From: an uncultured Candidatus Saccharibacteria bacterium
GTDB taxonomy: Bacteria; Patescibacteriota; Minisyncoccia; Phycocordibacterales; UBA918
Length of the DNA stretch: 64,000 bases
Direction: 5' to 3'
Assembly: GCA_964570795.1 (NCBI GenBank)
Contig: CAZMYZ010000001.1
Location: forward strand, 42,722-106,721
A model generated the notes under the pieces. That model did not search any database and was not told where the DNA came from. It saw nothing but the letters and a program-made list of their open reading frames with translations. Numbering within the stretch: the stretch's first letter is position 1; every line of letters starts with the position of its first letter. Below are positions 1-64,000 of this stretch, piece by piece. The position numbers and the translations under genes are program-made.

Positions 1-11
1 GTCCAGACTGG

Positions 12-296
12 GTGAAAAAATCCGTAATGAGTGAGCAGGAACTCTGTCCCGACTGCTTTAAGGTGGTGGGTGTGGAGAGTCGTTATAAACTCGTATGTTT
101 CCTTGGGAAAGCAAAAGGGGGGGAGACGGTAGGGAAACTCACCGAGCGTCTCGGCCTCAAGCAGCCCACCATTACGCACCACCTCAATGTGCTCAAGTCA
201 GTGGATGCAGTTTCTGTACGTGACGAGGGGAGGGAACGTGTCTACACCCTCAACCGCGACGCCCACTGCTTTGAGGAGTGCAAGATCCCGTATTAA
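12..296 (+). CDS. ArsR/SmtB-family HTH transcriptional regulator
   Basis: 94 aa ORF with GTG start; the PTITHHLNVLKSVDAV recognition helix and GETVGKLTERLGL motif are typical of ArsR-family winged HTH. Confidence 0.75.
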   Translation: MKKSVMSEQELCPDCFKVVGVESRYKLVCFLGKAKGGETVGKLTERLGLKQPTITHHLNVLKSVDAVSVRDEGRERVYTLNRDAHCFEECKIPY

Positions 297-299
297 ATT

Positions 300-1050
300 C
301 ATTCAATGTTTGGTTTCGTAAACCCAACATAATTACTCGAGAAGAAGTTTTGATGGTGTGGCAGTTCGTCTGTCTGAAATATTCTGAAGATATTTCTCTG
401 TACTCCTTTGCACATCCCCAAGTTTTTCTTGAAATAGTGTTGTGGTGAGTATAGAAGGGAAGTTTCTTTTGCCAAGGTAATCTTGATAACTGCTCCATCG
501 GTACTGAAGAAGATATTCTTGAAGGTGTGAGAATTCCAATCCTTGAGTTATTGAAGAATCTCGAACTCGCCATTCTTGCGCTCCCTCAAGATAGTCGAGT
601 GGGTTGAGGTGTATGTAGTGGAGGATATATAAAAAGTGAGCGTCTGTTTCGATATGAATTTTCTTTGTACGTCCTTGAAATAGAGTACCTTTTCTTTGAT
701 ATCGTTCATTAAAATAATTTGCGTATCCAACATTAAGTTTTCGCATGAAAAGAGAGATACCACCCTCTCTACGCTCTGAGAGAAGTAGATGATAATGATT
801 GTGCATGAGAACCCATGCATGTATATCAACCAAAATCTCACGTTCTTTAATTGTGTTATCAGTAATATCACCAGGACGCCGATTTGATTGTGGTGCTGGG
901 TTTGTATCGTTGAATTCATACATGTCGTGTATAAAACGAACATAATCGCCAGAGCCTTTAAAAAGAGTCCGGCCGTCAACACCCCTGTTCAAAACATGGA
1001 ATAACTCCATATGATACAAGTATACATGTTGGGTTTACGAAACCCAACAT
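300..1050 (-). mobile_element. IS200/IS605-like (RAYT-type) element: Y1 transposase flanked by 25-bp palindromic hairpins
   Basis: tnpA ORF 333..1019 is bracketed by ATGTTTGGTTTCGTAAACCCAACAT (306-330) and ATGTTGGGTTTACGAAACCCAACAT (1025-1049); each is an 11-bp-stem palindrome and the two are mutual inverted repeats with one mismatch. Confidence 0.7.
333..1019 (-). CDS. tnpA: IS200/IS605-family Y1 (HUH) transposase, REP-associated tyrosine transposase-like
   Basis: 228 aa; motifs HAWVLMHNHYHLLL (HuH) and GRTKKIHIETDAHFLYILHYIHLNP (catalytic Tyr region) match the Y1_Tnp/RAYT fold. Confidence 0.8.
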   Translation of the reverse strand: MYHMELFHVLNRGVDGRTLFKGSGDYVRFIHDMYEFNDTNPAPQSNRRPGDITDNTIKEREILVDIHAWVLMHNHYHLLLSERREGGISLFMRKLNVGYANYFNERYQRKGTLFQGRTKKIHIETDAHFLYILHYIHLNPLDYLEGAQEWRVRDSSITQGLEFSHLQEYLLQYRWSSYQDYLGKRNFPSILTTTLFQEKLGDVQRSTEKYLQNISDRRTATPSKLLLE

Positions 1051-1103
1051 GTATACACCCCCACCCGCGACGCCCACTGCTTTGGGGAATGCAAGATTCC
1101 GTA
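1051..1103 (+). repeat. Diverged duplicate of the arsR 3' end (C-terminal 17 codons of a second ArsR-like gene)
   Basis: 242-296 and 1051-1103 align over 53 bp with about 6 mismatches; in frame the second copy encodes YTPTRDAHCFGECKIPY* versus YTLNRDAHCFEECKIPY* at the end of arsR. Confidence 0.6.
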
Positions 1104-1151
1104 TTAGTAATAAATCCTCTATTCCTCGAGGCTCTGCTCTGTGTGTTTGAA

Positions 1152-1373
1152 TCATATTTCCCCCACGACAATTTTCTTTTGTTGTGCAAGGTATTCTTCT
1201 GGAAAGATTCTTTTAAATTGTTCACTTGTCATTTTAGAGGAAAAGTGATGAAAAATTTCTCTATCTTCTTCACTCTCCGTATCCTTTCGTTCATCCCAAT
1301 TATTACCAAACGGTGATAGTAAATTATGGCGACTTTTAAGATATTTTATTCCTAAAAAATAAGTCTCAGTCAT
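1152..1373 (-). CDS. hypothetical small protein
   Basis: 73 aa ORF whose start overlaps the stop of the adjacent ORF (ATGA); no recognisable domain. Confidence 0.3.
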   Translation of the reverse strand: MTETYFLGIKYLKSRHNLLSPFGNNWDERKDTESEEDREIFHHFSSKMTSEQFKRIFPEEYLAQQKKIVVGEI

Positions 1374-1567
1374 AGATTCGGAAAGTCTTTTTCTCTAAAA
1401 TAGGCTGAAATTGTGGATAGGATGAATGCAATAGCAAACCATAACCAACTCCACGCCTGTTTAGAAAAAATAATCAAGATAATATAAAAACCTAATGGGA
1501 TACTTGACCAAAGAAGTAACTCAATCAAAAATTTTTTCTTGAGAAAGTCACAAGTTTCTTTTTTCAT
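1370..1567 (-). CDS. hypothetical small membrane protein
   Basis: 65 aa ORF with two hydrophobic helices. Confidence 0.35.
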   Translation of the reverse strand: MKKETCDFLKKKFLIELLLWSSIPLGFYIILIIFSKQAWSWLWFAIAFILSTISAYFREKDFPNL

Positions 1568-1785
1568 AGTTTTGTCAATTAATTTTTTAAGAATCTAGAC
1601 TAACTTAGAGTTTTATAAACCCCTATAATTATTCTATTATAGCACCGATGTGTTTGAATCTAATGGTCGACATCACAAATGTCGACCATTTTGTTTTGAA
1701 ATAAAACGAGTGGGTGCGTGTATATATACATGTAGCGCTTTTGCAACATAATCGCATTGTGTGGCTACTATTCTTCTTAAATACT

Positions 1786-2022
1786 ATGAAAAAAGATACC
1801 TATCCCGTACTGCTTACCATGAGTGCTCTTGTACTTATGCTTGGAGTGGGTACGTATACGTACCACACGCAATCAGTACAAAAAACAGAACAGGCGTTAG
1901 TAGAGACCACTCCCGTACAAGAAAAGTCTGGTGTGGTGGTGACTACTGATACACAAAAAGTCGCTACCCCATCAACAGCCCAGGTGAAGACTCCGCCGAG
2001 TCGGCAGTCGCAGGCAAGTTAG
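1786..2022 (+). CDS. hypothetical membrane-anchored protein
   Basis: Internal start MKKDTYPVLLTMSALVLMLGVG with an N-terminal TM helix and a T/P/Q-rich tail; an intrinsic terminator follows. Confidence 0.4.
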   Translation: MKKDTYPVLLTMSALVLMLGVGTYTYHTQSVQKTEQALVETTPVQEKSGVVVTTDTQKVATPSTAQVKTPPSRQSQAS

Positions 2023-2025
2023 GTA

Positions 2026-2059
2026 AAATGCGCGGGCCACTTTTGTGGCCCGCGCATTT
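2026..2059. terminator. bidirectional rho-independent terminator
   Basis: AAATGCGCGGGCCAC-TTTT-GTGGCCCGCGCATTT, a 15-bp perfect stem flanked by A/T runs, between convergent genes. Confidence 0.65.
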
Positions 2060-2947
2060 CTATATTCCCATTCTTTGTTTCAATATTTCACCAATGCGTG
2101 CATAGACACTCATATTGTGTGCCAATTCAAAGCCTGCAACTTGAGGTCCTTTGTTAACTTCGAGTACAATCGGACCTTCTGCGGTATGAATCATGTCTAC
2201 TCCCGCAATGTCGATACCGCACACTTGTGCCGCATTACACGCGACATCTTGCTCAGTTTCTGTGAGTATATACACTGAAGGTGTTGCACCTTGAGCAATG
2301 TTGTTGAGGTATCCTTGTGTGCGTGCACGCTTGATAGTTCCTATTATTTCGCCGTATGCGATGAGTGTGCGTGTATCAAATGTGTTTTCAATAAAGGGTT
2401 GCACGAGTGCACGCTCAAACGGTTTTTTCTCTGCGATGCGCTTTTCAAGGTCGGTCTTGTTGGCAACAAAATGAACATTTTTCCCTCTACTGCCATCGGT
2501 TTTGAAGATGAGAGGGAAGGAAAGTGCTGCTTCAAGATACTGACGGTTTGCGCGATATGCTTCTTCCCGAAAGACTATGGTTTCGGGGACGCGAATGCCT
2601 GCAAGGGTGAGTTTGAGCATCTGTGCTATTTTTTCAGCGCTCTGCTCGTATGAGAGACCGATGGGGTCATTTACAGGAATGTTATGGTGTGCAAAATATT
2701 CGTAGAGCATGCCACAAAAAAGTTGGTCAGTACCACGAAGGCGTGTAAAGACATGACTATTAGTCCAATCGATAGGCTTCCCATGATAGAAGAATGTGGG
2801 TATACCATTTTTGATATGGAGTACCATTCTCTTTGTGTGGTACCACGTGTAGGGAGTGTCACCAATACCTGCACGAAATGCATTGCGGTTTTCGGTACCC
2901 ATATTGAGGAAGGTGATATGTTTTGTGTTCGGCATAATACTATGCAT
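2060..2947 (-). CDS. ATP-grasp ligase, RimK/GshB-like (alpha-L-glutamate ligase family)
   Basis: 295 aa; DGSRGKNVHF...GVDMIHTAEGPIVLEVNKGP are ATP-grasp C-terminal motifs characteristic of RimK-type ligases. Confidence 0.7.
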   Translation of the reverse strand: MHSIMPNTKHITFLNMGTENRNAFRAGIGDTPYTWYHTKRMVLHIKNGIPTFFYHGKPIDWTNSHVFTRLRGTDQLFCGMLYEYFAHHNIPVNDPIGLSYEQSAEKIAQMLKLTLAGIRVPETIVFREEAYRANRQYLEAALSFPLIFKTDGSRGKNVHFVANKTDLEKRIAEKKPFERALVQPFIENTFDTRTLIAYGEIIGTIKRARTQGYLNNIAQGATPSVYILTETEQDVACNAAQVCGIDIAGVDMIHTAEGPIVLEVNKGPQVAGFELAHNMSVYARIGEILKQRMGI

Positions 2948-3081
2948 GATAGTCTATATGAAAGAAAGCACAATAGGATTTCTGTACAGAGCGAGTACTT
3001 CGTGGTACAGTTGCCCGCACATAACGGCAAACTATCTCTATTCAATATCTGTGCGACGACATCTATGTTGCATACCTTCTC

Positions 3082-4359
3082 ATGAAAAAACCAGAACGAA
3101 ACATCATTGTGTATGTTGCGGTGTTGCCACCAGGTGCGGTGGAGAGTATTCGTGCCTATGAGAAAAAAGAGAAGCGTAAGTTTAAAGTTATGCTCATCCG
3201 CGATGCGCATGAAGGAAAACAGAAAGAAAAAGAATCATACAAAGGACTTGATATTCTCGTCGAATGTGACCTCAATACGCCTGCACGCATCGCGGAAGCA
3301 CTTGCACCCTACCAAGATCAACTCTGTGCCATTACCTGTCGCTCTGAATCTCATATGGCGCGTTTCATTGAAGTGATTCCTCATGTACCATACCTCCGCA
3401 CTCCTACGACAGAATCACTTGTATGGGCGACCGACAAACTTGAAATGCGTCGCAGGTTTAAACTTCTTGCACCACGCTTTTCGCCAAAGTATGCAGTAGT
3501 AAAAGGTAATACGGTAGGTGAGCGCAAGCGCATTATTGAAAAAATTGGTTTCCCGATGATTGTAAAGCCTACCAATCTTGCACAGAGTCTTTTGGTATCG
3601 CTTTGCTACCATGAAGATGAACTCAAAAAAGCCCTTACGAATCTCAGCAAGAAAATTGCTCAGACGTATGTCGAAAACAAACGCACCGAAGAGCCACGGA
3701 TGATGGTGGAAGAATTTATGGAGGGTGATATGTACTCCGTGGATGCATATGTGAATTCACGTGGTGTGGTGTACTTCTGTCCTATGGTGCGCGTACTCAC
3801 GGGGCACAATATTGGCCATGAGGATTTCTTTAACTACCTCCACATGAGTCCAACAAATTTGAAACCCACATCCATCGAGCGTGCCCACGTTGCTGCAGAA
3901 GCGGGTATTCATGCGCTCGGCCTCCGCAACACCACTGCCCATGTGGAACTTATGAAAGTAGATGATGAGTGGAAAATAATCGAGATTGGTCCACGCGTGG
4001 GCGGCTTCCGCGATAAACTGCATCGTCTCTCGTGCGGCATCGACCATTCACTTAATGATATTCTCGTGCGCATGCCCAAGAAGCCGCATACTCCCAAGAA
4101 ATGCAAGGGTTTTGCAGCAACGCTCAAGTGGTACTCAAAGAAAGAAGGGAAGATTGTGGGGCTTAAGGGTATCAAAAAATGCCAAGAACTCGCGTCTTTT
4201 AATGAAATCAAACTCATTAAGAAAGTGGGTGATATGTGTACTTTTGCTCGTCATGGTGGCAAGGCAGTGTTCACTATTACCCTTTTTAATACCGAACGTT
4301 CTAAACTCCTTGCTGATATTCGGCGTGTAGAAAAACTCATTGAGGTACAGGTGAGGTAG
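3082..4359 (+). CDS. ATP-grasp domain carboxylate-amine ligase (second, larger paralog)
   Basis: 425 aa; GFPMIVKPTNLAQS...MMVEEFMEGDMYSVDAYV...IEIGPRVGG give the ATP-grasp B/C subdomain pattern; divergently transcribed from the RimK-like gene. Confidence 0.65.
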   Translation: MKKPERNIIVYVAVLPPGAVESIRAYEKKEKRKFKVMLIRDAHEGKQKEKESYKGLDILVECDLNTPARIAEALAPYQDQLCAITCRSESHMARFIEVIPHVPYLRTPTTESLVWATDKLEMRRRFKLLAPRFSPKYAVVKGNTVGERKRIIEKIGFPMIVKPTNLAQSLLVSLCYHEDELKKALTNLSKKIAQTYVENKRTEEPRMMVEEFMEGDMYSVDAYVNSRGVVYFCPMVRVLTGHNIGHEDFFNYLHMSPTNLKPTSIERAHVAAEAGIHALGLRNTTAHVELMKVDDEWKIIEIGPRVGGFRDKLHRLSCGIDHSLNDILVRMPKKPHTPKKCKGFAATLKWYSKKEGKIVGLKGIKKCQELASFNEIKLIKKVGDMCTFARHGGKAVFTITLFNTERSKLLADIRRVEKLIEVQVR

Positions 4360-4429
4360 TGAAATAGTGGTGGAGGTACTCACACCCGTGAGGGCGAAGC
4401 CCTCACGGGTGTTGTACTATAGTGGATAC

Positions 4430-4846
4430 ATGCCACGCACCCGCGATTTGCTCATTGTTGTTGCCTCACTCTTCCTCACGTTTTTGGTGTGGGTGATACA
4501 TGTGCTCGTATCTCCTGTTCCCGAAACTAGTAAATCTACACAAGGTACACAGGCCGTCCTTCTCACTACACCAAAGGATTCATACGAAGTAGTACCCTAT
4601 GAGGAAAATTCACTTCGCGATGAGCGTGATGCTTTTATTGATAAGGTGCGGCAAACCTATGTAGCACCAATACAGTTACCTCCAGAGACTGAGGAAGACC
4701 CTTTTGTGTCTGAGTTTGAAACTCCTCCTGCCGTGATGAATCCGGTACCCACAACTACGACTCCGTATATAGTGCCGGTCATTGTGCCGGTAGCGACGAC
4801 GTCTGTCGCTACTACAACGCCTCCCTATGGCAACACTCATCTTTGA
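4430..4846 (+). CDS. hypothetical membrane protein with Pro/Thr-rich C-terminus
   Basis: Internal start MPRTRDLLIVVASLFLTFLVWVIHVL (TM helix) and a PVPTTTTPYIVPVIVPVATTSVATTTPP low-complexity tail; preceded by hairpin 4383-4411. Confidence 0.4.
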   Translation: MPRTRDLLIVVASLFLTFLVWVIHVLVSPVPETSKSTQGTQAVLLTTPKDSYEVVPYEENSLRDERDAFIDKVRQTYVAPIQLPPETEEDPFVSEFETPPAVMNPVPTTTTPYIVPVIVPVATTSVATTTPPYGNTHL

Positions 4847-5552
4847 TATTGAAACGGTCGGTGAGTCGTGGGATACCCTCGACTCCACGACACAAGAAGT
4901 GCTCACCCGCTGGATAGGGCGTACAAGTAAGGACGAACATGAACATGCAGCACTTTTAAAAGATGTGCAAGATGGACTCGGTTTTTCTCCCCTTACCGGT
5001 GAAGTGGTGGCTATTGGGCTCTATGATCTCGAGCGAAGGCAGGGTGTGGTGTATTACCAAGGAGCGGGTGAGATGGATTCTGAAGAAGGAGATTTTATAC
5101 TTAAGTCGCGCAGTGAAAAGGAGATGCTTCAAGATTTTTGGGATGGAGCACAGTCGTATGATACGTTTGTCACTTTTAATGGACGTTGTTTTGACGTACC
5201 TTTTCTCAATCTCCGTTCAGCGATTCAAGGAATTTGTCCAACACAGGATTTAATGGACGGGCGGTATCTCTATCAACAAAAACAAACGCGGCACGTCGAC
5301 CTACAAGACCAAATGACTTTTTATGGTGCGATGCAGCGGCGACCCTCACTTCATCTTTTTTGCCGAGCATTTGGCATAGAGAGTCCAAAGGCGGAGGGAG
5401 TGGCAGGGGATGATGTCGCAGAACTTTTTCGTATGAAAAAGTTCTGCGACATCGCCCGCTACAACGCCCGCGACGTCATCGCCACCACTGCACTCTACAA
5501 AAAGTGGCTTGAATATCTCGCACCTCATAGTTTTCGTAACACTCTTGAGTAG
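4827..5552 (+). CDS. RNase H-like 3'-5' exonuclease related to the PolB exonuclease domain (DNA_pol_B_exo2-like)
   Basis: 241 aa with N-terminal LIFDIETVG acidic motif and downstream FLNL/YNARD motifs typical of DnaQ/PolB-exo-like predicted exonucleases. Confidence 0.55.
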   Translation: MATLIFDIETVGESWDTLDSTTQEVLTRWIGRTSKDEHEHAALLKDVQDGLGFSPLTGEVVAIGLYDLERRQGVVYYQGAGEMDSEEGDFILKSRSEKEMLQDFWDGAQSYDTFVTFNGRCFDVPFLNLRSAIQGICPTQDLMDGRYLYQQKQTRHVDLQDQMTFYGAMQRRPSLHLFCRAFGIESPKAEGVAGDDVAELFRMKKFCDIARYNARDVIATTALYKKWLEYLAPHSFRNTLE

Positions 5553-5605
5553 ACACTCTTTTTATGTTCTAATGTAGTTCGATTTGTACTCCACAGAAGG
5601 AGAGA

Positions 5606-6052
5606 ATGGAAAACTTTGTAAAGCGTGTCCAAAATTGGGTCGACGCTATTGTGCGATTTTTCAAATGGGAATTTTGGTTTCCTATAGGGAAATTGCCGAT
5701 GCATGATGAGGGTGTGATTATCCCGGGTGATCCGGACGCAATTCCACGCTCTGACCCATTTTGGCGAGACCAATGGAAGTGGATTGTGTTCTCTGCACCA
5801 CATCCGGCAGCATTCAGGGTGTACTTTGAGTCTCCCAAGGACGGTCTCTGTATGTGCTACAGCAGAAAGATACGTACTCCGTACGTCGCGATGCGTGTCG
5901 GGCCACATGCGGTCAAGGTTGTTGCGATGGCAGAAATGAGGTACGGCCTTGATGAAATGCGACTTAATATGTTCCTTCCGCCCGAGTATGGAGACTGTAT
6001 GAGGGATGCACTCGCAGAAAGGTTCCTCTTGCACAAGGTGACATGGATATAG
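5606..6052 (+). CDS. hypothetical protein
   Basis: 148 aa ORF preceded by a strong SD (AAGGAGAG, 6 nt spacer) and followed by a terminator; preferred over the overlapping antisense ORF 5525..6070. Confidence 0.45.
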   Translation: MENFVKRVQNWVDAIVRFFKWEFWFPIGKLPMHDEGVIIPGDPDAIPRSDPFWRDQWKWIVFSAPHPAAFRVYFESPKDGLCMCYSRKIRTPYVAMRVGPHAVKVVAMAEMRYGLDEMRLNMFLPPEYGDCMRDALAERFLLHKVTWI

Positions 6053-6070
6053 AGTCCATCTCAAGAACAA

Positions 6071-6100
6071 ACAGCCCAGAACATCGGGCTGTTTTCTTTT
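6071..6100 (+). terminator. rho-independent terminator
   Basis: ACAGCCC...GGGCTGT stem followed by TTTTCTTTT. Confidence 0.55.
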
Positions 6101-6118
6101 GTGCTATAGTTTCTTTAT

Positions 6119-7348
6119 ATGTCAGAACTAAAAAAGTTTCCGGAAGGGTTTTATTGGGGTGCAGCGACCGCTTCGTATCAGGTGGAGGGAGGTATTGAGA
6201 ATACTGATTGGGCTGAGGCAGCGCGCGCGGGGCGTGTGCCTGTGTGCGGCATTGCGTGCGACCACTACCATCGCTATGAAGAAGATTTTGATATTGCGCA
6301 GTCTTTGGGACACAATGCCCACCGTCTCTCCGTAGAGTGGGCGCGTATCGAGCCCGAGGAAGGTAAGTTTAATGAAAAAGAAATCGAGCATTACCGGAAG
6401 GTCCTTACGGCACTCAGGGAACATGGAATGAAGCCGTACGTTACCTTGTGGCACTTTACGTTGCCGACATGGTTTGCAAAAGAAGGTGGCTTTGAACGCG
6501 CAGATGCGCCGCAGGTGTTTGCACGATACTGCGCCTTTGTGGCATCCCGCCTCGGTGACCTCTGTGGAGATTTTTCTACCATGAATGAGCCGAATGTATT
6601 TGGGTCTAATGGCTGGCTCCGCGGCAGTTGGCCACCCTTTAAACGCTTTACCCTCACCGACCTTATTTCGATTACAAACTCTGGTCGCACCTATGAGTCG
6701 CAGGCACAAAAAGGGTTTTCACCCCTTCGACTCTATTTCCGCGTGATGAAAAATCTTGCGAAAGCACATAATCTCGCCTATGACGCTATTAAGAAAGCAT
6801 CGCCAAAAGCAGATGTGAGTGTGGTGAAGCATGTCATTCTTTTCCATGCGAACTGGAATCCAATCAATAAAATGGTTGCGTGGATTGCAAACTACTATTG
6901 GACATATCTCTTTATGGGACGAGTGCACAAAAAGTGTGACTCAATAGGGGTAAATTATTATTTCCATAAAAAGTTTGGAGACAAGAAGGTGTATGTAAAG
7001 ACGGATATGGATTGGGACATCTATCCTGAAGGGCTTGAGGATTCACTCATGATGCTCGCAAAATATGGAAAGCCACTCTTTGTGGCGGAGTCGGGTCTTG
7101 CAGACGAGGCGGATCTCTATCGTGCCGACTACATTACGCGACAAGTACAGGCGATGTGGCGCGCGATGGAACAGGGAGCGGATGTGCGTGGGCATATGTA
7201 TTGGTCACTCCTCGACAACTATGAATGGGCGCTTGGTTTTGAAAAACGTTTCGGGCTCGTGGCAGTGGATTTTATGACACTGAAGCGTACCATACGTCCT
7301 TCTGCGCAGGTGTATAAAGAAATATGCATCAATAATGCGGTACAATAA
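6119..7348 (+). CDS. glycoside hydrolase family 1 beta-glucosidase
   Basis: 409 aa; N-terminal FYWGAATASYQVEGG GH1 signature, TMNEPN acid/base motif and a VAESG nucleophile-region variant. Confidence 0.85.
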   Translation: MSELKKFPEGFYWGAATASYQVEGGIENTDWAEAARAGRVPVCGIACDHYHRYEEDFDIAQSLGHNAHRLSVEWARIEPEEGKFNEKEIEHYRKVLTALREHGMKPYVTLWHFTLPTWFAKEGGFERADAPQVFARYCAFVASRLGDLCGDFSTMNEPNVFGSNGWLRGSWPPFKRFTLTDLISITNSGRTYESQAQKGFSPLRLYFRVMKNLAKAHNLAYDAIKKASPKADVSVVKHVILFHANWNPINKMVAWIANYYWTYLFMGRVHKKCDSIGVNYYFHKKFGDKKVYVKTDMDWDIYPEGLEDSLMMLAKYGKPLFVAESGLADEADLYRADYITRQVQAMWRAMEQGADVRGHMYWSLLDNYEWALGFEKRFGLVAVDFMTLKRTIRPSAQVYKEICINNAVQ

Positions 7349-7379
7349 GGCGATATATGAGACGGTTAATTTCTAGAGC

Positions 7380-8315
7380 ATGAATTGGATTTTTCTTGCA
7401 GTAGGTGCGCAATTCCTCAATGCGTTTGTCGCGCTTGTTGACAAGCATATTGTGAGCGACGAGAAAACACTCCCACGCCCTTTTGTGTATGCATTTTACA
7501 CCTGCCTTATTTCGGGGGTGTGGATTGTGGTGTACTTCATAGGATTCCTTCCGTTTGTTTCTGATTCGCTCCATATCCCTTCGTTCTCAAATGTGATAAA
7601 GCCGACTCTCGAAGTGGTGGCGCTTTCGTTTCTTTCTGCATACACCTTCTTCACGGCGCTTGTGGCGATGTTTAGTGCTCTTCGCGACCATGATGCGTCA
7701 GATGTGGTGCCGGTGATTGGCTCCGTCTCGGCACTCGCGTCATTTGGTATGGGGTATTATTTTTTCAATACCACACTCAGTCATAATTTTATCCTCGGTA
7801 TCATTCTTCTCTCTATCGGTACTTTTTTGGTGTCACGTCTACGCTTTCCTTTCAAAACCGCAATGGTGGCACTCTACTCAGGTATCTTTTTCGCTCTACA
7901 CTACATCACCATTAAAGGGCTTTTTGAAACAACATCATTTGATAATGGGTTCTTTTGGTCGCGCATAGCATTTGTATTCTTTGCGGGGACACTTCTTATG
8001 ATCCCAAATTACTTTGAGCGTATTAAAGAACAAACAAAAACAACAACAAAAGGCACTGCAGTACTGGTGATTGTAAACAAACTACTTGCTGGTGTTTCCA
8101 CGATTCTTATTTTGAAAGCGACGGACCTCGGCGACGTGGCGGTGGTACAAGCACTCGGTGGACTTCAGTTTGTGTTCATTCTGCTTCTCGGTATTTTCTT
8201 TAGTATTCGCCCAACAAAGCTCAATATTGGTGAGACATACAATCACGACACAATCCTCAAGAAAGTGCTTTTTGTGGCTGTTATTACCATCGGTTTTCTA
8301 GTACTATTTAGGTAA
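7380..8315 (+). CDS. DMT-superfamily (EamA-like) membrane transporter
   Basis: 311 aa polytopic protein with about 10 TM helices in two repeated halves. Confidence 0.55.
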   Translation: MNWIFLAVGAQFLNAFVALVDKHIVSDEKTLPRPFVYAFYTCLISGVWIVVYFIGFLPFVSDSLHIPSFSNVIKPTLEVVALSFLSAYTFFTALVAMFSALRDHDASDVVPVIGSVSALASFGMGYYFFNTTLSHNFILGIILLSIGTFLVSRLRFPFKTAMVALYSGIFFALHYITIKGLFETTSFDNGFFWSRIAFVFFAGTLLMIPNYFERIKEQTKTTTKGTAVLVIVNKLLAGVSTILILKATDLGDVAVVQALGGLQFVFILLLGIFFSIRPTKLNIGETYNHDTILKKVLFVAVITIGFLVLFR

Positions 8316-9319
8316 TGAAAAAATGGCTCCTTCGGGCACTTATCGGTGCCGTTGTTTTGTGTGTATGCATATTGGTGGCGCTTTTTATACTTGCACGAAA
8401 AGAAAAACCTGAGCAGATTACCTATGGTATTTCATATAATGTGCCGTACGTGCTTGAACTCGGACTCGACCCCGACGAAGTCTTTGATGCATTTCTTGAG
8501 GAACTTGGTGTGCGCAACTTTCGCATGAGTGCTCATTGGACACTTATTGAGCCGGAGCGCGATGAGTATGACTTTGCATGGATGGATAGGGATATAGCGA
8601 AAGCGGAAGCTGCCGATGCAAAGGTAATTTTTGGTGTAGGTCGGCGGCTTCCGCGATGGCCCGAATGTCATATTCCGGGATGGGCTCAAGAACTCACCTG
8701 GGAAGAGCAAAAGAGTGAGATTCGTGAATACATCACTACGGTGGTAAACCGATATAAAGATTCACCAGCCATCACACATTGGCAGGTGGAGAATGAGCCA
8801 TACCTTGGCTTGTTTGCGCATGATTATTGCGGTGACCTCGACGAATCATTTCTCGAAGAAGAAATTGCGCTCGTGAAATCGCTTGACCCCACACGCCCTA
8901 TACTTGTAACCGACAGTGGCAACTTGGGTACATGGAACGGTGCGTACTCGCACGGAGATTCTTTTGGTACGAGTGTATACGTCTATTTTTGGAATCCGGA
9001 ACTCGGTCAGTTCAAGACGCTTTTGCCACCGTGGTTTTATCGTGCAAAAGAAAATATCATGGCACTCATCCATGGAGAAAAAGAAACATTCCTCATCGAA
9101 CTCTCGCTTGAGCCGTGGCTCCTTGAGCCGGTTACTGAAGTGCCGGTAGACGTACAATACTCACGGATGGACATTCAGAAGTTTAATGAGATTATTGAAT
9201 ATGCGCGCGATACGCGCTACGAAACGCAGTTTCTCTGGGGCGGGGAGTGGTGGTACTGGCTCCGTGAGCGCGGACATGCCGAAATGTGGGAACGCGGCAC
9301 GCAATTATTTAATGAATAA
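8315..9319 (+). CDS. membrane-anchored glycoside hydrolase, clan GH-A (GH5-like)
   Basis: 334 aa with an N-terminal TM anchor and a HWQVENEPY catalytic-acid motif typical of clan A (cellulase/mannanase-like) hydrolases; start overlaps the upstream stop. Confidence 0.55.
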   Translation: MKKWLLRALIGAVVLCVCILVALFILARKEKPEQITYGISYNVPYVLELGLDPDEVFDAFLEELGVRNFRMSAHWTLIEPERDEYDFAWMDRDIAKAEAADAKVIFGVGRRLPRWPECHIPGWAQELTWEEQKSEIREYITTVVNRYKDSPAITHWQVENEPYLGLFAHDYCGDLDESFLEEEIALVKSLDPTRPILVTDSGNLGTWNGAYSHGDSFGTSVYVYFWNPELGQFKTLLPPWFYRAKENIMALIHGEKETFLIELSLEPWLLEPVTEVPVDVQYSRMDIQKFNEIIEYARDTRYETQFLWGGEWWYWLRERGHAEMWERGTQLFNE

Positions 9320-9594
9320 TGCATATGTATACACAGGTTGATGCGGTTGTAGAGACGGTTGATGGGGCGGTGAAAAGTACCGAAAAACTCATTGAGCCAC
9401 TAAGGAAAACGGGCTTCAAACGATTCCCAACACTTTTTATGCTACTCACCACCTTTGGTGCAACAGCAACTTTTTTTGGGATGGAACGTGTCATTGCCGA
9501 TATTGTATGGCTCGATGCACACCCTATAGCAATTCTTGTATTGGGCATTGCTATATTGGTATTCACGGGACGACTCTATAAAAAACTTGGATAG
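9319..9594 (+). CDS. hypothetical small membrane protein
   Basis: 91 aa ORF with two predicted TM helices. Confidence 0.35.
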   Translation: MHMYTQVDAVVETVDGAVKSTEKLIEPLRKTGFKRFPTLFMLLTTFGATATFFGMERVIADIVWLDAHPIAILVLGIAILVFTGRLYKKLG

Positions 9595-9831
9595 TGCCGT
9601 GCATATCCTACCTGTATGGATATAGGGTACTGAGGTATGATAGATGTACATAGGTATGCGTATTGTTCGATTTATTTTTCCGTTTCTTTTTGTGCGTAAT
9701 TGGTACGATGGTTCGTGGGAGTTTTCGCGTGCGCGACTCATTCTTATTTCTATGGGTTTGTTCTTTATAATTCTCGGTATTATTATTGCAGCACTGCTTC
9801 AAGCACCTATAGTTTATATTTCACCAACGGT

Positions 9832-10245
9832 ATGAAAGTAATAAAAATTTGTCTTGCTATTATTGTGGTACTCCTCACACTCGGTATCGGGTTTGGTGTG
9901 TATGTATGGTATACCATTCAGCACGTGCCTACGGCGGCGGATATCCCTGGACTTCAGCAATCGTCTGAGGCTACTCCATATGAAAATACTACAGCGACAC
10001 CTGATGCATCTGTAGTGAGTACCGAGAGCGTTGCTCCTATAGTAATAGAAACCAATACACTTTCAGAAACGCAGCAAGGAATGCTTGAGACGATGGGATA
10101 CACAAAGGACACAGTCACTATCACACCTGCAATGATTGTATGTGCCGAAGATGCGGTGGGGGATTCGCGTCTCAAGGAAATCACGGGAGGTGCTGCACCG
10201 AGTCCGCTTGAGTCTGTGAAACTGCTCCCATGCTTTAAACAATAG
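9832..10245 (+). CDS. hypothetical membrane-anchored protein
   Basis: Internal start MKVIKICLAIIVVLLTLGIGFGVYVW (TM anchor) followed by a Thr/Ser-rich extracellular region. Confidence 0.4.
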   Translation: MKVIKICLAIIVVLLTLGIGFGVYVWYTIQHVPTAADIPGLQQSSEATPYENTTATPDASVVSTESVAPIVIETNTLSETQQGMLETMGYTKDTVTITPAMIVCAEDAVGDSRLKEITGGAAPSPLESVKLLPCFKQ

Positions 10246-10306
10246 TCTAGGTAAGTGGTTTTAAACACACCCTAGAAAAAAACAAGAAAAGTGGTATAAT
10301 ACACGC

Positions 10307-11419
10307 ATGAATAGAATATTTGTATCTCTAGCGTTTGGTGCGCTTATTTTTATCCCAATCTCTGTATTTGCGGGTCCTATTTTGCGTACCGGTGAAACTA
10401 TCTCAGTAGATGCTGCACAATCGCTCAAGGGAGACTTTTATGGCTTTGGTTCTACGGTTAGTATTTCAGGGCAGGGTGACAATGATGCGTATATTGCTGG
10501 TGGTACGGTGACTATTAATGCACCTATTTTGGAAGATCTTACTGTCCTCGGAGGAGTGGTACAGATTCATGGTGATGTTGGTGATGATGTACGCGTTTTA
10601 GGGGGTGAGGTGGTACTTGCAAAGCCAGTGAAGGGTGATGTGGTCGTGCTTGGCGGTACCCTTACGATTCTTTCTACTGCACGCGTGGAGGGGGATATAC
10701 TTTTTATGGGAAAAACCCTCGTGGTGGAGGGGCCGGTCGTGGGGGGTATTCATGGTGTTGCTGAAACCGCACGTCTCAATACTGAAGTGGGTGGTGATGT
10801 GTCACTTCGGGTAGAGAAATTGTTTACAGTGGGTGATAAAGCAAATTTGCAAGGAAAGATAACCTACGAAAGTGCGCATGAAGTAGTGCGCGCACAGGAT
10901 GCGATAGTGGCAGAAGAAATGCAACAGATTGCAGTACGTGCGGACGAGTATACGATGCCTACCGCGCAAGTTGCACTCTTTGAATTCAGTATTCTGCTTT
11001 TTGCGGCACTCACCCTATATGTGATTGGACGCACCCATGTGGTACGTGTCGTAGAGCGTTCGTTTGGACGGCTTGGCATGTCGGGGCTTCTCGGTTTGGG
11101 TATACTCTTTGCCTTTCCATTTATCGCGGCACTGCTTTTTGTTAGTGTGCTTGGCGTGTTTGCAGGAGTCATTTTCCTCTTTGGATATATACTTATGCTA
11201 CTCACCGCTCTTGCACTTATGCCTATATTTGTAGGGTATGCACTCCAGAAAATAGCGTTGCGTCGTGAGGGTATTACACTCTATACCGTAATCGGTGGTG
11301 TTGCGCTCTGTATCCTCCTTGGTCTTTTGTCGGTAGCAGGTGGACTTATTCTTTTTGCGTGTTTTGTAATTACATTGGGGGCACTCGGTACTACGGTCTA
11401 CTATTCGATACGTGCGTAG
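10307..11419 (+). CDS. secreted/membrane protein with bactofilin-like beta-helical repeats and C-terminal TM bundle
   Basis: 370 aa with a signal peptide, tandem degenerate G-x-V-x-(I/L)-x-G-D-V repeats (GDVGDDVRVLGGEVVL, GDVVVLGGTLTIL, GDILFMG, GGDVSLRV) and four C-terminal TM helices. Confidence 0.45.
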   Translation: MNRIFVSLAFGALIFIPISVFAGPILRTGETISVDAAQSLKGDFYGFGSTVSISGQGDNDAYIAGGTVTINAPILEDLTVLGGVVQIHGDVGDDVRVLGGEVVLAKPVKGDVVVLGGTLTILSTARVEGDILFMGKTLVVEGPVVGGIHGVAETARLNTEVGGDVSLRVEKLFTVGDKANLQGKITYESAHEVVRAQDAIVAEEMQQIAVRADEYTMPTAQVALFEFSILLFAALTLYVIGRTHVVRVVERSFGRLGMSGLLGLGILFAFPFIAALLFVSVLGVFAGVIFLFGYILMLLTALALMPIFVGYALQKIALRREGITLYTVIGGVALCILLGLLSVAGGLILFACFVITLGALGTTVYYSIRA

Positions 11420-11429
11420 TGAAGAGGTA

Positions 11430-11470
11430 AAAAACACCGGTGCCGCGCGAAGCGCGGCACCGGTGTTTTT
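11430..11470 (+). terminator. rho-independent terminator
   Basis: CACCGGTGCCGCGC-GAA-GCGCGGCACCGGTG, a 14-bp stem followed by TTTTT. Confidence 0.75.
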
Positions 11471-11486
11471 GGTATACTGCTCATCC

Positions 11487-12155
11487 ATGACAAAAGCACA
11501 GAAAAAAGTACGCACTCTGCGTGTACAGAAAATGAATGTGGTACTTCGTATGCTCTATCCCAATCCAAAAATTGCGCTCAACCACAGTACTCCGTGGGAA
11601 CTACTCGTAGCGGTGATGCTCTCCGCACAATGCACCGATGCGCGAGTGAATATGGTAACGAAGACACTTTTCGCTTCCTACCCTCATATCGAGGATTATG
11701 CGCGTGCGACACAGCGCGAGATGGAAAAAGCGGTTTTTCAATGTGGCTTTTATCGCAATAAGGCAAAGCATATTCGCGCTGCGGCAGCGATACTTGTGCG
11801 TGATTTTAAAGGAGAAGTGCCACACACCATGAAAGAACTGCTTGTACTTCCGGGGGTGGCAAGGAAGACTGCCAATGTAATGCTTTCAAACGCATTTGGT
11901 GTGCATGAAGGCATTGCGGTCGATACGCATGTACGTCGCTTTGCAATTCGTTTTAATCTCACCGACCATACCGACCCCAAGCGTATTGAGCGGGATTTAA
12001 TGGAAATTATGCCCCAGTCTGAGTGGTGGGGATTTAATCATCGGTTGGTACACTATGGGCGGGATTTTTGTCCTGCACGGAAGCATATATGTAGAGAACA
12101 TCCCTTGACCTTCCTTTATCCTCAGGCAGAAAACGTGTGGCCAAAGGCTCATTAA
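11487..12155 (+). CDS. nth: endonuclease III (DNA-(apurinic or apyrimidinic site) lyase)
   Basis: HhH-GPD fold: LLVAVMLSAQCTD, LPGVARKTANVML and a C-terminal Cys cluster CPARKHICREHP; the N-terminus MTKAQKK aligns with the Nth family start. Confidence 0.85.
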   Translation: MTKAQKKVRTLRVQKMNVVLRMLYPNPKIALNHSTPWELLVAVMLSAQCTDARVNMVTKTLFASYPHIEDYARATQREMEKAVFQCGFYRNKAKHIRAAAAILVRDFKGEVPHTMKELLVLPGVARKTANVMLSNAFGVHEGIAVDTHVRRFAIRFNLTDHTDPKRIERDLMEIMPQSEWWGFNHRLVHYGRDFCPARKHICREHPLTFLYPQAENVWPKAH

Positions 12156-12239
12156 ATGAGTAAAAAATGGAATTTTGCCTATGCAATATATGCTCGTCAA
12201 TAGGCTCATTATGCTTCACAGTGGTATACTATATGCATT

Positions 12240-13217
12240 ATGCAGGGTATGGTTGCAACGATAGATACGGTATATGCGTGGATGATGCGTCTTAGTCTCC
12301 GTGTGGTGAATAGTGTGCTCGAAACATACGCTCCGCGTGAGCGTGCAGCAAAACGTTATGACTCTGTTTTGAGTGATGCTACCACCATGCATGAGAAGGT
12401 GACGTCATCGTTTAAGACCATGAAAGATGTACTTGGTGCATATCCAAAAAAAATACTCGCTGAAAGGGTAACGATGACTGCGGCACCAGTGGACTCTCCG
12501 GTAGTTACTGCACTTAAAAGAGCAGTAGCGCGTGTGGAAGCACCTTCGCTAGATGATGGGGTGCGTATTCAAAAGAATACGGTGATGTATGCAAATAGTG
12601 TACGTGTGCCGGTATTTAAAAACCCGACGATTGAGTTTGATGGACAAATTGGAGAGGTGCCCTTTGGTGATATGGTGATCGTCCTTGAGCCGCGTGGACG
12701 TTTTTATCGCATCATGTGGAATACGATTGAGGGGTGGGTATTGAAAGAGGATATCGCTGACAGAGCACTCCGTGTGTATCCTGTTTTCATTATCGGTGAG
12801 GAAAACGGAGTGGATCATCCCAATACCGCACATGTACGCACTATCCTCGGTGATATTTTTGGTCTTGGTCGCTCTGAGTTTGCACTCCAAGCAGGAGAGT
12901 ACGTGCTGTATCGACTCTGGCGAAAGGGGATCCGTATTGTATGGCCAGAAATTCGCCCCCGTGTGCCGGGACTTTGGCATAGCATATTGCGCGGCTCGCG
13001 ACAGATTCATATTGGCGTGATGCCCAAAGTGGGTGCAGTTATGGAATATATGCTTTCTCCTGAAATGGGTCATGTGGCGTATGTGGAGGCAGTCTTTCCC
13101 GACCACACCATTACCATCTCCGAGGCCAATTTCCCTGATACCGGTATCTATAATGAACGTGTACTCACCAAGGAAGAATGGAAAGAATTGCATCCTGTTT
13201 TTATGACAGTGTCATAA
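12240..13217 (+). CDS. SH3b-domain protein with CHAP/NlpC-like C-terminal domain (putative cell-wall hydrolase; catalytic Cys not evident)
   Basis: 325 aa; central SH3b-like segment (VPVFKNPTIEFDGQIGEVPFGDMVIVLEPRGRFYRIMWNTIEGWVLKEDI) and a C-terminal GHVAYVEAV...ITISEANF resembling the CHAP His region. Confidence 0.4.
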   Translation: MQGMVATIDTVYAWMMRLSLRVVNSVLETYAPRERAAKRYDSVLSDATTMHEKVTSSFKTMKDVLGAYPKKILAERVTMTAAPVDSPVVTALKRAVARVEAPSLDDGVRIQKNTVMYANSVRVPVFKNPTIEFDGQIGEVPFGDMVIVLEPRGRFYRIMWNTIEGWVLKEDIADRALRVYPVFIIGEENGVDHPNTAHVRTILGDIFGLGRSEFALQAGEYVLYRLWRKGIRIVWPEIRPRVPGLWHSILRGSRQIHIGVMPKVGAVMEYMLSPEMGHVAYVEAVFPDHTITISEANFPDTGIYNERVLTKEEWKELHPVFMTVS

Positions 13218-13259
13218 AAACAGGATGCGTTCCGTGTTAATTTTGATACACTAACATAC

Positions 13260-13943
13260 ATGCAAAAAGTCGCTTTTTTTGATATTGACGGCACCGTATT
13301 TCGCTCAAGTCTTTTTATTGAACTCGTGGAAGCCTGTATTAAAGCGGGAGTATTCCCAAAGGATACACAGAAGGCATATATGCGCGAGTATCTCGCATGG
13401 CAAAATCGCGAAGGTACATATGAGGCATATATTAATGCAGTCGTGGCTGCATTCATGGAGCATATTCGTGGTGTGTATTACGGCGATTTCGCTGATGTGG
13501 GACGAGCGGTGGTGGCGAAGCAGGGGAAACAAACGTATCGTTACACCCGTGATTTAATCCAGACACTTCGCGCGCAGGGATATTTTATCGTGGCTATTTC
13601 GCAATCACCAAAGACCATTCTTGATGAATTTTGTGCTGCATACGGCTTTGATAAGGTGTATGGACGACTCTATGAACTCGGGCCTCGTGATCTTTTTACG
13701 GGTGTGGTAAGTGATGTAGATTTTATTGCCGATAAAGCAAAAGTCATTGATAGAGTGCTCGAGAAAGAAGGACTTACCCTTGAAGATTCGATTGGGGTAG
13801 GAGATACCGAGGGTGATATTCCACTTCTTGAATCGGTTGCTACGCCTATTTGTTTTAATCCGAATCAAACCTTGTATCGCCATGCACAGAAGAAGGGGTG
13901 GCAAGTTATTGTTGAGCGCAAGGACGTAATCTACACACTTTAA
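13260..13943 (+). CDS. HAD-superfamily hydrolase (subfamily IB-like phosphatase)
   Basis: N-terminal FFDIDGTVF (DxDxT motif I), IAISQSP (motif II) and GVGDTEGDIP (motif IV). Confidence 0.7.
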   Translation: MQKVAFFDIDGTVFRSSLFIELVEACIKAGVFPKDTQKAYMREYLAWQNREGTYEAYINAVVAAFMEHIRGVYYGDFADVGRAVVAKQGKQTYRYTRDLIQTLRAQGYFIVAISQSPKTILDEFCAAYGFDKVYGRLYELGPRDLFTGVVSDVDFIADKAKVIDRVLEKEGLTLEDSIGVGDTEGDIPLLESVATPICFNPNQTLYRHAQKKGWQVIVERKDVIYTL

Positions 13944-13996
13944 TTTTTTGTGAGTGCATACTTTGTTATGATGCGGTCGACGAAAAATAAAGTAAT

Positions 13997-14818
13997 TTGC
14001 ATTTAGTAATGAATAAAAAGGAAGAAAAATTTGTAGAGGTGGTGTGGGAGTACTATGCGCGCCACGGAAGGCGAAGCCTTCCGTGGCGCAAGACAAAAAA
14101 TGCATACCGTATTCTCGTTTCAGAAATAATGCTCCAGCAAACACAGGTGGATAGGGTATTGCCCAAATACACGGCATTTCTGAAAAAATTTCCTTCGCTC
14201 ACTACGCTCGCGAATGCATCACTTGGCGATGTGCTTCGTGAATGGCAAGGACTTGGGTACAATCGTCGCGCAAAAATGCTCCATCAGTGTGCACAGATAG
14301 TGGTGCGGGAACATAAAGGGAGACTGCCATGTACGCACAGCGAACTTATGAAACTTCCCGGTATAGGGCACTATACTGCCGGAGCAGTGATGGCATTTGC
14401 ATATGGTGAAAGTGTGCCAATAATTGAAACCAATATTCGCACGGTATACATACACCACTTTTTTCATGATGATACCGATGTGCATGATGATGATGTTCAA
14501 AAGTACGTCGCTCACACGCTCCACACCGAAAATCCCCGCGAGTGGTATTATGCGCTTATGGACTATGGGGTGTTTCTGAAGAAGACAGTAGGGAATCAAA
14601 ATAGTCGAAGCAAGCATTATTCAAAGCAGTCTACCTTTAAAAATTCCGATAGACAGATTCGCGGCGCTATTCTGCGTCTCCTTTCAGTACGTATGTATAC
14701 CCGCACAAAAATACACGAGGCCCTTTCTTTTGAGATAGACCGTATCGACGCACAGTGTGAAAAACTTCTCACTGAAGGACTTATTATTCTTGAACAGAAA
14801 CAATTTAAACTTCCGTAG
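13997..14818 (+). CDS. mutY: HhH-GPD DNA glycosylase, MutY/A-G-specific adenine glycosylase-like
   Basis: LPWRKTKNAYRILVSEIMLQQTQV, LPGIGHYTAGAVMAFAYG (HhH-GPD) and a C-terminal NUDIX-like MutY domain; the true start may be the internal MNKKEE at 14009. Confidence 0.65.
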   Translation: MHLVMNKKEEKFVEVVWEYYARHGRRSLPWRKTKNAYRILVSEIMLQQTQVDRVLPKYTAFLKKFPSLTTLANASLGDVLREWQGLGYNRRAKMLHQCAQIVVREHKGRLPCTHSELMKLPGIGHYTAGAVMAFAYGESVPIIETNIRTVYIHHFFHDDTDVHDDDVQKYVAHTLHTENPREWYYALMDYGVFLKKTVGNQNSRSKHYSKQSTFKNSDRQIRGAILRLLSVRMYTRTKIHEALSFEIDRIDAQCEKLLTEGLIILEQKQFKLP

Positions 14819-14830
14819 GGAACCACTAAA

Positions 14831-16048
14831 TTACTTTGTGTCTTTGAGCGCCATGGCAAAGAATAGTCCTGGAATCATAAGAAGCCCGAGTATCACAAAG
14901 AGAAAACTAAAGGAAAAGAAATGAAGGGTGACACCACCGAGTACGGGGCCAACGACATACGAAAGTGGGCGGGTAATACGGAAAAGGCTGATGACATTCG
15001 TATCTTTTCCTTGAGTATGCTTGAAGAAGTAACTCTCGGTAGTGGTTTCGATGAAACTCGCGCCGACACGGGTGAGGAACATTGCCGTCATCCAAAGAGC
15101 AATAGGAGCGTTGTTGAGGAACACAAACCATGAAGTAGCTACTGCGGTTACTGCAAATCCAAAAGCCATCATTTCTTTTTCACCGAGGTAGGTGTCGGCA
15201 ATTTTTCCTATAGCATACTCAAGAAGTACATATGCCATGAGTCCCACAAAAAGTATGGAACCTATTTCTTCCCATGAAAGCCCTATAACATCCGCGAGGT
15301 AGAGTGGGGTGTAGATCACCATCCAAGTAAAAAAGAATTGGAGTAGAAAATGTGCAAAAAATACATTGCGTACATCTTTGTATTGCCAAAAGTCTGCGAG
15401 CCCCTCGCGAAATTTAAAATGTGGATAGACAGGGTCTTTGAATGTTTTGAAGTGTTTGAGTACGACATAGATAAAGGGAATAAGGAAAAAGGCACTAAGA
15501 AGATATACAAGGACAAATTCGGATGCTGTTGCGCTCACATGGTGTGCAACACCAATGAGTTTCCCGAGCGCGAGCGGAGCGAGCGCCGTGGTGAGACTCA
15601 TGATGGTAAGAAGTATGCCGCGCTGTGCACCCGTGGACTCTTCCTTATCACCGATGAGTACCTCCATAATAATATCGAGATTGAAGAGGATAATGGGGAC
15701 AACCGCTTGGTGTACTACAAAGAGTGAAAGGCCAATGTAGGGGTTTACGGTAAGACCCATACCGACGAGTGCACAAAACTCGATAAGTGTCAGAACTTTA
15801 ATAAGAAAGATATTTCCGAAGCGAGTGAGAATATGCGATGCATAGAAGAATCCGCCGATGGTGACAAGAGATCCTCCGATATAGAGCATATCGATAACAC
15901 GGTGTGATGCGAGTTGTGCAAGGTATGATGAATTAATATAAAGCACAAATGCCCAATGGAGGGAAAGCAGCAGGAGAGCAGCGTAGTGTGCAAATTGCGC
16001 ACCGCGGCGTGACTCGGTACGGTATTCAGGGGTTACTGGTGTGGGCAT
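14831..16048 (-). CDS. MFS transporter
   Basis: 405 aa with 12 predicted TM helices and MFS-type loop motifs. Confidence 0.7.
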   Translation of the reverse strand: MPTPVTPEYRTESRRGAQFAHYAALLLLSLHWAFVLYINSSYLAQLASHRVIDMLYIGGSLVTIGGFFYASHILTRFGNIFLIKVLTLIEFCALVGMGLTVNPYIGLSLFVVHQAVVPIILFNLDIIMEVLIGDKEESTGAQRGILLTIMSLTTALAPLALGKLIGVAHHVSATASEFVLVYLLSAFFLIPFIYVVLKHFKTFKDPVYPHFKFREGLADFWQYKDVRNVFFAHFLLQFFFTWMVIYTPLYLADVIGLSWEEIGSILFVGLMAYVLLEYAIGKIADTYLGEKEMMAFGFAVTAVATSWFVFLNNAPIALWMTAMFLTRVGASFIETTTESYFFKHTQGKDTNVISLFRITRPLSYVVGPVLGGVTLHFFSFSFLFVILGLLMIPGLFFAMALKDTK

Positions 16049-16087
16049 ATTCTCTAGTGTACCAGAGTGCGTTGAGTGACTTACGAG

Positions 16088-16123
16088 AAATCCCCGAGAC
16101 GCTTCGCGTCTCGGGGATTTTCT
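16088..16123. terminator. bidirectional rho-independent terminator
   Basis: AAATCCCCGAGACGC-TTCG-GCGTCTCGGGGATTT, a 15-bp stem between convergent genes. Confidence 0.65.
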
Positions 16124-16140
16124 ATGTAGAGTACGTGGTA

Positions 16141-18195
16141 CTAAATACCGATGAGTACGGGGATGACCATTGGGGTTTTATTTGTTTTTTGGAGAAGGAA
16201 TCCAGACACCACTTGGGTGATTTCGTCCTTTACAAAATCAAGGTCGATTGGGTTTGCTTTTTCAGTATTCTTTTCAACGGTCTTCTTAATGAGTACACGC
16301 GCTTCAGAAAGCAACTGTTGGTTTTCACGAAGATACACAAACCCGCGGGAAATAATATCGGGCGACTTTCGGAGTGCGCCGGTTTTGGTGTTGATAGTCG
16401 CAATAATGACAAACATACCATCTTCAGCAAGTGACTGGCGGTCGCGGATAACCACCTCTTGACGAGTACCTACAGTGAAGCCGTCCACCATCATAATCTC
16501 TGACGGCGCTTTTTCTTTGCGTATGACGAGTTCAGTACCGTTCTTAATTTCAATGACAGTTCCGTTATCTGCAAGAATGATATTTTCACGAGGGAAGCCT
16601 GCTTCCATGTTTGCATACGCGTGGCAACGGAGCATTGAGTGGTAGCCGTATGCGGGCATGACGAAGGTTGGTTTTACCTGCTCGCGAATCCATACAAGTT
16701 CGCCTGAGTTACCATGTCCGGTTGAGTGCACATCGGACGCACGGTAGTGAATGATGTGTACTCCGCGGCGGTAGAGGTTGTCTTTGAGTGTCTGTACTGA
16801 AAGTTCATTACCGGGAATAACCGATGATGAAAGCATAATCGTGTCGCGGTCATTGAGGGTAATAAACTTATGGCGCTGGGTAGCGATACGCATAAGCGCA
16901 GCAAACTCCTCACCCTGTGCACCCGTTGCGAGCACTACAATACGGTCAGAAGGGTAGTTGCCAATATCCTGAATAGGAATGATGGTATCTTTTTGTACCT
17001 TCATGAGGCCTGCAAGCTCGGCGATTTCGAGGTTGGTCTTGATAGAGCGACCTTCAAGTACGATTTTCTTGCCGAGTTCCTCGCAAATCATGATGATACG
17101 AATCATACGCTCAAACTGTGATGCAAAGGTACCCACAATAAGTCGTCCGCGCACATTTCGAATGATTTGCTCGATGTTGGTGTGGACGCGTACTTCAGGA
17201 ATAGAGAAACCGTCACGCTCTGCGTTCGTTGAGTCTCCAATGAAGAGAATGTTCTTATCTTTTCCAAGGCCTCCCCACGTTTCTTTTTCTTTTGGTGATG
17301 GCTCGGTGCCGTCATGATCAAGTTTGAGGTCTCCCGAAATAACTACGTTACCGTGTTTTGTTTCCACCGAGATACCCATGGAATCAGGAATTGAGTGTGT
17401 TACGGGGAAGGGTTTGATGTAGGTATTACCAATCTTAAGTCGTTGATTAAGTTCTACCACATTCATGTTTACCTTAGGGAGATGCGGAAACTCTTCCTGA
17501 CGCTTCAGAATCATGAGTGAGGTGAGGTAGCGGGTATAGATTGGTGGATTACCAATGCGCTCGATAAGGAAGGGGATACCACCGATGTGGTCGAGGTGAC
17601 CGTGAGTAATAATGAGTCCTTTAATTTTATGTTTGTTTTCTTCGAGATATTGTGTGTTCGGAAGAATATAATTCACCCCTGGTGCATCGTTTTCTGAAGA
17701 GACAAACTGAAAGCCCGCATCGAAGATGAGAATATCGTCTACAGTCTCTACCGCAATCATGTTCTTTCCCACCTCTTCTACCCCACCCAAGGGAACGATG
17801 CGGACAATGTCGGGGTCGGTAAGTGGTGGTACCGGGATTACTTTTGGATCATGAATCGCCATGCGCTGATTGAGTGCAGGACTCGTCATTTGACGTCCTT
17901 TGCGTGGTCGCTCATGACGCACGGGCTTTCCGCCACCCTGAGCGCGACCTCCGCCATTTTGACGGTCATTTGGTCTACGAGCACCGCTGCCACGGCGGCC
18001 GCGCTGTGCTCCGCGCGTATCTCTTGTAGTGCCAGCAGTTGCTGCACCTTGTGTGGTCACACGTGGCTTTCCTGACGTAGCAGGAGTGCCGGTGTGTCGT
18101 GATACACGAATCTCTGGACGACGTTTTGCGTGTGAGAAATGTGCGGTACGTCGCTTGCGGGGCGCTCCTCCTGTTGTGTTTTGTGTTGGTTCCAT
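16141..18195 (-). CDS. rnj: ribonuclease J (beta-CASP metallo-beta-lactamase RNase) with N-terminal Arg/Gly-rich extension
   Basis: 684 aa; ITHGHLDHIGGIPFL (HxHxDH), beta-CASP and C-terminal domains; the first ~100 aa are a low-complexity R/G/T-rich segment. Confidence 0.85.
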   Translation of the reverse strand: MEPTQNTTGGAPRKRRTAHFSHAKRRPEIRVSRHTGTPATSGKPRVTTQGAATAGTTRDTRGAQRGRRGSGARRPNDRQNGGGRAQGGGKPVRHERPRKGRQMTSPALNQRMAIHDPKVIPVPPLTDPDIVRIVPLGGVEEVGKNMIAVETVDDILIFDAGFQFVSSENDAPGVNYILPNTQYLEENKHKIKGLIITHGHLDHIGGIPFLIERIGNPPIYTRYLTSLMILKRQEEFPHLPKVNMNVVELNQRLKIGNTYIKPFPVTHSIPDSMGISVETKHGNVVISGDLKLDHDGTEPSPKEKETWGGLGKDKNILFIGDSTNAERDGFSIPEVRVHTNIEQIIRNVRGRLIVGTFASQFERMIRIIMICEELGKKIVLEGRSIKTNLEIAELAGLMKVQKDTIIPIQDIGNYPSDRIVVLATGAQGEEFAALMRIATQRHKFITLNDRDTIMLSSSVIPGNELSVQTLKDNLYRRGVHIIHYRASDVHSTGHGNSGELVWIREQVKPTFVMPAYGYHSMLRCHAYANMEAGFPRENIILADNGTVIEIKNGTELVIRKEKAPSEIMMVDGFTVGTRQEVVIRDRQSLAEDGMFVIIATINTKTGALRKSPDIISRGFVYLRENQQLLSEARVLIKKTVEKNTEKANPIDLDFVKDEITQVVSGFLLQKTNKTPMVIPVLIGI

Positions 18196-18223
18196 AATAT
18201 ATGCTTACTAATTTATGTGTTAA

Positions 18224-19975
18224 TTATTTTTTGAAAAATGGCCAGATGGACTCGGTCTGAATATACCAATCGTATACGGTACTAAATCGCTCATACGGTT
18301 CACTCACCCCGGTAAATGTCGCTCCCGTAACTTTATTGGGAACGATGTACAAGAGTTCGGGAGCGTAGAGGAAGATTGCAGGTGTTTCGGTATTGAGTTC
18401 TTCGACAAACTTTTCTATGGCTGCATCACGTCCGGTGTGGTCGGTGCTGCGGCGCATCTCAGAAAGGATGGAGTCAGTGGTGATGTTTGCATAGAGTGCC
18501 ACATTGAGTCCGGGGTCGTTGCGCTGCGATGAATGCCAGAATGAATAGTAGTCGAGTGAGCGTCCCAACTGAGTTCCAAAGAGAAGTGTCTCATAGTCGC
18601 GTGGGCGAATGACGGCTTGGGTAAGGTCGGACTGTTCAAATTGTTTTACCGTTACTTCTGCGCCGAGACTGGTCCATGTGGTGCGTAGAAATTCTGCTGT
18701 TGCTTCAAAGGTACTGTTGTTGGCGGTTGAGATACTAAAGGTGAGTGGTACTACCTCTCCATCAATTGTTTTTTCCCAATGCTGTGTTTCTTCATTTATT
18801 TTCCACCCGCCATTCCTGAGTACCTCACGCGCTTTGTCGATGCTTGCTTCAGTATTTGCCGCACTTGCTACTGCAGTAAATCCAGGTGGTACGGGTGAGG
18901 TGAGTGCATTTCCATATCCACCCAAAGTGCTTTCGATGAGTGTGGTACGGTCGATGGCTATATTGAGTGCATTCCTCGCAGCAAGGTCACGGAGTGCGGG
19001 GGATTTGTTTTGATTGATAAAGAGTGCAAAGGTGCGAGGGAGGGGGATGCGTTCGAGATGATAGGTGAGTGGATCGAGCGCAAAGTGATTGATGTACGCA
19101 GGATCGATACCAACGACACTTTCGATAATTCCTTTTGAAAATGCATCACGCAAGGTGTCTTCGGTAGAGTAGAAATAAAACTGCATGGTTTCAATTTTCG
19201 GTGCGGTGATATGAAATCCCTTATTGGCAGTCAGTGTGTATGATTCAGGAATGCCTGAGGTATTGCGCGTAATAGTCTTTATTTGGTATGGGCCAGAACC
19301 AATCGGTTCGCTATTGTATTGGCTAAAAGGAAATTCGTCGGTACCTGCTTCTTTCCAGATGTGCTCAGGAATAATACCGAAGGTAAGATTTTCAATAAAT
19401 GGTCCATACGCCTCGGGAAGTACAAAGTTGAGTTCGTACTCACCGATTTCCTCAACGACAACACCATCGAAGTTTGCACGGAGCGGACTGTTGAGTGCGG
19501 GGTCCTGAATACGCAATACGGTAAATGCAACATCACGTGCGGTAAGTGGCGCACCATCATGGAAGTAGATATTTTGCTTTACCACTACATTGTACGTGAG
19601 TCCATCTTCGGAGACGGTGACTGATTCCGCAATACTTGGCATGAGTGTGCCGTCAGTACCGAGACGCATAAGCCCATCATATATAAGTGCAGAAAGGTCG
19701 CGGTCGGCACGGGTGACGGCAAGTACAGGATTTACAAAACGCGGTGTACCGATGATACCTTCGCTAAAGGTGCCACCGAATGCGGGAATTTGAACGGTTT
19801 CGCGGAGACTCATCTGTGCAAGAAGAACAAGACCACAGAATGCAGCAATAAGAAGTGTTATCTTGAGAAGAAATGCATCGCTCGCACGGAGGGTATGCAT
19901 TTTTGCAAAATATGCATCAATAATCGATTGCTTTTTTTGAGAAAAAGAATTACGTAAGGACATACGAGATGCCAA
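18224..19975 (-). CDS. ABC transporter substrate-binding protein, family 5 (peptide/nickel type)
   Basis: 583 aa with an N-terminal TM/signal anchor and the SBP_bac_5 architecture. Confidence 0.75.
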   Translation of the reverse strand: MASRMSLRNSFSQKKQSIIDAYFAKMHTLRASDAFLLKITLLIAAFCGLVLLAQMSLRETVQIPAFGGTFSEGIIGTPRFVNPVLAVTRADRDLSALIYDGLMRLGTDGTLMPSIAESVTVSEDGLTYNVVVKQNIYFHDGAPLTARDVAFTVLRIQDPALNSPLRANFDGVVVEEIGEYELNFVLPEAYGPFIENLTFGIIPEHIWKEAGTDEFPFSQYNSEPIGSGPYQIKTITRNTSGIPESYTLTANKGFHITAPKIETMQFYFYSTEDTLRDAFSKGIIESVVGIDPAYINHFALDPLTYHLERIPLPRTFALFINQNKSPALRDLAARNALNIAIDRTTLIESTLGGYGNALTSPVPPGFTAVASAANTEASIDKAREVLRNGGWKINEETQHWEKTIDGEVVPLTFSISTANNSTFEATAEFLRTTWTSLGAEVTVKQFEQSDLTQAVIRPRDYETLLFGTQLGRSLDYYSFWHSSQRNDPGLNVALYANITTDSILSEMRRSTDHTGRDAAIEKFVEELNTETPAIFLYAPELLYIVPNKVTGATFTGVSEPYERFSTVYDWYIQTESIWPFFKK

Positions 19976-20043
19976 ATATGGCTATGTGTTCAGGCAGGAA
20001 CACACTGAAAAAGTACATACACAGTAAAACCGTGTATTTGCTA

Positions 20044-20274
20044 TTAGATAATAAGGCTCAGGAATGTAGATGCTACAAACAAAATAGCAAGTACTATAGA
20101 CAGGCGATATAAGAAGAGTTCTGCTCCTCGTCGTGTATGGTACGTCGCACTGAAATTGTCTCCCCCAAAAGCGCCACCCATGCTTGATCCTCGCTGTTGA
20201 AGCAGAATTGCTGCAATGAGCAGAATGGAGAGAATAATTTGTGCGTACGGAAGTATGGTACGGACTATTTCCAT
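20044..20274 (-). CDS. secG: preprotein translocase subunit SecG
   Basis: 76 aa with two TM helices flanking a Gly-rich loop (LLQQRGSSMGGAFGGDNFSATY) typical of SecG. Confidence 0.7.
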   Translation of the reverse strand: MEIVRTILPYAQIILSILLIAAILLQQRGSSMGGAFGGDNFSATYHTRRGAELFLYRLSIVLAILFVASTFLSLII

Positions 20275-20400
20275 GACAGAGAGATACTAGCATAGAGTCG
20301 CAATATTGGGAAGTGAACCTGTGGACTGTACGACAAACGCTACTTTTTATGCCTTATTAAGTTTGAGGTAGAGTGTCGCTGTTGCAGATATATAGAAAAC

Positions 20401-20429
20401 TGGACAGTGATAGAGTGCGCTCGTATAAT
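20401..20429 (+). promoter_or_regulatory. candidate sigma-70 promoter of groES-groEL
   Basis: TGGACA (-35), 17-bp spacer, TATAAT (-10) about 45 bp upstream of groES; no CIRCE inverted repeat seen. Confidence 0.4.
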
Positions 20430-20472
20430 ATGCGCCTATTAAAAGCAATATAAGGAAAAACAATATTTGAAT

Positions 20473-20799
20473 ATGACTTCAAACACAGGAGAAGGCACCA
20501 GCATTAAGCCGCTTGCGGACCGTGTTGTTGTGCGACGACTCACTGAGGAAGAGGCGGGAACGAAATCAGCCTCAGGTATTATTGTTCCTGATACCGTGAG
20601 TAAGGAGAAGCCAGAACAGGGAATGGTGATTGCTGTTGGTGATGGTAAGTGGGATGAGGATGGTGAAAAGCGCATTCCTATGGACGTGAAAGTTGGAGAT
20701 AGGATTATTTTCTCAAAGTACGGATATGATGAGGTAAAGATTGCCGGTGAGGAACTCTATATCGTATCGGCTTCAAGTATTCTTGGTATTATTCAGTAG
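20473..20799 (+). CDS. groES: co-chaperonin GroES
   Basis: IKPLADRVVVRR...ASGIIVPDT...GMVIAVGDG...GDRIIFSKYG matches Cpn10. Confidence 0.9.
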   Translation: MTSNTGEGTSIKPLADRVVVRRLTEEEAGTKSASGIIVPDTVSKEKPEQGMVIAVGDGKWDEDGEKRIPMDVKVGDRIIFSKYGYDEVKIAGEELYIVSASSILGIIQ

Positions 20800-20852
20800 A
20801 GAGTGAAGTTTTATAAATAGTAACGACGCTAAGCATTGGAGTTGGTTCGTCT

Positions 20853-20884
20853 CAAAATCCATTAGGAATAGGATTTTGAGACGG
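20853..20884 (+). promoter_or_regulatory. 13-bp perfect hairpin in the 128-bp groES-groEL spacer
   Basis: CGTCTCAAAATCC-ATTAGGAATA-GGATTTTGAGACG; no U-tract, so more likely a processing/stability element than a terminator. Confidence 0.4.
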
Positions 20885-20927
20885 CTAAGATTCTCTAATT
20901 CGCTTATGCTCATAACAGAATCTAAGC

Positions 20928-22580
20928 ATGGCTACAAAAGAGGTGATTTATGGTGAAGACGTCAAGAAGCGTCTCAAGAAAGGAGTAGACACGGTAGCAA
21001 ACGCCGTGAAAGTAACGCTTGGTCCTCGTGGACGTAATGTGATTATCGACAAGGGGTATGGTGGTCCAATGATTACCAACGACGGTGTATCGATCGCAAA
21101 GGAAATCACCCTCAAGGACAAGTTTGAAAACATGGGTGCGGAGATTGTGAAGGAGGTTGCCAACAAGACCAATGAACTCGCCGGTGACGGTACCACTACT
21201 GCAACGATTCTCACTCAAGCACTTCTCACGGAAGGACTCAAGCACACCACGATGGGTGTGAACTCTATGGCAGTACGCCATGGTATGGAAAAGGCATCAG
21301 AGGATGTGGTAAAGGCACTCCATGAAATGGCAGTGCAGATTTCTACCACTGAAGAAATAAAGCAAGTAGCGACTATTTCTGCAGAAAGTGAAGAGATTGG
21401 TGCACGTATCGCAGAAACGATCGAGAAAGTGGGGAAGGACGGTGTGGTGACCGTAGAAGAGTCACAGTCATTTGGTATTGAGACCGAATTCACTGAGGGT
21501 ATGGAATTTGACAAGGGGTATATCTCACCCTATATGATTACCAATACCGAGCGCATGGAAGCTGAGTACAAGAATGCACTCATGCTCGTAACGGACGGCA
21601 AGATTAGTTCTGCGCAACAGATTCTTCCACTCCTTGAGAAGGTGGCACAGACAGGAAAGAAGGAGTTGGTGATTATTGCTGAGGATGTTGATGGGGAAGC
21701 ACTTGCAACATTTGTGGTCAACAAACTTCGTGGAGGATTCTCTGTGCTTGCGGTAAAGGCACCAGGCTATGGAGATAGAAAGAAAGAAATCCTTCAGGAT
21801 ATTGCAGTGATGACGGGCGGGCAGGTGATTACTGCAGAAGTAGGGCTTAAACTCGAAAATGCAGAACTTGCAATGCTTGGAAAGGCAGATCGCGTCGTGG
21901 CAACAAAGGACAAGACCACTATCGTGGGCGGTGAAGGAAATAAGGAGGCTATTGCTGCGCGCGTCGATGCCCTCCGCGCACAACTCGCGCAGACTGATTC
22001 AAAGTTTGATAAGGAAAAACTTGAGGAGCGTATTGCAAAACTCTCGGGTGGTGTTGCGGTTCTCAAGGTAGGTGCTGCTACAGAAACCGAGATGAAGTAT
22101 CTCAAACTCAAGATTGAGGACGCTGTGAATGCAACCAAGGCCGCGATTGATGAAGGTATCGTGCCTGGAGGAGGTACTTCGCTCACGCGCGCAGCAGCGG
22201 TGGTGGAAGGACGGGTCAATAAAGAACTTGGTCGTGATGAACTCATTGGCTACCGTATTGTGCTTAAGGCACTTGAAGAGCCACTCCGCCAACTTGCCGA
22301 CAATGTGGGTAAGGATGACGGTGCGGTGATTGTACAAAAAGTAAAGGAGGCGGGAGGTAACGCAGGCTACGATGCTGCAAAGGCAGTGATGGTAGATGAC
22401 ATGATCAAGGCAGGTATCATCGACCCAGTAAAGGTAGAGCGCGCCGGTGTCCAACATGCAGTCTCTGCCGTAGCGATTCTCCTCACGTCAGAAGTGGCGA
22501 TTGCTGATGCTCCTGAGCCAGAAAAGCCCGCAATGCCTGATATGTCAGGGATGAATGGTGGTATGGGCGGAATGTACTAA
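20928..22580 (+). CDS. groEL: chaperonin GroEL
   Basis: 550 aa canonical Cpn60 ([23 protein letters not shown]) with a C-terminal GGM repeat tail. Confidence 0.95.
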
Positions 22581-22611
22581 GTAAAATAAAGAATAGAAAA
22601 TAGGATAAAGA

Positions 22612-22650
22612 TACAGAATCCCCGCGCCGTAGGCGCGGGGATTCTGTATA
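22612..22650 (+). terminator. rho-independent terminator after groEL
   Basis: ACAGAATCCCCGCGCC-GTAG-GGCGCGGGGATTCTGT followed by a T-rich run. Confidence 0.7.
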
Positions 22651-22695
22651 TCACCACTTTTATTCCTATTTCACAATGATATACTGTATATACCT

Positions 22696-23307
22696 TTGAT
22701 TATAAGGAATATTTTAAATTTTATGACACCTACATATATTATTTTGGCAGTTGTTGCAGTGGTGGTCCTGTGGGCTATTGTTGCTTACAACAATTTTGTA
22801 AAACTTATTCAGCGTACGAAAGAGGCGTGGGCAGATATTGATGTGCAGTTGAAGCGTCGCTATGACCTTATTCCTAATCTTGTCGAGACTGTGAAAGGTT
22901 ACGCGACACATGAACGTGAGACATTTGATGCGGTTACCAATGCGCGTGCAGAAGCAACAAAAGTACACGTAGACCCAAGTAATATTACTCCTGAAACTCT
23001 TGCCGCAATGGCAGGAGCAGAAGCAGGGCTCGGGCAAGCACTCGGGAAGCTTCTTGCGGTTGCAGAGGCATATCCAGACCTAAAGGCAAATACCAACTTC
23101 CTTGAATTGCAGCGTGAACTCAGTGATACTGAAAATAAGATTCAAGCCGCTCGTCGTTTCTATAACGGCAACGTGCGTGACCTTGCTATCGCAATCCAAT
23201 CATTTCCTTCGAATGTAATTGCAAAAATGTTTGGCTTTGTTGGACAGTCATTCTTTGAACTCGAAGAGGGAAGTGCAGAAAAAGAGGTGGTAAAGGTAAG
23301 TTTCTAA
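22696..23307 (+). CDS. LemA family protein
   Basis: N-terminal TM helix, then WADIDVQLKRRYDLIPNLVETVKGYATHE, the conserved LemA core. Confidence 0.8.
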   Translation: MIIRNILNFMTPTYIILAVVAVVVLWAIVAYNNFVKLIQRTKEAWADIDVQLKRRYDLIPNLVETVKGYATHERETFDAVTNARAEATKVHVDPSNITPETLAAMAGAEAGLGQALGKLLAVAEAYPDLKANTNFLELQRELSDTENKIQAARRFYNGNVRDLAIAIQSFPSNVIAKMFGFVGQSFFELEEGSAEKEVVKVSF

Positions 23308-23317
23308 TCAATCATAT

Positions 23318-23692
23318 ATGGAGAAGATTTACTACAACAAACTCTGTCGTGACAAGGTGCCTGAAATTATTCGTGGGAAGGGGTTTGAATGTGATGTGCG
23401 CGAGGTAGATCATGATGAATACAAGCGCGAAATTATTCGTAAAGTTTTTGAAGAGGCGAGCGGTGTTTCTAATCATTCAGGTCGCTCGGGACTCCTCAAA
23501 GAGCTTGCTGACCTCATGATTACTATCGATGCGGTTAAGAAAGAATATGGTATTACCGACGAAGAACTCAGTGCTGCAATTGATGCAAGTATTGAGGATA
23601 AAGGAGGATACGAGGAGCGACTCTATCTTTCATGGTCTTCAGACACTGAATATAGTTCGCATGATCAGGGGCGCGGAGGATTTGATGATTAG
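23318..23692 (+). CDS. MazG/HisE-like nucleotide pyrophosphohydrolase-fold protein
   Basis: YNKLCRDKVPEII...LLKELADLMITI resembles the KLVRDKIPEII...EELADLLEV pattern of small all-alpha NTP pyrophosphohydrolases. Confidence 0.45.
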   Translation: MEKIYYNKLCRDKVPEIIRGKGFECDVREVDHDEYKREIIRKVFEEASGVSNHSGRSGLLKELADLMITIDAVKKEYGITDEELSAAIDASIEDKGGYEERLYLSWSSDTEYSSHDQGRGGFDD

Positions 23693-23712
23693 GCAATATA
23701 CGAAATGATAAA

Positions 23713-25452
23713 GTGCATATACAAATGATTCACACATGTGCACAAAAAAGAACAAAGAGCATACTTGCTTTATTAGTGAGTATGCTCTTTGTGTGCATGT
23801 TGCCATTGGTGCTGCATGCACAATCTTCGGAACGTATACAGTCTTTTGTTGTAGATATTGAAGTACAGCAAAATGCCGATGTGTGGGTAACTGAGCATAT
23901 CACCTATGAGTTCCCTAATGCTAAGCACGGCATATATCGATGCATCCCGACACTCCATGCAGAGCAACCAGAATCACCCTTTAAGGAACGATACATAGAT
24001 GTCATCTTTGAATCAGTAACTATGGATGGTACAGATGTGCTATATACACGCGAGCAAAAAGGGAAAGATACCTGTGTGCGTATCGGAGACCCTGATACCA
24101 CTATTGAGGGTAGTCATGTGTATGCTCTCCATTATGTAGTGGAAGGGACATTGTCATATCTTGAGTATGGCGGAGCAGAACTCTACTGGAATGCGACTGG
24201 AAATGAATGGGAAGTGCCTATCGTTTCGGCAGAGGTGCGTGTACGGGGTGCTGAGGGACTTCTTCTTCGTGAGCGTGCATGCTATCGCGGCGCGGTGGGC
24301 GATGAATCTTCGTGTGACATGCGTATCGATACTGATGGCACACCCATTTTTACGGCACGTCTCCTCAATCCCGGTGAAGGGGTAACGGTCGCGCAGGCAC
24401 TTAATCGCTCGAGTCTCCTTATTGATGTGCGTGAGCGGTATGGGATGTTGTGGAAAATACTCGCTTTTGTCGTAACGGTATTGTGCGCTTTTAGCATAGG
24501 ACTCTATCGATATAAGACGAAAGAAAAAACAGAAGCACCGATTATACCTCAATATGAGCCGTATCCAGGAGTGAAGCCAATGTACGCAGGGTACCTTTTT
24601 GATAGTCGTCTCGACCCACGCGATATCACCGCAGGTATTGTGTATCTCGCTGAGCAGGGCTTTCTCAGTATTAAAAAAACTGAAACGAAAGTACTTTTTG
24701 TCTTTGAGGTGAATGATTTCGCACTTACCCTCAAGAAACCTCTTGCCGAAACTCGTGATAATTTTGAATCTCAACTTCTTACATTAATTTTTGGTACTGA
24801 TGCTGTAGTTGGGGCGGTAGTCACCCTGAGCGATTTGCGTAATACTCTTTCGGTGCAGACGCGCAATAGGGCTATTATTCGCAATATGACCGAGGGATTG
24901 CGCAATGATATGAAAGCAGGTGGCTTTTATACTGGATTCAGTTTTGTGTCTATGGGTGGCCGTGTGTGGGTAGTCTCGGGATTTATTTCCTGTATACTCG
25001 CCATCCTTATCTCTCGTGAAATATTTATCGCCACCGCGGTCTTCATGCTTATTGTATTTGTGGTGCTTATTGATGGAAGACGTACCAAAAAAGGGTATGA
25101 AGCACTTGACCACCTCAAAGGTTTTAAGGATTTCTTGCAAGTTACGGACGCACAGCGATTTATTTTTCATAATGCACCCGCAATTAACGCGGAGCATTTC
25201 ATGGAGTATTTACCCTATGCGATTGCATTTGGTGTAGAGAAGGAATGGGCGAAAACGTTTGAAGGAGTCACTATTCCTAATCCATCATGGTATGACGGAG
25301 GAAGTGGAGCGGGGACCTTTAATGCGGTTGCACTTACGCAAAGCCTTGGAGGATTTTCTACAGCATTCGCCAGTGCTTCAGGAGCAAGTGCATCAAGTGG
25401 CGGTGGCTCCTCAGGAGGTGGTAGTGGCGGCGGCGGAGGTGGTAGTTGGTGA
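23713..25452 (+). CDS. DUF2207-family membrane protein with Gly/Ser-rich C-terminal tail
   Basis: 579 aa with a signal peptide, an extracellular domain, internal TM helices and a C-terminal SGGGSSGGGSGGGGGGSW; DUF2207 is recurrently paired with LemA. Confidence 0.7.
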   Translation: MHIQMIHTCAQKRTKSILALLVSMLFVCMLPLVLHAQSSERIQSFVVDIEVQQNADVWVTEHITYEFPNAKHGIYRCIPTLHAEQPESPFKERYIDVIFESVTMDGTDVLYTREQKGKDTCVRIGDPDTTIEGSHVYALHYVVEGTLSYLEYGGAELYWNATGNEWEVPIVSAEVRVRGAEGLLLRERACYRGAVGDESSCDMRIDTDGTPIFTARLLNPGEGVTVAQALNRSSLLIDVRERYGMLWKILAFVVTVLCAFSIGLYRYKTKEKTEAPIIPQYEPYPGVKPMYAGYLFDSRLDPRDITAGIVYLAEQGFLSIKKTETKVLFVFEVNDFALTLKKPLAETRDNFESQLLTLIFGTDAVVGAVVTLSDLRNTLSVQTRNRAIIRNMTEGLRNDMKAGGFYTGFSFVSMGGRVWVVSGFISCILAILISREIFIATAVFMLIVFVVLIDGRRTKKGYEALDHLKGFKDFLQVTDAQRFIFHNAPAINAEHFMEYLPYAIAFGVEKEWAKTFEGVTIPNPSWYDGGSGAGTFNAVALTQSLGGFSTAFASASGASASSGGGSSGGGSGGGGGGSW

Positions 25453-25559
25453 CCGCAAATTAAGGAACGTAGTGACTATAATTTGCGAGTCCGTCTGGAA
25501 TTCTTCCCCCCGGAAGAATTCCAGACGCCTCAAGACCCTGTAGTGAATCTATTTACGAA

Positions 25560-25900
25560 GCCCCTATATTTTAATTCCCTAGGACGGTCCTAGGGAAGGG
25601 GGTTTGGTATCTGTGGACATATATTTTGACTCAAGGGGAGACTGAGGGTACACTACGAGTCCCGTTTTTATAGGAGTAATGGGAAAATGCAAAAACAAAT
25701 CGCAGGTACGGTACCGGTTCAGGGTGAATTGGGTCTTGAACACAAGCCCGAGGATGGTTTGAAACATCCGAGTTCTTTTGAGACGTTGTGTTCGCTCCCC
25801 AATGGTGGGGTAAACAAGGATATCGCCGATGTTGCGATTCCTGGCGGCAACTAATATTGCTGCACATAGGTCGCCCATACAGGCGGCCTTTTTTCATGTC
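25560..25900 (+). ncRNA. candidate structured non-coding RNA or long leader upstream of htpX (identity unknown)
   Basis: About 450 bp without a credible ORF; hairpins CCCTAGGAC-G-GTCCTAGGG and GGATG-GTTTGAAA-CATCC, and a terminator-like GGTCGCC-CATACA-GGCGGCC-TTTTTT at ~25872-25900; matches none of tmRNA, SRP RNA or RNase P. Confidence 0.25.
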
Positions 25901-26007
25901 CGATGCATGAGATGTGCCGGACTCTCGAATATTTACGTACCCCTATTTCTTCGGTACTATAGGAGAGTCCCGCAGTCTCGATATAGGACACTTAATTTTA
26001 TATTGAT

Positions 26008-26898
26008 ATGGCAACACTCTATACACATCAAGGAGAAAACGTACGAAAAACATGGTTCCTTATGGGTTCCTTTCTCGCACTTGTTATCGGTGTGGGTTAT
26101 GGCGTAAGTTGGTACATGGGTTCATCGGTATTTCTTTATGGTGCCATTATTTTTGCGGTACTTATGAATATTGGTAGTTATTGGTTTTCCGATAAACTCG
26201 TCTTGCGTATGACTGGTGCACGTGAGGCAGCACATACAGAGTTTCCTGATTTAATTAACACTGTTGAAAATCTTTCTATTACTGCGGGACTCCCTATGCC
26301 TCGTGTGTATGTCGTTGATGACCCTGCACCAAATGCCTTTGCAACCGGACGTGACCCCGAACATGCGGTAGTAGCAGCCACTACCGGCCTCCTCGCTCTT
26401 CTCGATAAATCAGAACTTGAAGGAGTGATGGCACACGAACTCTCGCATATTGGAAATCGCGACATGCTCGTGATGACGGTGGCGGTGGTGCTTGCAGGCT
26501 TCCTTGCAATGCTTGCTGATTTTCTCACACGTGCAGTGATGTTTGGTGGTGATGATAGACAAAAACATCCAATCGCTATTGTGTTTATGATTGTAGGTAT
26601 TGTGCTTGTACCGATTGCAGCACAACTCATCCAACTCGCCATTTCACGGAAGCGTGAGTACCTTGCTGATGCATCAGGAGCACTTCTTACTCGGTATCCA
26701 GAAGGGCTTGCATCTGCACTTGAAAAAATTTCAGGGTACCCACACCCCATGCAACATGCAAGTAATGCAACTGCGCATCTCTTTATTGCAGATCCATATG
26801 GTACTGGAGAGAAAAGTATTGGCCAGAAACTGAGTGGACTTTTCCAGACACACCCTCCTGCTGAAGATAGAATTCGTATTTTGCGCGAGATGCCCTAG
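26008..26898 (+). CDS. htpX: zinc metalloprotease HtpX (M48 family)
   Basis: N-terminal TM helices and a HELSHIGNRD HExxH motif in the M48/HtpX context. Confidence 0.85.
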   Translation: MATLYTHQGENVRKTWFLMGSFLALVIGVGYGVSWYMGSSVFLYGAIIFAVLMNIGSYWFSDKLVLRMTGAREAAHTEFPDLINTVENLSITAGLPMPRVYVVDDPAPNAFATGRDPEHAVVAATTGLLALLDKSELEGVMAHELSHIGNRDMLVMTVAVVLAGFLAMLADFLTRAVMFGGDDRQKHPIAIVFMIVGIVLVPIAAQLIQLAISRKREYLADASGALLTRYPEGLASALEKISGYPHPMQHASNATAHLFIADPYGTGEKSIGQKLSGLFQTHPPAEDRIRILREMP

Positions 26899-27022
26899 AA
26901 ATTAATAAACGAAGTGCATATAATTTCTGGGCCGTCATTTTTCTCCCTCTCAGAAGAAAAATGACGCACCGCATTAATTGGTTCAATTAACAGTGAATTC
27001 ATACCCTTTTAGATTTTATTCC

Positions 27023-27088
27023 CCAGTGCCTTTCTCTTTTTAAAACCCAGACCTAAACCCAACCGTTTTAAAAAGAGAAAGGCACTGG
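27023..27088 (+). promoter_or_regulatory. 24-bp perfect inverted repeat (long hairpin) immediately upstream of the prmC RBS
   Basis: CCAGTGCCTTTCTCTTTTTAAAAC-(18 nt loop)-GTTTTAAAAAGAGAAAGGCACTGG ending 8 nt before GGAG-ATG of prmC; a second hairpin at 26934-26965 lies just after the htpX stop. Confidence 0.5.
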
Positions 27089-27096
27089 AGTCGTCT

Positions 27097-27846
27097 ATGA
27101 TGTCATACCTCGAAACACAAAAAGAAAAAATACTACAGGAAAAATATGCAGGTGAAGTATCACCTGCATATGAGGCTGATTGTGTACGCCTCGAAAAAGG
27201 TGAACCCTATGAATATGTGCTCGGGCATGTTGATTTCCTTGGTGCTCACATAGACCTCTCATTCCATCCTATGATTCCGCGTCCAGAGACTGCATTCTGG
27301 GTTGCACGCGCTATTGAAGAATTGAAATTAAAAGAAGGAAACGTACGCCTCGCTGATACTTTTTCAGGAGCAGGGAATGTGGGGCTTGCGCTTCTCGTGA
27401 ATCTACCGCATGCGACCGTGGATATTTCGGAACTCGACCCCTCGCTCAAGTCACAGATAGAACTCAGTCTTAAAAAAAATGAAATAGTAGATAATCGCGC
27501 ACGCGTTATTACAGCATCCGCACTCGAGGGACTTTCGGGTACCTACGACGCTATTTTTGCGGTGCCGCCCTATGTGCCGTATAGCGCACTCCCCGACCTC
27601 GACCCCGAGATGAGAGACTATGAGCCACACCTCGCCTTTTTTGCACATGACGACGGCCATGAGTTCCATCACATACTTATTGCTGAAGCTTGGGAGTATC
27701 TCAATCCCGGCGGCACACTCTACATGGAGGCAGATATGGATCATAACGACGCCATTCGTAAAATGGTCGAGGGGACGAAGTGGTCCTCACTCGAATTTTG
27801 GCCCGACCCATACGGCGCAACACCAAATGTAGTTTTGCGTAAATAA
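27097..27846 (+). CDS. prmC: release factor glutamine N5-methyltransferase PrmC/HemK
   Basis: PRPETAFWV, the SAM-binding DTFSGAGNVGLAL and the catalytic (N/V)PPY variant VPPYVP. Confidence 0.8.
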   Translation: MMSYLETQKEKILQEKYAGEVSPAYEADCVRLEKGEPYEYVLGHVDFLGAHIDLSFHPMIPRPETAFWVARAIEELKLKEGNVRLADTFSGAGNVGLALLVNLPHATVDISELDPSLKSQIELSLKKNEIVDNRARVITASALEGLSGTYDAIFAVPPYVPYSALPDLDPEMRDYEPHLAFFAHDDGHEFHHILIAEAWEYLNPGGTLYMEADMDHNDAIRKMVEGTKWSSLEFWPDPYGATPNVVLRK

Positions 27847-27890
27847 CTGTGTACTCAAACATCAACCTGAAAATGTGATACCATTTTGAT

Positions 27891-28085
27891 ATGGAATCAT
27901 ATGAAGAAGCGTTAGCACGCCTTGAAGATAAGATAGATGCAGTGTATGCATCGGTAGAAAAGAGCAGGAAGTATCTCCTTACTATGCTCATCGTGACTTT
28001 GGTTACTATTGCGCTCCCACTTATCATTGCCGCAATAGCAATTCCAATGGTAATGAGTACCGTGGGAAGTATGTATCAGATTTAA
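27891..28085 (+). CDS. hypothetical small membrane protein
   Basis: 64 aa with a coiled N-terminus and one TM helix. Confidence 0.35.
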   Translation: MESYEEALARLEDKIDAVYASVEKSRKYLLTMLIVTLVTIALPLIIAAIAIPMVMSTVGSMYQI

Positions 28086-28094
28086 TCTATAAAT

Positions 28095-28499
28095 ATGAAA
28101 AAAGGATACTATGCTAATATTGAAAGTCTCACCGAAGTGAATACCGATTTTCGTCGTGTATTGTATACCGGCGAATCACTCCAGTTGGTCCTCATGACAC
28201 TTGCGCCGGGGGAGGAGATTGGTATGGAGACACATCCGGAGAATGACCAATTTTTTCGCTTTGAATCGGGAGAGGGAAAGGTGCTCGTGAATGAAACCGA
28301 ACACCTCGTGCATGACGGAGATTGCGTGATTGTTCCTAAGGGTGCCGTACACAACATTATCAATGTTTCACCCGAGCAACCCCTCAAGATGTATACCATC
28401 TACACACCGCCACATCATATGGATGGTACCGTGCACCCCACAAAGGAGTATGCAGAAACTCATGAAGAAGATTTTGAAGGTACGACTACTGAGAAATAA
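28095..28499 (+). CDS. cupin-domain protein
   Basis: GEEIGMETHPENDQFF...GDCVIVPKGAVHNI gives the two-motif cupin signature. Confidence 0.7.
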   Translation: MKKGYYANIESLTEVNTDFRRVLYTGESLQLVLMTLAPGEEIGMETHPENDQFFRFESGEGKVLVNETEHLVHDGDCVIVPKGAVHNIINVSPEQPLKMYTIYTPPHHMDGTVHPTKEYAETHEEDFEGTTTEK

Positions 28500-28502
28500 A
28501 GA

Positions 28503-28530
28503 AAAAGCCACCTACGCGGTGGCTTTTTGG
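28503..28530. terminator. bidirectional rho-independent terminator
   Basis: AAAGCCACC-TACGC-GGTGGCTTTTTGG. Confidence 0.7.
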
Positions 28531-28967
28531 TACTGTTGCATACGCAATGGAATGAACTGAAATTGACGAATGAATTCTTCGTCGTACCCTTCGCGAAGGT
28601 GGTTTTTGTAAAACTCATGCCATACTTCGTCGGCAGGGTTGCATCCTCGCATTAGCACAAAGGTTCGAGTTTCCCCCGGCTGAAAACGTTGGCTCACCAC
28701 TTTCATGGCACTTTGTTCGCCTTCGTGAAAGATGTTGGAGATATACCCCTCATCAATTTGGCGCCCATTGCACCACACCTGCACAGACATCTTTAAGGTA
28801 TAAGGAAAGATGGTGTCGGAGTTTGCATTATGAACAATAATCATTGTTTCTCCTCGATAGGGTAAGAACAGAAAATATGCTGGCGCAACAATACCATGCA
28901 TGTTGCCTTGTGTACAACAATGAGTTTTGGTAAGAAAAAGCCCGCGCCTTTGGCGCGGGCAAGGCAT
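28512..28967 (-). CDS. hypothetical protein (last gene of a NUDIX three-gene operon)
   Basis: 151 aa ORF whose start overlaps the stop of the upstream ORF at 28967; no recognisable domain. Confidence 0.4.
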   Translation of the reverse strand: MPCPRQRRGLFLTKTHCCTQGNMHGIVAPAYFLFLPYRGETMIIVHNANSDTIFPYTLKMSVQVWCNGRQIDEGYISNIFHEGEQSAMKVVSQRFQPGETRTFVLMRGCNPADEVWHEFYKNHLREGYDEEFIRQFQFIPLRMQQYQKATA

Positions 28968-29563
28968 TATGTGTTGTGCGGAAAAATAAAATGATACGGT
29001 GATGGCCAGTGCTGAATGCCATCAAATGGCTGTGCAAACAAAAACCATCGTTTGCAGTGATTTCGCCACCGTGCCCCCACCACATACACACTTCTGTCAC
29101 TACCAACTATATATGCAAGTGTTGGTGTGTGTTCATTCATGGCTAGAACGCTTGTACCGCGTTTGCGTAACGCATAATTTCCAATCAAAAGAACAAAATC
29201 AACCAAACTCATTATCGCAACTGCGTCATGTCCTTGAGGAAGGTGGATATTACCGCTTTTCCGCTCTACACCGCAGGGGAGGTATTCCCCGATGGTTGTG
29301 TCGTTAGCGGTGTGTTCGAGTTGATAGATGCCGTATGTACGTTCGTCAGTGCATCTGCAGATACGACGTTCTGCTTGTAGTAATGCATTAAACAAAATAC
29401 CCACAAATATCCCAGGATCATTGCGTAGTGCGTTAAATAGCGCCTCTTGAGAGTATGCTCGTCCTAATGGGGGGAGTGTTGTTGATGTGATGTACGAGAA
29501 AAGTTCCACTGAATCTCTATTCGTACTCTGAGATAACTTCGTGTCAAAGGGTGTGTACGCCAT
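28967..29563 (-). CDS. hypothetical protein with Cys/His-containing motifs (possible permuted papain-like fold, unverified)
   Basis: 198 aa; RRICRCTDERTYGIYQLEH and NIHLPQGHD segments; co-directional and translationally coupled with the downstream ORF. Confidence 0.4.
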   Translation of the reverse strand: MAYTPFDTKLSQSTNRDSVELFSYITSTTLPPLGRAYSQEALFNALRNDPGIFVGILFNALLQAERRICRCTDERTYGIYQLEHTANDTTIGEYLPCGVERKSGNIHLPQGHDAVAIMSLVDFVLLIGNYALRKRGTSVLAMNEHTPTLAYIVGSDRSVYVVGARWRNHCKRWFLFAQPFDGIQHWPSPYHFIFPHNT

Positions 29564-29660
29564 GAAGCCCTCAATAAAAGATCAATTTAAGTACATTATG
29601 TATTTAATTTTTGAAATGTCAATATCACATAAAATGGCCCTACCACTCTGGGTAGGGCCG

Positions 29661-30128
29661 TTACCATCGTTTGATGGGTTTGCATTTGCACTGCTTTACT
29701 TTTGTACCTTTTTTATTGAAGTACACACTCACTTCAAGTTTCTCATGTGCAAGTACACGAGGCACCCACTCTTTATCCGCAGCCCACATGGTGTCGAAAG
29801 GGAGTTGTGCGATGGGGTACCACTCCGGATGCATCTCTTCAGTTTCGGTGGGTTCTCCCTGCCATTTGCGTACGAGATATACAAAGCAGTCGAACACATG
29901 CACTTCATCGAAATAAAAATGCACAAGCGCTGATTCTTGTAAGTCCAGAGTGTTTACCGATAACCCCGACTCTTCTTTGAATTCGCGCACCATCGCGGTA
30001 CGAGGTGTTTCGCCACGTTGTACTTTGCCGCCAAAGCCATTCCATTTACCAGTACCAAAGCCGCACTTTTTCATTCCCAAAAGAACATCAGGACCTCTGA
30101 TACAAAATCCGAGCGTTACCTGTTGCAT
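29661..30128 (-). CDS. NUDIX hydrolase
   Basis: Nudix box GGKVQRGETPRTAMVREFKEESGL (Gx5Ex7REUxEExGU). Confidence 0.8.
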   Translation of the reverse strand: MQQVTLGFCIRGPDVLLGMKKCGFGTGKWNGFGGKVQRGETPRTAMVREFKEESGLSVNTLDLQESALVHFYFDEVHVFDCFVYLVRKWQGEPTETEEMHPEWYPIAQLPFDTMWAADKEWVPRVLAHEKLEVSVYFNKKGTKVKQCKCKPIKRW

Positions 30129-30246
30129 AGCATACCTCCTTTCACAAACTACCTATAATGGTAGCCTATGCACGAGTATTTGAATAGTGTCACCGCAGAC
30201 GATATCTGCTACTATGCTGGAAGATATTTGTGAAAGGAGGTATGCC

Positions 30247-30534
30247 ATGCACGCACTGCAGGTACAGCAGATTGTTGCGAAATATCGTCGGAAACTTCAT
30301 GAAAAGGGAGTCGTTCCCGCTGAGTATCCTAGCGGCGTTATGTGTAATGCACCGAGTAGGGGCCTTGCACACTGCTATATCATCCTCGATGAAATCGATA
30401 CGTATGTACGTGAAGGGTGTATGGACGATGCTCTTTTGCAACTCGGTTTTGTACAGGGGTGTTTGTGGATGTGCAAGGTCTACACCATTACCGAAATTTC
30501 CGAGCATAATCAATCATCGAGTAGTACCTCGTAG
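30247..30534 (+). CDS. hypothetical small protein
   Basis: ORF with a strong SD (AAGGAGGT) before ATG at 30247 and a terminator at 30545-30575. Confidence 0.4.
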   Translation: MHALQVQQIVAKYRRKLHEKGVVPAEYPSGVMCNAPSRGLAHCYIILDEIDTYVREGCMDDALLQLGFVQGCLWMCKVYTITEISEHNQSSSSTS

Positions 30535-30544
30535 TATCCAAAAA

Positions 30545-30575
30545 ACGCCTGAGCAATTCAGGCGTTTTTATGTCA
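30545..30575 (+). terminator. rho-independent terminator
   Basis: AAAACGCCTGA-GCAAT-TCAGGCGTTTTT. Confidence 0.65.
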
Positions 30576-30594
30576 TGCACAGTGTGCAGAGACA

Positions 30595-30637
30595 ATAAAA
30601 CCCCCTCCATGACAGATGTCGTGGAGGGGGTGTGAAT
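30595..30637 (-). terminator. rho-independent terminator for nadV (minus strand)
   Basis: On the minus strand CCCCCTCCACGAC...GTCATGGAGGGGG followed by TTTTATTG. Confidence 0.5.
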
Positions 30638-30638
30638 G

Positions 30639-32054
30639 TTACATCACCGTAGCACGGGAACGAATGGTTTCGAGAGTGTCGTTTATGAGCACTTCACCAT
30701 TTTTGAAAACAGGACGAAGTAAGTTTTCATATCCGCCTGCCTGTGCTTCTTCTTCTCGCATGGTGCGATATGCTACTGCATCATTTTGAGAAGTTGCAAC
30801 AAGTGCAAGACGTCCTGCCTTCGAACGCTTACCAGGGTCGGTCACCGGATCCTTCATGACGTCTCTCCATTCGTTTTCGATAAGGGCCGCAGAGCATTTG
30901 AATGCAAAACGCTGCGTATCCCTGTCGACTTTCTGGAGAAGGCCGCCGCCAGAACCAAACGCGATATTGTCCGCAGACCATCCGACAGACTTGAGTTGGC
31001 AGAGGATTGTATCAATCATGCTGTAATCAATTCCATCACCCTGGATGACGCGCACCTTCGGGTTGAGCACCCGATAGCCCTTTGCGTTCACTTCATACCC
31101 GAACGCATTTCCAAGCGTTTCAAGTACTCTGCGCACAACATCAGGCGGGTAGCCAGAGTCAGGACGGACGACGAGGGTCCCTTCACGTGCGAGCACGTGT
31201 TCACGGAGTTCTTCACCCCAGAGACGCTTCGTTGCGTGGTAGATGTCGTAACTGTCAGACACCACCGCCACGAGACCGGTTGGGAATTGTTCGAGCATGT
31301 TGCGGTATGCAGCAATTTCACCATCCTTACCCCATGACGTTATCGTGGAGTGTTCAGCCGCCGGGATAGAGAATCCCGCCATCGCTTCGCCGTAGTACTT
31401 CTTGGCTATGCGGACACCTTGGAAGGTGTCGGTCCCCTTGAAGGAGACAAGATGGGACAGTCCACCGATACCCGCTGATTCTACCGACGTCGATCCGCGA
31501 AAACCAAAATCGTGTACCTTGAAGTCGAGGAGTTCGGGGGTGCCCGTATCCTTGAGAAAACGGAGTACGAGTTTCTTCATCTCGCGGCTTTGGGTGGCAA
31601 CCGTTGAGGGGTACCAGAGCATTGAGAGAAGTGTTTCGACGTAGTTCGTCACCCAGGGGAACTCGGGATCGGTATTTTCTACCGTCATGAGCACATTGTG
31701 GGACGGAACAGTGAGTCCCTCAGGCACTGCGCGGATGATGATGGGTAGCCGCCCACCGTGAACAGTGAGAAGTCGTTCCCACCCATCCTTGTTGAAGATA
31801 TCGCTTCCGCCGAAGTGGGCTTCAAAGTCCGCCTCAGCTTCTTCGAGGTCGCTGCGTCCGATGACGACTCCCTCGAGGTAGCGTTTCAGGTAGTACTGGA
31901 GGCCGAAGAAGGTGACACCAGGGAAGCGGCCGCCGCGGCTTTCGAAGAATGAAAAAACCTTCGAAGTATGCGGTGGGTATTGCTTCCAGTGTGAGACCTT
32001 GTAACTGTCGGTTAATTCGATCATGTTTACTTCAGGCATAATACGTGCGTTCAT
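30639..32054 (-). CDS. nadV: nicotinamide phosphoribosyltransferase (NAMPT/NadV)
   Basis: HDFGFRG and VSDSYDIYH motifs with the NAMPT fold; start placed at the internal MNARIMPE (32054), which has a strong SD (AAGGAGAAAGTC); the longer 617-aa ORF N-terminus looks non-coding. Confidence 0.8.
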   Translation of the reverse strand: MNARIMPEVNMIELTDSYKVSHWKQYPPHTSKVFSFFESRGGRFPGVTFFGLQYYLKRYLEGVVIGRSDLEEAEADFEAHFGGSDIFNKDGWERLLTVHGGRLPIIIRAVPEGLTVPSHNVLMTVENTDPEFPWVTNYVETLLSMLWYPSTVATQSREMKKLVLRFLKDTGTPELLDFKVHDFGFRGSTSVESAGIGGLSHLVSFKGTDTFQGVRIAKKYYGEAMAGFSIPAAEHSTITSWGKDGEIAAYRNMLEQFPTGLVAVVSDSYDIYHATKRLWGEELREHVLAREGTLVVRPDSGYPPDVVRRVLETLGNAFGYEVNAKGYRVLNPKVRVIQGDGIDYSMIDTILCQLKSVGWSADNIAFGSGGGLLQKVDRDTQRFAFKCSAALIENEWRDVMKDPVTDPGKRSKAGRLALVATSQNDAVAYRTMREEEAQAGGYENLLRPVFKNGEVLINDTLETIRSRATVM

Positions 32055-32064
32055 GACTTTCTCC

Positions 32065-32961
32065 TTACGTGGTCTGGGTGAGTGTCTGTATGAGCAGTTC
32101 ACCAAGGGGTTTGTGTTCAGGCGTGAGTACTTCGTGTATCTGCTCGTATGGGAACCATCCGAGAGCATCGAGGTCGTCGCCTGCGCGTGGTGCTCCAAAA
32201 ACATATGGAGCGACAAAGAACGAACTGATAATGCAGTCAGCGTCTTTTCGATACCGCCAATCATCGATAACTTTCGAACCGATGTAGACTGGAGTACCGA
32301 TTTCAAGACCAGACGTTTCTTCGAACGTTTCTCTCCGAACCGCTGCTTCAAGTGACGTATCACTTGTGGGGTCAAAAAATCCGCCAACAAATCGCCACTT
32401 TCCCATGTCCCGCTTTTTCTGCCCCAGCAATACCTCACGCGTTTCTGTGCGGATAATTGCAACATCAATGACAGGGTAGGGAATAGGCGCACGTTCTACT
32501 TGTGCGTGAATGAGCCCCTTTCTGAAGTCGACACTGCGCTCAACGTTTTGGCATTGCGTGCGCATCGAGGTGCCGTCGGGTGACGATACTGATTTCAGTT
32601 GCTCGGTAGCATAGTGTCCGGAGTAGTGGGGGAGGAACGAATCCCTCGACCCATACAGAGTCACCGTATGTCCCGGGAAAAGTGCACTGATGGTTGCATC
32701 AAGATTCTTGCTCCACTCATCGTCTGAGGGGTGGTCAAAAATCTGGGCAGCGAGCGCATGAGGGTACTCAGCGAGAAGCATTTCTCTTCGAATTTCGAAC
32801 GAGAGAGGGTTGCGGGGAGTGGGTAAACCCCTCTCCGACCCAAGGAAGATGAGAAAATCATCATTATTGTGTGAAGCGTAGTCGAGGAGGTACCGATGTC
32901 CCTGATGAATTTCAGGAACTTGAAATCTCCCCACCACCACACCAAGAGTTCTCTTTTTCAT
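32065..32961 (-). CDS. nadM: bifunctional NMN adenylyltransferase / Nudix ADP-ribose pyrophosphatase (NadM-Nudix)
   Basis: N-terminal VVGRFQVPEIHQGH (archaeal-type NMNAT (H/T)xGH motif) and C-terminal Nudix box GGFFDPTSDTSLEAAVRRETFEETSG. Confidence 0.8.
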   Translation of the reverse strand: MKKRTLGVVVGRFQVPEIHQGHRYLLDYASHNNDDFLIFLGSERGLPTPRNPLSFEIRREMLLAEYPHALAAQIFDHPSDDEWSKNLDATISALFPGHTVTLYGSRDSFLPHYSGHYATEQLKSVSSPDGTSMRTQCQNVERSVDFRKGLIHAQVERAPIPYPVIDVAIIRTETREVLLGQKKRDMGKWRFVGGFFDPTSDTSLEAAVRRETFEETSGLEIGTPVYIGSKVIDDWRYRKDADCIISSFFVAPYVFGAPRAGDDLDALGWFPYEQIHEVLTPEHKPLGELLIQTLTQTT

Positions 32962-33012
32962 GATTGTTTCCTTTCGCTAGATGATGTCAAAGAACGAATA
33001 ACCGAGTCAGTT

Positions 33013-33094
33013 AGATAGTGTTATAACTACACTATCTAAACCTAAAAAAATATGAACGGGATTATTACTAAGTGTATGATATACACTTAGTAAT
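33013..33094. promoter_or_regulatory. two palindromic NrtR-type operator candidates in the nrtR-nadM intergenic region
   Basis: TAGATAGTGT-TATAACT-ACACTATCTA (33013-33039) and ATTACTAAGTGTAT-GAT-ATACACTTAGTAAT (33064-33094); shared core AGTGT-N7-ACACT. Confidence 0.5.
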
Positions 33095-33131
33095 AAAAAG
33101 TCAAGAGGGGAAGTTGTGAATACCGTATGTA

Positions 33132-33833
33132 CTACAAAACCTCGATTTCTTTTACTACGGAGGAAGAGAAACTATAGAGTTCAGCGGGGCGGAAGGCGCC
33201 TCCGGTACGCTTGCGATTAAGCGCCGTGAGCACATGCATTTTGAGAATCTTTTTTCTGAAGTTTCGTTTATCGAGATTGGTTTTCAGGATACTCTCGTAT
33301 ACCATCTCGAGTTCGGTAAGGGTAAATTCTTTCGGCATGAGTTTTGCCACTATAGTGGTGTAGGTTGCCCTCGCGCGCAGGCGTAGGTGTGCGGTCTTCA
33401 GAATTAAATCATGGTCGTAGGCAAGTCCACGTGCCTCTTCGATAGGAGTCCACCATGCATCATCGGTGTTTTCACGTTCACGCGTACTGAGGTTGTCCCA
33501 GGGAATAAGTGCAGTGTATCCAACAGCAACAACACGTCCACGGGGGTCGCGTGCAAGTTCACTGAAGGTATACAACTGCTCTATATAGGTAGTGCTCTCA
33601 ATGTGTCCTTTTGTTTTCACAATACGGACTGCTGCCTCCTCGGCAGTTTCCTTTGGGTCAATAAGTCCACCGGGGAGACCCATGCTATTGGGGAAGTGTG
33701 GGGGGCGATGTACGGGAGCAAGACGAATAAGAAGTCTGCCGTCACGCACGGTCATGAGTGCAACATCGACTGCGAGCACTGCAAAACGCAAATGTGGTTC
33801 ACCAGTATTTTTTTTCATATGCAAATTGTACAA
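33132..33833 (-). CDS. nrtR: NrtR-type transcriptional regulator (Nudix-like ADP-ribose-binding domain + C-terminal winged HTH)
   Basis: N-terminal Nudix-like fold with a degenerate Nudix box and a C-terminal wHTH-like segment; genomic context next to nadM/nadV with repeated palindromes. Confidence 0.7.
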   Translation of the reverse strand: MYNLHMKKNTGEPHLRFAVLAVDVALMTVRDGRLLIRLAPVHRPPHFPNSMGLPGGLIDPKETAEEAAVRIVKTKGHIESTTYIEQLYTFSELARDPRGRVVAVGYTALIPWDNLSTRERENTDDAWWTPIEEARGLAYDHDLILKTAHLRLRARATYTTIVAKLMPKEFTLTELEMVYESILKTNLDKRNFRKKILKMHVLTALNRKRTGGAFRPAELYSFSSSVVKEIEVL

Positions 33834-33860
33834 CGACGATTATTATTGTCAATGATACAC

Positions 33861-33914
33861 TATCATAACGCTACTTGCATATAGATAGTGTATATGATAC
33901 ACTAAGTTAGTTAT
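33861..33914. promoter_or_regulatory. NrtR-type operator candidates in the divergent nrtR / pnuC promoter region
   Basis: TAGTGTAT-ATG-ATACACTA (33896-33914) and half-site-like ATGATACACTATCAT (33864-33878); same AGTGTAT/ATACACT arms as the boxes upstream of nadM. Confidence 0.45.
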
Positions 33915-33932
33915 TCATTTAATATCACTAGT

Positions 33933-34634
33933 ATGATTTCATTTAAAACAGGGTTGGTACGAATGTTGGGGAATGTACAAGACTATCGCGAGAGCATATT
34001 CGTTGCACTTGCTATGTTTGGTGTGACTGTTGCATATGAACTTGCATCATCGTATGTCTTTCCAGATTTTAGTTTTAATCTCTATGAGTTTATTGGTACA
34101 TGGAGTGGATTGGTGACGGTATGGCTTTGTCGTACTGAGAATGTGTTGTGTTGGCCGTGGGGAATCGTGAGCGCGATTATGTTTGGATTCTTCTTCGGAG
34201 ATATTGGTCTTCCCGGTCAGCAATGGCTCAATTGGGGATATTTTTTCGTTATTCAAATATGGGCATGGCCTCACTGGGCATTTGGAGGAGAGGCTCATTC
34301 AGAACTCAAAGTATCATTTTTGAGTGGATGGGGACGGCTGTGTGCATTTGCGGGAATGGTACTTGGTGCTGTGGGTATCTACGTACTCATTGATGTATTT
34401 GCGCCAGGGTCACAGTATCCTGCACTCGATGCGACAATTGTATCGGCGAGTGTGGTAGCGCAGTTTCTCTTAGGTCGAAAAAATGTAGAGAGTTGGTATC
34501 TATGGCTTGGTCCCGTAAATGCACTTTCGATTATGCTCTTTTACGTGGCGGGTGCGTATACCGTGATGGCACTCTATATAGCATTTTTTATCCACGCACT
34601 CTTTGCTATTAAAAGTTGGCGTGCACAGGTTTAA
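33933..34634 (+). CDS. pnuC: nicotinamide riboside transporter PnuC
   Basis: 233 aa, about 7 TM helices, conserved WLCRTENVLCWPWGI segment typical of PnuC. Confidence 0.8.
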   Translation: MISFKTGLVRMLGNVQDYRESIFVALAMFGVTVAYELASSYVFPDFSFNLYEFIGTWSGLVTVWLCRTENVLCWPWGIVSAIMFGFFFGDIGLPGQQWLNWGYFFVIQIWAWPHWAFGGEAHSELKVSFLSGWGRLCAFAGMVLGAVGIYVLIDVFAPGSQYPALDATIVSASVVAQFLLGRKNVESWYLWLGPVNALSIMLFYVAGAYTVMALYIAFFIHALFAIKSWRAQV

Positions 34635-34656
34635 TTATTCGCATAATACTACGACT

Positions 34657-35619
34657 ATGTTTTCAAGAGGACTCATCATAGGAAAATTTTATCCGCCACA
34701 TCGTGGGCATAAGTACCTCATTGATCGTGCACGCAGCGCATGCAAATCATTGACGGTTATCCTTTGCTACAAACAGACAGAAACCATTCCCGGTATACTT
34801 CGCGCAGCGTGGCTTCAGCGCATACATCCCGATGTACGAGTGCTCGTTGTCGAGGATAATAAACTTGCTGATGATGATTCGGAGGGGTGGGCAAAATTTA
34901 CAATTGAGATTTTGGGGTATGTTCCCGATGCTGTTTTCACATCAGAAGCATATGGTGACCCATATGCTTCATTTATGGGGACGGTGCATGTACTGGTCGA
35001 TAAAGCACGCACACACGTTCCTATTTCTGCGACGATGGTGCGTAGCAATCCTTTGAAGTATGCAGACTTTCTTGAGCCGTGTGTACGTGCATACTTTGCG
35101 AGAAGAGTCTGTGTCTTGGGTGCTGAATCAACTGGTACAACGACGCTTTCGATGGCACTTGCGGAGCACTATCATACCGTCTGGGTTCCTGAAGATGGAC
35201 GTATGTATTCTTTAGGAAAGATTCATGGTGATGCATACGCGGCCTGGAGGACAGATGAGTTTGTTCATATTGCAGAAGCACAAAATGAACTTGAGGATAC
35301 GTTGGCTGAATCCTCAAATGGACTGGTTATATGTGACACCAACGCATTCGCAACCGCAATCTGGCATGAGCGATATATGGGTACACGTTCAAAGGAGGTT
35401 GAGGATATTGGTGATTCTCGAGAGTATGCACTCTATATCGTGACCGGTGATGAAATCCCTTTTGAAGATGACGGATTACGCGATGGGGAACATATACGTC
35501 ACGCTATGCATACACGATTCATTGAGCGGCTTATCGAAGAAAAGAAGCATTTCATTGTCGTGACCGGTTCACGAGAAGAACGACTCCAGAAAGCAATAGA
35601 GGCAATTAATGCGCTTTGA
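34657..35619 (+). CDS. nadR: NadR-like bifunctional NMN adenylyltransferase / ribosylnicotinamide kinase (no HTH domain)
   Basis: GKFYPPHRGHKYLI (NMNAT (H/T)xGH) and a C-terminal P-loop VLGAESTGTTTL (RNK domain); start taken at MFSRGL, alternative upstream start at 34603. Confidence 0.75.
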   Translation: MFSRGLIIGKFYPPHRGHKYLIDRARSACKSLTVILCYKQTETIPGILRAAWLQRIHPDVRVLVVEDNKLADDDSEGWAKFTIEILGYVPDAVFTSEAYGDPYASFMGTVHVLVDKARTHVPISATMVRSNPLKYADFLEPCVRAYFARRVCVLGAESTGTTTLSMALAEHYHTVWVPEDGRMYSLGKIHGDAYAAWRTDEFVHIAEAQNELEDTLAESSNGLVICDTNAFATAIWHERYMGTRSKEVEDIGDSREYALYIVTGDEIPFEDDGLRDGEHIRHAMHTRFIERLIEEKKHFIVVTGSREERLQKAIEAINAL

Positions 35620-35777
35620 GCATATAGGATTCTACGTAGTTACGTTATTGCTGTCAGGGGAGATTCGATTTTTGCTTGACTAGTTCGTCCAGGATGAAAT
35701 TACATTTAAATGACTAAATGATGCAAAGTCAAAGTCTCGACTTTTTAAGAATCTGTTCGAATAAGACGTTTTGTGTG

Positions 35778-35922
35778 TGGAGGCGGAGGGATTCGAACAT
35801 TACATGTTCAGTACCCGTTCAGGATAGTTTTGTTCGCCTTAAGGCTCCAAAACTATCTCTGAATGGCTTCGAATCCTGAACAGTCTCCCAGACTGTTCAT
35901 CTCCGCTTTCGCGGTGCTCAAG
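35778..35922 (-). mobile_element. ~145-bp tRNA-3'-end-associated insertion: 20-bp imperfect tRNA-Ser 3' copy plus 124-bp element with GAACATTACATGTTC palindrome
   Basis: 35778-35798 TGGAGGCGGAGGGATTCGAAC is an 80% copy of the tRNA-Ser 3' end at 35923-35943; the intervening 124 bp starts ATTACATGTTCAGTACCCGTTCAGG and resembles the element at 54358-54484; the minus-strand RNA would fold tRNA-like but is not a canonical tRNA. Confidence 0.45.
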
Positions 35923-36007
35923 CGGAGGCGAGAGGATTTGAACCTCCGAGGGCTTGCACCCTACTCGCTTTCCAAGCGAGCGCACTAGACCACTATGCGA
36001 CGCCTCC
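35923..36007 (-). tRNA. tRNA-Ser (anticodon GGA)
   Basis: 85-nt cloverleaf: acceptor GGAGGCG/CGCCTCC, anticodon arm CTCGC-TTGGAAA-GCGAG, long variable arm, T arm GGAGG-TTCAAAT-CCTCT; CCA not encoded. Confidence 0.85.
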
Positions 36008-36303
36008 GTATGTTATTTGATTATATCTCCTATGAGTGCAAACCTTCTAGTTTTCGTCCTATCATTCTTTGAATGCCTAACAGACGCTGTACACCTTATG
36101 AAGCGCACTATCGTCCTACAGACGCTGTTCATGTTGTATGATAGTTTCTTCCGTTGGTCGAAACTACCAACAACCTCTTGAGGAAGTCTCCCAGACTTCC
36201 TCACACTATGCGACGCCTCCGTGTAAGGTCCTATCTTACAAGATTTTTTTGTATCTATCTAGCATTTGTGGGAAAAATAGAAAGGCGGTATCGTAGTAGT
36301 ACT

Positions 36304-36825
36304 ATGACCAAACATGTCTACACAATTCTTATATCCACGTTTGTCTTTGGCTTCGTAACGGGGGCGATACTGTTTCTCTACAACAATACTGGTGGGGAGG
36401 GGGATGGTGAACCGGTGCATATTGAGGATGCGGCGGCTATTTCAGTGACGGCATATCGGTATGGTGGCTGCGCGCGCGGAGATGGTTGTGCATCATACCG
36501 CATTACCGACGATGGCACCTATGAATACATTGTGCGCAGTCGTGCTGATGGAGAAACACGCTTTGCAGACACTTTGAATAGTGCCGAGAAAAATGCTCTT
36601 TTTAAGGCGTTGAAAGGCACTAATCTTGAATCTCTTTTAGATACTGCTTTTACCGGAACATGTCCTGTGGAATATGATGGTACGGGCTATCGCTACAATA
36701 TTACGTATTATGATACGCAATACTCGTTTGATACCTGTGTGCAGGATTTGGAAAATGAGCCGCTTTTCATAACGCTCGCTGATTATTTTGAGATGTTTAG
36801 TAACACATACACGATATCAGAATAA
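36304..36825 (+). CDS. hypothetical membrane-anchored protein
   Basis: Internal start MTKHVYTILISTFVFGFVTGAILFLY (TM) followed by a Cys/Gly/Tyr-rich soluble domain. Confidence 0.4.
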   Translation: MTKHVYTILISTFVFGFVTGAILFLYNNTGGEGDGEPVHIEDAAAISVTAYRYGGCARGDGCASYRITDDGTYEYIVRSRADGETRFADTLNSAEKNALFKALKGTNLESLLDTAFTGTCPVEYDGTGYRYNITYYDTQYSFDTCVQDLENEPLFITLADYFEMFSNTYTISE

Positions 36826-36832
36826 GTGCGGT

Positions 36833-37483
36833 ATGATAGCAAAGATGCGAATAGGTTTATTACTATTGTTGTACATACTTTTTTCTCCGCACGCAGAGGC
36901 GTATGTGCCTGTTTTGGTGGAACAAGAGTCACTGAGTGACATTACGCAAATTACTGACCCTACACTCGCACAGGGTTTTTTTGGTACGCTTGATGACTTT
37001 CCACAGACATATGAAATTCATGCATCTGAGACCTTCACCCTCTATACACATATACGTACTCCCGACTTACCTACAAATACGAACGCGGTTGCAGGAATAA
37101 TTATAAAGGAACAGCGGCGAGGGGTTACCGAGATAACCCGCATGCATGCTAAAGATGCATCATGGGAAACGACATATGACGCACTTACCGGAAATTCCTA
37201 CCGTGAAGGAGCGACGTTTGAACAGGAACTTGGTCCTGGAGTGTATCGTATTGAAGTACACACGCCCGATAATGCAGAAAAATATATACTCATGGTGGGG
37301 AGACAGAACGACATGACTCTCGGTTACTTTGATCTTTTGGGTCGATTGATGGATGTGCAGCGGTTTAATGAGCGAAGCGCTTTTTGGGTCATTACTTCAC
37401 CATATGTATACGTGCCCCTTTTGATTATTGTGAGTGTAGTAGGTGGACTGTGGTGGTATATGCGCAGACGGGAGGTGGAGTAG
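36833..37483 (+). CDS. hypothetical secreted protein with C-terminal TM anchor
   Basis: Signal peptide MIAKMRIGLLLLLYILFSPHAEA and a C-terminal LLIIVSVVGGLWWYMRRR anchor. Confidence 0.45.
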   Translation: MIAKMRIGLLLLLYILFSPHAEAYVPVLVEQESLSDITQITDPTLAQGFFGTLDDFPQTYEIHASETFTLYTHIRTPDLPTNTNAVAGIIIKEQRRGVTEITRMHAKDASWETTYDALTGNSYREGATFEQELGPGVYRIEVHTPDNAEKYILMVGRQNDMTLGYFDLLGRLMDVQRFNERSAFWVITSPYVYVPLLIIVSVVGGLWWYMRRREVE

Positions 37484-37498
37484 TGATATACTGTAGTT

Positions 37499-37906
37499 AT
37501 GTTTTCATCACTCAATGAAGTTGCAATATTGGTTGCGGCAATCCTCGCAGTGTCTGTGGAGAGCATTTGGTACTCTCCACTTGTATTTGGTTCTGTGTGG
37601 AAAAAGTCCGCGGGTCTAACGCAGTATACAGAAGATGTTTCTACACTCCATATACTACGTATCACCGCGCAGTCGGTGGTTATGTACACACTTTTCTTTA
37701 TATGTGCCATGCAGGTACTCCACATACTCGGCGACGCAGTAACCTTTCTTCAGGGTGTGGGACTGCTCTGTGTACTTATAGTTACTTCTTTGATACTTGT
37801 TGCATGTCGTGAATTTCGCTCATGGATGTATGTAGCAGTTCATACGGGTTTTATTGTTACTACTCTTTTTGGTGGTTTGGGCGTCATTGTGTATTGGCCA
37901 TGGTAA
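37499..37906 (+). CDS. hypothetical integral membrane protein
   Basis: 135 aa with four predicted TM helices. Confidence 0.45.
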   Translation: MFSSLNEVAILVAAILAVSVESIWYSPLVFGSVWKKSAGLTQYTEDVSTLHILRITAQSVVMYTLFFICAMQVLHILGDAVTFLQGVGLLCVLIVTSLILVACREFRSWMYVAVHTGFIVTTLFGGLGVIVYWPW

Positions 37907-37930
37907 TTATTTACTGTATGCAACATATAT

Positions 37931-38407
37931 ATGTTTAATAAAATTCAAATAATACTCATTGTATTTCTTATTCCTCTCGGTGGTTTATATTTGTACGCAG
38001 AAAGTCAAAATACTACTATTAAAGAATTTTTCTTTCCTTCTACCCCTGTGGTGCACTTTGGTGATTTACCGGTACGTGTGGAAATTGTGGATTCAGAGGC
38101 AGAGCGAGCAAAAGGGCTTTCGGGAAGAACAGAAATTGGCGATCACCATTCAGGTATGTTTTTCATCTTCCCAAAGGCTGACTATATTGGTATTTGGATG
38201 AAGGATATGAAATTTCCTATTGATATTGTGTGGATAGATGCGGATTTAAATGTGATCGGCATTGAACGTAATGTGGCGACGGATACGTACCCGCGTATTT
38301 TCCATCCAGAAAAGCCAGTACAATACGTACTTGAGACTGAGGTGGGGTATAGCGATTTGGTGGGAATACATGTTGGACAGAAAGTCCGCATTCCTCTTGA
38401 GTATTAG
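37931..38407 (+). CDS. DUF192-domain protein (COG1430)
   Basis: Signal anchor, then GLSGRTEIGDHHSGMFFIF...IGIWMKDMKFPIDIVWID matching the DUF192 GLM/FWMK/PLDI pattern. Confidence 0.7.
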   Translation: MFNKIQIILIVFLIPLGGLYLYAESQNTTIKEFFFPSTPVVHFGDLPVRVEIVDSEAERAKGLSGRTEIGDHHSGMFFIFPKADYIGIWMKDMKFPIDIVWIDADLNVIGIERNVATDTYPRIFHPEKPVQYVLETEVGYSDLVGIHVGQKVRIPLEY

Positions 38408-38431
38408 TATAAATGTTGTATAATTTGTAAG

Positions 38432-38745
38432 CGTTTGTGATCGCCCTATACGCTTAGGCATATGGGGAGGAAAGTCCGAACACACACCAGGGAAATCCTG
38501 GAAGGGTAGCGGGTAACGCCCGTCGTGGGTGACCATAGCGTTGCGAACAGAAACGACCCGGTTAAGTCCGGCTGAAACGGCTAAATACGTACTTGTGTGC
38601 AAGGCCGTGTCCAGTGAAATAGAGTTGCTTTGCAACTCTTAGTGTTCCGCACATTTCACCAGGAAGTGCCGCATGAGCGCATTGGTAACAATGCGCCTAG
38701 GTAAATGATCACACTGGTTTTCCAGACAGAATTCGGCTTATAGAC
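38432..38745 (+). ncRNA. rnpB: RNase P RNA (reduced bacterial-type)
   Basis: GGAGGAAAGTCCGAACAC (P4 5' strand), GGTAACGCCCG, CTGAAACGG and the 3' ACAGAATTCGGCTTAT (P4 3' strand; consensus ACAGAACCCGGCTTA); 5'/3' ends pair (GCGTTTGT/ACAAAC); about 315 nt. Confidence 0.75.
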
Positions 38746-38772
38746 GTACAAACAGACGCCCCTTCAAGGGGC
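38743..38772 (+). terminator. rho-independent terminator after rnpB
   Basis: ACAGACGCCCC-TTCAA-GGGGCGTCTGT-TTGT. Confidence 0.6.
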
Positions 38773-38778
38773 GTCTGT

Positions 38779-41328
38779 TTGTATGTTAGAATTATCACTA
38801 TTGATAAGAGAAGATTAATCGAGGTTAACGTATTACGTATTTATATGCCCGAAGAACAAGTTCGCCAGAATGATCCTATTGCTGCTGCATTGTCGCGATT
38901 TGCACAAAATGTCCTTGTAGTAATATTTGGATTGCTACCACTCTTTTTTATTCCATCAGTCACTGCACCATTTGAGTATACAAAAGTCTTTTTGGTGGTT
39001 GCTGGACTTCTTGTTGCGCTCGTACTATATAGTCTCTCAGTACTGCGTTCGGGTGTGGTCTCTGTGGGGGTATCTTACACACTTCTCGCGCTATGGGGAG
39101 TAGTAGGTATGTCTTTTGCATCATCGCTACTTTCAGGTGACTTCAAAGATTCACTGGTAGGTGATTTGTTCAGTATTCACTCGACGGTATTCGTCGCGAT
39201 ACTCGCGCTTATTCCTACGGTGTGGGTGCTTTTGAAATCAAATAAAGCATCAGTGATGCGTATGTATGTGCTCTTTGCGGTAAGTACACTTGTGCTCGTA
39301 ATCTTCCATGTATTGCGTCTTATCTTTGGAGCAGAGTTTCTTTCGTTTGGTATTTTCACAAGTAACGTGTCGACACCAGTAGGGAGTTGGAATGATCTCG
39401 CGTTGTTCCTCGGTCTCACGATTATCCTTTCTCTTGTTGCGCTTGAGCAACTCAATCTCACCCGTGCAGGGCAATTGCTTTTTGCAGGAGTTACCCTCGT
39501 GTCGCTCTTTATGCTTGGGGTCATCAACTTCTTTATTGTATGGCTCATCCTTGGTCTTACAAGTTTAGTAATGGTGGTCTATTCCCTTGGGAAAGAACGC
39601 TTTACGGGCAGCCAACTCTCATTCACTCCTTCGGTGCGTACATTCAATAGTACTGCACTCGCCACCACACTCATTGTGTTTGGTGCTTCAGCACTCTTTG
39701 TGGTTGGTGGAGCAACACTTGGCGGCATGATCGCAAAGCATACGGGAGTTTCCTATGTGGAGGTGCGCCCTTCGTTCGAATCCACAGCAAATATCGCACG
39801 AAGTGTGTATAGCGAAAATGCGTTTCTCGGTATCGGCGCAAATAAATTTACTGATGCATGGCGTCTCTACAAAGACAATGCTATCAACATGACCCCATTC
39901 TGGAATACTGAGTTTAATGCAGGTAATGGTTACCTTACTACCTTCTTTGTGACGACCGGTGTTCTTGGAGGTGTTGCATGGATTATATTCTTTGGTGTCT
40001 ATATGGTGACTGGTGTCCGCAGACTGCTTGGTGCTGCAGAGGGGGATAGACTTTGGTATTTCATTGGCGTTTCCTCGTTTGTGAGTGCACTCTATATCTG
40101 GGGAATGTCGATAGTCTATGTGCCGGGGGTGGTCATCCTTCTTCTTGGTGCATTGTGCACAGGTGTTTCACTCACTGCCTTTTCGGTGCTTGATGCCGCG
40201 CATCCACGTTTGATTTCTGTGGGTACCAACCGACGTTCAGGCTTTATTCTCACGATGGTAGTGATTACTCTTATTATTGGTTCGGTGAGTGTGCTCTATG
40301 TTGCAGGACGACACTATTCATCGGTCTATACCTTTAATGAAAGTGTCCGTGCAATGCAAGAAGGAAAAAGTATTGATGAACTCGAACAAAAAGTGGAAAG
40401 CGCTTACAAACTTTCTTCGAGTGATATATTTGCGCGTCGTATTGCTGAATATCAACTTGCTCGTATGAGTGCATTGGTTGCGCTCAAGGAGCCTACTGAT
40501 GAAGATAGAGCACAATTTGAACGTGTGAGTATTATGGGTATCAACGCCGCTCAGCAGGCAGTACTTATGGATAGCCAGGAACCGACAAATTGGTCAGTAC
40601 TTGCAGGAATGTACAGTGTACTGGCGACAGTGGGGATCGAAGGCGCACAAGACCGCGCTCTTGAAGCTCTCCAGAAATCGCGTGCACTCAATCCAAAGAA
40701 TCCACTCCCATACCTTGAGTCAGCATTGGTAGAGGGACGTGCAGGGCGCACAGACCTTTCACGTGAGTACATCAATCAAGCAATTGCACTGAAGCCTAAC
40801 TACACCGAAGCATTTTATTTTCTTTCGCAACTTGAAATAGCAACAGGAAATGTAGAGGGCGCTGTTAAATCAACACAGTCTATTATTACGCTTGAGCCGA
40901 ATAATCCAGCACGGTACTACCAACTTGGTGTGCTTGAAAGTTCTCGCAATAATCTTGATGGTGCAATAGTTGCCTTTGAACAAGCAATAAAACTTGATAC
41001 CAACTACGCAAATGCACGCTACCTCCTCGCCATTGCGTATGACGCAAAGGGTCGTGGTGCAGATGCAAAGGCACAACTCGAAGCAGTGCTTGCACTCAAT
41101 CCTGGTAATACTGAAGTGACCGCACTCATCGATATTCTTTCGAAGGATGGTTCACTCGCACGTCTCCGTGAATCAGCAACGCAAACAACACAGATAGTGA
41201 ACGAGGCGACACCGGTAACCGATGAAAATGGTACAGTAAGTACCACACAGGCGGGTGAGACTGATTTGGTAACACCGGTGAACACCGCACCAAAGATAGA
41301 AGAAGAAACACCCGAAGCAGCACAATAA
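38779..41328 (+). CDS. O-antigen ligase/Wzy-like polytopic membrane protein with C-terminal TPR domain
   Basis: About 12-14 N-terminal TM helices and a C-terminal run of TPR repeats (ALKPNYTEAFYFLSQLEIATGNVEGA, LEPNNPARYYQLGVLE, LDTNYANARYLLAIAYDAKG); the stop abuts the murJ ATG; the true start may be 38845. Confidence 0.55.
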   Translation: MYVRIITIDKRRLIEVNVLRIYMPEEQVRQNDPIAAALSRFAQNVLVVIFGLLPLFFIPSVTAPFEYTKVFLVVAGLLVALVLYSLSVLRSGVVSVGVSYTLLALWGVVGMSFASSLLSGDFKDSLVGDLFSIHSTVFVAILALIPTVWVLLKSNKASVMRMYVLFAVSTLVLVIFHVLRLIFGAEFLSFGIFTSNVSTPVGSWNDLALFLGLTIILSLVALEQLNLTRAGQLLFAGVTLVSLFMLGVINFFIVWLILGLTSLVMVVYSLGKERFTGSQLSFTPSVRTFNSTALATTLIVFGASALFVVGGATLGGMIAKHTGVSYVEVRPSFESTANIARSVYSENAFLGIGANKFTDAWRLYKDNAINMTPFWNTEFNAGNGYLTTFFVTTGVLGGVAWIIFFGVYMVTGVRRLLGAAEGDRLWYFIGVSSFVSALYIWGMSIVYVPGVVILLLGALCTGVSLTAFSVLDAAHPRLISVGTNRRSGFILTMVVITLIIGSVSVLYVAGRHYSSVYTFNESVRAMQEGKSIDELEQKVESAYKLSSSDIFARRIAEYQLARMSALVALKEPTDEDRAQFERVSIMGINAAQQAVLMDSQEPTNWSVLAGMYSVLATVGIEGAQDRALEALQKSRALNPKNPLPYLESALVEGRAGRTDLSREYINQAIALKPNYTEAFYFLSQLEIATGNVEGAVKSTQSIITLEPNNPARYYQLGVLESSRNNLDGAIVAFEQAIKLDTNYANARYLLAIAYDAKGRGADAKAQLEAVLALNPGNTEVTALIDILSKDGSLARLRESATQTTQIVNEATPVTDENGTVSTTQAGETDLVTPVNTAPKIEEETPEAAQ

Positions 41329-43014
41329 ATGGTTCAAAACGTATTTAGAATTATGTATAAGGAGGTACGCGGCTTACATCAAGCCGCGTATGTTCTTGCG
41401 ATTTTTACATTTGGTTCCCAACTACTTGCATTGGTGCGCGATAGACTCCTTGCACACCAATTTGGTGCAAGTATTGAACTCGACCTCTATTACGCAGCAT
41501 TTCGTATTCCCGATGTACTCTATGTGATTTTTGCATCAACGCTTTCGGTGTATGTACTTATTCCATTTCTCGCTAAAAAAACAGAAACTGGTGTTCCTTA
41601 TGCTGCACAAAATTTGTTGTCACAGTTTTTCTCGTTGTTCATTATGCTTTATGGTGCGGTGGCGCTCATTGCGATGCTGTGTGCACCACTCATTGTGGTG
41701 TACGTATTTCCAGGATTTGTAGGAGAAAGTGATATGCTCGTTGCACTCATACGTCTCCTCCTCATTCAGCCGTTCCTTCTTGGCATCTCAAGCCTTTTCA
41801 GTATTGTGACGCAGATGGAACATCGCTTCATTCTCTATGCGCTCAGCCCACTTCTCTATAACCTTGGTATTATCGCAGGGCTCTTGTTCTTATATCCAAG
41901 TATGGGTGTGTATGGACTTGTGTTCGGTGTACTTCTGGGGGCGTTGGGGCATGTGTGTATCCAGATACCATCGGTGGTGAGAAGTCCTCTTGCACCACGC
42001 TTTGTCCGTGCTTTTGTTCTCGCCGATATTCTCATGGTATGCAAAACATCATTTACCCGTGCACTTACACTCTCATTACACCAATTGGTGCTCTTGGGTT
42101 TTGTGAGTGTTGCGAGTCTTATGGCGATAGGTTCGGTGTCGGTGTTTCAATTTGCATATAATTTGCAGTCAGTGCCACTTGCAATTATTGGCGTGAGTTA
42201 TTCGGTTGCTGCCTTTCCACTCCTTGCGCAACTGTATGCTGAAAAGCAGTATGCGCAGTTTGCGCACAACATCACGACAGCCCTTAAGCATATTTTCTTT
42301 TGGTCGCTTCCGGTGATTGCGCTCCTTGTGGTGATTCGTGCACAGTTTGTGCGCGTCGTCCTTGGGTCGGGTGCTTTTGATTGGAGCGACACACGTCTCA
42401 CCGCAGCGGTCCTCGCACTTTTTATTCTTTCACTCACCGCACAGACTGTACATCTCCTTATCGTGCGCGCACTCTATGCGGTAGAAAACAGCAGACTTCC
42501 ATTTTACGTAACGCTTTTTTCTTCTGCTCTTGCACTCTGTGGTGCGTACGCATTTCATACGATACTGCTCGCACAGGGTGATTTTTATACACTCATAGAG
42601 CGCCTCATGCGCCTTGAAGGTGTTTCGGGTATTGAAGTACTTGCACTCCCGCTTGGGTATTCATGTGCACTCATTGTGCATAGTGTCGCGCTGCTCATAC
42701 TCGCACGCACTCATGTATTCATTCAGAGCAGAACACTCATCGCACCATTCATACAGTCTTTCATCTCAGCACTCTTTGCAGGGTATGTTGCCTATACGCT
42801 CTTGAATTATTTCGTTCTCGTATTTACCGTTGATACTCTTCTCACGGTGTTTGCACAAGGATTCTTTGCAGCAGTGGGAGGGTGTGTTGGATACGTTGCT
42901 CTCCAGTACTTGTTCAAAAACGAGGAACTTATTGAAATTTCGAAGACTCTCCATAAACGCTTTTTGCGCCGTGATGTGGTGATACCTCAGGATGAAGACA
43001 CTCTTTCAGTTTAG
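41329..43014 (+). CDS. murJ: lipid II flippase MurJ (MviN)
   Basis: 561 aa with 14 TM helices and an N-terminal QLLALVRDRLLAHQFGAS...YYAAFRIPD MurJ signature. Confidence 0.85.
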   Translation: MVQNVFRIMYKEVRGLHQAAYVLAIFTFGSQLLALVRDRLLAHQFGASIELDLYYAAFRIPDVLYVIFASTLSVYVLIPFLAKKTETGVPYAAQNLLSQFFSLFIMLYGAVALIAMLCAPLIVVYVFPGFVGESDMLVALIRLLLIQPFLLGISSLFSIVTQMEHRFILYALSPLLYNLGIIAGLLFLYPSMGVYGLVFGVLLGALGHVCIQIPSVVRSPLAPRFVRAFVLADILMVCKTSFTRALTLSLHQLVLLGFVSVASLMAIGSVSVFQFAYNLQSVPLAIIGVSYSVAAFPLLAQLYAEKQYAQFAHNITTALKHIFFWSLPVIALLVVIRAQFVRVVLGSGAFDWSDTRLTAAVLALFILSLTAQTVHLLIVRALYAVENSRLPFYVTLFSSALALCGAYAFHTILLAQGDFYTLIERLMRLEGVSGIEVLALPLGYSCALIVHSVALLILARTHVFIQSRTLIAPFIQSFISALFAGYVAYTLLNYFVLVFTVDTLLTVFAQGFFAAVGGCVGYVALQYLFKNEELIEISKTLHKRFLRRDVVIPQDEDTLSV

Positions 43015-43053
43015 TGCAGTTTCGGGAGTCTATGGTAGAGTAGGGAACACAGT

Positions 43054-44838
43054 ATGAAGCAAATACGCAATTTTTCTATTATCGCACACATCGACCATGG
43101 TAAGTCGACCTTGGCTGACCGTATGCTCGAAATTACGCATACGGTAGAGGCGCGCAAGATGAAAGAGCAGGTACTCGACTCCATGGATCTTGAGCGTGAG
43201 CGTGGTATCACCATTAAAATGCAGCCGGTGCGCATGGAACACACTTTTAATGGTGTTGTGTATGAACTCAATCTCATCGACACTCCGGGGCACATCGACT
43301 TTTCATATGAGGTATCACGTGCGCTCAAGGCGGTGGAAGGAGTACTTTTGCTTGTCGATTCAACACAGGGTGTGCAGGCACAGACACTCTCGGTACTCAG
43401 CATGGCGCGCGAGCAGGGACTTACTATTATCCCCGTCCTTACAAAAATTGACGTTCCACATTCACGCCGCGAAGAAGTCATGGGTGAAGTGGTGACACTC
43501 CTTGGGTGTTCTCCTGAGGAAATTCAGTTTGTATCTGGAAAGACGGGGGAGAATGTAAAAGAGTTGCTCGACACCATCTGTGAGCGTATTCCACCACCAA
43601 AAGAAGCTGCAAACGATTCTTTCCGTGGTCTAGTATTTGATTTTCACTACTCCAATCACCGTGGAATTATTGTGTATTTTCGTGTATTCGATGGCAAGGT
43701 GCGGAAAGGTGACACGTTACGCTTTATAGCGGCCGGCCGCACGTTTAATGTGCTTGAGGTAGGTATTCAGTCACCACAGGAGACTCCGGTACAGGAACTT
43801 AATGCAGGCGAAATTGGCTACATTGTGACTGGCATCAAGGAGCCAGGAGTTGCTTCGGTGGGTGATACACTTGCCCTTGAGAAGGGGAGTAGAGAGCCTT
43901 TGGTGGGGTATCAGTCGGTACCGCCTGTGGTGTGGGCGTCAGTATTCCCAGAAAGTCAGGATGATTTTACTATTTTAAAGCAAGCGCTTGATAGATTGAA
44001 GATGTCTGATTCCTCGCTTTCCTACGAAGAAGAGTCCTCGGGGCTTCTCGGCCGTGGGTTCCGCTGTGGTTTTCTCGGTATGCTTCATTTAGAGATTGTG
44101 ACCGAGCGACTACGACGTGAGTTTGATATTGAAATCACGATCACCTCACCATCGATTGTGTATGAAATAACATACCCCGATGGACGTATTGAGGAGATAT
44201 ACGCAGCGTCACGATTTCCTGATTTTGGTTCAAAGGTGCAGATTCGCGAACCATGGATTCTTGCACAGATTATTTTGCCACCAACGTATCTGGGTGCGAT
44301 GATGACCCTGCTCTACGACCATGAGGCGAGCGTACTCGAGACTGAGGTTTTTGGTGACGGACGTAATCTCCTTACCGTAGAAATGCCACTCCGTGAACTC
44401 ATGCGTAATTTCTTTGACCGACTCAAGAATGCCACAAGTGGCTATGCATCACTCTCATACGAAATTGCCGAGATGCGCTCTGCCGATGTGTGCCGTCTGG
44501 ATGTACTTATTGCAGAGGAGGTGGTCCCTGCGTTTTCTCGTGTGGTAGGTATTCGCCGTGCAGAAATAGATGCAAAGGCTATTGTAGAGAAACTCTATAA
44601 TACATTGCCGCGACAACTCTTTGTAACCAAAATCCAAGCAAAAGCGATGGGGCGTATCATTTCCTCCCGCACACTATCAGCAATGAAAAAAGATGTGACT
44701 GGCTATCTCTATGGAGGGGATATTACCCGAAAAATGAAACTCCGTGAGAAACAAAAGCGTGGGAAAAAGCGCATGCTCGAGCATGCAAAGGTGAATATTC
44801 CTCCCGATGTCTTTATGAAGATTATTAAGGCAGAATAA
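43054..44838 (+). CDS. lepA: translation elongation factor 4 (LepA)
   Basis: NFSIIAHIDHGKSTLADR G-domain, DTPGHIDF and the LepA-specific C-terminal domain. Confidence 0.95.
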   Translation: MKQIRNFSIIAHIDHGKSTLADRMLEITHTVEARKMKEQVLDSMDLERERGITIKMQPVRMEHTFNGVVYELNLIDTPGHIDFSYEVSRALKAVEGVLLLVDSTQGVQAQTLSVLSMAREQGLTIIPVLTKIDVPHSRREEVMGEVVTLLGCSPEEIQFVSGKTGENVKELLDTICERIPPPKEAANDSFRGLVFDFHYSNHRGIIVYFRVFDGKVRKGDTLRFIAAGRTFNVLEVGIQSPQETPVQELNAGEIGYIVTGIKEPGVASVGDTLALEKGSREPLVGYQSVPPVVWASVFPESQDDFTILKQALDRLKMSDSSLSYEEESSGLLGRGFRCGFLGMLHLEIVTERLRREFDIEITITSPSIVYEITYPDGRIEEIYAASRFPDFGSKVQIREPWILAQIILPPTYLGAMMTLLYDHEASVLETEVFGDGRNLLTVEMPLRELMRNFFDRLKNATSGYASLSYEIAEMRSADVCRLDVLIAEEVVPAFSRVVGIRRAEIDAKAIVEKLYNTLPRQLFVTKIQAKAMGRIISSRTLSAMKKDVTGYLYGGDITRKMKLREKQKRGKKRMLEHAKVNIPPDVFMKIIKAE

Positions 44839-44875
44839 AAATCCCCCGCGGCCTACGGCCGCGGGGGATTTTTGC
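44839..44875. terminator. bidirectional rho-independent terminator
   Basis: AAAATCCCCCGCGGCC-TAC-GGCCGCGGGGGATTTTT. Confidence 0.75.
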
Positions 44876-44877
44876 TT

Positions 44878-44994
44878 AGAAACCACTGCCGCCCGAATAT
44901 GCAAAAATCATACTGAGGGCAATAATAATCGCGATGATAGACCAAATCCACTTAATCGTGGTCTTTGTCTTTTTATGAAATAAGAAGCTCATAG
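44878..44994 (-). CDS. possible 38-aa membrane micro-protein
   Basis: MSFLFHKKTKTTIKWIWSIIAIIIALSMIFAYSGGSGF*, one TM helix; below the ORF-track threshold, no other support. Confidence 0.2.
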
Positions 44995-45010
44995 GTTACA
45001 ATAGTAACAT

Positions 45011-45412
45011 ATGTTCGATTTTCATGAAAAGCGCAAAATACGGAGTATTGTGTACTCGAAGCCTGTGGTGGCAGTTTTGGTGATTATCACTGTCGTCCTT
45101 TCATTTTCCGTATACCATCGCTATACCGTAGCCGAGGAAATGAAACACAAACTCAATGTACGTGAGGATGAACTGCATGAGTTAGAACAGCGTGCTACGG
45201 TACTTGAATCCAAGGTGCAGTATCTGCGCGATGAGCGCGGGATTGAGGAAGAATTACGTAATCGCTTTGATGTGGTAAAGGAAGGGGAACAGGTGATTAT
45301 TTTGGTGGATGAGCCACAGGGTGGGGAGGGAAAGCGAGAGATACTACCACTCGAAGGCAAAGCACCGCATGCAGAAGATGATTCTTTCCTTGAAACATTT
45401 AAATTTTGGTAA
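45011..45412 (+). CDS. septum formation initiator family protein (FtsB/DivIC-like)
   Basis: N-terminal TM helix then a coiled coil (KLNVREDELHELEQRATVLESKVQYLRDERGIEEELRNRF). Confidence 0.5.
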   Translation: MFDFHEKRKIRSIVYSKPVVAVLVIITVVLSFSVYHRYTVAEEMKHKLNVREDELHELEQRATVLESKVQYLRDERGIEEELRNRFDVVKEGEQVIILVDEPQGGEGKREILPLEGKAPHAEDDSFLETFKFW

Positions 45413-45454
45413 TTTAGTATATACTGCTAGGACTTAATAATTTAGACTATCAAT

Positions 45455-45691
45455 ATGGATAAAAACGTAATGATTTACAGCACACCAACTTGTCATTTTT
45501 GTCATGCAGCAAAAGATTTTTTCACTGCAAATAATGTTGCTTTCAATGAATACAATGTAGCCGCAGATCTTGAAAAGCGAAAAGAAATGGTAGATATGAC
45601 CGGACAAATGGGTGTACCCGTCATTCGTATTGGTGATGATGTTATTGTCGGTTTCGACGAAGCAAAGATTAAAGAATTGCTCGCGGTATAA
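45455..45691 (+). CDS. glutaredoxin-family protein (NrdH/YruB-like)
   Basis: 78 aa with a CHFC active site after beta1 and a thioredoxin fold. Confidence 0.8.
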   Translation: MDKNVMIYSTPTCHFCHAAKDFFTANNVAFNEYNVAADLEKRKEMVDMTGQMGVPVIRIGDDVIVGFDEAKIKELLAV

Positions 45692-45727
45692 GTATTGCAC
45701 TATAAACCCAACGCACAAAACTAAAAG

Positions 45728-45758
45728 GAAAACCATCCCGACGGATGGTTTTCTTTAT
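45728..45758 (+). terminator. rho-independent terminator
   Basis: GAAAACCATCC-CGAC-GGATGGTTTTC-TTT. Confidence 0.65.
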
Positions 45759-45794
45759 GTTTTGTGCCCTAGGCAGGAATCGGACCCACATTGA

Positions 45795-45866
45795 TCCCTT
45801 AGGACGGGACAGTTCTATCCATTGAACTACTAGGGCGGTGCATCGATAGTATCATATCAAGAAGAT
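45795..45866 (-). tRNA. tRNA-Arg (anticodon CCU) with atypical T arm
   Basis: Acceptor GCCCTAG/CTAGGGC, anticodon arm GTCCC-GTCCTAA-GGGAT, T arm GTGGG-TCCGATT-CCTGC (two G-U pairs, loop TCC instead of TTC); discriminator A, no CCA. Confidence 0.65.
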
Positions 45867-45932
45867 AAATCGAACCATAGTGAATATGGTTGTAACCACA
45901 CACACCATTTTCTATATATATCATCTGCTATA

Positions 45933-46241
45933 ATGCTGTATATGAATGAAAAGGAAAATGACACACATAGAGAAATACTTGTACTTCTCAAGGAGAATTC
46001 TCGGTTAGTAAAAGAAAATAACGAGATGCTCCATAAGATGTATCAGTATGACATGATTACTTTTTGGCTCCGCATTGTGTGGTATGCAGCACTCATTGGA
46101 TTGCCATTTGCAGTGTACTTCTATTTCCTCGAACCCTATTTTGATGCGTTTGGTTCAAACTATGAACTTTTTAGGCAGGGAATGGCAGAAATACCAGGAC
46201 TTAAAGGCCTTGAAACACTCATGCCTTCCATAGGTAATTAG
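45933..46241 (+). CDS. hypothetical small membrane protein
   Basis: 102 aa with one central TM helix. Confidence 0.35.
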   Translation: MLYMNEKENDTHREILVLLKENSRLVKENNEMLHKMYQYDMITFWLRIVWYAALIGLPFAVYFYFLEPYFDAFGSNYELFRQGMAEIPGLKGLETLMPSIGN

Positions 46242-46350
46242 TGCGTGTTGTAGCCTTTATAGCCAAATCCCCACACTGTACTGATTTATAAAATATGCTA
46301 CTATCAGTGGGCAGATTTTCTGAGAGTTAAGGAAGCTCTTAGTATTTCTG

Positions 46351-46509
46351 CATTCGCTAAAGCAAGAGAAATCTTTCCGCAGCGGCATTCGGATGAAATG
46401 TATACAAGCATCCACTTCGATCCTCATTTGCTGAGGTAAGAGGAATCTTTCCGCAGCATCATTCGAAACACAAATGCAAAAGTGAACTTTTGCGCTTGGT
46501 TTCTCATTC
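46351..46509 (+). repeat. two tandem degenerate copies (~77-bp period) of the tRNA-Phe 5' end/leader
   Basis: GCATTCGCTAAAGCAAGAGAAATCTTTCCGCAGCGGCATTCGG (46351) and CTCATTTGCTGAGGTAAGAGGAATCTTTCCGCAGCATCATTCGAAAC (46424), compared with the real tRNA start CTCATTCGCTGAGGTAGCTCAG (46503). Confidence 0.5.
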
Positions 46510-46582
46510 GCTGAGGTAGCTCAGTTGGTAGAGCATTTGTCTGAAGAACAAAGGGTCGGCGGTTCGAGCCCGCCCCTCAGCA
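46510..46582 (+). tRNA. tRNA-Phe (anticodon GAA)
   Basis: Acceptor GCTGAGG/CCTCAGC, D arm TAGCTCAGTTGGTAGAGCA, anticodon loop CTGAAGA, T arm GGCGG-TTCGAGC-CCGCC. Confidence 0.9.
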
Positions 46583-46640
46583 CACTGTACACAGAAAGCC
46601 CCGAAAGGGGTCTTTTCTGTGTACAGTGTGCTGAGGGAGC
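46575..46640 (+). terminator. long nested hairpin embedding the tRNA-Phe 3' acceptor end
   Basis: CCTCAGCACACTGTACACAGAAA-GCCCC-GAAA-GGGGT-C-TTTCTGTGTACAGTGTGCTGAGG, a 23-bp outer stem whose 5' arm starts inside the tRNA acceptor 3' strand. Confidence 0.5.
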
Positions 46641-47088
46641 ACGATACATAGGCATCGTGCGTGCGGGCTGAAATAGTTTGGGAAACTATTTCAGGAGGTT
46701 GTCGATATTTTGACGTAAGGAAAAATATCATACAACCTGAACTGAAGCAGTAGGCTTCGAAAGGCGGAATGATGTTGCTTTGCAACGAATGAGCCAGGGC
46801 AGGAGGCACTTAGTATTTTGTGAGGTAACGAAACAAAATACTTAGTGACCTGCGCCGAGCCTGCCACTCACTACCACGCTTCTACCAAATTCTATTTAGC
46901 AACTTGATGCCAGTATACAGAAACACCACCCAATAAAGGGTGGTGTTTCTTGTTCCCATAGGGCTGACCTATGTAATCAGAGTGTCAGCGAATTGCTGGC
47001 GGACGCCGTGCCCTCCTCTCATTCGTCAGCGAACAGATTGTAAGTCATCAAAAAAATAGGCTCCAAAGCGGAGCCTATCATAGAGCGT

Positions 47089-47337
47089 TTAGTCCTCGGC
47101 CATCCCTGCAATTGCTTGCTGTTGGCGCTTTTCCAGTTCCTTTCCTTCCTTGGTGACATAGGTGAGCCCTTGCAGGACTCCATTATGGAAGTGGACTTCC
47201 AGATAGTCATCAGAACCATCCAGATTGAAAAACATGTGTCCGTCTACACCTGAGCCAGTCTGTTTGGTTTGGGATACAGCATCGAATGCAGCGAGGATCC
47301 GTATCCTTGCATCAGCAAAAAGTTGTTCATTAGCCAT
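47089..47337 (-). CDS. hypothetical protein
   Basis: Start at MANEQLF with a strong SD (AAAGGAGATAGCC) and a terminator hairpin (ATAGGCTCC-AAAGC-GGAGCCTAT) downstream. Confidence 0.5.
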   Translation of the reverse strand: MANEQLFADARIRILAAFDAVSQTKQTGSGVDGHMFFNLDGSDDYLEVHFHNGVLQGLTYVTKEGKELEKRQQQAIAGMAED

Positions 47338-47450
47338 GGCTATCTCCTTTTCGTTGGGAACTGCTTTCAAGAGAGTATCACTTTGTGCTATATGATGCAA
47401 AATAAAAATACCGCTGCTAAACAAACGGTATTTTTATAAGAATGTAAATC

Positions 47451-48032
47451 CTATCTCGACTGCTGGACGCTCACGGTCACAGTCGTCTCTCCTTCAGCAC
47501 TTCCAATATAGACAACAACATTCTCCTCTTCGCCCTTTGTTGCGGTAATCATTGAGCCGTCACCGGTTGCCATGGTTGCTTGAATTTCCCAACCCTGTAT
47601 TTCAAGTGTTGATTTGAAATACTCGGTAACTTCTGTTGTTGAGTCTTTTGTAGTATAAACCACTGAAAGTCCTGCAGTGTCTGCGCCACCTGTATTCATT
47701 GAGCCTGCGTAACTGAGACGAGCATCAGAGGGGAGGGGTACTGAACTTGGCCAATTATCAGGAAGTGAAACATTGTTTCCTGCTGACACATTGTATTCTT
47801 CGCCATTGTCACCAGTGACTCGCATACTACCATCGTTGTCGATATCAATGTCGACATCACCCCCGGTCGCTTGCTCGAGAGCACGCTCTACTGCTCGTTC
47901 TGGAGAGAAGAGTGATTGTGCTCCATAAAGAACGATGAGTGCAATAACACCAATAATAATCCATTTTGTATAATCTTGTTTTTTGCTTTCCGTTGGCGCA
48001 CTTAGAGGAGTTTGTTCTGGTATTTCATTCAT
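47451..48032 (-). CDS. hypothetical membrane-anchored secreted protein
   Basis: 193 aa with an N-terminal TM anchor and an acidic Gly/Asp-rich extracellular region. Confidence 0.5.
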   Translation of the reverse strand: MNEIPEQTPLSAPTESKKQDYTKWIIIGVIALIVLYGAQSLFSPERAVERALEQATGGDVDIDIDNDGSMRVTGDNGEEYNVSAGNNVSLPDNWPSSVPLPSDARLSYAGSMNTGGADTAGLSVVYTTKDSTTEVTEYFKSTLEIQGWEIQATMATGDGSMITATKGEEENVVVYIGSAEGETTVTVSVQQSR

Positions 48033-48103
48033 AAGAGTTACCTACTTACGTCTGATAATAAAATTACGACATACTCATTATAATTCAGAATGTATGGGTC
48101 GTA

Positions 48104-48140
48104 TATATACAAAAACTCCCCCGCGGTGTAGCCGCGGGGA
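48104..48140. terminator. bidirectional terminator
   Basis: AAAAACTCCCCCGCGG-TGTA-GCCGCGGGGAAGTTTTTT. Confidence 0.6.
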
Positions 48141-48168
48141 AGTTTTTTGATGTTTATGGATGTATAGA

Positions 48169-48672
48169 CTACTTCACCTGATGGTGGCTCTTTACCGTGA
48201 GGCGTGCACTGCGTCCCTTATCAAGTTTTGGCAGAATAATTTCGAGGAGACCATGCTTTTCACGCGCCTCTGCTTCGTCGATAACAATTTCCTCGGGGAG
48301 GACAATAGAGCGTGAGAATGAACCCCAAAAGAGTTCTCGATGATAGTAGTCCTCATCGGGTGCTTCTTGTACTTCTTCGCGAAGACCTTTTAGAGTCACC
48401 ATGTCGCGTGTGATAGAGATGTTGAGGTCTTCTGGACTCACACCTGCTACGAGGGCACGAATGACGACTGCATCGCGGGTCTGGTACATATCAATAGGAA
48501 GTTCACCATCTTGTTCTTCATCATCCTGTTGGCGCCACGTTTCTTGGTCAATAGTGTCGTCCTCAGGAACAGTGGCAGTTTCAAAATCTTGCACATCTCC
48601 AAACCCATCATCAGACGATGCGTCGAGTTTTATTGAGCCGGTAATGCGTTCGAGAAATGATGGTTTTTTCAT
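48169..48672 (-). CDS. Hsp20/alpha-crystallin family small heat-shock protein
   Basis: Alpha-crystallin domain (PIDMYQTRDAVVIRALVAGVSPEDLNISITRDMVTLKG...GLLEIILPK). Confidence 0.85.
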   Translation of the reverse strand: MKKPSFLERITGSIKLDASSDDGFGDVQDFETATVPEDDTIDQETWRQQDDEEQDGELPIDMYQTRDAVVIRALVAGVSPEDLNISITRDMVTLKGLREEVQEAPDEDYYHRELFWGSFSRSIVLPEEIVIDEAEAREKHGLLEIILPKLDKGRSARLTVKSHHQVK

Positions 48673-49364
48673 AATATGCGACGATGCTGTTTTTCTAGTA
48701 ACTTCACTTTTTCAAAGAGAATAAAGAGGACGACGATACCCATCCAGACAAACATAAAAACGACGAGGACGGTGCCACCGCTTGCATCTATTATAGAGAA
48801 GTTGAAGAGTGCGTGCAATATAACAGCAACGAATAAGCCAAAGGTAGCCACGAGTACTTTTATCCAACTCTTGGCATAGTATGAAAGTGCCATTGCGACA
48901 CCTACGGTGCTTGATGCAAGGACATGAAGGAGTGTCGCTCCGAGGAAACGGAAGTTACCCGTGATGAAAGAATTAGCGACATCACCGTCTTGGAGTGGAT
49001 TGAAAATAAATAGCGCATTTTCGAGCGCAGAAAAGCCGAGTGCGATGGTGAGCATGTATATGATTGCATCGATAGGCTCATCGACAGCTTTGTTCCAAAG
49101 CACCACAATAAGCGCAGCAGAGTATTTGAGCACTTCTTCGATGATGACCCATACAAAAACAAGGTTATCACCTGTGAAGCGCTCCATCGCAAATTGCTGG
49201 AGGGGAAGTACAAGTGGCACAATGAGCATGCCGGCAATGAAGGATGTGGCAAGTAGTGCTTTTGGCTCAGGATGTGCTTTGTCCTCACGGAGCCAAAACC
49301 AAAGCCAAAAAAGTGCAGGAATAAGTCCTGCAAGAAAGGCAATAGCAAAGTTGAGCGAGTCCAT
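48669..49364 (-). CDS. PrsW-family intramembrane metalloprotease
   Basis: Polytopic protein with IIEEVLKYSA (EExxK), FSALENALF (FxxxE) and HALFN motifs of the PrsW/CPBP fold. Confidence 0.75.
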   Translation of the reverse strand: MDSLNFAIAFLAGLIPALFWLWFWLREDKAHPEPKALLATSFIAGMLIVPLVLPLQQFAMERFTGDNLVFVWVIIEEVLKYSAALIVVLWNKAVDEPIDAIIYMLTIALGFSALENALFIFNPLQDGDVANSFITGNFRFLGATLLHVLASSTVGVAMALSYYAKSWIKVLVATFGLFVAVILHALFNFSIIDASGGTVLVVFMFVWMGIVVLFILFEKVKLLEKQHRRIL

Positions 49365-49477
49365 TTAAATATTGTACCATTTTGGAAAAGGAAATCCCCA
49401 GGGAATGCCAATTCTTAGTTGAAAAACTAATATGCACAGGCACCTTCCATTTTTCTTCCGGGGGGAAGAAAAATGGA

Positions 49478-49625
49478 AGGGCTCAGAAAATATAGTTCTT
49501 ACAGAACCTGTCCAATCATTGGGTCTTTTGTCTCATTTCACCTGCCTGCCGGCAGGTTCACAAAAGCCCTCAATGAGTCTTGCGAAGTGATATTAAATCA
49601 CTTCTCACACTAACGCTCTTTATTT
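49478..49625 (-). repeat. ~130-bp structured repeat, copy A (inverted relative to copy B at 61698-61830)
   Basis: The reverse complement aligns with 61698-61830 (GAGCGT(T/C)AG(T/C)GTGAGAAGTGA...TCACTTCGCAAGACTCATTGAGG...CAAAAGACCCAATGA...TGGACAG); the core hairpin shows compensatory changes (GAAGTGAT/ATCACTTC vs GAAGTGAC/GTCACTTC); copy A also carries a CCTGCCGGCAGG palindromic insertion and an adjacent 17-bp-stem hairpin at 49443-49480. Confidence 0.55.
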
Positions 49626-51865
49626 TCTGGCCAGGATGTGACCATAAGCATCTTTCGCTCGTTCCCCCGTACTTCCTCAGGAAGATTTTGCCAGATAGTC
49701 TCGGTGACGTATGGCATGAAAGGATGGAGTACTTTGATGGTGGTAATGAGACATTCGCGAAGCACATATTGGCGTGCAGCACGGGCACCAGCATCCTCGC
49801 CATTCAGAATCGGTTTTGACTCTTCAAGAATCACGTCGGCGAGCTCATGCCAGATATAATGATAGGTTTTCTCTGCAGCGAGGTAGAGATGATATTTTTC
49901 GATATCTGCAGTTATTTCTCTGACTGCGGTATGGAGTCCTGTGAGTATCTCGGTATCGCGCGGTGAGAGGGTGGGGGAGGTGCTGTAATCTGCATCAGCG
50001 ATATTGGTAAGGATGAAACGACTAATATTCCAAACTTTGTTTGCAAAGTGCTTGTATCCGCGTACTTTATCTTCGGCGAGTGGTACATCATTTCCAGGAG
50101 CGGCACCGATGATGAGTGAAAGACGTGTTGCGTCGGCGCCATACTTTTCAATCATATCGAGCGGATCCATCACATTCCCGAGAGACTTCGACATTTTCTT
50201 TCCCTTTGCATCGCGCACAAGGCCGTGGAGGTATACGTGTTTAAAGGGTACTTGCCCAAGGTGGAACGTGCTCATGAGCACCATACGTGCTACCCAGAAG
50301 AAAATAATGTCGTACCCTGTTTCAAGAAGGGTGGTGGGATGATACCGCTTCATATCGGCAGTCTCATTCGGCCAGCCGAGTGTCGAGAAGGTCCAAAGAC
50401 CAGAAGAGAACCAGGTGTCGAGTGTGTCGGGGTCCTGTTCCCAGTCTTCGCCTTCAGGGGCGGCTACATCACAGAAAACCTCATCACCCCTGTACCAAAC
50501 AGGAATACGATGCCCATACCATATCTGGCGAGAGATACACCAGTCGCGGAGGTTATTAATCCAGTTGTCGTATACTCGTTCGAAACGGTCGGGGAAAATA
50601 GTCACACCACCGCCAGTTACTGCAGTATGCATAAGGGTTTTAAGAGTGACGGTATCGCCTTCTTGTATGCCTGGTATTTCAGAATGTCCCATCGTGAATT
50701 CCTTATTCACATCAATCCACCATTGGAGTTTTGGAAGCGGCTCTATGATTGCACCAGTGCGCTCTGCGGTAGAGACATTTTGTGAAATAGCTTCTTCCTT
50801 CTGAAGGAGTCCTTCTTCGCGAAGGAAAGCGACGACAGTCTCGCGCGCTTCGCCGACTTTCATACCGCTGAGGCGGCCGTCCACGGTCATCTTTGCGTAC
50901 TCGTTGATTACCTGTGGGCGCGCGAGATTGTGACGGTCGGCAATCTCCCAGTCTACCTGGCTGTGTGCAGGAGTAACGCCGAGTGCACCCGTACCAAAGT
51001 CTTTTTCCACACTCTCATCTGCTACTACTTTGATATGGAGCGGCACATCACAAAAGACTACATCATATTCTTTTCCTATATATGCTTTGTACCGCTCATC
51101 ATCGGGATGTACGGCCACTGCAGTATCACCCACCTTTGTTTCGGGACGTGTGGTGGAAATAGGAATAGGGAAGTCCTTGCTATAGGTGAAGGTGTACATT
51201 GTCGCCGTGCGCTCTTCATAGATAATCTCATCATCTGAGATAGTGGTTTGCCCCTTGGGGTCCCAGTTTACAATACGTGCACCGCGATAAATAAGTCCTG
51301 CATCATACATGCGCTTAAATGCAGTAGTGACTGCATGGTACCGCGCTTCATCGAGGGTGAATGCGTAGCGACTCCAGTCGAGCGAGGAGCCCATATGCTT
51401 CGTTTGATTGATAATGGTATTTTTGCTTTCTTCAGCAAAGGCGTTTACACGGCGAAGCAGTTCGTCACGACCAAGGTCGTAGCGACTTTTGCCTTCTTCC
51501 TTGTATATTATTTTTTCCACCTTCGACTGCGTCGCAATTGCGGCAGAGTCAGTGCCCGGGAGCCAAAGTGTGGGCTTTCCAAGCATGCGGTTGTATCGCA
51601 CAAGAATGTCTTCAATAGCGAGCATTGCCGCATGTCCCATGTGAAGGGTACCGGTAACATTGGGAGGAGGGAGAACGATAGAAAAAGATTCCTTGGTTTC
51701 ATCAGCAATACCATCTTTGATACAGGTATCAGGATTGAAATAGCCTGAAGATTCCCACATTTCGTAGGTTTTTTCCTCATGCTCTTGTGCATTATAGGGT
51801 TGTAAAAAAATCTCGGGGATGTGTGGCACTGCGCTATTATTTTTTTGTAGTGTTTCTTCGCTCAT
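49610..51865 (-). CDS. valS: valine--tRNA ligase
   Basis: Class I aaRS: PPNVTGTLHMGHA (HIGH), KMSKSLGN, and the ValRS editing and anticodon-binding domains; start taken at MSEETL, the ORF track extends to 51916. Confidence 0.95.
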   Translation of the reverse strand: MSEETLQKNNSAVPHIPEIFLQPYNAQEHEEKTYEMWESSGYFNPDTCIKDGIADETKESFSIVLPPPNVTGTLHMGHAAMLAIEDILVRYNRMLGKPTLWLPGTDSAAIATQSKVEKIIYKEEGKSRYDLGRDELLRRVNAFAEESKNTIINQTKHMGSSLDWSRYAFTLDEARYHAVTTAFKRMYDAGLIYRGARIVNWDPKGQTTISDDEIIYEERTATMYTFTYSKDFPIPISTTRPETKVGDTAVAVHPDDERYKAYIGKEYDVVFCDVPLHIKVVADESVEKDFGTGALGVTPAHSQVDWEIADRHNLARPQVINEYAKMTVDGRLSGMKVGEARETVVAFLREEGLLQKEEAISQNVSTAERTGAIIEPLPKLQWWIDVNKEFTMGHSEIPGIQEGDTVTLKTLMHTAVTGGGVTIFPDRFERVYDNWINNLRDWCISRQIWYGHRIPVWYRGDEVFCDVAAPEGEDWEQDPDTLDTWFSSGLWTFSTLGWPNETADMKRYHPTTLLETGYDIIFFWVARMVLMSTFHLGQVPFKHVYLHGLVRDAKGKKMSKSLGNVMDPLDMIEKYGADATRLSLIIGAAPGNDVPLAEDKVRGYKHFANKVWNISRFILTNIADADYSTSPTLSPRDTEILTGLHTAVREITADIEKYHLYLAAEKTYHYIWHELADVILEESKPILNGEDAGARAARQYVLRECLITTIKVLHPFMPYVTETIWQNLPEEVRGNERKMLMVTSWPENKER

Positions 51866-51958
51866 GATTAGGCGATAGTAGCATGAAAAAGAGCGCTCAT
51901 AAAGCGATTGTGGCATAACAAAAGGCCAGCAGTGCTGGCCTTGTAAGAGGTACCGGTT

Positions 51959-52414
51959 TTATTGGTACCAATCCTTTTCACGAGGAGTGCCCATCCCATA
52001 ATATTCGAGAAGTTGCACATTTGAATTGTTATGACTGAGTGGGCTTAATATAGCCCACGAGTCGTCGAATGTGTTGCATACCCCAGGAGGGAGATACTGT
52101 GCAGTTATTTTGAAAATGAACTCCGGGGGTACTTCTGGATATGGTGGGGGCACATAGAGCAAAACTCCAAAAAAATGCCTATAGCCAATTATGTCTGACT
52201 GAGGTTCGACGACAAAGTTGCATGCAATTTTGCAGAGTGAATCAAGTTCATCTGGCGTAAGTGTGCGTGCAAATTCTCGGTGTGTTGCCTTATAACATTT
52301 CGCCGAAAGATTTGCTCGAGCCAGGCTTACCACCTCGGGAGATATTTCTGAGTAAAGGCTTGTGAGCCATGCAAACATCTCTGCCGAGGAATATTTAGTA
52401 ATACTACTCGTCAT
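51959..52414 (-). CDS. hypothetical protein
   Basis: 151 aa ORF with no recognisable domain. Confidence 0.4.
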   Translation of the reverse strand: MTSSITKYSSAEMFAWLTSLYSEISPEVVSLARANLSAKCYKATHREFARTLTPDELDSLCKIACNFVVEPQSDIIGYRHFFGVLLYVPPPYPEVPPEFIFKITAQYLPPGVCNTFDDSWAILSPLSHNNSNVQLLEYYGMGTPREKDWYQ

Positions 52415-52469
52415 GTCGTTCTCCTAGAACAGTTAAACTATTCAGACAATATCAGAGAATGATATTTTA

Positions 52470-53645
52470 TCAAGTTGAGGCAGTTTCAAGCGAAAGATTT
52501 CCGTCTGCTTTGAGGTCGGCGAGGGCGCTGTAGGTGCGCGCATTCGCCACTTGTGTATGTCCTGCAAGGGCAATCATGACACTGTTGTCGGTGGAGAGAT
52601 TTTGGGGAGGGAAGTAGAGCGTGAGGTCGGGGTATTCATTTTTAAAAAATGTAGTGAAGGTTTCGCGGATGTACGTGTTTGCAGATACACCGCCACCGAC
52701 GATGAGTGTATTGATATTATGCGCATCAATTGCTCGTCGCGCTTTCTTTAGGAGTACTTCAGTGACCGCATCTTCAAAGTCACGCGCTATAGCATCGATA
52801 TCATCAGTACCTAATTCTTTTCCTTCAATAGCATAGCGTACGGCTGTTTTGAGTCCTGAGAATGAGAAATCAAGATTGTCCGTATCTATCATCGGGCGCG
52901 GAAGTAGTGCGAACTCAGGGAGATTGTCCGTGCGCGCTCTGCGCGCACGGACACCAATCTCCGGCCCACCGGGATACTGGAGTCCCAGCATACGTGCAAC
53001 TTTATCAAATGCCTCGCCTACCGCATCATCACGCGTCTCACCAACTTTTTTGAATGAAAGCCATTCTTCCATGAGGACGAGTTCGGTGTGTCCACCCGAG
53101 ATAAGGAGTGCGAGTGCAGGGAAGGAAAGAGCAGGGATGCTATTCGTAGTGAAAATAGATGAGAGTACATGCCCCTCCATATGATTGATAGGTACGACGG
53201 GCACCTGCCACGCGTAGGAAAGTGCACGTGCAAAATTGATACCCACCCAGAGTGCAGGCTCAAGGCCGGGGCCACTCGTGACTGCGATAAGGTCTATTTT
53301 GGGGAGTGCGTATGACTGGAGGAACTCGATAAATGTGTCTCCAAGCCCTGGTTCACGGTAGAGAATGGTTTGGAGGGTCTCAGATTCCTCTGGGGTGAGA
53401 GTATGTGCTCGTGCTTCGAGAAGTCCTGCTTCCTCGAGTGCACGTACGAGCATCGGTACGAGCGTTTTCGCATGCTCACGCTTCGCAAGTGCAGGGAAGA
53501 CACCCCCGTACTCGCGATGCAAGTCTATTTGTGAAAAAAGCGCATTCCCGAGGATGCGGTACGTTGCATTAGGGAAATCACCTATTGCCTCCACGATGCT
53601 TATAGCGGTTTCATCACACGACGTTTCAATGCTGAGGATAATCAT
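52470..53645 (-). CDS. tsaD: tRNA N6-adenosine threonylcarbamoyltransferase TsaD (Kae1/Gcp family)
   Basis: MIILSIETSCDETAISIV N-terminus, HMEGHVLS metal-binding motif and the ASKHF fold; 391 aa. Confidence 0.9.
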   Translation of the reverse strand: MIILSIETSCDETAISIVEAIGDFPNATYRILGNALFSQIDLHREYGGVFPALAKREHAKTLVPMLVRALEEAGLLEARAHTLTPEESETLQTILYREPGLGDTFIEFLQSYALPKIDLIAVTSGPGLEPALWVGINFARALSYAWQVPVVPINHMEGHVLSSIFTTNSIPALSFPALALLISGGHTELVLMEEWLSFKKVGETRDDAVGEAFDKVARMLGLQYPGGPEIGVRARRARTDNLPEFALLPRPMIDTDNLDFSFSGLKTAVRYAIEGKELGTDDIDAIARDFEDAVTEVLLKKARRAIDAHNINTLIVGGGVSANTYIRETFTTFFKNEYPDLTLYFPPQNLSTDNSVMIALAGHTQVANARTYSALADLKADGNLSLETAST

Positions 53646-53751
53646 GATGTGTACTCTACCGCACCTCTATGGGAATTACCATAGAAAACCCCCCGACTTT
53701 TCTTTGAAAAGGTGGGGGGATTCAATGTTATTCTCTAGGAAACTATATTTT

Positions 53752-54006
53752 TCAGAAGGCTTTAGGTAATATCAACAAATCAGCTATTCTATTGTAGTCG
53801 TCAATTTTTTGAAGATCTAAAAGTCTCTTCATTTCGGGTCTATACCTTGCTCTGATTTCTTCGAGAGTTTCTCTGTCTTCATCAGTTAATTCAAAATCTG
53901 GGTTAGATAATTTACTTTCAAGTTCTGTTAAAAAATTATTTTCGGATTTAATTCTTGTGAATAAATCATCTGCAATAATTTGTTCAAATTTATTTCCCAT
54001 TTCCAT
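53752..54006 (-). CDS. hypothetical small acidic protein
   Basis: 84 aa ORF in an AT-rich stretch. Confidence 0.35.
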   Translation of the reverse strand: MEMGNKFEQIIADDLFTRIKSENNFLTELESKLSNPDFELTDEDRETLEEIRARYRPEMKRLLDLQKIDDYNRIADLLILPKAF

Positions 54007-54039
54007 ATACTCTATATTCTAACATATTCACACTCATCT

Positions 54040-54337
54040 GAAATTTCTACGCTGTGGCTCGCATCAGGGTCCGGAAGCAAAGCCTTTTGCTTGGTGGTGT
54101 CAGGTTACTAATTCGCTGCTCCAATAAACTGTTCGTGGTCACGAATCGCTAACTATATTTCTTCGCTACGCTCGAAATCCAGTAAGCGTTCTCGACCCCC
54201 GCCTCGCGGTTTTTCTTTCTGAGAAGAAAGAAAAACATCGCTGTGGCTCGCACTGAGGTACGCAGGCAAAGCAGTTTGCCTGCTAAACCAAAAAACAATC
54301 ATTCCTAAGAATGATTGTTTTTTGGTTTACCTCAGTG
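54040..54337. repeat. tRNA-trailer repeat region: ~85-bp dispersed repeat plus two-hairpin module (copy 1 of 2)
   Basis: 54118-54210 (GTGGTCACGAATCGCTAAC...TTCTCGACCCCCGCCTCGCGG) is homologous to 60845-60925; 54251-54337 is CACTGAGGTA-[GCAGGCAAA-GCAG-TTTGCCTGC]-[TAAACCAAAAAACAATCATTC-CTAAGA-GAATGATTGTTTTTTGGTTTA]-TACCTCAGTG; CGCTGTGGCTCGCA occurs twice. Confidence 0.5.
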
Positions 54338-54485
54338 CGCGATACAGGACTTGAACATTACATGTTCCGTTCAGGTTGTATGACGATTTCTTCCGTTGGT
54401 CGAAATCGTCGACAACCTCTTCAAGTCCAGGGCGACTGTTTACTAAAAAAAGCCAGACACAAGGCCTGACTATTTTTAGTAAAAG
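54335..54485 (-). mobile_element. ~150-bp insertion at the tRNA-Val 3' end: 23-bp perfect direct repeat of the tRNA 3' end flanking a 127-bp element
   Basis: GTGCGCGATACAGGACTTGAAC occurs at 54335-54357 and again as the real tRNA-Val 3' end at 54485-54507; the intervening 127 bp starts ATTACATGTTCCGTTCAGG, resembles the tRNA-Ser(GGA) element and holds a long bulged hairpin (GACGATTTC...GAAATCGTC). Confidence 0.5.
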
Positions 54486-54558
54486 TGCGCGATACAGGAC
54501 TTGAACCTGTGACCCCCACAATGTCAATGTGATGCTCTACCAACTGAGCTAACCGCGC
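54486..54558 (-). tRNA. tRNA-Val (anticodon GAC)
   Basis: Acceptor GCGCGGT/ATCGCGC, D arm TAGCTCAGTTGGTAGAGCA, anticodon arm TCACA-TTGACAT-TGTGG, T arm ACAGG-TTCAAGT-CCTGT; no CCA encoded. Confidence 0.85.
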
Positions 54559-54668
54559 AAGTGAATACCAAATATAGCAGAGTATGTAATTTTACGAAAG
54601 TCGATAGTATGTCGTGTGGTGAAAATTCTTGAGAGAATATTTTTTAACGATACTATATAATAAAATGT

Positions 54669-55523
54669 ATGAATGAAGGTATTCCAATAGCACACAATGA
54701 AAGTGAATCACCGGAGCATGCATTCTTTCGTGAGATTGCAACATTACCGAGCGAGATTGCTCATAAATGGCTAAATGAATATGAAGACATGGATGAGTCA
54801 ACATCGGCATTTTTTGATCGATTTCAGTCTTTTTTAAGGATGAGACATGAGGCACTTAATAAAACTGTTGAAATGGAGGATGGTTTAAGTGATGAGCTGC
54901 GTAAAGAAGTCAACAGTGTCACCGATATTATAAGGAATACCTTCGGTGATATGAATTATTTTTTAGGAAATGGGTATACAGCGGAGGTGTATGAATTTCC
55001 CATTGCTCCACATTTGTGTGTTAAATATATCCACAATCAGGATGCATATAATGAGAATAATCACTTAAGAGTAGAATATGGATTTTTGGAGGAATTACGT
55101 ACGTTTACACATGGCGGTGTTCGTACACCTGTTCCATATTTTATTCGTATTCATCCGAGCGAGGGACATTCATATGGGATGGAGCGAATAATTGGAAAGA
55201 GCCTTTCGCAAATTCTTGAAAAACCTGAAGAAAATTTAGAGTTGGTGCTTATGGTGAAAAATATGAATAGAAAAGATGTAGAGGATAGATTGATTGGATA
55301 TGTCTCGGCGATATATGAACAATTTCATATCACACATGGAGATTTGTTTTTACGAAATATTATGCTTGATGAGAGTGGGGAATTCCGTGTTATAGATTTC
55401 GGGAAAGCAAAATATGAAGAATTGGGAGAGGATAATGAACGGTTTGCACGGGAAGATAAGGGGACCCTTACCTCAGAAATACGCACTTTTTTCGCAAAGA
55501 TTGACAAATTAGAAACAGTCTGA
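54669..55523 (+). CDS. atypical protein-kinase-like (PKL) fold protein (RIO/Bud32/Kdo-kinase-like HGD...DFG)
   Basis: 284 aa; FLGNGYTAEVYEF (Gly-rich loop region), HGDLFLRNIMLDESGEFRVIDFGKA (catalytic loop plus DFG); AT-rich gene next to tRNA-Val and repeat elements. Confidence 0.55.
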   Translation: MNEGIPIAHNESESPEHAFFREIATLPSEIAHKWLNEYEDMDESTSAFFDRFQSFLRMRHEALNKTVEMEDGLSDELRKEVNSVTDIIRNTFGDMNYFLGNGYTAEVYEFPIAPHLCVKYIHNQDAYNENNHLRVEYGFLEELRTFTHGGVRTPVPYFIRIHPSEGHSYGMERIIGKSLSQILEKPEENLELVLMVKNMNRKDVEDRLIGYVSAIYEQFHITHGDLFLRNIMLDESGEFRVIDFGKAKYEELGEDNERFAREDKGTLTSEIRTFFAKIDKLETV

Positions 55524-55559
55524 CATAATCTAAATTAGTTCATAATTATCGAGAGAGAA

Positions 55560-55745
55560 ATGGAAATAGCCCAATACATCATTGATGAAGCAAAAGAGGT
55601 GCTCTTGGAACATATTACGCTGCCGAAGCAACTGCAATCAGCGCCGGAATTTTATTTGGCCAATGCGGAAGATGCTGCGGTAAAAGCGTTTTATGGTTTC
55701 AAAGGAGGTGATGGAAAAGAATACAAAATTGGCGTTCTAAACTAG
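55560..55745 (+). CDS. hypothetical small protein
   Basis: 61 aa ORF directly downstream of the kinase-like gene, followed by a terminator. Confidence 0.35.
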   Translation: MEIAQYIIDEAKEVLLEHITLPKQLQSAPEFYLANAEDAAVKAFYGFKGGDGKEYKIGVLN

Positions 55746-55753
55746 TACGCTTT

Positions 55754-55786
55754 AAACCACCCAAAACACGGGTGGTTTACTTTTTA
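55754..55786 (+). terminator. rho-independent terminator
   Basis: AAACCACCC-AAAACAC-GGGTGGTTT-ACTTTTT. Confidence 0.6.
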
Positions 55787-55848
55787 CATTTGCGTGTTAT
55801 GGTTATTTCAGTCTCTGAATTGGTCAGAGTGTTCCAAGGAGAAAGTAG

Positions 55849-56106
55849 ATGTACAAGCAAGGCTTTGCTGTTTCTGTGGGGCAAGACGTCGTTCCGTCGG
55901 TCGCGGGTCGCATCTCCAATATGCTCCAAAAGCGCGTCGAAGATGCGGTGAACTACCGGCCGCTTACGGAAGGTGAAACACGTGGTATCGAGGGTATGCC
56001 CAACCATCTCATTGGTGCAATGGGGCGTCACAACTACCGCGACCATGTCGCTTCGACCACGGTCGGCCGCCAGGTGATTTTTATTCACGAGGTGCCGCAA
56101 TCCTGA
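55849..56106 (+). CDS. hypothetical small protein
   Basis: 85 aa ORF with a strong SD (AAGGAGAAAGTAG-ATG); preferred over the antisense ORF 55777..56139. Confidence 0.45.
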   Translation: MYKQGFAVSVGQDVVPSVAGRISNMLQKRVEDAVNYRPLTEGETRGIEGMPNHLIGAMGRHNYRDHVASTTVGRQVIFIHEVPQS

Positions 56107-56196
56107 GTTCTTCAATATCCCAAATCCCGGTGGCATCACATGCTGCCGGTTTTTTATTGCAAGAAAAGCGCGTATACTACGTCAGAATATATACAT

Positions 56197-57981
56197 ATGC
56201 ATACTGAAACGAAAGAAAAAGAAATACAACCGGCACTGAGTCGGCCATTTGCTTTTATGCGACATGTCTCGAGTGCTCATTCTGTGTGGTTCTTTTCGGT
56301 ACTTGCAGTGGTTTTTGTGGCACAGCTCGCAGGAACGAGTATTCCATATATTTTCAAGATGTTTATTGATACGGCGGGTATAATTGGGCGCGGCGAAGCC
56401 GCGCCCACGAGTATCTGGTTTGTAGTGATTCTTTTCCCACTTACGACTGCGTTTACATTTATTGCCTGGCGCATGAGTGGCTTTATTGGTATGGAGTGGG
56501 CGAGTCGCTCGAATGCTACGGCATACAAGACACTTTTCGGATACCTTGCGCATCATAGTCATTCATACTTTGCAGACCGCTTTGCAGGCTCGCTCTCGAG
56601 GAAGATAAGTCATGCAAGTGAGGGTGTGCAGTCACTTTTTGAGGCATTTATGTGGAGTTATGTACCTTCGATTCTCTCACTTATTATCACGGTAGGATAT
56701 ATTTGGTCGTCGAGCGTTACTATTGCAGGTATTTTCATTGGACTCATTGTACTTCTCGTGCCGCTCAACATCATGCTTGCGCGTTTTCGCCGCCCGCACG
56801 TGGTGGAGTTTTCCGCACAGGCAACGAAAGCACGTGGCTACGCCGTGGATGCCATTTCCAATATGGCCGCTATCCGCCAGTACGTGCGTATGGATGAGGA
56901 GAAGCGTGCTTTTGAAGCACATATCGACGAGATGCGTCGTCTTAATGTGAAGCAGTGGCGCATTAGCGAATGGGGACTTTTACTCAATAATGCCATCATC
57001 GTACTTTTTGAGGCGGCAATGCTCTATGTGTCGGTACATCTCTGGATGAGTACGCGGCTCACCACGGGTGAACTTATCATGATTGCCACACTCATGATGA
57101 ATGTGCAGAGTACGCTCGTCTTCATTGGTATGAGTATGAATGGCTTTATACGCCGCTATGCAGAAATACAAGAGGGTCTCTCAGACATCATAGTCCCCCA
57201 CGAGATACTTGATACTGAAAGGGCGAAATCTCTCGTTGTGCGCGAGGGAGCGATAGTCTGTGATCATGTACATTTCTCATATGGGAACGAGCCAGTCTTT
57301 AAAGACTTCTCACTCGCGATACGCTCGGGCGAGCGGGTGGGACTCGTGGGTACCAGTGGTGCAGGCAAGACTACACTTGTTTCACTTCTCCTTCGTCAGC
57401 ATGAAGTGCAGGAAGGAAGTATTAGTATCGATGGCCAAAATATCAGCATGATTACTCAAGACTCGCTTCGCGACCATATTGCTATCGTGCCGCAAGAGCC
57501 TCTCCTCTTCCATCGCTCCATACGCGAAAACATCGCCTATGGAAAGCCCGAAGCCACACAGGAGGAAATAGAAAGTGCTGCCGGAAAGGCGCAGGCACAT
57601 TTCTTTATTGAGTCACTCAGTGAAGGGTATAATACGCTCGTCGGCGAGCGAGGGGTGAAACTCTCTGGTGGTCAAAAGCAGCGTATTGCAATTGCACGCG
57701 CAATTTTAAAAAATGCACCGATTCTTATTCTCGATGAGGCTACAAGTGCGCTCGACAGTGAGAGCGAAGTAGCAATTCAAAAGGCATTACAGGAACTCAT
57801 GAAAGGGAAGACGGTGATTGCTATTGCACACCGTCTCTCAACACTGCGCGAGATGGATAGAATTGTGGTGCTTGAGAATGGTGTAATTGTGGAAGATGGT
57901 AATCACGAGTCACTCGCAAATGCAGGAGGTATCTACGCGCGACTCTGGGAACATCAGGCAGGAGGGTTTCTCGAGGAATAA
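56197..57981 (+). CDS. ABC transporter fused permease/ATPase (MsbA/multidrug-exporter type)
   Basis: 6-TM domain then an NBD with Walker A GTSGAGKTT, signature LSGGQKQRIAIARA and Walker B ILILDEATSALD; start taken at MHTETKEK. Confidence 0.85.
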   Translation: MHTETKEKEIQPALSRPFAFMRHVSSAHSVWFFSVLAVVFVAQLAGTSIPYIFKMFIDTAGIIGRGEAAPTSIWFVVILFPLTTAFTFIAWRMSGFIGMEWASRSNATAYKTLFGYLAHHSHSYFADRFAGSLSRKISHASEGVQSLFEAFMWSYVPSILSLIITVGYIWSSSVTIAGIFIGLIVLLVPLNIMLARFRRPHVVEFSAQATKARGYAVDAISNMAAIRQYVRMDEEKRAFEAHIDEMRRLNVKQWRISEWGLLLNNAIIVLFEAAMLYVSVHLWMSTRLTTGELIMIATLMMNVQSTLVFIGMSMNGFIRRYAEIQEGLSDIIVPHEILDTERAKSLVVREGAIVCDHVHFSYGNEPVFKDFSLAIRSGERVGLVGTSGAGKTTLVSLLLRQHEVQEGSISIDGQNISMITQDSLRDHIAIVPQEPLLFHRSIRENIAYGKPEATQEEIESAAGKAQAHFFIESLSEGYNTLVGERGVKLSGGQKQRIAIARAILKNAPILILDEATSALDSESEVAIQKALQELMKGKTVIAIAHRLSTLREMDRIVVLENGVIVEDGNHESLANAGGIYARLWEHQAGGFLEE

Positions 57982-58127
57982 TCATTGGGGATAAAGAAAT
58001 AAAAGCCGGTGCACCCAAAGAGTGCACCGGCTTTTATCACACCAAACTTCATGTATTTGCCATATACCATTTTGTGTGCTATAAAATCAGCTGAAGTTCC
58101 CATACAACCAAAAACAGGAGTATTCAA

Positions 58128-58493
58128 TTGAATCTTGAAAAGCAAAGACAGATTGCGTTAGCAATTATGAACGACGAGTTTGTACAGCACGGACGCAAGC
58201 CAGAGCATTTGCTCAAGGTGCTCGAACTTGCTTGGAAAGCAGGTATTCCGCACTCGGTCGCCGTTGATTTCGTAGAATCGTCGTGCAAACGCGACGATGT
58301 TGCGTTAGCAATCGTTCAGCAAATGTTTATCGAACGGAGCCTTGGGCCCAATCTCATGCAGAGAATCATTGATTCTGCTGAAAGGGCGGGCTTTTCGTAT
58401 CAAGATGCTCGTGACTTTTCGGAGGTGATTATCACCACTAAACTCGCAGAAACACTCGCTGCTGCATCGCCGGTCATCGAAACCTGCAATTAA
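58128..58493 (+). CDS. hypothetical protein
   Basis: 121 aa ORF followed by terminator 58515-58541 (AAACGGCT-GTAACA-AGCCGTTTT). Confidence 0.45.
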   Translation: MNLEKQRQIALAIMNDEFVQHGRKPEHLLKVLELAWKAGIPHSVAVDFVESSCKRDDVALAIVQQMFIERSLGPNLMQRIIDSAERAGFSYQDARDFSEVIITTKLAETLAAASPVIETCN

Positions 58494-58648
58494 AACCAGC
58501 ATCACCGAGTGATGAAAAAACGGCTGTAACAAGCCGTTTTATTATATTTTTACATCAAAATACTTGCATTATTATAAATATGTGCTATAATTTTATTAGT
58601 TAGTCAGATTTCTGACTATTCCCCCAAGTACATCACAGGAGATAAAAA

Positions 58649-58930
58649 ATGTACGCTGCAATTCCTGGAAAGACCAACATGCTTGCTGCCCGTATCGAAA
58701 TTGTTGTTGCACCGGTTGCCAAACCTGTGCAAAGGCCGGTTGTGCTTGCATCAATGCCTGTCCAGAAACTGGTTCGCGGCAATTTGCAGGCATCCAGCAA
58801 GGCTGGTCATGCTGAGTTCAGCCGCAAAGACTGTATCGGCAACTTCCGCAACTACGGCAAAGAACAGCGCGACCGTAAACATTCCAATCTCGGCCGCCGT
58901 GGACGTCGCGCCGTCATCATTTTCCACTGA
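58649..58930 (+). CDS. hypothetical basic small protein (GC-rich ORF)
   Basis: SD CACAGGAGATAAAAA-ATG; stop followed by terminator 58951-58981 (AGCCCTCG-TAAGTATCA-CGAGGGCT-TTTTTT); locally high GC; the alternative frame 58683..58997 reads through the terminator. Confidence 0.4.
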   Translation: MYAAIPGKTNMLAARIEIVVAPVAKPVQRPVVLASMPVQKLVRGNLQASSKAGHAEFSRKDCIGNFRNYGKEQRDRKHSNLGRRGRRAVIIFH

Positions 58931-59117
58931 GCAATCAGCGGAAACCCCAAGAGCCCTCGTAAGTATCACGAGGGCTTTTTTATTGGGTGAAAAGTGAGAA
59001 TGCGTGAGATGTGTCTGGCGCGGCCTTTGTCCGCGCCAGGTGCACCTCAAGTGATTGACATTTTATCCTTCTCACGTACGCTACAAAAAGATACAGTTCT
59101 ATAGGAGGTAATTCATA

Positions 59118-59603
59118 ATGTGTGTAAAAACATCTGCCTACATGCAGGCATTATTTGCAAGTACTGGAGCCGATGCACTCCCACCACCCGTATGGGGAAG
59201 TCGAGAACACCTCGACACACTCTGGGAAAATAGAGGTGATGAAATCATCTCTGTGCAGGGTACTGCAGGTCAGGCAATTGCAACACTCGACGAATGCAAA
59301 AAAACATTTAGCAAAAGGCCGTTGGTGCGAAGTTCTCGTGCAGAAAAGCCTTTTTGCTGCGCACTTGATTGGCTTCATGATGGATTCATGCTTCTGCATC
59401 CTGGGTATGACTTCAGTACTACAACGAGTGGAGTATTTGAGAAGTATGTTATTGAAGTGGCGATACTTTCGGGTATGCAAAAGGAGGTTATTGAGTCATA
59501 TGATCAAAAATTAACTGTCCTGCGCTACCGCGGCGCACTCGTATCGGCATTTATATCAATAAAAGTACATCTTGATTCACGTGAACGCGTTTCACTTCTG
59601 TAA
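59118..59603 (+). CDS. hypothetical protein
   Basis: 161 aa ORF with SD TAGGAGGTAATTCATA-ATG. Confidence 0.45.
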   Translation: MCVKTSAYMQALFASTGADALPPPVWGSREHLDTLWENRGDEIISVQGTAGQAIATLDECKKTFSKRPLVRSSRAEKPFCCALDWLHDGFMLLHPGYDFSTTTSGVFEKYVIEVAILSGMQKEVIESYDQKLTVLRYRGALVSAFISIKVHLDSRERVSLL

Positions 59604-59669
59604 GTTGCGACTCGTGCGTAACACACAAAAACCGCTCTCAGCAATGAGGCGGTTTTATTTTGTGTATGT

Positions 59670-60203
59670 CTACATTAGAGCCGTAAGTGCACGGAGTGTA
59701 TTCACATTACGGGTAGTCATGTGTTTGTATAGGGGTGTCCCCACAAATTTTTGCATACCACTCTTGCTATAGTCGCTCCGTACCACATGCCATACAATGG
59801 CTCCACCTATGTAGAGAAGTGTGTCTACGTCTGGATTGGTCTTTATTAAATCAAGACTCTTTTTAGAATCAAAATCTTCCCAGAGGAAAAGCACGTCTGT
59901 TTTCTCCCCTGTGCCATTTGTCCATTCTGGAGGGACCGCGGAGCAAATCTTTTTAATATCTACGCTCGTGCGTACCACTAAGTCTATTGAAAATCCAAAT
60001 GTGTTTGCAAGGTGTCCTGCAATGGTGGATGTGAGGATTGCAATATCAGTAGTGTTGGAATCAAAAATTACATTCCCCGAATTGATATATGTGGAGACAT
60101 TTTTATATCCCAAAGCCTCAAAGCATTGACGCAACTTCGCCATCTCCACCTTTTTATTTCCCCCCACATTTATTCCTCGTAGAAGCGCAACGTATGTTTG
60201 CAT
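59670..60203 (-). CDS. DUF1697-domain protein
   Basis: N-terminal MQTYVALLRGINVGGNKKVEMAKLRQCFEALG, the conserved DUF1697 motif. Confidence 0.7.
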   Translation of the reverse strand: MQTYVALLRGINVGGNKKVEMAKLRQCFEALGYKNVSTYINSGNVIFDSNTTDIAILTSTIAGHLANTFGFSIDLVVRTSVDIKKICSAVPPEWTNGTGEKTDVLFLWEDFDSKKSLDLIKTNPDVDTLLYIGGAIVWHVVRSDYSKSGMQKFVGTPLYKHMTTRNVNTLRALTALM

Positions 60204-60299
60204 AGGAATATGGTAGCACAGGGAAGACGCGCATGCGGGTAAAGACTTGCGAAGTGTCTAAAAGTGTGCTCTTATATAAATGCATAGTCAATTCAGATT

Positions 60300-60680
60300 A
60301 TGCGTACCCTCCACGTTTATGAGAGAACGAAGATGACTGCTCATTTGAACTGTGACCATCGTATTGCTGGTACCGTAAAGTTCGACGCTTCGGTGCCGAT
60401 AGAAAAACTCGTTGATTTTATCATCGAGATGAAGTCCAAAACCCCCGAACGTTGGGTCGACCTCCACATTCGCGGTGCGGGTAATGATGGGATACATTAT
60501 ATCGCGTTCCATTACATCCTCCCTGATGGTGAGATGAAGACTCACAAGAAAGTGGTGAATAGCCTTCTTCAGTACTTGCGCAACAAACTCGGCACTCGCC
60601 CCAAACAAGGTAAGAAAGCCGATCTTGTTCCTCAGGGAGTGATGGGGTGGAGCATCTCCACTGTGAAGGTCATGATTTGA
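60300..60680 (+). CDS. hypothetical protein
   Basis: 126 aa ORF followed by terminator 60693-60725 (CCCCGACAG-ACGCAAAA-CTGTCGGGG-TTTT); preferred over the antisense ORF 60288..60791. Confidence 0.45.
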   Translation: MRTLHVYERTKMTAHLNCDHRIAGTVKFDASVPIEKLVDFIIEMKSKTPERWVDLHIRGAGNDGIHYIAFHYILPDGEMKTHKKVVNSLLQYLRNKLGTRPKQGKKADLVPQGVMGWSISTVKVMI

Positions 60681-60834
60681 CCAGATGAAGGTACCCCGAC
60701 AGACGCAAAACTGTCGGGGTTTTACTATGTCTAGTTTTGAACTTTCTTTATGACAAATGAATAAATGGGGACAAATTTCCCAATAATACAATAATAGGTG
60801 CCAGGCACCAACATTGTGGAATTTATGTGTTGTA

Positions 60835-61172
60835 ATTTGTGGTCACGAGTTACTAACAATAATGAGTCGCTCCGCTCTCATTCTGGTAAGTACTCTCGAC
60901 CCCGCCTCGACTGTTGCAAAACAACATGTCTTCGTCTGTCATGATGGCATGCAAGCAAAGCAGGATGCTCTGTGGTCACAAGTTGCTAAGTAGAACTTGT
61001 ACTTTGTACAAATTCATACTAAGCACTTTTCGACCTCGGCTCGCGGTTCGTCGCCCTGTGAAGGGGCGACTCACAACGCTCCGCCCTCACAGCAGACCCG
61101 CAAGCAAAATTGTTTGCTTGCTAATACAAAAAACACCATGTTGTAACATGGTGTTTTTTGTATTGTCTGCTG
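60835..61172. repeat. tRNA-trailer repeat region (copy 2): tandem degenerate ~85-bp repeats plus two-hairpin terminator module abutting tRNA-Glu
   Basis: 60845-60925 (GTGGTCACGAGTTACTAAC...CTCTCGACCCCGCCTCGAC), a second partial copy 60965-61070 (GTGGTCACAAGTTGCTAAG...CGACCTCGGCTCGCGGTT); 61095-61172 is CACAGCAGAC-[GCAAGCAAA-ATT-GTTTGCTTGC]-[ACAAAAAACACCATGTT-GTAA-CATGGTGTTTTTTGT]-GTCTGCTGTG. Confidence 0.5.
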
Positions 61173-61244
61173 TGACCCCACGGAGAATCGAACTCCGATT
61201 TCCAGGATGAAAACCTGATGTCCTAACCGTTAGACGATGGGGCC
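61173..61244 (-). tRNA. tRNA-Glu (anticodon UUC)
   Basis: Acceptor GGCCCCA/TGGGGTC, D arm TCGTCTAACGGTTAGGACA, anticodon arm TCAGG-TTTTCAT-CCTGG, T arm CGGAG-TTCGATT-CTCCG; no CCA. Confidence 0.85.
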
Positions 61245-61462
61245 GGACGAAATTCTTTAATTTTGTCCGGCCCCATCGTCGATGACGAGGGGTGAGAAAG
61301 TCTGGGAGACTTTCGCAAGACCTTGCCTGATATTTTTTGAGGCAAAAAGCCGAAGAAAAATATCGACAAGGTGTACAGTCCCTGTAAGGGACAATATACT
61401 CCGAACCTCGCTATACTACCGAAAAATCAAAAAAAATGCTAGTTTTATAATTCATACACTCT

Positions 61463-61549
61463 GGAAGAGTGGCTGAGAGGTTGAAGGCACATGTCTCGAA
61501 AACATGCATGGGGGAAACCCCATCGGGGGTTCAAATCCCCCCTCTTCCG
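61463..61549 (+). tRNA. tRNA-Ser (anticodon CGA)
   Basis: Acceptor GGAAGAG/CTCTTCC, anticodon arm CATGT-CTCGAAA-ACATG, long variable arm, T arm GGGGG-TTCAAAT-CCCCC. Confidence 0.85.
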
Positions 61550-61556
61550 CTCGTAG

Positions 61557-61586
61557 AAAATACCGCCATTACGGCGGTTATTTTCT
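61557..61586 (+). terminator. rho-independent terminator after tRNA-Ser
   Basis: AAAATACCGCC-ATTAC-GGCGGTTATTTTC. Confidence 0.6.
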
Positions 61587-61697
61587 TGAGCGGAAGAGGA
61601 ACAAAGCACCTGCGTGCTTTGTGTGGGGATTTGAAAATGCAAAGTATATTTTCTGCTTTCATAATGCAGAAAATACTTTGCATCGGGCAGGTAATTC

Positions 61698-61830
61698 TTA
61701 TGAGCGTCAGCGTGAGAAGTGACTTGATGTCACTTCGCAAGACTCATTGAGGACTTTTGTGAATGAAATGAAACAAAAGACCCAATGAGTGGACAGTTCC
61801 TGTAAGGAATTAGAATTGGACGCCGAATCC
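61698..61830 (+). repeat. ~130-bp structured repeat, copy B
   Basis: See copy A (49478-49625); contains hairpin GAAGTGAC-TTGAT-GTCACTTC and the conserved CAAAAGACCCAATGAGTGGACAG block; also a palindrome GCAAAGTATATTTTCTGC...GCAGAAAATACTTTGC just upstream (61637-61680). Confidence 0.55.
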
Positions 61831-61903
61831 ACCCCCCCAATAAATAATTTATCAAAAACGCATATTCTCAAATCCCCCTATCACCCCATGCTATGATATA
61901 CGC

Positions 61904-62662
61904 ATGTTACGGAGTACTCGATTGAAAAGGGCAGAGGCACATATTAAGTCTGCGCATAAGCGCTCGCCGCTCTCCTCGTATCTCAAGGAGGTTATCTATG
62001 GTGCTGTTGATGGTATTATCACCACGTTTGCGGTTGTGGCGGGCTTTTCTGGTGCTGCACTTTCAAACGACACCACCACGCAACTTTCTTTTATGATGGT
62101 GCTTCTCTTCGGGCTCGCCAATCTCTTTGGGGATGGTGTTTCTATGGGTTTGGGAAATTTCCTCGCTGTACGCTCGGAGCAGGGACTTTATAAAAATCTT
62201 TGGAAGCGCGAGCAGAGTGAGTCGGTAGAAAACGGAAGTGTAGAAGCGAGAGAAACAAAACTCGCACTCATTGGAAAAGGTTTTTCCGAAGAAGATGCAC
62301 ATGCACTCACTGAAATATTTCGCAAAAACGAAGCATACTGGGTGGACTTTATTGTGAGTAATGAACTTAAGGTGGCAAACCCGATGGAGGAGAGTCCTGT
62401 GTATACGGGTGTTGCTACTTTCACTGCATTTATTTCATTTGGTATGGTGCCACTCGTGCCTTTTATGGTTATGGGCTCTATCGATCCCCATACGGTGTTT
62501 CAATTTTCTGCACTCGGTGCACTTCTTGCACTTATTATTTTAGGAATTGTGAAGTGGAGAGTGGTAGGTACACATCCTGTGTATTCAGTACTTGAGGTAG
62601 TGCTTGTGGGGAGTATGGCTGCATCAGTAGCATTTCTCATCGGTACATTTTTCAGTCTCTAG
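61904..62662 (+). CDS. VIT1/CCC1-family (DUF125) membrane protein, putative iron/manganese transporter
   Basis: VIYGAVDGIITTFAVVAGFSGA...LFGLANLFGDGVSMGLGNFLAV N-terminal block and C-terminal TM helices typical of the VIT family. Confidence 0.75.
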   Translation: MLRSTRLKRAEAHIKSAHKRSPLSSYLKEVIYGAVDGIITTFAVVAGFSGAALSNDTTTQLSFMMVLLFGLANLFGDGVSMGLGNFLAVRSEQGLYKNLWKREQSESVENGSVEARETKLALIGKGFSEEDAHALTEIFRKNEAYWVDFIVSNELKVANPMEESPVYTGVATFTAFISFGMVPLVPFMVMGSIDPHTVFQFSALGALLALIILGIVKWRVVGTHPVYSVLEVVLVGSMAASVAFLIGTFFSL

Positions 62663-62970
62663 ATAACTGCGTTGCACACAGGGTTGTGCATACACCTATA
62701 CACGCAGTTATCCACGTGGATATGCACAGAATGGCTTATATAAAGGCCGCTTTGCGGACTCAATTTTGATATTGACGGAGAGGAGTGAAAGAGAGACACT
62801 AGAAAGGTCTTTTGGATGTGGTGTTTTTCTTCACATATTTAGTGCTCGTCATAGAGTACGCGAAGGTCCAAGAGATAATGCTCTACGTTGTATTAAGAAA
62901 AACCACAGAAGCCGTTCTGTGGTTTTTCTATATCCTAAGTTATCCAATACAAGGCCGGACCTTGTATACA

Positions 62971-63597
62971 CTATGCAGGGAGTTGCACGATGTATCCAAT
63001 CCATTGAGCCTTATAGGGTCCTGCGGCGTGTTTAAACTTTTTTAGTATCTTCCAGCCACGATTTTTCATATACGCAATTTGTTCCTTTTCAGAAAGAAGG
63101 GTGAAGTGTCGAGGGTCATTCTGTGGGGTAATGGAGGGCGGTCTTTGTTCAGGAAGCACAAGGTATCCGTGTGCACCAGGTTTGGTGATTTTCTCAATGT
63201 TGCCACATGCTGTATCCCATTCAGAAAAGGGAAGGTGCATGATAATGGAACGTGCAAGAAATGCATCAAATTTTTTCTTGGGTAATGTGCTGTAGTCTGC
63301 AATATTTCCTTCGGTGAAGGAAAGTTGTGGGTATCGCTGCATCGCTATTTTGATAAATTTCTTCGCAATGTCGATACCATGGTATTTGAGACCTCTTCCT
63401 ATACCAAGAAAGAGCGGCACTAGGGTACCCGAAGCACATCCGATATCGATGACAGACGCTTTTGGTGGTAGGTACTGCATCAGTACACGAAATTCCTTTT
63501 CATCATGAAAAGAATCAGCATGTGTGCGTGCCCAAATGTCCGCATGCTTCTCGTAATATGCTCTCGTGTCGCGTACTTCCTTAGCGAGTTTTGACAT
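62971..63597 (-). CDS. class I SAM-dependent methyltransferase
   Basis: VIDIGCASGTL (motif I, GxGxG-like) and a Rossmann-fold layout; terminator hairpin AAAAACCACAGAA-GCCG-TTCTGTGGTTTTT at ~62898-62930. Confidence 0.7.
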   Translation of the reverse strand: MSKLAKEVRDTRAYYEKHADIWARTHADSFHDEKEFRVLMQYLPPKASVIDIGCASGTLVPLFLGIGRGLKYHGIDIAKKFIKIAMQRYPQLSFTEGNIADYSTLPKKKFDAFLARSIIMHLPFSEWDTACGNIEKITKPGAHGYLVLPEQRPPSITPQNDPRHFTLLSEKEQIAYMKNRGWKILKKFKHAAGPYKAQWIGYIVQLPA

Positions 63598-64000
63598 AGA
63601 CGTAGATGTCTTCGAGTGCCTTTACGGCATCGCCTGCAGAGATGTTGTTTTGATGATAGCGAACGTTGGTGCAGTCACCAGCAGCCCAGATACCTTCTAC
63701 GCTCGTGCGCTGTGTCCATGGGTCGATAGTCACGCGATTGTATTCGTCGAGCGCAACGATGTCTTTTGCAAAGTCGGTGTTGGGGAGCATGCCGATTTCC
63801 ACAAAGATACCCCCTACGGTGAGGGTATGTGATTCGCCTTGTGCATCCTTGTATGTGAGTCCGTTCACAAATCCGTCACCAAGAATTTGTGTAGTTTCTG
63901 CACTCAAGATACCAGTCATATGGGGATGTGCGAGCACCTTTTCTACCGTGACGGGGTCTGCTTTATACATATCGGCACTGTTGAGAAGAGTGACGCTTTT
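63581..64000 (-). CDS. trxB: thioredoxin-disulfide reductase / FAD-dependent pyridine nucleotide-disulfide oxidoreductase (C-terminal part; 5' end beyond window)
   Basis: C-terminal GIWAAGDCT (FAD re-face motif) and a dimerisation region; the ORF runs off the window end. Confidence 0.65.
   Translation of the reverse strand, partial: KSVTLLNSADMYKADPVTVEKVLAHPHMTGILSAETTQILGDGFVNGLTYKDAQGESHTLTVGGIFVEIGMLPNTDFAKDIVALDEYNRVTIDPWTQRTSVEGIWAAGDCTNVRYHQNNISAGDAVKALEDIYVYVKTR

Follow-up and report, generated by a model that had tools for sequence, protein, structure and literature searches.

In the insertion sequences of the IS200/IS605 family, among them IS608 and ISDra2, subterminal hairpins flank a lone Y1 transposase gene, and canonical transposition of this family gives no target duplication. 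The RAYT-like Y1 transposases are widespread, and their subclass 2.1 (Bertels group 1; TIRYT in Di Nocera et al. 2013) had previously no reported DNA partner. In Table 1 of Quentin et al. 2018 (PMC6006769), TnpA-Y1 subclass 2.1 is characterized by the motifs NH[YF]H, FQ and Y[IV]HLNP, a C-terminal SS and a length of about 238 aa; it is the most IS-like RAYT group (PMC6006769, PMC5581495). In REPtrons, such as that of E. coli RayT (PDB 4ER8), the gene stands between cognate REP hairpins, which change together with the protein from locus to locus, and usually one or a few gene copies are present per genome. A direct repeat of the target-gene 3' end on both sides of the element, with the gene left intact, is the mark of integrative elements with att repeats.

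The window, i.e., the whole 64-kb stretch of DNA that was analysed, carries a Y1 transposase cassette at the 3' end of an arsR gene, with the following directly observed anatomy:

1–296, + strand: arsR/SmtB-family regulator gene, 3' 98 codons (ORF 12–296; Pfam HTH_5/HTH_20, NCBIfam HTH_metalloreg)
240–296, + strand: A1, proximal copy of the direct repeat, which is the live last 18 codons and stop of arsR
297–305: 9-nt spacer ATTCATTCA from the arsR stop to the hairpin
306–330: left hairpin, on the 3' side of the transposase gene; one mismatch in its 11-bp stem, loop CGT (+ strand)
333–1010, − strand: Y1/HUH transposase gene, 225 aa (Pfam Y1_Tnp, motifs, predicted fold)
1020–1056: right hairpin, on the 5' side of the transposase gene; core at 1026–1050 perfect, stem extendable to 17 bp, loop ACG (+ strand)
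1051–1106, + strand: A2, distal copy of the arsR 3' end; a fragment that is not translated
1107–2059: variable, partly low-GC segment beside the cassette
1152–1373 and 1370–1567, − strand: two overlapping small ORFs in the variable segment
1662–1690: orphan hairpin of another type, in the variable segment
1787–2022: small ORF in the variable segment
2026–2059: terminator-like palindrome, in the variable segment

The arsR ORF scored 57.2 bits with NCBIfam HTH_metalloreg (cut-off 55) and also matched Pfam HTH_5 and HTH_20. Its 5' part lies outside the window, the start of which cuts the gene (117–126 aa in relatives), and the orthologues in relatives are divergent from nrdD. The 9-nt spacer is kept in all the cassette-bearing relatives (ATTCATCTC, ATTCACTCA) and is missing at the cassette-free arsR loci; locus L092 has an equivalent spacer of 9–10 nt. 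The same arrangement was found in five independent assemblies, and the junction was 99.9–100% identical in contigs from four other samples (L004, L005, L179 and L180), which rules out an assembly artefact and confirms that the arrangement at the arsR 3' end is real. The cassette was missing from 80 arsR-homologue loci of metagenomes (65–95% amino acid identity), and it is therefore an insertion. A search of the region 1–2400 against Rfam gave nothing relevant.

The transposase ORF spans 333–1019 on the − strand, with the ATG at 1010 as the real start. It matched Pfam Y1_Tnp with 28.1 bits (cut-off 23), and the motifs NHYH (His72, His74), FQ (111–112), YIHLNP (Tyr132) and RWSSY are among the invariant columns of 29 homologues, the HUH and Tyr motifs being intact in the window protein. 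The fold predicted by AlphaFold (core pLDDT 76–91) gave as top Foldseek matches 4ER8 (TnpA-REP), which was the best, followed by the IS608 and ISDra2 TnpA (E 4e-5 to 1e-3); an HUH motif and a catalytic tyrosine on a Y1 fold, which define the HUH/Y1 superfamily, are both found. Comparison with PDB by sequence gave no match even at E = 10, either with the single protein or with a 29-sequence profile, and so the classification rests on motifs and predicted fold. The NCBIfam REP_Tyr_transpos equivalog scored 39 bits, below its cut-off of 80. With a dN/dS of 0.11–0.18, the transposase is under purifying selection.

The Y motif of the window protein, YIHLNP, has the class 2 form Y---NP also seen in the REPtron enzyme (PMC6006769), which places the transposase, described in the initial annotation as of IS200/RAYT type, on the RAYT side of the family. 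The IS200/IS605 enzymes of subclass 1.1 differ in having Y---Q and, according to Table 1 of PMC6006769, a core of about 150 aa, compared with 225 aa and a C-terminal tail here. The window protein belongs to a large Patescibacteria branch of RAYT-like class 2 transposases; by NHYH, F111-Q112, YIHLNP, RWSSY and its 225 aa it carries the subclass 2.1 signature, the putative assignment to that subclass being a motif match only, to Table 1 of PMC6006769. Patescibacteria were not found among the taxa given for subclass 2.1 in the sections of that source consulted. Unlike the REPtron enzyme, the window transposase has an 85-aa C-terminal extension. One copy of its gene is present in the 64-kb window, and other genomes have 2–4 diverged paralogues with different hairpins.

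Both hairpins had been described in the initial annotation as perfect 25-bp palindromes. This applies to the right one, where 1026–1050 pairs without mismatch over 11 bp around a 3-nt loop and the 17-bp stem over 1020–1056 gave a DNA fold of −17.3 kcal/mol (z = −9), but not to the left one (306–330), which is the reverse complement of the right with one change that breaks one stem pair (−5.8 kcal/mol, z = −2.6). A search for further copies, proposed there for the genome, returned none within the 64 kb beyond the two flanking ones (0 expected by chance), in contrast to the tens to hundreds of dispersed REPs expected of a REPtron; the window holds these two and one orphan hairpin of another type. 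Orphan hairpins were present at about one per 30–100 kb in the loci examined, with few in about 1 Mb of related loci. The window hairpin also differs from REPs in that it has no GT[AG]G foot and that its 25 nt form a perfect palindrome, ATG...CAT at the ends and TCGTA in the middle.

Bracketing of the gene by cognate hairpins, which the same annotation had reported, proved to be a general trait of the family. Among 80 GTDB Patescibacteria loci, a hairpin preceded the transposase gene in 69 of 79, at a median distance of 13 nt from the start codon, and followed it in 70 of 76, at a median of 4.5 nt past the stop. As in REPtrons, the hairpins co-vary with the protein between loci: the stems vary from locus to locus and agree within a locus in 51 of 60, with two-sided changes at 10 of the 11 stem pairs and an invariant TCGTA centre. 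The foot of the window hairpin reads (GTATAC)ATGTTGGG, and the consensus of 82 hairpins is ATGnnGGAnTTCGTAAnTCCnnCAT. Cognate hairpins are thus the rule in this family, whereas subclass 2.1 is reported either without REP-like flanks or with GGGGWSAS inverted repeats; no GGGGWSAS was seen by eye at the element ends in the window sequence. A copy of the own hairpin also lies inside the coding sequence, with the frame unbroken, in 68 of 80 family members, as in the in-frame REPs of subclass 2.4 (PMC6006769), but it is missing from the window's own clade. A half-hairpin inside the window gene (894–903) was rejected as such a copy; it encodes conserved N-P-A residues and lies upstream of the internal hairpin position of the relatives.

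The single Y1 gene between subterminal hairpins, a 3' hairpin about 9–10 nt from the element end (as in IS608) and a target-like sequence resembling the element's own end are shared with IS200/IS605. The window element differs in having no tnpB, and the hairpins of its family differ in being perfect palindromes with random loop orientation. The loops of the two window hairpins are in opposite orientation, so that, if the enzyme reads the loop, the hairpins lie on opposite strands and fit poorly to a simple single-strand excision of the IS608 type. A further difference, also from REPtrons, is the presence of long flanking direct repeats in place of duplication-free insertion; REPtrons differ further in that the window family has signs of whole-gene horizontal movement.

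The nucleotides 235–295 and 1046–1106 align without gaps with 54 identities in 61, the first ~11 nt of the alignment overlapping the right-hairpin foot. About six substitutions that keep the encoded peptide had been ascribed to a 53-bp repeat; six were indeed found over the 53 nt, but three are non-synonymous (L>P, N>T and E>G), and the stop TAA is replaced by TAG. Over 56 nt, the two arsR ends of this genome differ at 7 positions. The 32-nt core of the repeat occurs only at these two sites in the window, and A2 has no start codon in the arsR frame. The same arsR fragment (arsR') was found at the same junction in L006–L008, in a different host background and with an in-frame stop; in both carrying lineages it starts at the same hairpin foot and comprises the last 17–18 codons only. 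At the repeat limit, native arsR and the hairpin foot agree in 9 of 12 positions, and the cassette-free locus L096 retains a remnant of 14 nt that, as in the window copy, ends in TAG. No secondary structure beyond chance was found in the duplicated target sequences. In L001, L010 and L031, which have the cassette at arsR, no significant arsR' remnant was detected (p = 0.5–0.7), and losses must therefore be assumed there if the repeat is associated with insertion.

Long flanking direct repeats recur in the transposase family, as was observed directly at 17–61 nt in the window and in L006, L036, L092, L072 and L078. The repeat of L036 (36/36 nt) is the 3' end of a convergent PIF1 helicase gene, that of L092 (24/24 nt) is the last 7 codons and stop of a MliC-domain gene, that of L072, more diverged, is the 3' end of an RNase R gene, and that of L078 matches at 25 of 27 nt. 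The four strongest cases scored 21–36 and L072 scored 14, against a 95th percentile of 11 in mismatched-flank controls. The window and L092 share the same geometry, with one copy abutting the 5' hairpin and the other 9–10 nt past the 3' hairpin. The perfect repeats of L036 and L092 show such events to be recent and recurrent in the family. About 90% of the family loci have no detectable flanking repeat, and among 19 orphan hairpins tested the flanking repeats were significant only in L096, L034 and L024. An empty site for the L036 repeat was not found among helicase homologues, the nearest being only 84% identical; their C-termini, ...LMR* and ...LMKN*, are both natural ends, which is suggestive for L036 and not decisive. 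The argument that the 53-bp repeat could not be a target-site duplication since IS200-family elements make none is sound for canonical IS200/IS605, and fails for this transposase family, where long flanking repeats recur.

An island of low divergence covers the cassette. Among four lineages the transposase has a pS of 0.13–0.40, compared with 0.49–0.77 for nrdD, arsR, the RimK-family, ATP-grasp, ApbE and FAD-binding genes and a 207-aa ORF. The pair L001–L006 is 91–98% identical within the cassette and 60–91% outside, and L016 and L031 give the same contrast (93.5% vs. 83%). On the left, the tract of low divergence stops at the start of A1, where the differences per 42 nt fall from 7–15 to 3–4. 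Between lineages, the third-position difference in A1 is 0.18–0.24, against 0.40–0.64 in the rest of arsR, these contrasts resting on 13–17 informative sites per pair as the repeats are short; the same 17 codons differ at 0.51–0.58 of third positions in cassette-free arsR pairs of like divergence. The low-divergence arsR end is also present in the cassette-free L096, and the pair L042/L050 has no clear island. The GC content is 0.37–0.40 in the cassette and 0.45–0.53 in the host genes. All structural differences among five related lineages begin at the outer foot of the right hairpin. The low divergence suggests that the cassette moved horizontally, together with the last 56 nt of arsR, into the same site. 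No relative was found in viral contigs, and the matches in plasmids reached at most 31% identity, so that no vector for horizontal transfer was identified.

In our judgement, the Y1 transposase cassette was probably integrated at the arsR stop codon, with arsR' as the distal member of a long direct repeat associated with the insertion and arsR itself intact; the extra 56-nt arsR end is best read as the footprint of the arrival of the cassette rather than as the remnant of a second gene. The initial annotation had favoured the latter, namely a second arsR paralogue to the right of the element, cut short when the region was rearranged or paralogues recombined. The fragment is indeed a recognisable diverged arsR 3' end with the stop codon rightly placed, and the region right of the hairpin is rearranged between relatives. 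Nevertheless, no second arsR was present nearby in the 80 homologue loci, in the cassette-bearing relatives or in the 64-kb window; a complete second copy in a relative, the finding that would have spoken against truncation, was looked for and not encountered either, and since no paralogue trace was seen anywhere, that negative outcome does not rescue the idea. Moreover, the hairpin foot is where the fragment starts in two lineages that differ in their right flanks, and the ends of unrelated genes are repeated at other family members (two of them perfectly). The fragment also resembles the local arsR end more closely than a paralogue would, with an 11% difference, against 15–26% overall among the arsR orthologues of neighbouring species. 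A truncated paralogue is accordingly highly improbable.

Rather unlikely, although better founded, is an old, immobile and domesticated RAYT that entered the arsR-nrdD locus once in the clade ancestor and then descended vertically with deletions. The duplication would be a one-off, for instance when replication switched template at the hairpin and resumed 56 nt upstream, at the 9/12 microhomology, and slow evolution or gene conversion would account for the low divergence of the cassette. Site and orientation are the same in all five lineages, the quartet topology of the transposase does not conflict with that of the hosts, L042/L050 look vertical, L096 has its remnant ending in TAG, and slow vertical evolution, with low substitution rates, has been reported for other RAYT groups (PMC5581495). 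What tells against such descent is that it needs a 2–5 times lower synonymous divergence over ~800 nt with sharp limits at repeat and hairpin, next to seven nearly saturated host genes on the two sides; that a duplication older than the divergence of the window and L006 cassettes (dS 0.48) should have left more than the 7/56 differences seen between the arsR copies; and that the cassette GC is unlike that of the host and the perfect repeats of L036 and L092 point to recent, recurrent events. Integration without any transposase, of foreign arsR and cassette DNA by homology-facilitated illegitimate recombination anchored in arsR, would likewise duplicate the arsR end, through joining at microhomology upstream of the anchor end. 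It would agree with the junction microhomology, with the reduced divergence of proximal copy and cassette relative to host genes, and with repeat lengths that differ between loci (14–61 nt). It is distinctly unlikely, the left limit of the low-divergence tract being the repeat start in all lineage pairs instead of scattered through arsR like crossovers, the junction being identical in two host backgrounds, the breakpoints lying at hairpin feet in five lineages, and the repeats being tied to the transposase family at unrelated loci.

If the cassette was integrated as we propose, the transposase would, as inferred from its family, bind its cognate hairpins as single-stranded DNA and cut and rejoin at the hairpin feet, the foot here carrying the palindrome GTATAC. 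The cassette unit would join beside the look-alike GTCTAC in arsR; the proximal repeat copy would keep arsR whole and the distal one would be a dead leftover. By travelling with the cassette, the last 56 nt of arsR would allow entry into the same site of related genomes with arsR undamaged, either via the transposase or via recombination across the repeat. As no target duplication arises in canonical IS200/IS605 transposition, the repeat requires a step that is not known among Y1 enzymes; it may have been made by filling in a long staggered cut or by capturing a flanking replacement end. As with 3'-end integrative elements, the target-gene 3' end is repeated on both sides, the gene is intact and the repeat apparently travels along; unlike them, the locus has no tyrosine or serine integrase, the Y1 transposase being the sole gene enclosed by the repeats. 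The arrangement also resembles end-bypass capture by IS91/ISCR/Helitron elements, and the likeness to both is one of outcome.

It is conceivable, and put forward here tentatively, that the whole family consists of HUH-driven integrative cassettes homing to the 3' ends of host genes, making or carrying att-like repeats of 14–61 nt, keeping the host gene alive and re-entering the same gene in related genomes, with the start-codon hairpin as a docking point for foreign DNA, loosely like an integron. Locus L031, with a 2.5-kb cargo between two identical hairpins, may be an instance. Such cassettes would give TnpA-Y1 subclass 2.1, until now without a partner, a DNA substrate, and would move in a way undescribed for Y1 transposases. 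In any case, a Patescibacteria branch with the 2.1 signature has a hairpin partner that co-varies with the protein and keeps set positions on either side of the gene, mostly with a further copy within it; biochemical work thereby gains defined oligonucleotide substrates and predicted sites of cleavage. The arrangement may offer very small, gene-dense genomes a route to tolerate and exchange such cassettes, and in annotation such short gene-end fragments beside hairpins should be taken for insertion footprints rather than for pseudogenes of lost paralogues.

The variable segment 1107–2059 is a possible part of the element. The sequence from 1107 onward was uninformative as a resident arsR flank, the sole homologue of its 73-aa ORF being located between pheS and pheT. 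The GC content of the segment is 0.29–0.32, against 0.45–0.53 in the host genes, and in L010–L016 the segment is missing, the stop of the RimK-family gene directly abutting the hairpin.

The arrangement of arsR end, transposase gene, hairpins and repeat was confirmed as real by its anatomy, listed below with the other window features, and by contigs from four other samples, which showed 99.9–100% identity across the junctions of the cassette (the transposase gene between its two hairpins) and the repeat.

12–296, forward strand: arsR (ArsR/SmtB regulator), C-terminal 94 residues, 5′ part lost at the window start
235/240–296 and 1046/1051–1106: direct repeat of the arsR end (last 56–61 nt), 54/61 identities
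306–330: left hairpin, 25-nt palindrome, reverse complement of 1026–1050 with one change breaking a stem pair
333–1010, reverse strand: Y1/HUH transposase, 225 aa, convergent with arsR, Pfam Y1_Tnp above cut-off
1026–1050: right (outer) hairpin, 25-nt perfect palindrome, stem extending to 17 bp over 1020–1056
1662–1690: orphan hairpin, 12-bp stem (AATGGTCGACAT..ATGTCGACCATT)
35922–36007, 45764–45836, 46510–46583, 54485–54558, 61172–61244 and 61463–61550: six tRNA genes
38424–38756: RNase P RNA (class A)

The Pfam match and the comparison of 306–330 with 1026–1050 bore out the initial annotation of a Y1 transposase gene bracketed by hairpins that are inverted copies of each other, although of the two palindromes described as perfect only the right one is so. 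Likewise, the reported 53-nt repeat with about six substitutions was found, with six differences; the distal copy carries three amino-acid changes and lacks a start codon. The right hairpin folded as DNA at −17.3 kcal/mol (z = −9), and no further copies of either hairpin sequence were present elsewhere in the 64-kb window. In relatives arsR encodes 117–126 aa and is oriented divergently to nrdD/nrdG, the genes of anaerobic ribonucleotide reductase. The RNase P RNA and tRNA genes are normal components of a chromosome and agree better with a host chromosome than with a plasmid or phage.

PDB sequence searches with the transposase gave no match. The predicted core adopts the Y1/HUH fold (pLDDT 76–91), and its best structural match was E. 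coli TnpA-REP in complex with a REP hairpin (4ER8); the IS608 and ISDra2 TnpA proteins came next. The motifs NHYH, FQ, YIHLNP and RWSSY were invariant; together with the protein length they agree with the signature of TnpA-Y1 class 2, subclass 2.1 (Bertels group 1) given by Quentin et al. 2018 (PMC6006769), and judged by these motifs the window transposase appears to belong to this subclass. Assignment to IS200 was rejected, the Y motif being YIHLNP and not the Y---Q stated for IS200 in the same article.

Homologues of the window transposase number thousands in Patescibacteria (Paceibacterota, Kaiserbacteria and others). In a survey of 80 loci from GTDB species representatives, an upstream hairpin was found in 69/79, ending a median of 13 nt ahead of the start codon, and a downstream hairpin in 70/76, starting a median of 4.5 nt past the stop; the stem sequence was common to both hairpins of a locus in 51/60. 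Over 82 distinct hairpins the TCGTA centre was invariant and two-sided changes occurred at 10 of 11 stem pairs, the hairpins having been chosen as palindromes, for which covariation counts are informative and pairing percentages are not. Loop orientation, CGT or ACG, was random across the family and flipped between relatives 88–95% identical, at each end independently (window 306–330 and 1026–1050; L001 3963/4683; L006 2963/3683; L010 2963/3702, the L numbers denoting loci of relatives). A flip requires a 3-nt inversion and not point mutation, which suggests active processing or conversion of the hairpins.

A third copy of the locus hairpin lies inside the transposase gene, about 143 nt past the start, in 68/80 loci (for example L017 4143–4167, L040 4142–4168, L048 4148–4172, L060 4135–4167 and L095 4152–4186), at a position corresponding to the low-confidence loop 41–55 of the predicted model; it is absent from the window's own clade. 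The copy is translated in frame, but the frame is not the same in all members (at least two occur, ..VGFRKPNI.. and ..MIDFVNQS..), and it is thus kept as nucleic acid rather than as peptide. In-frame REP insertions are already known for subclass 2.4, according to PMC6006769. Two to four diverged transposase paralogues per genome, each with its own hairpin sequence, were also observed (L023/L034/L074/L089 of assembly JBAYHD01; L026 and L055; L038 and L048). At L034 4700–4830 a tandem 69-nt unit, comprising the post-transposase hairpin and a 33-nt flank, is repeated once (28/33 identical). Between the syntenic L042 (4671–4695) and L050 (4696–4720) the post-transposase hairpin is swapped for another specificity type, the upstream hairpin being unchanged.

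The distal copy of the arsR end had been ascribed to a truncated second arsR paralogue, and a target-site duplication had been denied. Neither view was sustained, the second, taken to mean that the repeat cannot stem from an insertion, being probably wrong. Among 80 ArsR-homologue loci (65–95% identity) no second arsR or cassette beside arsR was found, nor was any other arsR present in the 64-kb window; the fragment consists of the last 17–18 codons alone and starts at the hairpin foot in two host backgrounds. Repeats of unrelated gene ends recur at other members: the L036 transposase is flanked by a perfect repeat of 36 nt that corresponds to the 3′ end of a PIF1 helicase gene convergent with it; in L092 a perfect 24-nt repeat covers the last seven codons and stop of an MliC-domain gene, likewise convergent; in L072 the 3′ end of the upstream RNase R gene is repeated in diverged form; and L078 has a 25/27 flanking repeat. 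The four strongest cases scored 21–36 and L072 14, against a 95th percentile of 11 for mismatched flanks. The geometry of the window and L092 is identical, one copy abutting the 5′ hairpin and the other lying 9–10 nt past the 3′ hairpin. A dead paralogue therefore has no support, and the sequence comparisons indicate that the fragment is an insertion-associated repeat. In L096 (1249–1300) an arsR 95% identical to that of the window occurs without transposase; 6 nt past its stop stands a solo hairpin of another type (AATGACGGACAT CGG ATGTCCGTCATT), then a 13/14-nt copy of the arsR end, also terminating in TAG. Similar CCG/CGG-loop hairpins were seen in the L006 variable segment.

With its Y1 enzyme and cognate single-strand hairpins, the cassette would come closest in its workings to a REPtron or to an IS200/IS605 element, yet it fails defining features of each. 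The GT[AG]G foot and REP population of canonical REP/RAYT systems are missing, and the match to the NCBI REP-associated transposase model (39 bits) lies below the equivalog cut-off of 80; from IS200 it differs in Y motif, protein size and the presence of flanking repeats. The transposase-and-hairpin half of the earlier interpretation is supported by motifs, fold and hairpins at both ends across the family. Subclass 2.1 is described in PMC6006769 as without hairpin partners, no REP-like flanks having been found, whereas the window family has cognate hairpins; this small element offers a system in which a little-understood transposase subclass can be tested.

Five lineages with transposases 88–90% identical share one gene order (nrdD, divergent arsR, 9-nt spacer, hairpin, transposase, hairpin). 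They differ to the right of the outer hairpin, and each of these differences starts at its foot. To its right were found:

Window: arsR fragment, with some 1 kb of DNA beyond it that is low in GC in places
L006–L008: same arsR fragment and junction, then other small ORFs
L001–L003: unrelated 370-aa gene
L009–L016, L177–L178: RimK-family gene, its stop codon abutting the hairpin
L031: RimK-family gene stop, hairpin, 2.5 kb of cargo, identical hairpin

The L031 hairpins (1413–1441 and 3957–3989) are in the same orientation and bracket a 341-aa DnaJ-domain protein and a 285-aa ORF, placed exactly between the RimK-family stop codon and the transposase, where the sister loci L010/L016 have a single hairpin. 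No significant arsR remnant was detected in L001, L010 or L031. Window 1107–1800, beside the fragment, has very low GC (0.29–0.32) and two overlapping small ORFs of 73 and 65 aa, the latter membrane-like; the 73-aa ORF has a single homologue, located in L176 with pheS on one side and pheT on the other. The orphan hairpin resembles those flanking other family members (L025, L093).

Among four lineages, synonymous differences were far lower in the transposase (pS 0.13–0.40, dS 0.15–0.58) than in seven host genes on both sides: nrdD (0.49–0.62), arsR (0.53–0.77), the RimK-family and ATP-grasp genes (0.70–0.76), and ApbE, an FAD-binding gene and a 207-aa ORF (0.51–0.71). In the L001–L006 sliding comparison identity was 91–98% within the cassette and 60–91% outside, and between L016 and L031 it switched at the hairpin (93.5% within vs 83% outside). 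The left limit of this island falls inside arsR, at the repeat start, where differences per 42 nt drop from 7–15 to 3–4. Third-position differences in the last 17 arsR codons were 0.18–0.24, against 0.51–0.58 in cassette-free arsR pairs of similar divergence, which rules out an inherent property of the ArsR C-terminus. Cassette GC is below that of host genes, and the transposase dN/dS of 0.11–0.18 indicates purifying selection. The simplest reading of these four lineages is that arsR end, spacer, hairpin, transposase and hairpin may have spread between genomes after their divergence, to the same site each time. The transposase quartet topology agrees with that of the hosts, the low-divergence arsR end also occurs in the cassette-free L096, and no clear island was seen in the syntenic pair L042/L050; slow RAYT evolution with vertical descent has been reported in other groups (PMC5581495).

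Two origins of the repeat fit the data. Staggered duplication, by a long variable-stagger cut or template-switch re-copying of the target followed by fill-in, yields repeats identical at birth, which agrees with L036 and L092, where the repeats are perfect. Alternatively, a unit once excised with a piece of flank would now carry a replacement 3′ end; this agrees with the low divergence of the proximal arsR copy, with the gene-distal limit of the repeat, which in every case falls within 3 nt of the stop codon, and with L036, where the live ...LMR* and displaced ...LMKN* are both natural C-termini of the helicase family. Insertion would be catalysed by the transposase, judging by its family. The native arsR junction sequence GAACGTGTCTAC matches the hairpin foot plus extension CAACATGTATAC at 9/12 positions. 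This match is compatible with a target chosen for its likeness to the end of the element, as happens in IS200/IS605; a join guided by microhomology would also agree with it.

Follow-up and report, generated by a model that had tools for sequence, protein, structure and literature searches.

What do two ATP-grasp ligases make when they stand back to back in the genome of a CPR bacterium, and do they make it together? Much of bacterial diversity lies in the CPR bacteria, whose tiny genomes encode very little biosynthesis, and a strongly conserved, ATP-consuming ligase in such a genome is therefore likely to be important. The two ligases considered here, lig1 and lig2, are both members of well-known superfamilies and lie in a stretch of 64,000 nucleotides from an uncultured Candidatus Saccharibacteria bacterium, the whole of which is called the window below.

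Organization of the locus

The four open reading frames, the 134-bp spacer between the ligases and the 20-nt overlap of the membrane protein and exonuclease genes, as described in a first-pass annotation, were all located in the sequence (Table 1), and the gene calls for the locus are identical in an independent assembly, L001. The ligases do belong to different families, lig1 matching the RimK domain (PF08443; E 9e-23, 81 bits) and lig2 the ATP-grasp_4 domain (PF13535; E 4e-22). By pattern match, a terminator-like hairpin ahead of the GH1 gene would close a unit running from lig2 through the membrane protein and exonuclease genes to orf148, which is probably its final gene. Searches of orf148 against Pfam, NCBIfam and PADLOC gave no match, and its homologs occur in only 5 loci; the GH1, polytopic membrane protein and GH42-like genes, on the other hand, follow lig2 in 43, 42 and 39 of 80 loci, respectively. 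None of 10 proteins from the window and from the slot genes described below matched the anti-phage defence models of PADLOC.

Table 1. Features of the locus, with positions counted in the window
Feature	Position	Strand	Description
lig1 ORF	2060-2947	minus	295 aa, RimK-like ATP-grasp ligase, '[L/Y/H]-N-N' clade
lig1 promoter-like element	2946-2973	minus	-35 TTGTGC (2973-2968), 16-nt spacer, -10 TATCAT (2951-2946)
lig1/lig2 divergent spacer	2948-3081		134 bp as annotated
lig2 promoter-like element	2983-3011	plus	-35 TGTACA (2983-2988), 17-nt spacer, extended -10 TGGTACAGT (3003-3011)
lig2 leader hairpin	3050-3074	plus	ends 7 nt before start codon
lig2 ORF	3082-4359	plus	425 aa, L-amino-acid-ligase-type ATP-grasp enzyme
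Membrane protein ORF	4367-4846	plus	159 aa, single-pass, Pro/Thr/Val-rich tail
Exonuclease ORF	4827-5552	plus	241 aa, PolB-exonuclease-like, DEDD, RNase H fold, 3'-5'
orf148	5606-6052	plus	148 aa
Terminator-like hairpin	6069-6094	plus	9 bp stem, 5 G-C pairs, U-rich tail; pattern match only
Downstream synteny block (context)	6119-9319	plus	GH1, polytopic membrane protein, GH42-like
GH1 glycosidase	6119-7348	plus	Pfam
Polytopic membrane protein	7380-8315	plus	311 aa; Pfam
GH42-like glycosidase	8315-9319	plus	Pfam

lig2 is an L-amino-acid-ligase-type enzyme

Residues K162, E289, E301 and R305 of lig2 are all invariant and align with the corresponding region of BacD, which places the protein in the ATP-grasp superfamily. 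Its nearest relatives by sequence and by fold, and its best matches by profile and structure, are the L-amino acid ligases BacD/YwfE, BL00235 and RizA, with which it shares the three-domain architecture (ATP-grasp_4 and LAL_C2), including the C-terminal LAL-type subdomain, and the H-x-E...E-x-x-x-R-x-G-G catalytic region; identity to these enzymes is only 14-18 %. L-amino acid ligases form alpha-peptide bonds: a carboxylate is turned into an acyl-phosphate, which reacts with the amino group of a second amino acid. While the known members make dipeptide antibiotics or secondary metabolites in Bacillus and its relatives, lig2 is a core gene across the reduced CPR genomes, has no biosynthetic cluster around it, and is well conserved (mean column identity 58 % over 52 sequences). 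With the BacD equivalog model for alanine-anticapsin ligase, NF053745, it scores 39.2 bits, under the cut-off of 850. A role as D-alanine-D-alanine ligase was considered and set aside (TIGR01205, 28.7 against 245.65 bits), the weak likeness to Ddl being confined to the ATP-binding part.

The first-pass annotation had weighed its reading against a confident placement of both ligases in housekeeping families, with unrelated neighbours in other genomes. The profile-HMM check of the two proteins used the NCBIfam equivalog cut-offs, and none of the housekeeping ones was reached, neither that for Ddl by lig2 nor that for S6-glutamate ligase by lig1 (62 against 331 bits); the neighbours, moreover, are conserved.

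lig1 is a RimK-like protein lacking the arginine belt

In the PDB, lig1 comes closest to the RimK proteins of Pseudomonas and E. coli (E 4e-19 to 4e-16), and the alignment of K149, D251, E263 and N265 with RimK K141, D248, E260 and N262 likewise places it in the ATP-grasp superfamily. R193, R207, N216 and R69 are retained as well. Its scores nevertheless stay under every family cut-off: 102.7 against 143.4 bits for TIGR00768 (RimK family, alpha-L-glutamate ligases), 62.2 against 331 for NF007764 (the S6-glutamate ligase equivalog) and 71.2 against 275.6 for TIGR02144 (LysX/ArgX). The glutathione-synthetase models TIGR01380 and NF003573 gave no match at E <= 0.01. Some lig1 homologs carry weak precomputed matches to PF02955.

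In RimK, an arginine belt (R96, R98 and R102) guides the poly-glutamate and R189 marks the ligation site (PMC10375531; residue roles also from PMC10092738). The R189 equivalent is kept in lig1 as R193, whereas the belt arginines are substituted, as are R211 and R216; the belt positions are occupied by Q102, A104 and A108 and are non-basic throughout the clade. Of 34 clade members, 32-34 retain the catalytic core and the equivalents of R64 and R189, and the clade is coherent over approximately the top 75 representatives at 50 % identity. On these alignments lig1 falls in a small, distinct RimK-like clade with the catalytic core of RimK but without its belt; lacking R211, which is conserved in canonical RimK relatives, it may have unusual chemistry or reduced activity. 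The earlier label of 'RimK/GshB-like' holds for the fold only, as the arginines that handle poly-glutamate are absent.

Several known systems offer partial parallels. With RimABK, which poly-alpha-glutamylates ribosomal protein S6, lig1 shares the fold, the domain and the ATP/Mg residues; rimA and rimB, however, are missing from the locus, rpsF (the S6 gene) is absent from the window, and RimK has no L-amino-acid-ligase-type partner such as lig1 has. Since lig1 is without the poly-glutamate arginines, poly-glutamylation of S6 can no longer be taken as the default expectation. LysX, also of the RimK family, acts on a small carrier protein, to whose C-terminal glutamate it attaches an amino acid. 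In contrast to the LysX/ArgX systems, the window contains no LysW-like ORF, and lysine or arginine biosynthesis genes are absent nearby. Cyanophycin synthetase, CphA, fuses an N domain, an ATP-grasp G domain and a Mur-ligase-like M domain, and the likeness lies in two different ATP-dependent ligase modules building one peptide product; here, however, the modules are separate genes and the window holds no homolog of the M domain. Neither ligase rises above noise as a CphA homolog, as TIGR02068 needs 850 bits, lig1 scores 17.3 and lig2 does not match.

Pairing of the two ligases across genomes

A comparison across relatives, proposed in the first-pass annotation, found lig1-type genes beside lig2 in nearly every locus with enough flank (32 of 39, five of the seven exceptions lacking the relevant flank), and in several arrangements. 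The two genes are divergent in 29 loci; in L120, L121, L123 and the P0374 contig lig2 is followed by lig1 on the same strand with gaps of 1-10 nt, which suggest co-translation; and in L122 lig1 precedes lig2, again on one strand. In L121 the pair interrupts the S10 ribosomal-protein operon: L2 lies on one side of it and S19 on the other, and 5 nt separate the ligase genes. The outer flank of lig1 also changes among loci while lig2 stays put. Because adjacency outlasts changes of orientation, order and surroundings, these gene-order data support a functional coupling of lig1 and lig2.

The coupling is not symmetrical. Most of the 78 species-level loci have lig2 without lig1, so lig1 is dispensable for the core role of lig2. 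The dependence is one-way: lig2 is the CPR-wide core, and elsewhere other ligases or a peptidase take the place of its accessory partner, lig1. The pairing is no accident of one genome. Conversely, in L095 and L097, of one lineage, and in the more distant L108, the flank available around a lig1-type gene contains no lig2.

It is worth asking whether the ligases are functionally unlinked and their adjacency simply inherited in slowly rearranging genomes. CPR genomes are strongly syntenic, adjacency among close relatives is in part shared ancestry, and only five loci or contigs are rearranged. Across Paceibacteria, synteny extends from DsbA through the GH42-like gene and takes in genes, such as the exonuclease and GH1, for which a connection with ligation is implausible; in many genomes lig2 is alone, and none of the long representatives proved to be a lig2-lig1 fusion. 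We nevertheless consider this explanation very unlikely in view of the rearranged pairs, their short same-strand gaps and the shifting outer flank of lig1, and inherited order alone is insufficient to account for the recurrence of at least four other amide-ligase families at the same position. In a milder form, lig1 and lig2 could act on different molecules and share merely regulation.

A variable slot beside lig2

The position next to lig2 behaves as a slot, filled in 48 of the 66 loci with enough flank and holding a further amide ligase in 35 of them. In other lineages its contents include RimK paralogs, stand-alone homologs of the CphA G and M domains (beside lig2 in other Paceibacteria), a second copy of lig2 and a MATCAP/QEGLA carboxypeptidase. 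This turnover suggests a common scaffold that is extended or trimmed lineage by lineage. The MATCAP/QEGLA zinc peptidase adjoins lig2 in nine of the 66 loci (PF08014, 85 bits; TIGR02421, 80 bits) and carries the motif HEIKTH; the zinc site of MATCAP is an HExxxH motif. A methyltransferase and a zinc peptidase also occur near lig2 in other lineages, and DsbA lies upstream of the pair in other lineages.

The peptidase invites comparison with systems in which residues are added and removed. An ATP-grasp ligase and a MATCAP-family zinc carboxypeptidase, side by side in the nine loci, recall tubulin tyrosine ligase and the MATCAP detyrosinase, and a ligase with a trimming peptidase parallels RimK with RimB. 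By analogy, the ligases might act on a macromolecule, as RimK does on S6 or tubulin tyrosine ligase on tubulin, with the carboxypeptidase of other lineages stripping the added residues. Where RimK-family enzymes have been characterised on macromolecules, they modify protein C-termini (S6, LysW), lig1 retains the arginine responsible for binding the terminal carboxylate (PMC10375531), and the placement of the L121 pair among ribosomal-protein genes would fit; we regard this reading as possible, though rather unlikely. Unlikely, too, is its fuller form, a CPR system that writes and erases amino-acid tails on a protein, possibly a ribosomal component, with lig2 as the universal writer, lig1 and the RimK-like or CphA-like enzymes as lineage-specific writers and the MATCAP-type carboxypeptidase as the eraser. 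If true, it would be a bacterial counterpart of the tubulin tyrosination/glutamylation cycle, and the insertion of the pair in the S10 operon of one lineage would reflect its target.

A core ligase with lineage-variable companions also recalls Gram-positive bacteria, among which the composition of the cross-bridge differs, and the enterococcal D-aspartate ligase is an ATP-grasp enzyme that adds such a side-chain or cross-bridge amino acid to a peptidoglycan precursor. In a cell-wall tailoring role, lig2 would catalyse an addition of this kind, and lig1 and the variable ligases would diversify the bridge. The flanks have an envelope flavour (the upstream DsbA of other lineages; downstream, a membrane-anchored secreted protein, glycosidases and the polytopic membrane protein), and the cl9 family shows a very weak resemblance to FemAB/GNAT (E about 0.14). 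The resemblance to FemAB falls short of significance, however; no mur, ddl or fem genes lie near the pair in the window; apart from the weak Ddl similarity, lig2 has no cell-wall ligase match in NCBIfam; and the Mur-ligase-like neighbour of other lineages scores 206 bits with the CphA M domain against 98 with MurE. We therefore give cell-wall tailoring little credence.

Finally, CPR graspetide clusters have been described (Makarova et al., 2022), as have CPR-specific ATP-grasp branches accompanied by zincin peptidases and methyltransferases (PMC8939145), and the methyltransferase and zinc peptidase noted above bring them to mind. Maturation of a graspetide or other RiPP, with a small precursor peptide cross-linked by one of the ligases or by both, is extremely improbable here; the search found no MdnB/MdnC-type ligase beside a precursor with a Thr/Ser...Asp/Glu core.

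A proposed function

With their folds, intact catalytic residues and conserved pairing in hand, the ligases can be assigned a working role. That the locus is a two-enzyme peptide-ligation module specific to CPR bacteria is, judging from the sequences, about an even call, and the most likely activity would be successive ATP-dependent peptide ligations on one substrate. In the core step, an acyl-phosphate formed by lig2 would be coupled to a second amino acid in alpha-peptide linkage. Most likely, lig1 would then extend the C-terminal carboxylate of the lig2 product, or of a common substrate, by one or a few residues, with R193 holding that carboxylate at the acyl-phosphate site. As lig1 is without the positively charged belt of RimK, it would more likely make short, non-processive additions than long tails of poly-glutamate. 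Conserved promoter-like elements, placed back to back, would drive the two genes in opposite directions. We infer which enzyme acts first, the alpha-linkage and the type of product, be it a free oligopeptide or a protein tail.

The comparison provides several handles: a core enzyme (lig2), an accessory partner (lig1) that has stayed with it through several rearrangements, and one slot in which enzymes that make or trim peptide bonds are swapped. Identification of the substrate should bring to light a new product of these symbionts, a small peptide metabolite or polymer, or else a new protein modification; if the clue from the ribosomal operon is sound, the translation machinery could be what is modified. 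Further, lig1 and lig2 are small and soluble-looking, and should be easy subjects for work in vitro.

Downstream genes and the shared spacer

The membrane protein has one hydrophobic segment (LLIVVASLFLTFLVWVIHVLV) and the tail PVPTTTTPYIVPVIVPVATT quoted in the first-pass annotation, but it is a remnant and not an intact gene. Its match (E 2e-7) to the HMM of a ~265 aa family that follows lig2 in 40 loci is limited to the N-terminal part, and it lacks the Cys-rich, weakly YHYH-like C-terminal domain of that family; by this comparison it is a truncated ortholog of the conserved gene after lig2. Its true start is probably M22 (ATG at 4430), as the MxRTRD N-terminus of the orthologs matches there. 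The nuclease was correctly recognised as PolB-exo-like with an RNase H fold (PF10108 DNA_pol_B_exo2, E 7.5e-22, 78.5 bits; PF13482 RNase_H_2, 53.8 bits) and contains the motifs FDIET, NGxxFD and YNARD. Found downstream of lig2 in 36-40 of 80 loci, it is a conserved syntenic neighbour with no evident tie to ligation, and both it and the membrane protein stand outside the ligation chemistry.

The divergent promoter region suggested earlier finds support in promoter-like elements conserved on both strands. The true start of lig1 is probably its fifth codon, the ATG at 2935 (291 aa), because the family consensus begins there and the conserved -10 overlaps the first ATG; the spacer would then measure 146 bp. 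As a sequence pattern, a -10 ending 10 nt before this ATG implies a leaderless or nearly leaderless mRNA, and the arrangement TTGT[GA]C, 16-17 nt, TAT[CG]AT, 6-10 nt, ATG recurs in L001, L003-L006, L009 and L090-L092. For lig2, a generic scan for promoters over the wider region yielded a number of sites within chance (19 against 13.2 +/- 3.1), so the case rests on conservation: the complete TGTACA-17-TGGTA[CT]AGT element is common to the window, L001 and L003-L005, with GTATAGT in 12 and CTGTACA in 9 of 21 spacers. The leader hairpin of lig2, which matches no Rfam family, is followed by a pyrimidine-rich stretch, and a Shine-Dalgarno sequence is absent; the final 75 nt of the leader fold at -13.3 kcal/mol (z -2.1). 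A hairpin with another stem sequence occupies the equivalent position in L003-L006, L010, L014 and L089.

Enzyme classes of the ligase pair

Within the divergent ATP-grasp pair, lig2 encodes an L-amino-acid-ligase-type enzyme. In NCBIfam it comes closest to PRK02186, over the ATP-grasp part (63 bits against a cut-off of 625), and to BacD (39 bits, cut-off 850), while Ddl scores 28.7 bits (cut-off 245.65). Further, a profile built from 20 lig2 orthologs and searched against PDB sequences retrieves BacD (2e-13), 4dim (misnamed) and BL00235, with Ddl at just 1e-5. The lig2 motif H287-x-E289 ... E301-I-G-P-R305-V-G-G308 aligns to H-T-E ... E-S-A-A-R-F-A-G of BacD and is invariant in 52 sequences, at identities down to 40 %. 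These 52 sequences, including distant CPR homologs, gave a predicted structure with pLDDT 89 and pTM 0.88, which replaced an unusable model from 20 close homologs alone (pLDDT 53). The lig2 family is large and CPR-wide, each search returning more than 1000 relatives, on contigs of 0.4-0.9 Mb and many with LAL_C2 matches. JGI labels of the homologs (among them 'S-sulfo-L-cysteine synthase', 'biotin carboxylase' and 'NCAIR synthetase') were judged to be automatic mislabels.

The partner, lig1, scores 102.7 bits against the RimK subfamily (cut-off 143.4), 62 bits against the S6-glutamate ligase equivalog (cut-off 331) and 71 bits against LysX (cut-off 275.6). Since both ligases stay below every quoted NCBIfam cut-off, the housekeeping identity that the first-pass annotation had named as the outcome that would overturn its reading was not found. 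Among solved structures, lig1 comes closest to RimK of Pseudomonas and of E. coli (E 4e-19 to 4e-16). According to published work on RimK (PMC10375531, PMC10092738), R189, which LysX and tubulin tyrosine ligase share, anchors the C-terminal carboxylate where ligation takes place. The incoming glutamate is bound by R64, and a positively charged belt of R96, R98 and R102 steers the poly-glutamate chain. An alignment of lig1 with 33 relatives shows no variation at the counterparts of K141, R189, R203, N213, D248, E260 and N262, and 32 of the 34 sequences keep that of R64. In the same set the belt residues are replaced by Q/N, A and A/S, the R211 equivalent is L or H, and the R216 equivalent is Q or K. 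An exhaustive search of 1.84 billion representatives found the '[L/Y/H]-N-N' signature across roughly the top 75 matches, beyond which RimK relatives with the canonical arginine predominate. On sequence grounds, lig1 and its relatives form a distinct RimK-like clade. With the catalytic residues and the R189 equivalent kept and the belt replaced, lig1 would be catalytically active and would bind a terminal carboxylate, but would be unsuited to processive poly-glutamylation.

Two related loci encode proteins of ~600 aa (L068:7083-8906 and L073:8121-9893) in which a lig1-type RimK-like domain is followed by a ~300 aa C-terminal domain; these C-terminal domains match only each other and, weakly, DUF3541 (E 1e-4).

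Pairing of lig1 and lig2

A survey of lig2 relatives, restricted to one genome per species, yielded 78 loci at 41-86 % identity. High-scoring lig1 orthologs are limited to part of a Kaiserbacteria-like clade, each of them divergent from lig2, and lig2 occurs without lig1 in many other lineages. The more informative survey started from lig1-type genes. At 44-46 % identity these still sit between a DsbA-like gene and lig2, facing lig2, and the same holds in an independent metagenome sample. Far more divergent members of the lig1 clade still adjoin a verified lig2 ortholog in other arrangements: lig2 precedes lig1 on the same strand with gaps of 1-10 nt in two related loci (L120, L123) and on the P0374 contig, a further relative, and lig1 precedes lig2 on the same strand in another locus (L122); in L121 the surroundings differ as well, the pair lying in a ribosomal-protein operon. 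The co-occurrence across relatives that the first-pass annotation had proposed to look for is thus seen in several arrangements, with lig2 adjacent in 32 of 39 lig1-type loci by a uniform tally and the relevant flank absent in five of the seven exceptions. In the lineage of L095 and L097, RNase J occupies the place of lig2 beside the lig1-type gene. A Rosetta-stone search found no lig2-lig1 fusion, the long representatives all being tandem RimK-RimK proteins. Merely inherited synteny is a less likely account of the adjacency. Because the adjacency persists through altered orientation, order and surroundings, there is good comparative evidence that the two genes share a function, and the one-way dependence identifies lig1 as accessory to lig2.

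Many of the contigs with this locus (L004-L006, L052, L055, L072 and others) carry the public labels 'uncultured Candidatus Saccharibacteria', 'Gammaproteobacteria' or 'Magnetospirillaceae'. Such labels on CPR-type loci look unreliable, as gene content and synteny match Paceibacteria.

The downstream block and the variable position beside lig2

Clustering of all neighbours of lig2 in the surveyed loci revealed a conserved block. In 40 loci lig2 is followed by a membrane-anchored protein of ~265 aa that has a Cys-rich domain weakly resembling YHYH. Further downstream genes encode the exonuclease (36-40 loci), a GH1 protein (43), a membrane protein of 311 aa (42) and a GH42-like protein (39).

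On the other side, the content of the interval between the conserved DsbA-like gene and lig2 depends on the lineage (related loci L003-L080; for example L040:7064-9889, L026:8866-9819 and L069:4584-5891). Found there are lig1-type genes and two other subfamilies of RimK-like genes, which keep the canonical arginine. Cyanophycin synthetase is represented by stand-alone homologs of its G domain or of its M domain (the latter aligning to CphA residues 480-849 with 206 bits). Other occupants are an additional lig2 copy, a zinc carboxypeptidase of the MATCAP/QEGLA type and a ~249 aa protein family that we call cl9; in some lineages the interval is empty. When the count is limited to the 66 loci whose upstream flank extends 3 kb or more, the position is occupied by one or more of these genes in 48, and 35 include one or more further amide ligases. 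The recurring theme of these genes is the making or trimming of peptide bonds.

Some lineages have a second gene of the lig2 family (L057:6142-8779, L022:4338-5573, L030:6553-7788), placed in tandem with the first or, on the other strand, adjoining a CphA-G-like gene. The cl9 family (L040:9140-9889, minus strand, and 15 other loci; alignment A3) stands directly beside lig2 in 16 of the 66 loci and often adjoins a MATCAP-type peptidase. It has a conserved motif, HG.DRNPYG.NS.IGLA.FKLS.G, and lacks a signal peptide. No significant match to cl9 was found in Pfam, NCBIfam, PADLOC or PDB sequences, where FemAB/GNAT hints reached only E ~0.14.

A proposed two-enzyme peptide-ligation module

The best-supported explanation is that the locus is a two-enzyme peptide-ligation module, as the two-step ligation of the first-pass annotation had anticipated. 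The observations comprise the folds, the catalytic residues and the pairing; we infer in which order the enzymes act, what linkage they make and what kind of product results. In this reading, lig2 would form a first amide bond in the manner of L-amino-acid ligases, and lig1 would next add one or a few residues to the C-terminal carboxylate of the lig2 product or of a shared substrate.

The main rival is that the pair modifies the tail of a protein, possibly a ribosomal component. Such a role is suggested by the chemistry of the RimK family, by the MATCAP neighbour of lig2 and by a locus on a 145,756-bp contig (L121:2650-6110; Logan SRR28892620) in which lig2 and a lig1-type gene are inserted among the ribosomal-protein genes of the S10 operon, with rplB (L2) and rpsS (S19) on either side. 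The RimK-like gene there actually starts at ATG 4836, 5 nt past the lig2 stop. This insertion may indicate a ribosomal target or only strong expression, and none of the flanking ribosomal proteins has an acidic C-terminal tail. However, lig2 is close to ligases of free amino acids, lig1 is missing the basic belt, and there is no acidic-tailed candidate substrate nearby; when the window was screened for S6, Ddl, a LysW-like carrier and small ORFs with an acidic C-terminus close to the pair, nothing relevant emerged. If a protein of the translation apparatus were nevertheless the substrate, the module would be of greater interest.

Tailoring of cell-wall peptides by the pair is less likely than peptide ligation by the module, and so is maturation of a graspetide by the two ligases (cf. 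PMC8939145), a reading that was tested and rejected. A defence-island reading was likewise set aside, PADLOC giving no match for any of the 10 proteins scanned, from the window and from the variable position.

The superfamilies of both enzymes are well known. In literature searches on ATP-grasp/RimK in CPR, Patescibacteria or Parcubacteria, on DUF1704/MATCAP with ATP-grasp, and on RimK with L-amino acid ligase, neither the pair nor the variable position was described. What is new is a CPR-wide family of the L-amino-acid-ligase type, an arginine-poor RimK-like clade linked to it, and an exchangeable set of ligases together with a peptidase at a single position beside lig2.

Regulatory sequence patterns

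Common promoter-like elements occur on both strands in the 21 spacers of related loci. Since sites from a generic sigma-70 scan were not above chance, the promoter assignments are made from cross-species conservation only. The TATCAT of lig1 ends 10 nt ahead of ATG 2935, the family consensus start, which predicts a leaderless or near-leaderless lig1 mRNA. The predicted lig2 leader is ~64-70 nt long and contains a hairpin, followed by a pyrimidine-rich stretch without a Shine-Dalgarno sequence. Several relatives have hairpins of differing sequence at the same place before lig2, some with U-runs after them, and the element may be an attenuator or translational control element. An Rfam scan of 1000-6500 gave only chance-level microRNA matches, so no riboswitch was detected in that interval.

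Features of the window around the ligase pair (window positions)
Feature	Position	Strand	Remarks
ArsR/SmtB-type HTH ORF	12-296	plus	94 aa; HTH_5, 30 bits
Transposase-like ORF	333-1019	minus	228 aa; Pfam 28 bits; NCBIfam NF047646 39 bits, under cut-off 80
Three small ORFs	976-1567	minus	not conserved in related loci
Hairpin	1662-1690		perfect 12-bp palindrome (AATGGTCGACAT...ATGTCGACCATT) with T-runs
Thr/Pro/Gln-rich ORF	1786-2022	plus	small, membrane-anchored; 78 aa as called in L001
lig1	2060-2947	minus	295 aa
lig1 promoter-like element	2973-2968, 2951-2946	minus	TTGTGC, 16 nt, TATCAT; conserved in relatives' spacers
lig2 promoter-like element	2983-2988, 3003-3011	plus	TGTACA, 17 nt, TGGTACAGT; conserved in relatives' spacers
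lig2 leader hairpin	3050-3074		fold pattern; ends 7 nt ahead of start codon
lig2	3082-4359	plus	425 aa
159 aa ORF	4367-4846	plus	
Exonuclease ORF	4827-5552	plus	241 aa; 20-nt overlap with 159 aa ORF
Terminator-like hairpin	6069-6094		pattern match; after a 148 aa ORF
RNase P RNA, class A	38424-38756		bacterial; 122.9 bits, modestly over gathering score 100
Six tRNA genes	35.9-61.6 kb		dispersed

Gene content of the window

The ORF list bears out the four genes of the first-pass annotation, the 134-bp spacer between the ligases and the overlapping start of the nuclease ORF, and the gene order is identical in an independent assembly (L001). The membrane protein of the first-pass annotation is present as an ORF, but the 159 aa product, for which a domain search gave no match, is by its alignment a truncated ortholog of the ~265 aa membrane-anchored family, since it matches only the N-terminal part. 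Given its RNase P RNA and tRNA genes, the window is chromosomal. Where homologs are named, they are from Candidatus Kaiserbacteria, Paceibacterota and other Patescibacteria.

The Thr/Pro/Gln-rich ORF is convergent with lig1, their stop codons separated by 37 nt; it has homologs in three loci only and lacks a graspetide core signature. The hairpin at 1662-1690 lies between convergent small genes and looks like a two-way terminator. The 228 aa ORF, which the three small ORFs follow, looks like a transposase of the REP-associated tyrosine type (IS200-like Y1 transposase). Finally, the ArsR/SmtB-type ORF runs antisense across the 5' end of the anaerobic ribonucleotide reductase gene in the gene calls of the matching assembly (L001:844-3342), and one of these two gene models is probably too long.

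Follow-up and report, generated by a model that had tools for sequence, protein, structure and literature searches.

REP/REPIN-RAYT systems combine short, abundant, non-coding extragenic hairpin repeats that carry a conserved GTA(G/A) motif with a single-copy Y1 transposase-like gene flanked by inverted hairpins. Both components have counterparts in the window, the whole 64,000-nt stretch of DNA analysed here: the 145-nt feature at positions 35778–35922 is one copy of a ~90-nt non-coding three-hairpin family, termed M, with the same general properties, and the genome has a single-copy Y1 transposase-like gene between inverted hairpins. The REP/REPIN unit is a single palindrome of 20–40 nt, whereas M combines three hairpins in ~90 nt, and the GTAG-type motif lies 5′ of the stem in REPs, whereas M carries GTAA or GTAG in the loop of its third hairpin (P3) and has TGAG at its 5′ end. 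The gene of a REP/REPIN-RAYT system is also flanked by the dispersed repeat itself, whereas the GGTTTCGTAAACC hairpins beside the gene in the window differ from M and are not dispersed. REPs are not known to insert into the loops of tRNA genes.

IS200/IS605-derived PATEs share with M the lack of terminal inverted repeats and of detectable target duplication (0–1 nt ambiguous), the presence of hairpins at both ends and a conserved base, G in M, immediately 5′ of the element. The ends of PATEs match an autonomous tnpA-bearing IS, however, and no such IS was found for M; their target is a fixed tetra- or pentanucleotide, whereas M appears to be directed by structure within tRNA-gene DNA, and its copies in the window are not biased towards one strand. 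Classical MITEs have terminal inverted repeats and a target-site duplication, neither of which is a feature of M.

Among larger elements, CIMEs and other integrative elements resemble M in T-loop insertion, in an insert-borne replacement 3′ end, in displacement of the original 3′ end, in tandem arrays and in the direct repeats flanking the insert (23/23 nt at tRNA-Val and 16/21 at tRNA-Ser). M is, however, about 100-fold smaller, no integrase was found in or near its copies, and in place of one att site it uses at least four tRNA sublocations in both orientations as well as non-tRNA sites, with 5′ duplications. In integron attC sites and the CTX phage attP(+), as in M, structure is conserved while sequence varies, and a variable core is bracketed by an inverted repeat (in M, an antisense and a sense T loop) that imitates a double-stranded target with the junction G^TT; the consensus core GTTRRRY is nevertheless absent from M, no link to IntI or Xer was found, and the central region of M is structurally conserved. 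Archaeal BHB introns and the group I introns reported in tRNA genes of Patescibacteria (PMC13011429) are likewise short or structured inserts at several tRNA loop positions, but the hosts of M are truncated pseudogenes beside an intact gene, some insertions are antisense, and neither a ribozyme nor a BHB signature was present in M. Interruptions of RNA genes are a known trait of Patescibacteria.

Insertion at tRNA-Ser(GGA)

The intact tRNA-Ser(GGA) gene lies on the minus strand at 35922–36007 (ARAGORN; Rfam tRNA, 56.5 bits). It is separated by 123 nt (35799–35921) from a diverged tRNA-Ser fragment on the same strand (35778–35798), recognized from the sequence and by blastn against the tRNAs, which has the same acceptor strand as the intact gene, CGCCTCC, and lacks CCA. 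The preliminary description had reported a second copy of the tRNA 3′ end here with 80 % identity; the copy, GTTCGAATCCCTCCGCCTCCA (35798–35778), is present, but 16/21 nt (76 %) were counted as identical to the T-loop-to-3′-end portion of tRNA-Ser(GGA). The reading of this piece as the displaced 3′ part of the gene, beginning at the T loop, was supported. The 15-nt palindrome reported beside it, GAACATTACATGTTC, was recovered exactly twice in the window, at 35795–35809 and 54353–54367, and ~0.21 matches would be expected by chance even with two mismatches tolerated.

Read along the minus strand, the insert begins with a spacer (35900–35921; sequence and DNA fold) in which GCGGAG (35906–35901) is complementary to the CTCCGC of both the tRNA 3′ end and the downstream fragment, a pairing that closes the predicted fold with an ‘acceptor-like’ outer stem. 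Hairpin P1 of M follows at 35877–35899 (TGAACAGTC, a TGGGA loop and GACTGTTCA), delimited by per-copy folding, a covariance-model match to 35795–35899 and covariation in 118 copies. An antisense T-loop segment, GGATTCGAA (35868–35876), is complementary to TTCGAATCC of the displaced fragment (35797–35789), and the two are predicted to form a helix, P0, that encloses P2 and P3; the same antisense/sense arrangement of T loops occurs in L130, in L088 and at the tRNA-Val of the window. The long bulged hairpin P2 (35818–35863; per-copy fold, covariance model and covariation) is followed by the joining strand J23, CGGGTACT (35810–35817), the local form of a GNACNG conserved in the alignments, and by P3 (35795–35809; pattern search and alignments), all on the minus strand. 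P3 is the reported palindrome (GAACA, a TGTAA loop and TGTTC), and it ends in TTC, which is also T54-T55-C56 of the displaced tRNA-Ser fragment; the palindrome appears perfect because these bases complete P3. The minus strand was predicted to form a multi-branch fold (−36.9 kcal/mol, z = −7.8) in which neither ARAGORN nor Rfam recognized a tRNA, consistent with the earlier view of a tRNA-like shape that is not a canonical tRNA.

This arrangement suggests that the inserted block comprised T54 of the present tRNA-Ser(GGA) onward, the spacer, P1, the antisense T-loop segment and P2, up to the first part of P3. Starting at T54, the block would therefore supply a replacement T-loop-to-3′-end, so that the T54-to-3′-end portion of the intact gene would be a copy brought in with the insertion. 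The original 3′ end (35798–35778) would have been displaced downstream and would now be decaying. The analysis bore out the proposal that the segment is an insertion, one member of a repeat family that is associated with tRNA genes and evidently mobile. The orthologous tRNA-Ser(GGA) site was sought via the NadR-like neighbour, and synteny was lost in L005 and L006.

Repeat search revealed an exact duplicate of the tRNA-Ser 5′ end (two leader bases plus positions 1–17) on the minus strand at 36204–36222, identical to 35991–36009 and with an M copy in between, which the preliminary description did not mention. This duplicate is what remains of the 5′ side of an older tRNA-Ser copy that was broken up by M. 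The intervening M copy (SerGGA_up; 36111–36203, minus strand; covariance model, 76.5 bits, and flanks) sits in the D loop of the older tRNA-Ser copy and is followed by tRNA positions 21–31 (TAGTGCGCTTC) at 36110–36100 and, beyond these, by a partial J23–P3 remnant at 36095–36075. The layout of tRNA-Ser 1–17, M and tRNA positions 21–27 is shared with L102. The stretch 36222–36100 probably records an earlier event just upstream of the present gene, in which M entered the D loop of a duplicate tRNA-Ser.

Other copies in the window and comparison with relatives

The covariance model R1 placed seven M copies in the window, three on the plus strand and four on the minus strand; five of them, besides the inserts at tRNA-Ser and tRNA-Val, were not in the preliminary description, which had proposed a search for further copies; many copies of the family lie at tRNA 3′ ends. 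The copy downstream of tRNA-Val (54353–54447, minus strand; sequence, covariance model and fold) comprises an antisense T loop, GGACTTGAA (54428–54420), P2 (54417–54374) and P3 (54367–54353). The displaced original tRNA-Val 3′ end (54334–54356, minus strand; repeat search and comparison with L049) is an exact copy, over 23/23 nt, of 54484–54506. In L049 this site is empty, the intact tRNA-Val being followed directly by the flank that follows the fragment in the window. The homology claimed between the tRNA-Ser and tRNA-Val inserts was found by blastn (31 nt at 81 %), and a covariance model built without either insert detected both (35.7 and 31.3 bits; E 6e-7 and 7e-6).

The copy downstream of tRNA-Phe (46669–46758, plus strand; covariance model and comparison with L043) interrupts the antisense T-loop sequence GGGC^TCGAAAG, whereas L043 has the site, GGGCTCGAAAG, unbroken; at most one nucleotide is ambiguous in this filled/empty pair, and there is no detectable target duplication. 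A further copy lies between valS and prsW (49494–49607, minus strand; covariance model and comparison of relatives), a spacer without M in L042, L043 and L049. The anticipated presence/absence differences between related genomes were therefore found at tRNA-Val, tRNA-Phe and valS–prsW. The remaining two copies, both on the plus strand, lie upstream (61293–61392; covariance model and flanks) and downstream (61713–61810; covariance model) of tRNA-Ser(CGA). Tandem units of terminator, M and fragment were present at the tRNA-Val of L042, M is nested within another unit in L088, and in L145 a stretch of 1.3 kb contains five copies, not all of them in the same orientation. At 12 nt before the 61293–61392 copy, and on the same strand as M, is GGCCCCATCGTC, which corresponds to tRNA-Glu positions 1–12. 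An equally good reading is that this sequence repeats, in inverted form, the 5′ end of the adjacent minus-strand tRNA-Glu.

Structure and abundance of the M family

Copies of M have the order P1, AAGA, P2, GNACNG and P3, in which P1 begins TGAG and usually has a TGGGA loop, P2 is the long bulged hairpin, and P3 has a 5-bp stem and an NGTAR loop. The two ends of the element (TGAG and the NGTAR stem) are not inverted repeats of one another. Nearly all copies have G at −1, with no longer motif evident. Because MAFFT/RNAalifold mis-aligned P1 and the inner part of P2 in the raw copies, the first model was built from five hand-trimmed seeds with shortened loops and bulges.

The covariance model R1 was validated on real sequence. 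Two of the seven copies that it found in the window lay outside its seed, and the next match, at 24 bits, was a generic hairpin. At least 146 M matches at E<1e-3, among the matches listed, were found in 120 metagenome contigs selected by a pattern that fixes part of the M consensus, and the copies were mostly outside called ORFs. Across an alignment of 118 copies, the paired share of pair cells was 90.8 %, compared with 64 % in shuffles and 35–47 % in slid controls, and both-sided changes were seen in 29/32 pairs; the sequence of the P3 stem varies between copies while its structure covaries. The stems are almost wholly Watson–Crick (G.T 1.9 % and A.C 0.9 % of cells), and M also has invariant unpaired nucleotides.

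A scan of the whole window with Rfam at gathering thresholds returned tRNAs and RNase P only, and permissive scans (E<=10) of three M copies gave nothing meaningful and no group I match. No description of such an element was found in a full-text literature search. In viral contigs, the palindrome-plus-T-loop pattern had 0 matches, and the M family pattern had one chance match that was rejected by the covariance model. Loci anchored on flanking proteins placed the window in Kaiserbacteria/Patescibacteria (CPR), its genome being Kaiserbacteria-like, and led to rejection of a Bacteroidetes origin, which a TAnnTTTG-like box had suggested.

Association with tRNA genes

Among the matches listed, 52/158 M copies (33 %) were within 300 nt of a tRNA, compared with 6.1 % of the sequence (binomial p about 1e-24). 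tRNA sequence directly abutted M in 38/158 of these matches, and in 7 of the 38 both flanks were contiguous in one tRNA. Junctions were located at tRNA positions 53/54, 17–26, 35–38 and 45–51, with G53^T54 the commonest and a clean G53^T54 insertion in L078. M therefore occurs not only in T loops but also in D loops, anticodon loops (antisense) and variable regions, as well as at intergenic sites without tRNA sequence. Parts of tRNAs from the 5′ side were duplicated as well as 3′ parts, and the M-bearing tRNA copies examined were all partial and beside an intact uninterrupted copy.

Copies near tRNAs were co-oriented with the tRNA at a ratio of 40:12 among the matches listed. Relative to flanking ORFs the orientation was near random, with 31 copies same/same, 25 opposite/opposite and 27 mixed. 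An origin of the fragments as retro-copies of mature tRNA was considered and rejected, because they retain the genomic 3′ flank of the gene and lack CCA; the fragments derive from DNA.

A Y1 transposase-like gene in the window

A single-copy, RAYT-like Y1 (HUH) transposase-like gene was identified on the minus strand at 333–1010 from Pfam PF01797 (Y1_Tnp; 28.2 bits, cut-off 23) and its flanks; the NCBIfam REP_Tyr_transpos score of its product was 39 bits, below the cut-off of 80. The translation has HUH-like HNHYH and Tyr-region YIHLNP motifs. Inverted GGTTTCGTAAACC hairpins with a conserved CGTA loop and covarying stems flank the gene at 303–331 and 1018–1056. They are not M, and they were found beside the Y1 gene only, with no dispersed copies detected. 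The 225-aa Y1 family is large in the clade, with 2792 proteins at E<=1e-5.

Searches for an enzyme linked to M tied no transposase or recombinase to it. No integrase was present in or near any M copy examined, and no autonomous IS with M-like ends was found, the ends of the sole Y1 gene found being different from M. Around three such Y1 genes, 62 kb of sequence contained no M, and those stretches include one tRNA only. A recurrent neighbour protein as the mobilizing enzyme was rejected, as only housekeeping genes recur beside M, and an HTH_38 protein beside M in L042 was rejected as not recurrent. The RAYT-like Y1 transposase at 333–1010 is possibly the enzyme that acts on M in trans.

Interpretation

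The best explanation, to which we assign a probability of roughly 60 %, is that M is a non-autonomous, hairpin-dependent mobile DNA element of Patescibacteria that targets the loops of tRNA genes, and that a replacement tRNA 3′ end was either carried by or coupled to its insertion at the present locus. M would insert without terminal inverted repeats or visible target duplication, and it has a strong preference for tRNA-gene DNA at cloverleaf loop positions, mostly between G53 and T54. The fold and abundance of the family, its filled and empty sites, its nesting and its loop preference are established by these data. Its hairpins would act as single-stranded DNA, and insertion would be catalysed in trans, possibly by the Y1 HUH transposase at 333–1010. 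Duplication of tRNA parts could result from co-mobilized flanking DNA or from recombination of a circle of M plus flank. The DNA level is favoured over the RNA level because the stems are Watson–Crick, the orientation to ORFs is near random and the fragments have a gene-type 3′ flank without CCA. Elements of the IS200/IS605 type are expected to show strand bias, and its absence among the seven copies of the window, despite positive GC skew throughout, counts against M being such a DNA element. The co-orientation of M with tRNAs could equally reflect a role at the RNA level, and the tRNA-Ser/M layout shared with L102, a different organism, could indicate conservation for function rather than mobility.

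The preliminary description had seen a classic signature of site-specific integration at this locus. M would then be a miniature integrative element, a cargo-less att cassette served by a tyrosine integrase in trans, with the T-loop-to-3′-end of the tRNA as attB and the duplicated 3′ end as the attL/attR identity block. The T loop is a classic integrase sublocation in tRNA genes, and the T-loop junction, the exact 23-nt duplication at tRNA-Val, the diverged one at tRNA-Ser and the tandem units at the tRNA-Val of L042, expected from repeated integration, are consistent with this. Folded att sites are known from CTX phage attP and integron attC, and the antisense/sense T-loop pair could fold as a double-stranded att mimic. 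The palindrome, however, is the covarying hairpin P3 rather than an att core, and its stem sequence is not conserved. Identity blocks range from 12 to 53 nt, tRNA 5′ parts are also duplicated, and M occurs at D loops, antisense anticodon loops, variable regions and non-tRNA sites with no integrase in or beside any copy examined, so that the classic signature is not supported and an integrative element appears unlikely. A separate and rather improbable suggestion is that M is the mobile substrate of a novel structure-guided insertion system peculiar to CPR bacteria, which would recognize folded single-stranded tRNA-gene DNA (or tRNA) at cloverleaf loops and rebuild the gene by co-copying the missing part, with the antisense T-loop segment as a built-in T-loop guide.

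Alternatively, M could be a functional structured RNA, a module of tRNA transcription units that acts in cis or as a small RNA in processing, stability or termination and that was multiplied by duplication and left tRNA fragments as recombination by-products. The very strong covariation and invariant unpaired nucleotides would suit such a module, as would the 40:12 co-orientation among the matches listed, the position of M in a possible 5′ leader of tRNA-Ser(GGA) in L102 and the window, and the lack of a T-run terminator between tRNA-Ser(GGA) and the downstream copy (SerGGA_down). This reading is nevertheless improbable given the near-random orientation to protein-coding neighbours, G.U pairs in just 1.9 % of cells, presence/absence at three sites among close relatives, M inside dead tRNA fragments and nested in M, clusters in both orientations and the lack of a matching Rfam family. 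It is very unlikely that there is no dedicated element, with the pattern left by illegitimate recombination and by template switching at palindromes, around long terminator hairpins and the conserved T-loop TTCGAA in genomes of reduced repair. TTCGAA is itself a palindrome, tRNA 3′ ends lie within long perfect terminator palindromes, and many tRNAs have T-arm copies in sense and antisense orientation on both their upstream and downstream sides, but such a process fails to account for a discrete ~90-nt unit with a fixed 5′ TGAG and invariant unpaired motifs in at least 146 covarying copies across many organisms, or for insertion at palindrome-free sites. Archaeal non-canonical tRNA introns sit at loop positions, as M does, and M as a spliced intervening sequence, comparable to these multi-position introns or to the group I introns of Patescibacteria tRNA genes (PMC13011429), was also considered. 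This intron-like reading is close to refuted: the M-bearing tRNA copies examined are all truncated and next to an intact uninterrupted copy, some M copies are antisense to the tRNA, M is ~90 nt with no Rfam group I match, and PMC13011429 mentions no such fragments or repeats.

Implications for Patescibacteria genomes

The genomes of CPR/Patescibacteria are tiny and had been considered poor in repetitive DNA. In the 64 kb of the window, a structured ~90-nt repeat absent from Rfam and from the literature searched occurs seven times. M repeatedly hits tRNA-gene sequence and leaves behind debris of tRNA genes and partial duplications, probably also breaks in assemblies, and the tRNA fragments and false ‘att sites’ annotated in such genomes may stem from it. 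If loop targeting with coupled tRNA restoration is correct, it would represent a novel means by which a minimal element parasitizes essential genes while the host survives, and M would offer the clade’s large orphan Y1-transposase family a defined substrate. If the structure-guided system were correct, M would represent a tRNA-specific, self-repairing class of miniature transposon peculiar to CPR bacteria.

M may plausibly also explain why contigs of CPR genomes break off, with relevance to binning and assembly. Four independent Logan contigs with an exact match to the locus belong to the same strain, and all of them end within the tRNA-Ser(GGA) locus.

Duplicated tRNA ends at the tRNA-Ser(GGA) and tRNA-Val loci

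The tRNA-Ser(GGA) gene (35922–36007, minus strand) is followed on that strand by a 123-nt segment and GTTCGAATCCCTCCGCCTCCA at 35798–35778, which by our own count is identical at 16/21 positions to the tRNA from the T loop to the 3′ end. For tRNA-Val (54485–54558, minus strand), the 23 nt of the 3′ end were duplicated exactly. Within the window, the 15-nt palindrome was present only at 35795–35809 and 54353–54367, with about 0.2 occurrences expected by chance. The preliminary description of the tRNA-Ser segment, its palindrome and its displaced 3′ fragment was therefore accurate. It overlooked that the 5′ end of tRNA-Ser (two leader bases and the first 17 nt) is also duplicated upstream, 36204–36222 repeating 35991–36009, and that a relative of the same insert, the three-hairpin repeat M, lies between these repeats.

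The layout of window positions 36222–35922 was also observed in a different organism (comparison locus L102, 1–260, minus strand), in the order tRNA-Ser 1–17, M, tRNA-Ser 21–27 and intact tRNA-Ser(GGA). With only 28 nt between M and the intact gene there, M may belong to the pre-tRNA leader at that locus. Four Logan contigs from four sequencing runs (L001–L004) were 100 % identical to the window, representing the same strain, and ended at 35817, 35976, 35976 and 36009, all within or just short of the tRNA-Ser/M locus. This suggests either assemblies broken by repeats or a locus that is variable in the population.

Structure of element M

A blastn search followed by a simple descriptor scan detected M-related segments beside tRNA-Phe, to either side of tRNA-Ser(CGA), in the upstream region of tRNA-Ser(GGA) and in the valS–prsW spacer. 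All window segments share one fold, comprising hairpin P1 (5′ start TGAG, loop usually TGGGA), joining AAGA, the long bulged hairpin P2, joining GNACNG, and hairpin P3 with a 5-bp stem and NGTAR loop. The reported palindrome is the P3 hairpin, which differs among other copies (CGTC-TGTAG-GACG, GAAGC-AGTAG-GCTTC, GTCCC-TGTAA-GGGAC).

A covariance model built from five hand-trimmed seeds, with both T-loop-linked copies kept outside the seed, recovered exactly seven M copies in the window, including those two; the next match was a generic hairpin at 24 bits. Nothing similar was found in Rfam. Among 118 aligned copies, 90.8 % of pair cells were paired, compared to 64 % in shuffles and 35–47 % with slid partners, and 29/32 pairs had changed on both sides. 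The TGAG at the 5′ end, with its conserved A·G mismatch, lay outside the search pattern and was nearly invariant. M is shown to be a discrete, structured unit that is non-coding and whose ends are fixed.

Where M is linked to the 3′ fragment of a tRNA, P2 is preceded on its 5′ side by a T-loop antisense segment (GGATTCGAA at 35876–35868 and GGACTTGAA at 54428–54420; also in L130, L088 and L042). In the predicted folds (z = −7.8 and −6.1), this segment pairs with TTCRANTCC after P3 to form a three-way junction with P2 and P3, to which the tRNA-Ser locus adds an outer GCGGAG/CTCCGC stem; the tRNA-like shape noted previously is this predicted junction plus outer stem. P3 ends in TTC, three bases that are part of the tRNA fragment, so that it starts with GAA in every T-loop copy; the identical palindrome was also found in the unrelated contig L116. 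The 3′ strand of P1 in standard copies (...TTCGCA/AGA) resembles the antisense T loop (...TCGAA/AAG), which suggests, we infer, that P1 descended from a T-arm-derived inverted repeat.

Mobility

In L049, an intact tRNA-Val is directly followed by ...AGCAGGCAAACTGCTTTGCCTGCG..., whereas in the window AGCAGGCAAACTGCTTTGCCTGCG follows the tRNA-Val fragment. The intervening 150 nt, lacking in L049, are therefore an insertion. The preliminary description was right that the tRNA-Ser segment is likewise an insertion and that the original tRNA 3′ end was displaced. A second empty site was found in L043, where GGGCTCGAAAG downstream of tRNA-Phe is uninterrupted; in the window, M separates GGGC from TCGAAAG there, and no more than one base is ambiguous. 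The M copy of the valS–prsW spacer was missing in L042, L043 and L049, and L088 contained a complete M nested within another unit, together with a P3 whose GTAA loop was interrupted by a second, small element (element 2). Comparison of these loci shows that M moves or has moved recently, in agreement with the mobility and the empty sites anticipated from the window.

Element 2 is a small structured repeat (...CTTGAACTGCRYTCGTA-hairpin-TTGTTCAAGTAG) inserted in the GTAR loop of the P3 of M or after AGTAG (L042 7717–7800, L049 8033–8100, L088 3667–3738 and L145 around 615–690 and 880–955). It was absent from the window.

Distribution and insertion sites

The flanking proteins of the window were those of a Kaiserbacteria-like member of the Patescibacteria/CPR, and relatives found via valS homologues carried M at other tRNAs. 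A metagenome scan with the family pattern gave at least 146 model-confirmed matches in the 120 contigs listed, often several per contig (five within 1.3 kb in both orientations in L145), so that the further copies sought in the preliminary description exist beyond the seven of the window.

The proposed tie to tRNAs was borne out, with 52/158 M copies lying within 300 nt of a tRNA compared to 6.1 % of the sampled sequence (p ~1e-24); 40 of these 52 were co-oriented with the tRNA (p ~1e-4). tRNA sequence directly abutted 38/158 copies, with both flanks contiguous in one tRNA in seven. Junctions were located at G53^T54 in the T loop (L078 Lys, L060 Ile) or within a few positions of that loop (L065 Gly, L072 Gly, L080, L163, L042 Gln), in or beside the D arm at positions ~17–26 (L049 Val, L098/L138, L083/L146 Asn, L102 Ser, window 36204/36203), in the anticodon loop in antisense orientation (L119, L157, L099, all tRNA-Ile) and in the variable region (L076, L171). 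In the cloverleaf, these positions are single-stranded.

At the loci examined, interrupted tRNA copies were always partial and each adjoined an intact version of that tRNA; the stumps either began at position 1 and lay upstream of it or extended to the 3′ end and lay downstream. Because the fragments keep the genomic 3′ flank and lack CCA, they are copies of the tRNA gene, and an origin from mature tRNA is ruled out. M is shown to insert at loop positions of tRNA genes and elsewhere, alongside partial tRNA duplication. The classic integrase signature originally proposed is wrong or at least unsupported, given that M is not confined to a single att site, that tRNA 5′ parts are duplicated as well and that the palindrome is a variable hairpin.

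In L042, the disrupted and intact tRNA-Gln pair with M adjoins a 335-aa protein (13621–14628) with HTH_38, a transposase-type helix-turn-helix, as its sole domain; it did not recur at other loci. The disrupted tRNA-Gln copy has an extra 52-nt anticodon-loop insert (14983–15034) unrelated to M.

Mechanism and comparison with known systems

M insertions have neither terminal inverted repeats nor visible target duplication. The almost purely Watson–Crick stems (G·T 1.9 % and A·C 0.9 % of cells), the near-random orientation relative to neighbouring ORFs and the polymorphic and nested insertions favour M acting as DNA hairpins rather than RNA.

No recombinase was local to M copies, the recurrent neighbours being EF-G, FtsZ, FtsW, PilM and similar. 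A reasonable candidate for a mobilizing enzyme is the Y1 (HUH) transposase-like protein encoded at 333–1010 (minus strand, 225 aa), which scored above threshold for Pfam Y1_Tnp and had REP-associated tyrosine transposase as its best NCBIfam match, below the model cut-off. The gene lies between inverted GGTTTCGTAAACC hairpins (303–331 and 1018–1056). Its family comprises ~2800 proteins in Patescibacteria; the gene is single-copy and has different surroundings in each of the genomes examined. It always lies between hairpins whose stems covary and whose apex, TTCGTAA, is conserved. These hairpins are distinct from M and do not occur dispersed, and no M was found in 62 kb around three such genes.

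The tRNA duplication could arise if M were mobilized together with adjacent DNA, the T arm serving as a surrogate end, or by Campbell-type recombination of a circle of M plus flank; alternatively, redundant tRNA pieces may be the only places where M insertions persist.

M resembles REP/REPIN-RAYT and IS200/IS605-derived miniature elements in its hairpins, the absence of both terminal repeats and target duplication, and the candidate Y1 enzyme, and tRNA-targeting integrative elements in its T-loop junction and replacement 3′ end, but lacks defining features of all of these. The group I introns of Patescibacteria tRNA genes are a different element (PMC13011429). No description of an M-like element was found in the literature searched, and M was rated a non-autonomous hairpin repeat whose target and consequence are unusual. 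Its interest lies mainly in how abundant it is in CPR genomes and how it relates to essential tRNA genes.

Palindromes and inverted T-arm copies at tRNA genes

At four window sites, tRNA ends lie in long, nearly perfect palindromes: tRNA-Phe (46575–46638), tRNA-Ser(CGA) (61541–61599), tRNA-Arg (~45700–45775) and the 5′ end of tRNA-Glu (61233–61275). Inverted repeats of the terminal 9–13 tRNA bases follow the terminator hairpin, except at tRNA-Glu, where they precede the gene. At many loci, the T arm of each tRNA recurred in inverted form at rather fixed distances on both sides of the gene, 24–39 nt upstream (e.g. L053, L072, L127, L139, L168) and 55–80 nt downstream (e.g. L058, L088, L111, L151, L156), the downstream copies often preceding a AGCGGAACGATG-like motif and a hairpin. 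Window positions 38424–38756 (plus strand) encode a class A bacterial RNase P RNA with a low family score (122.9 bits, gathering score 100).
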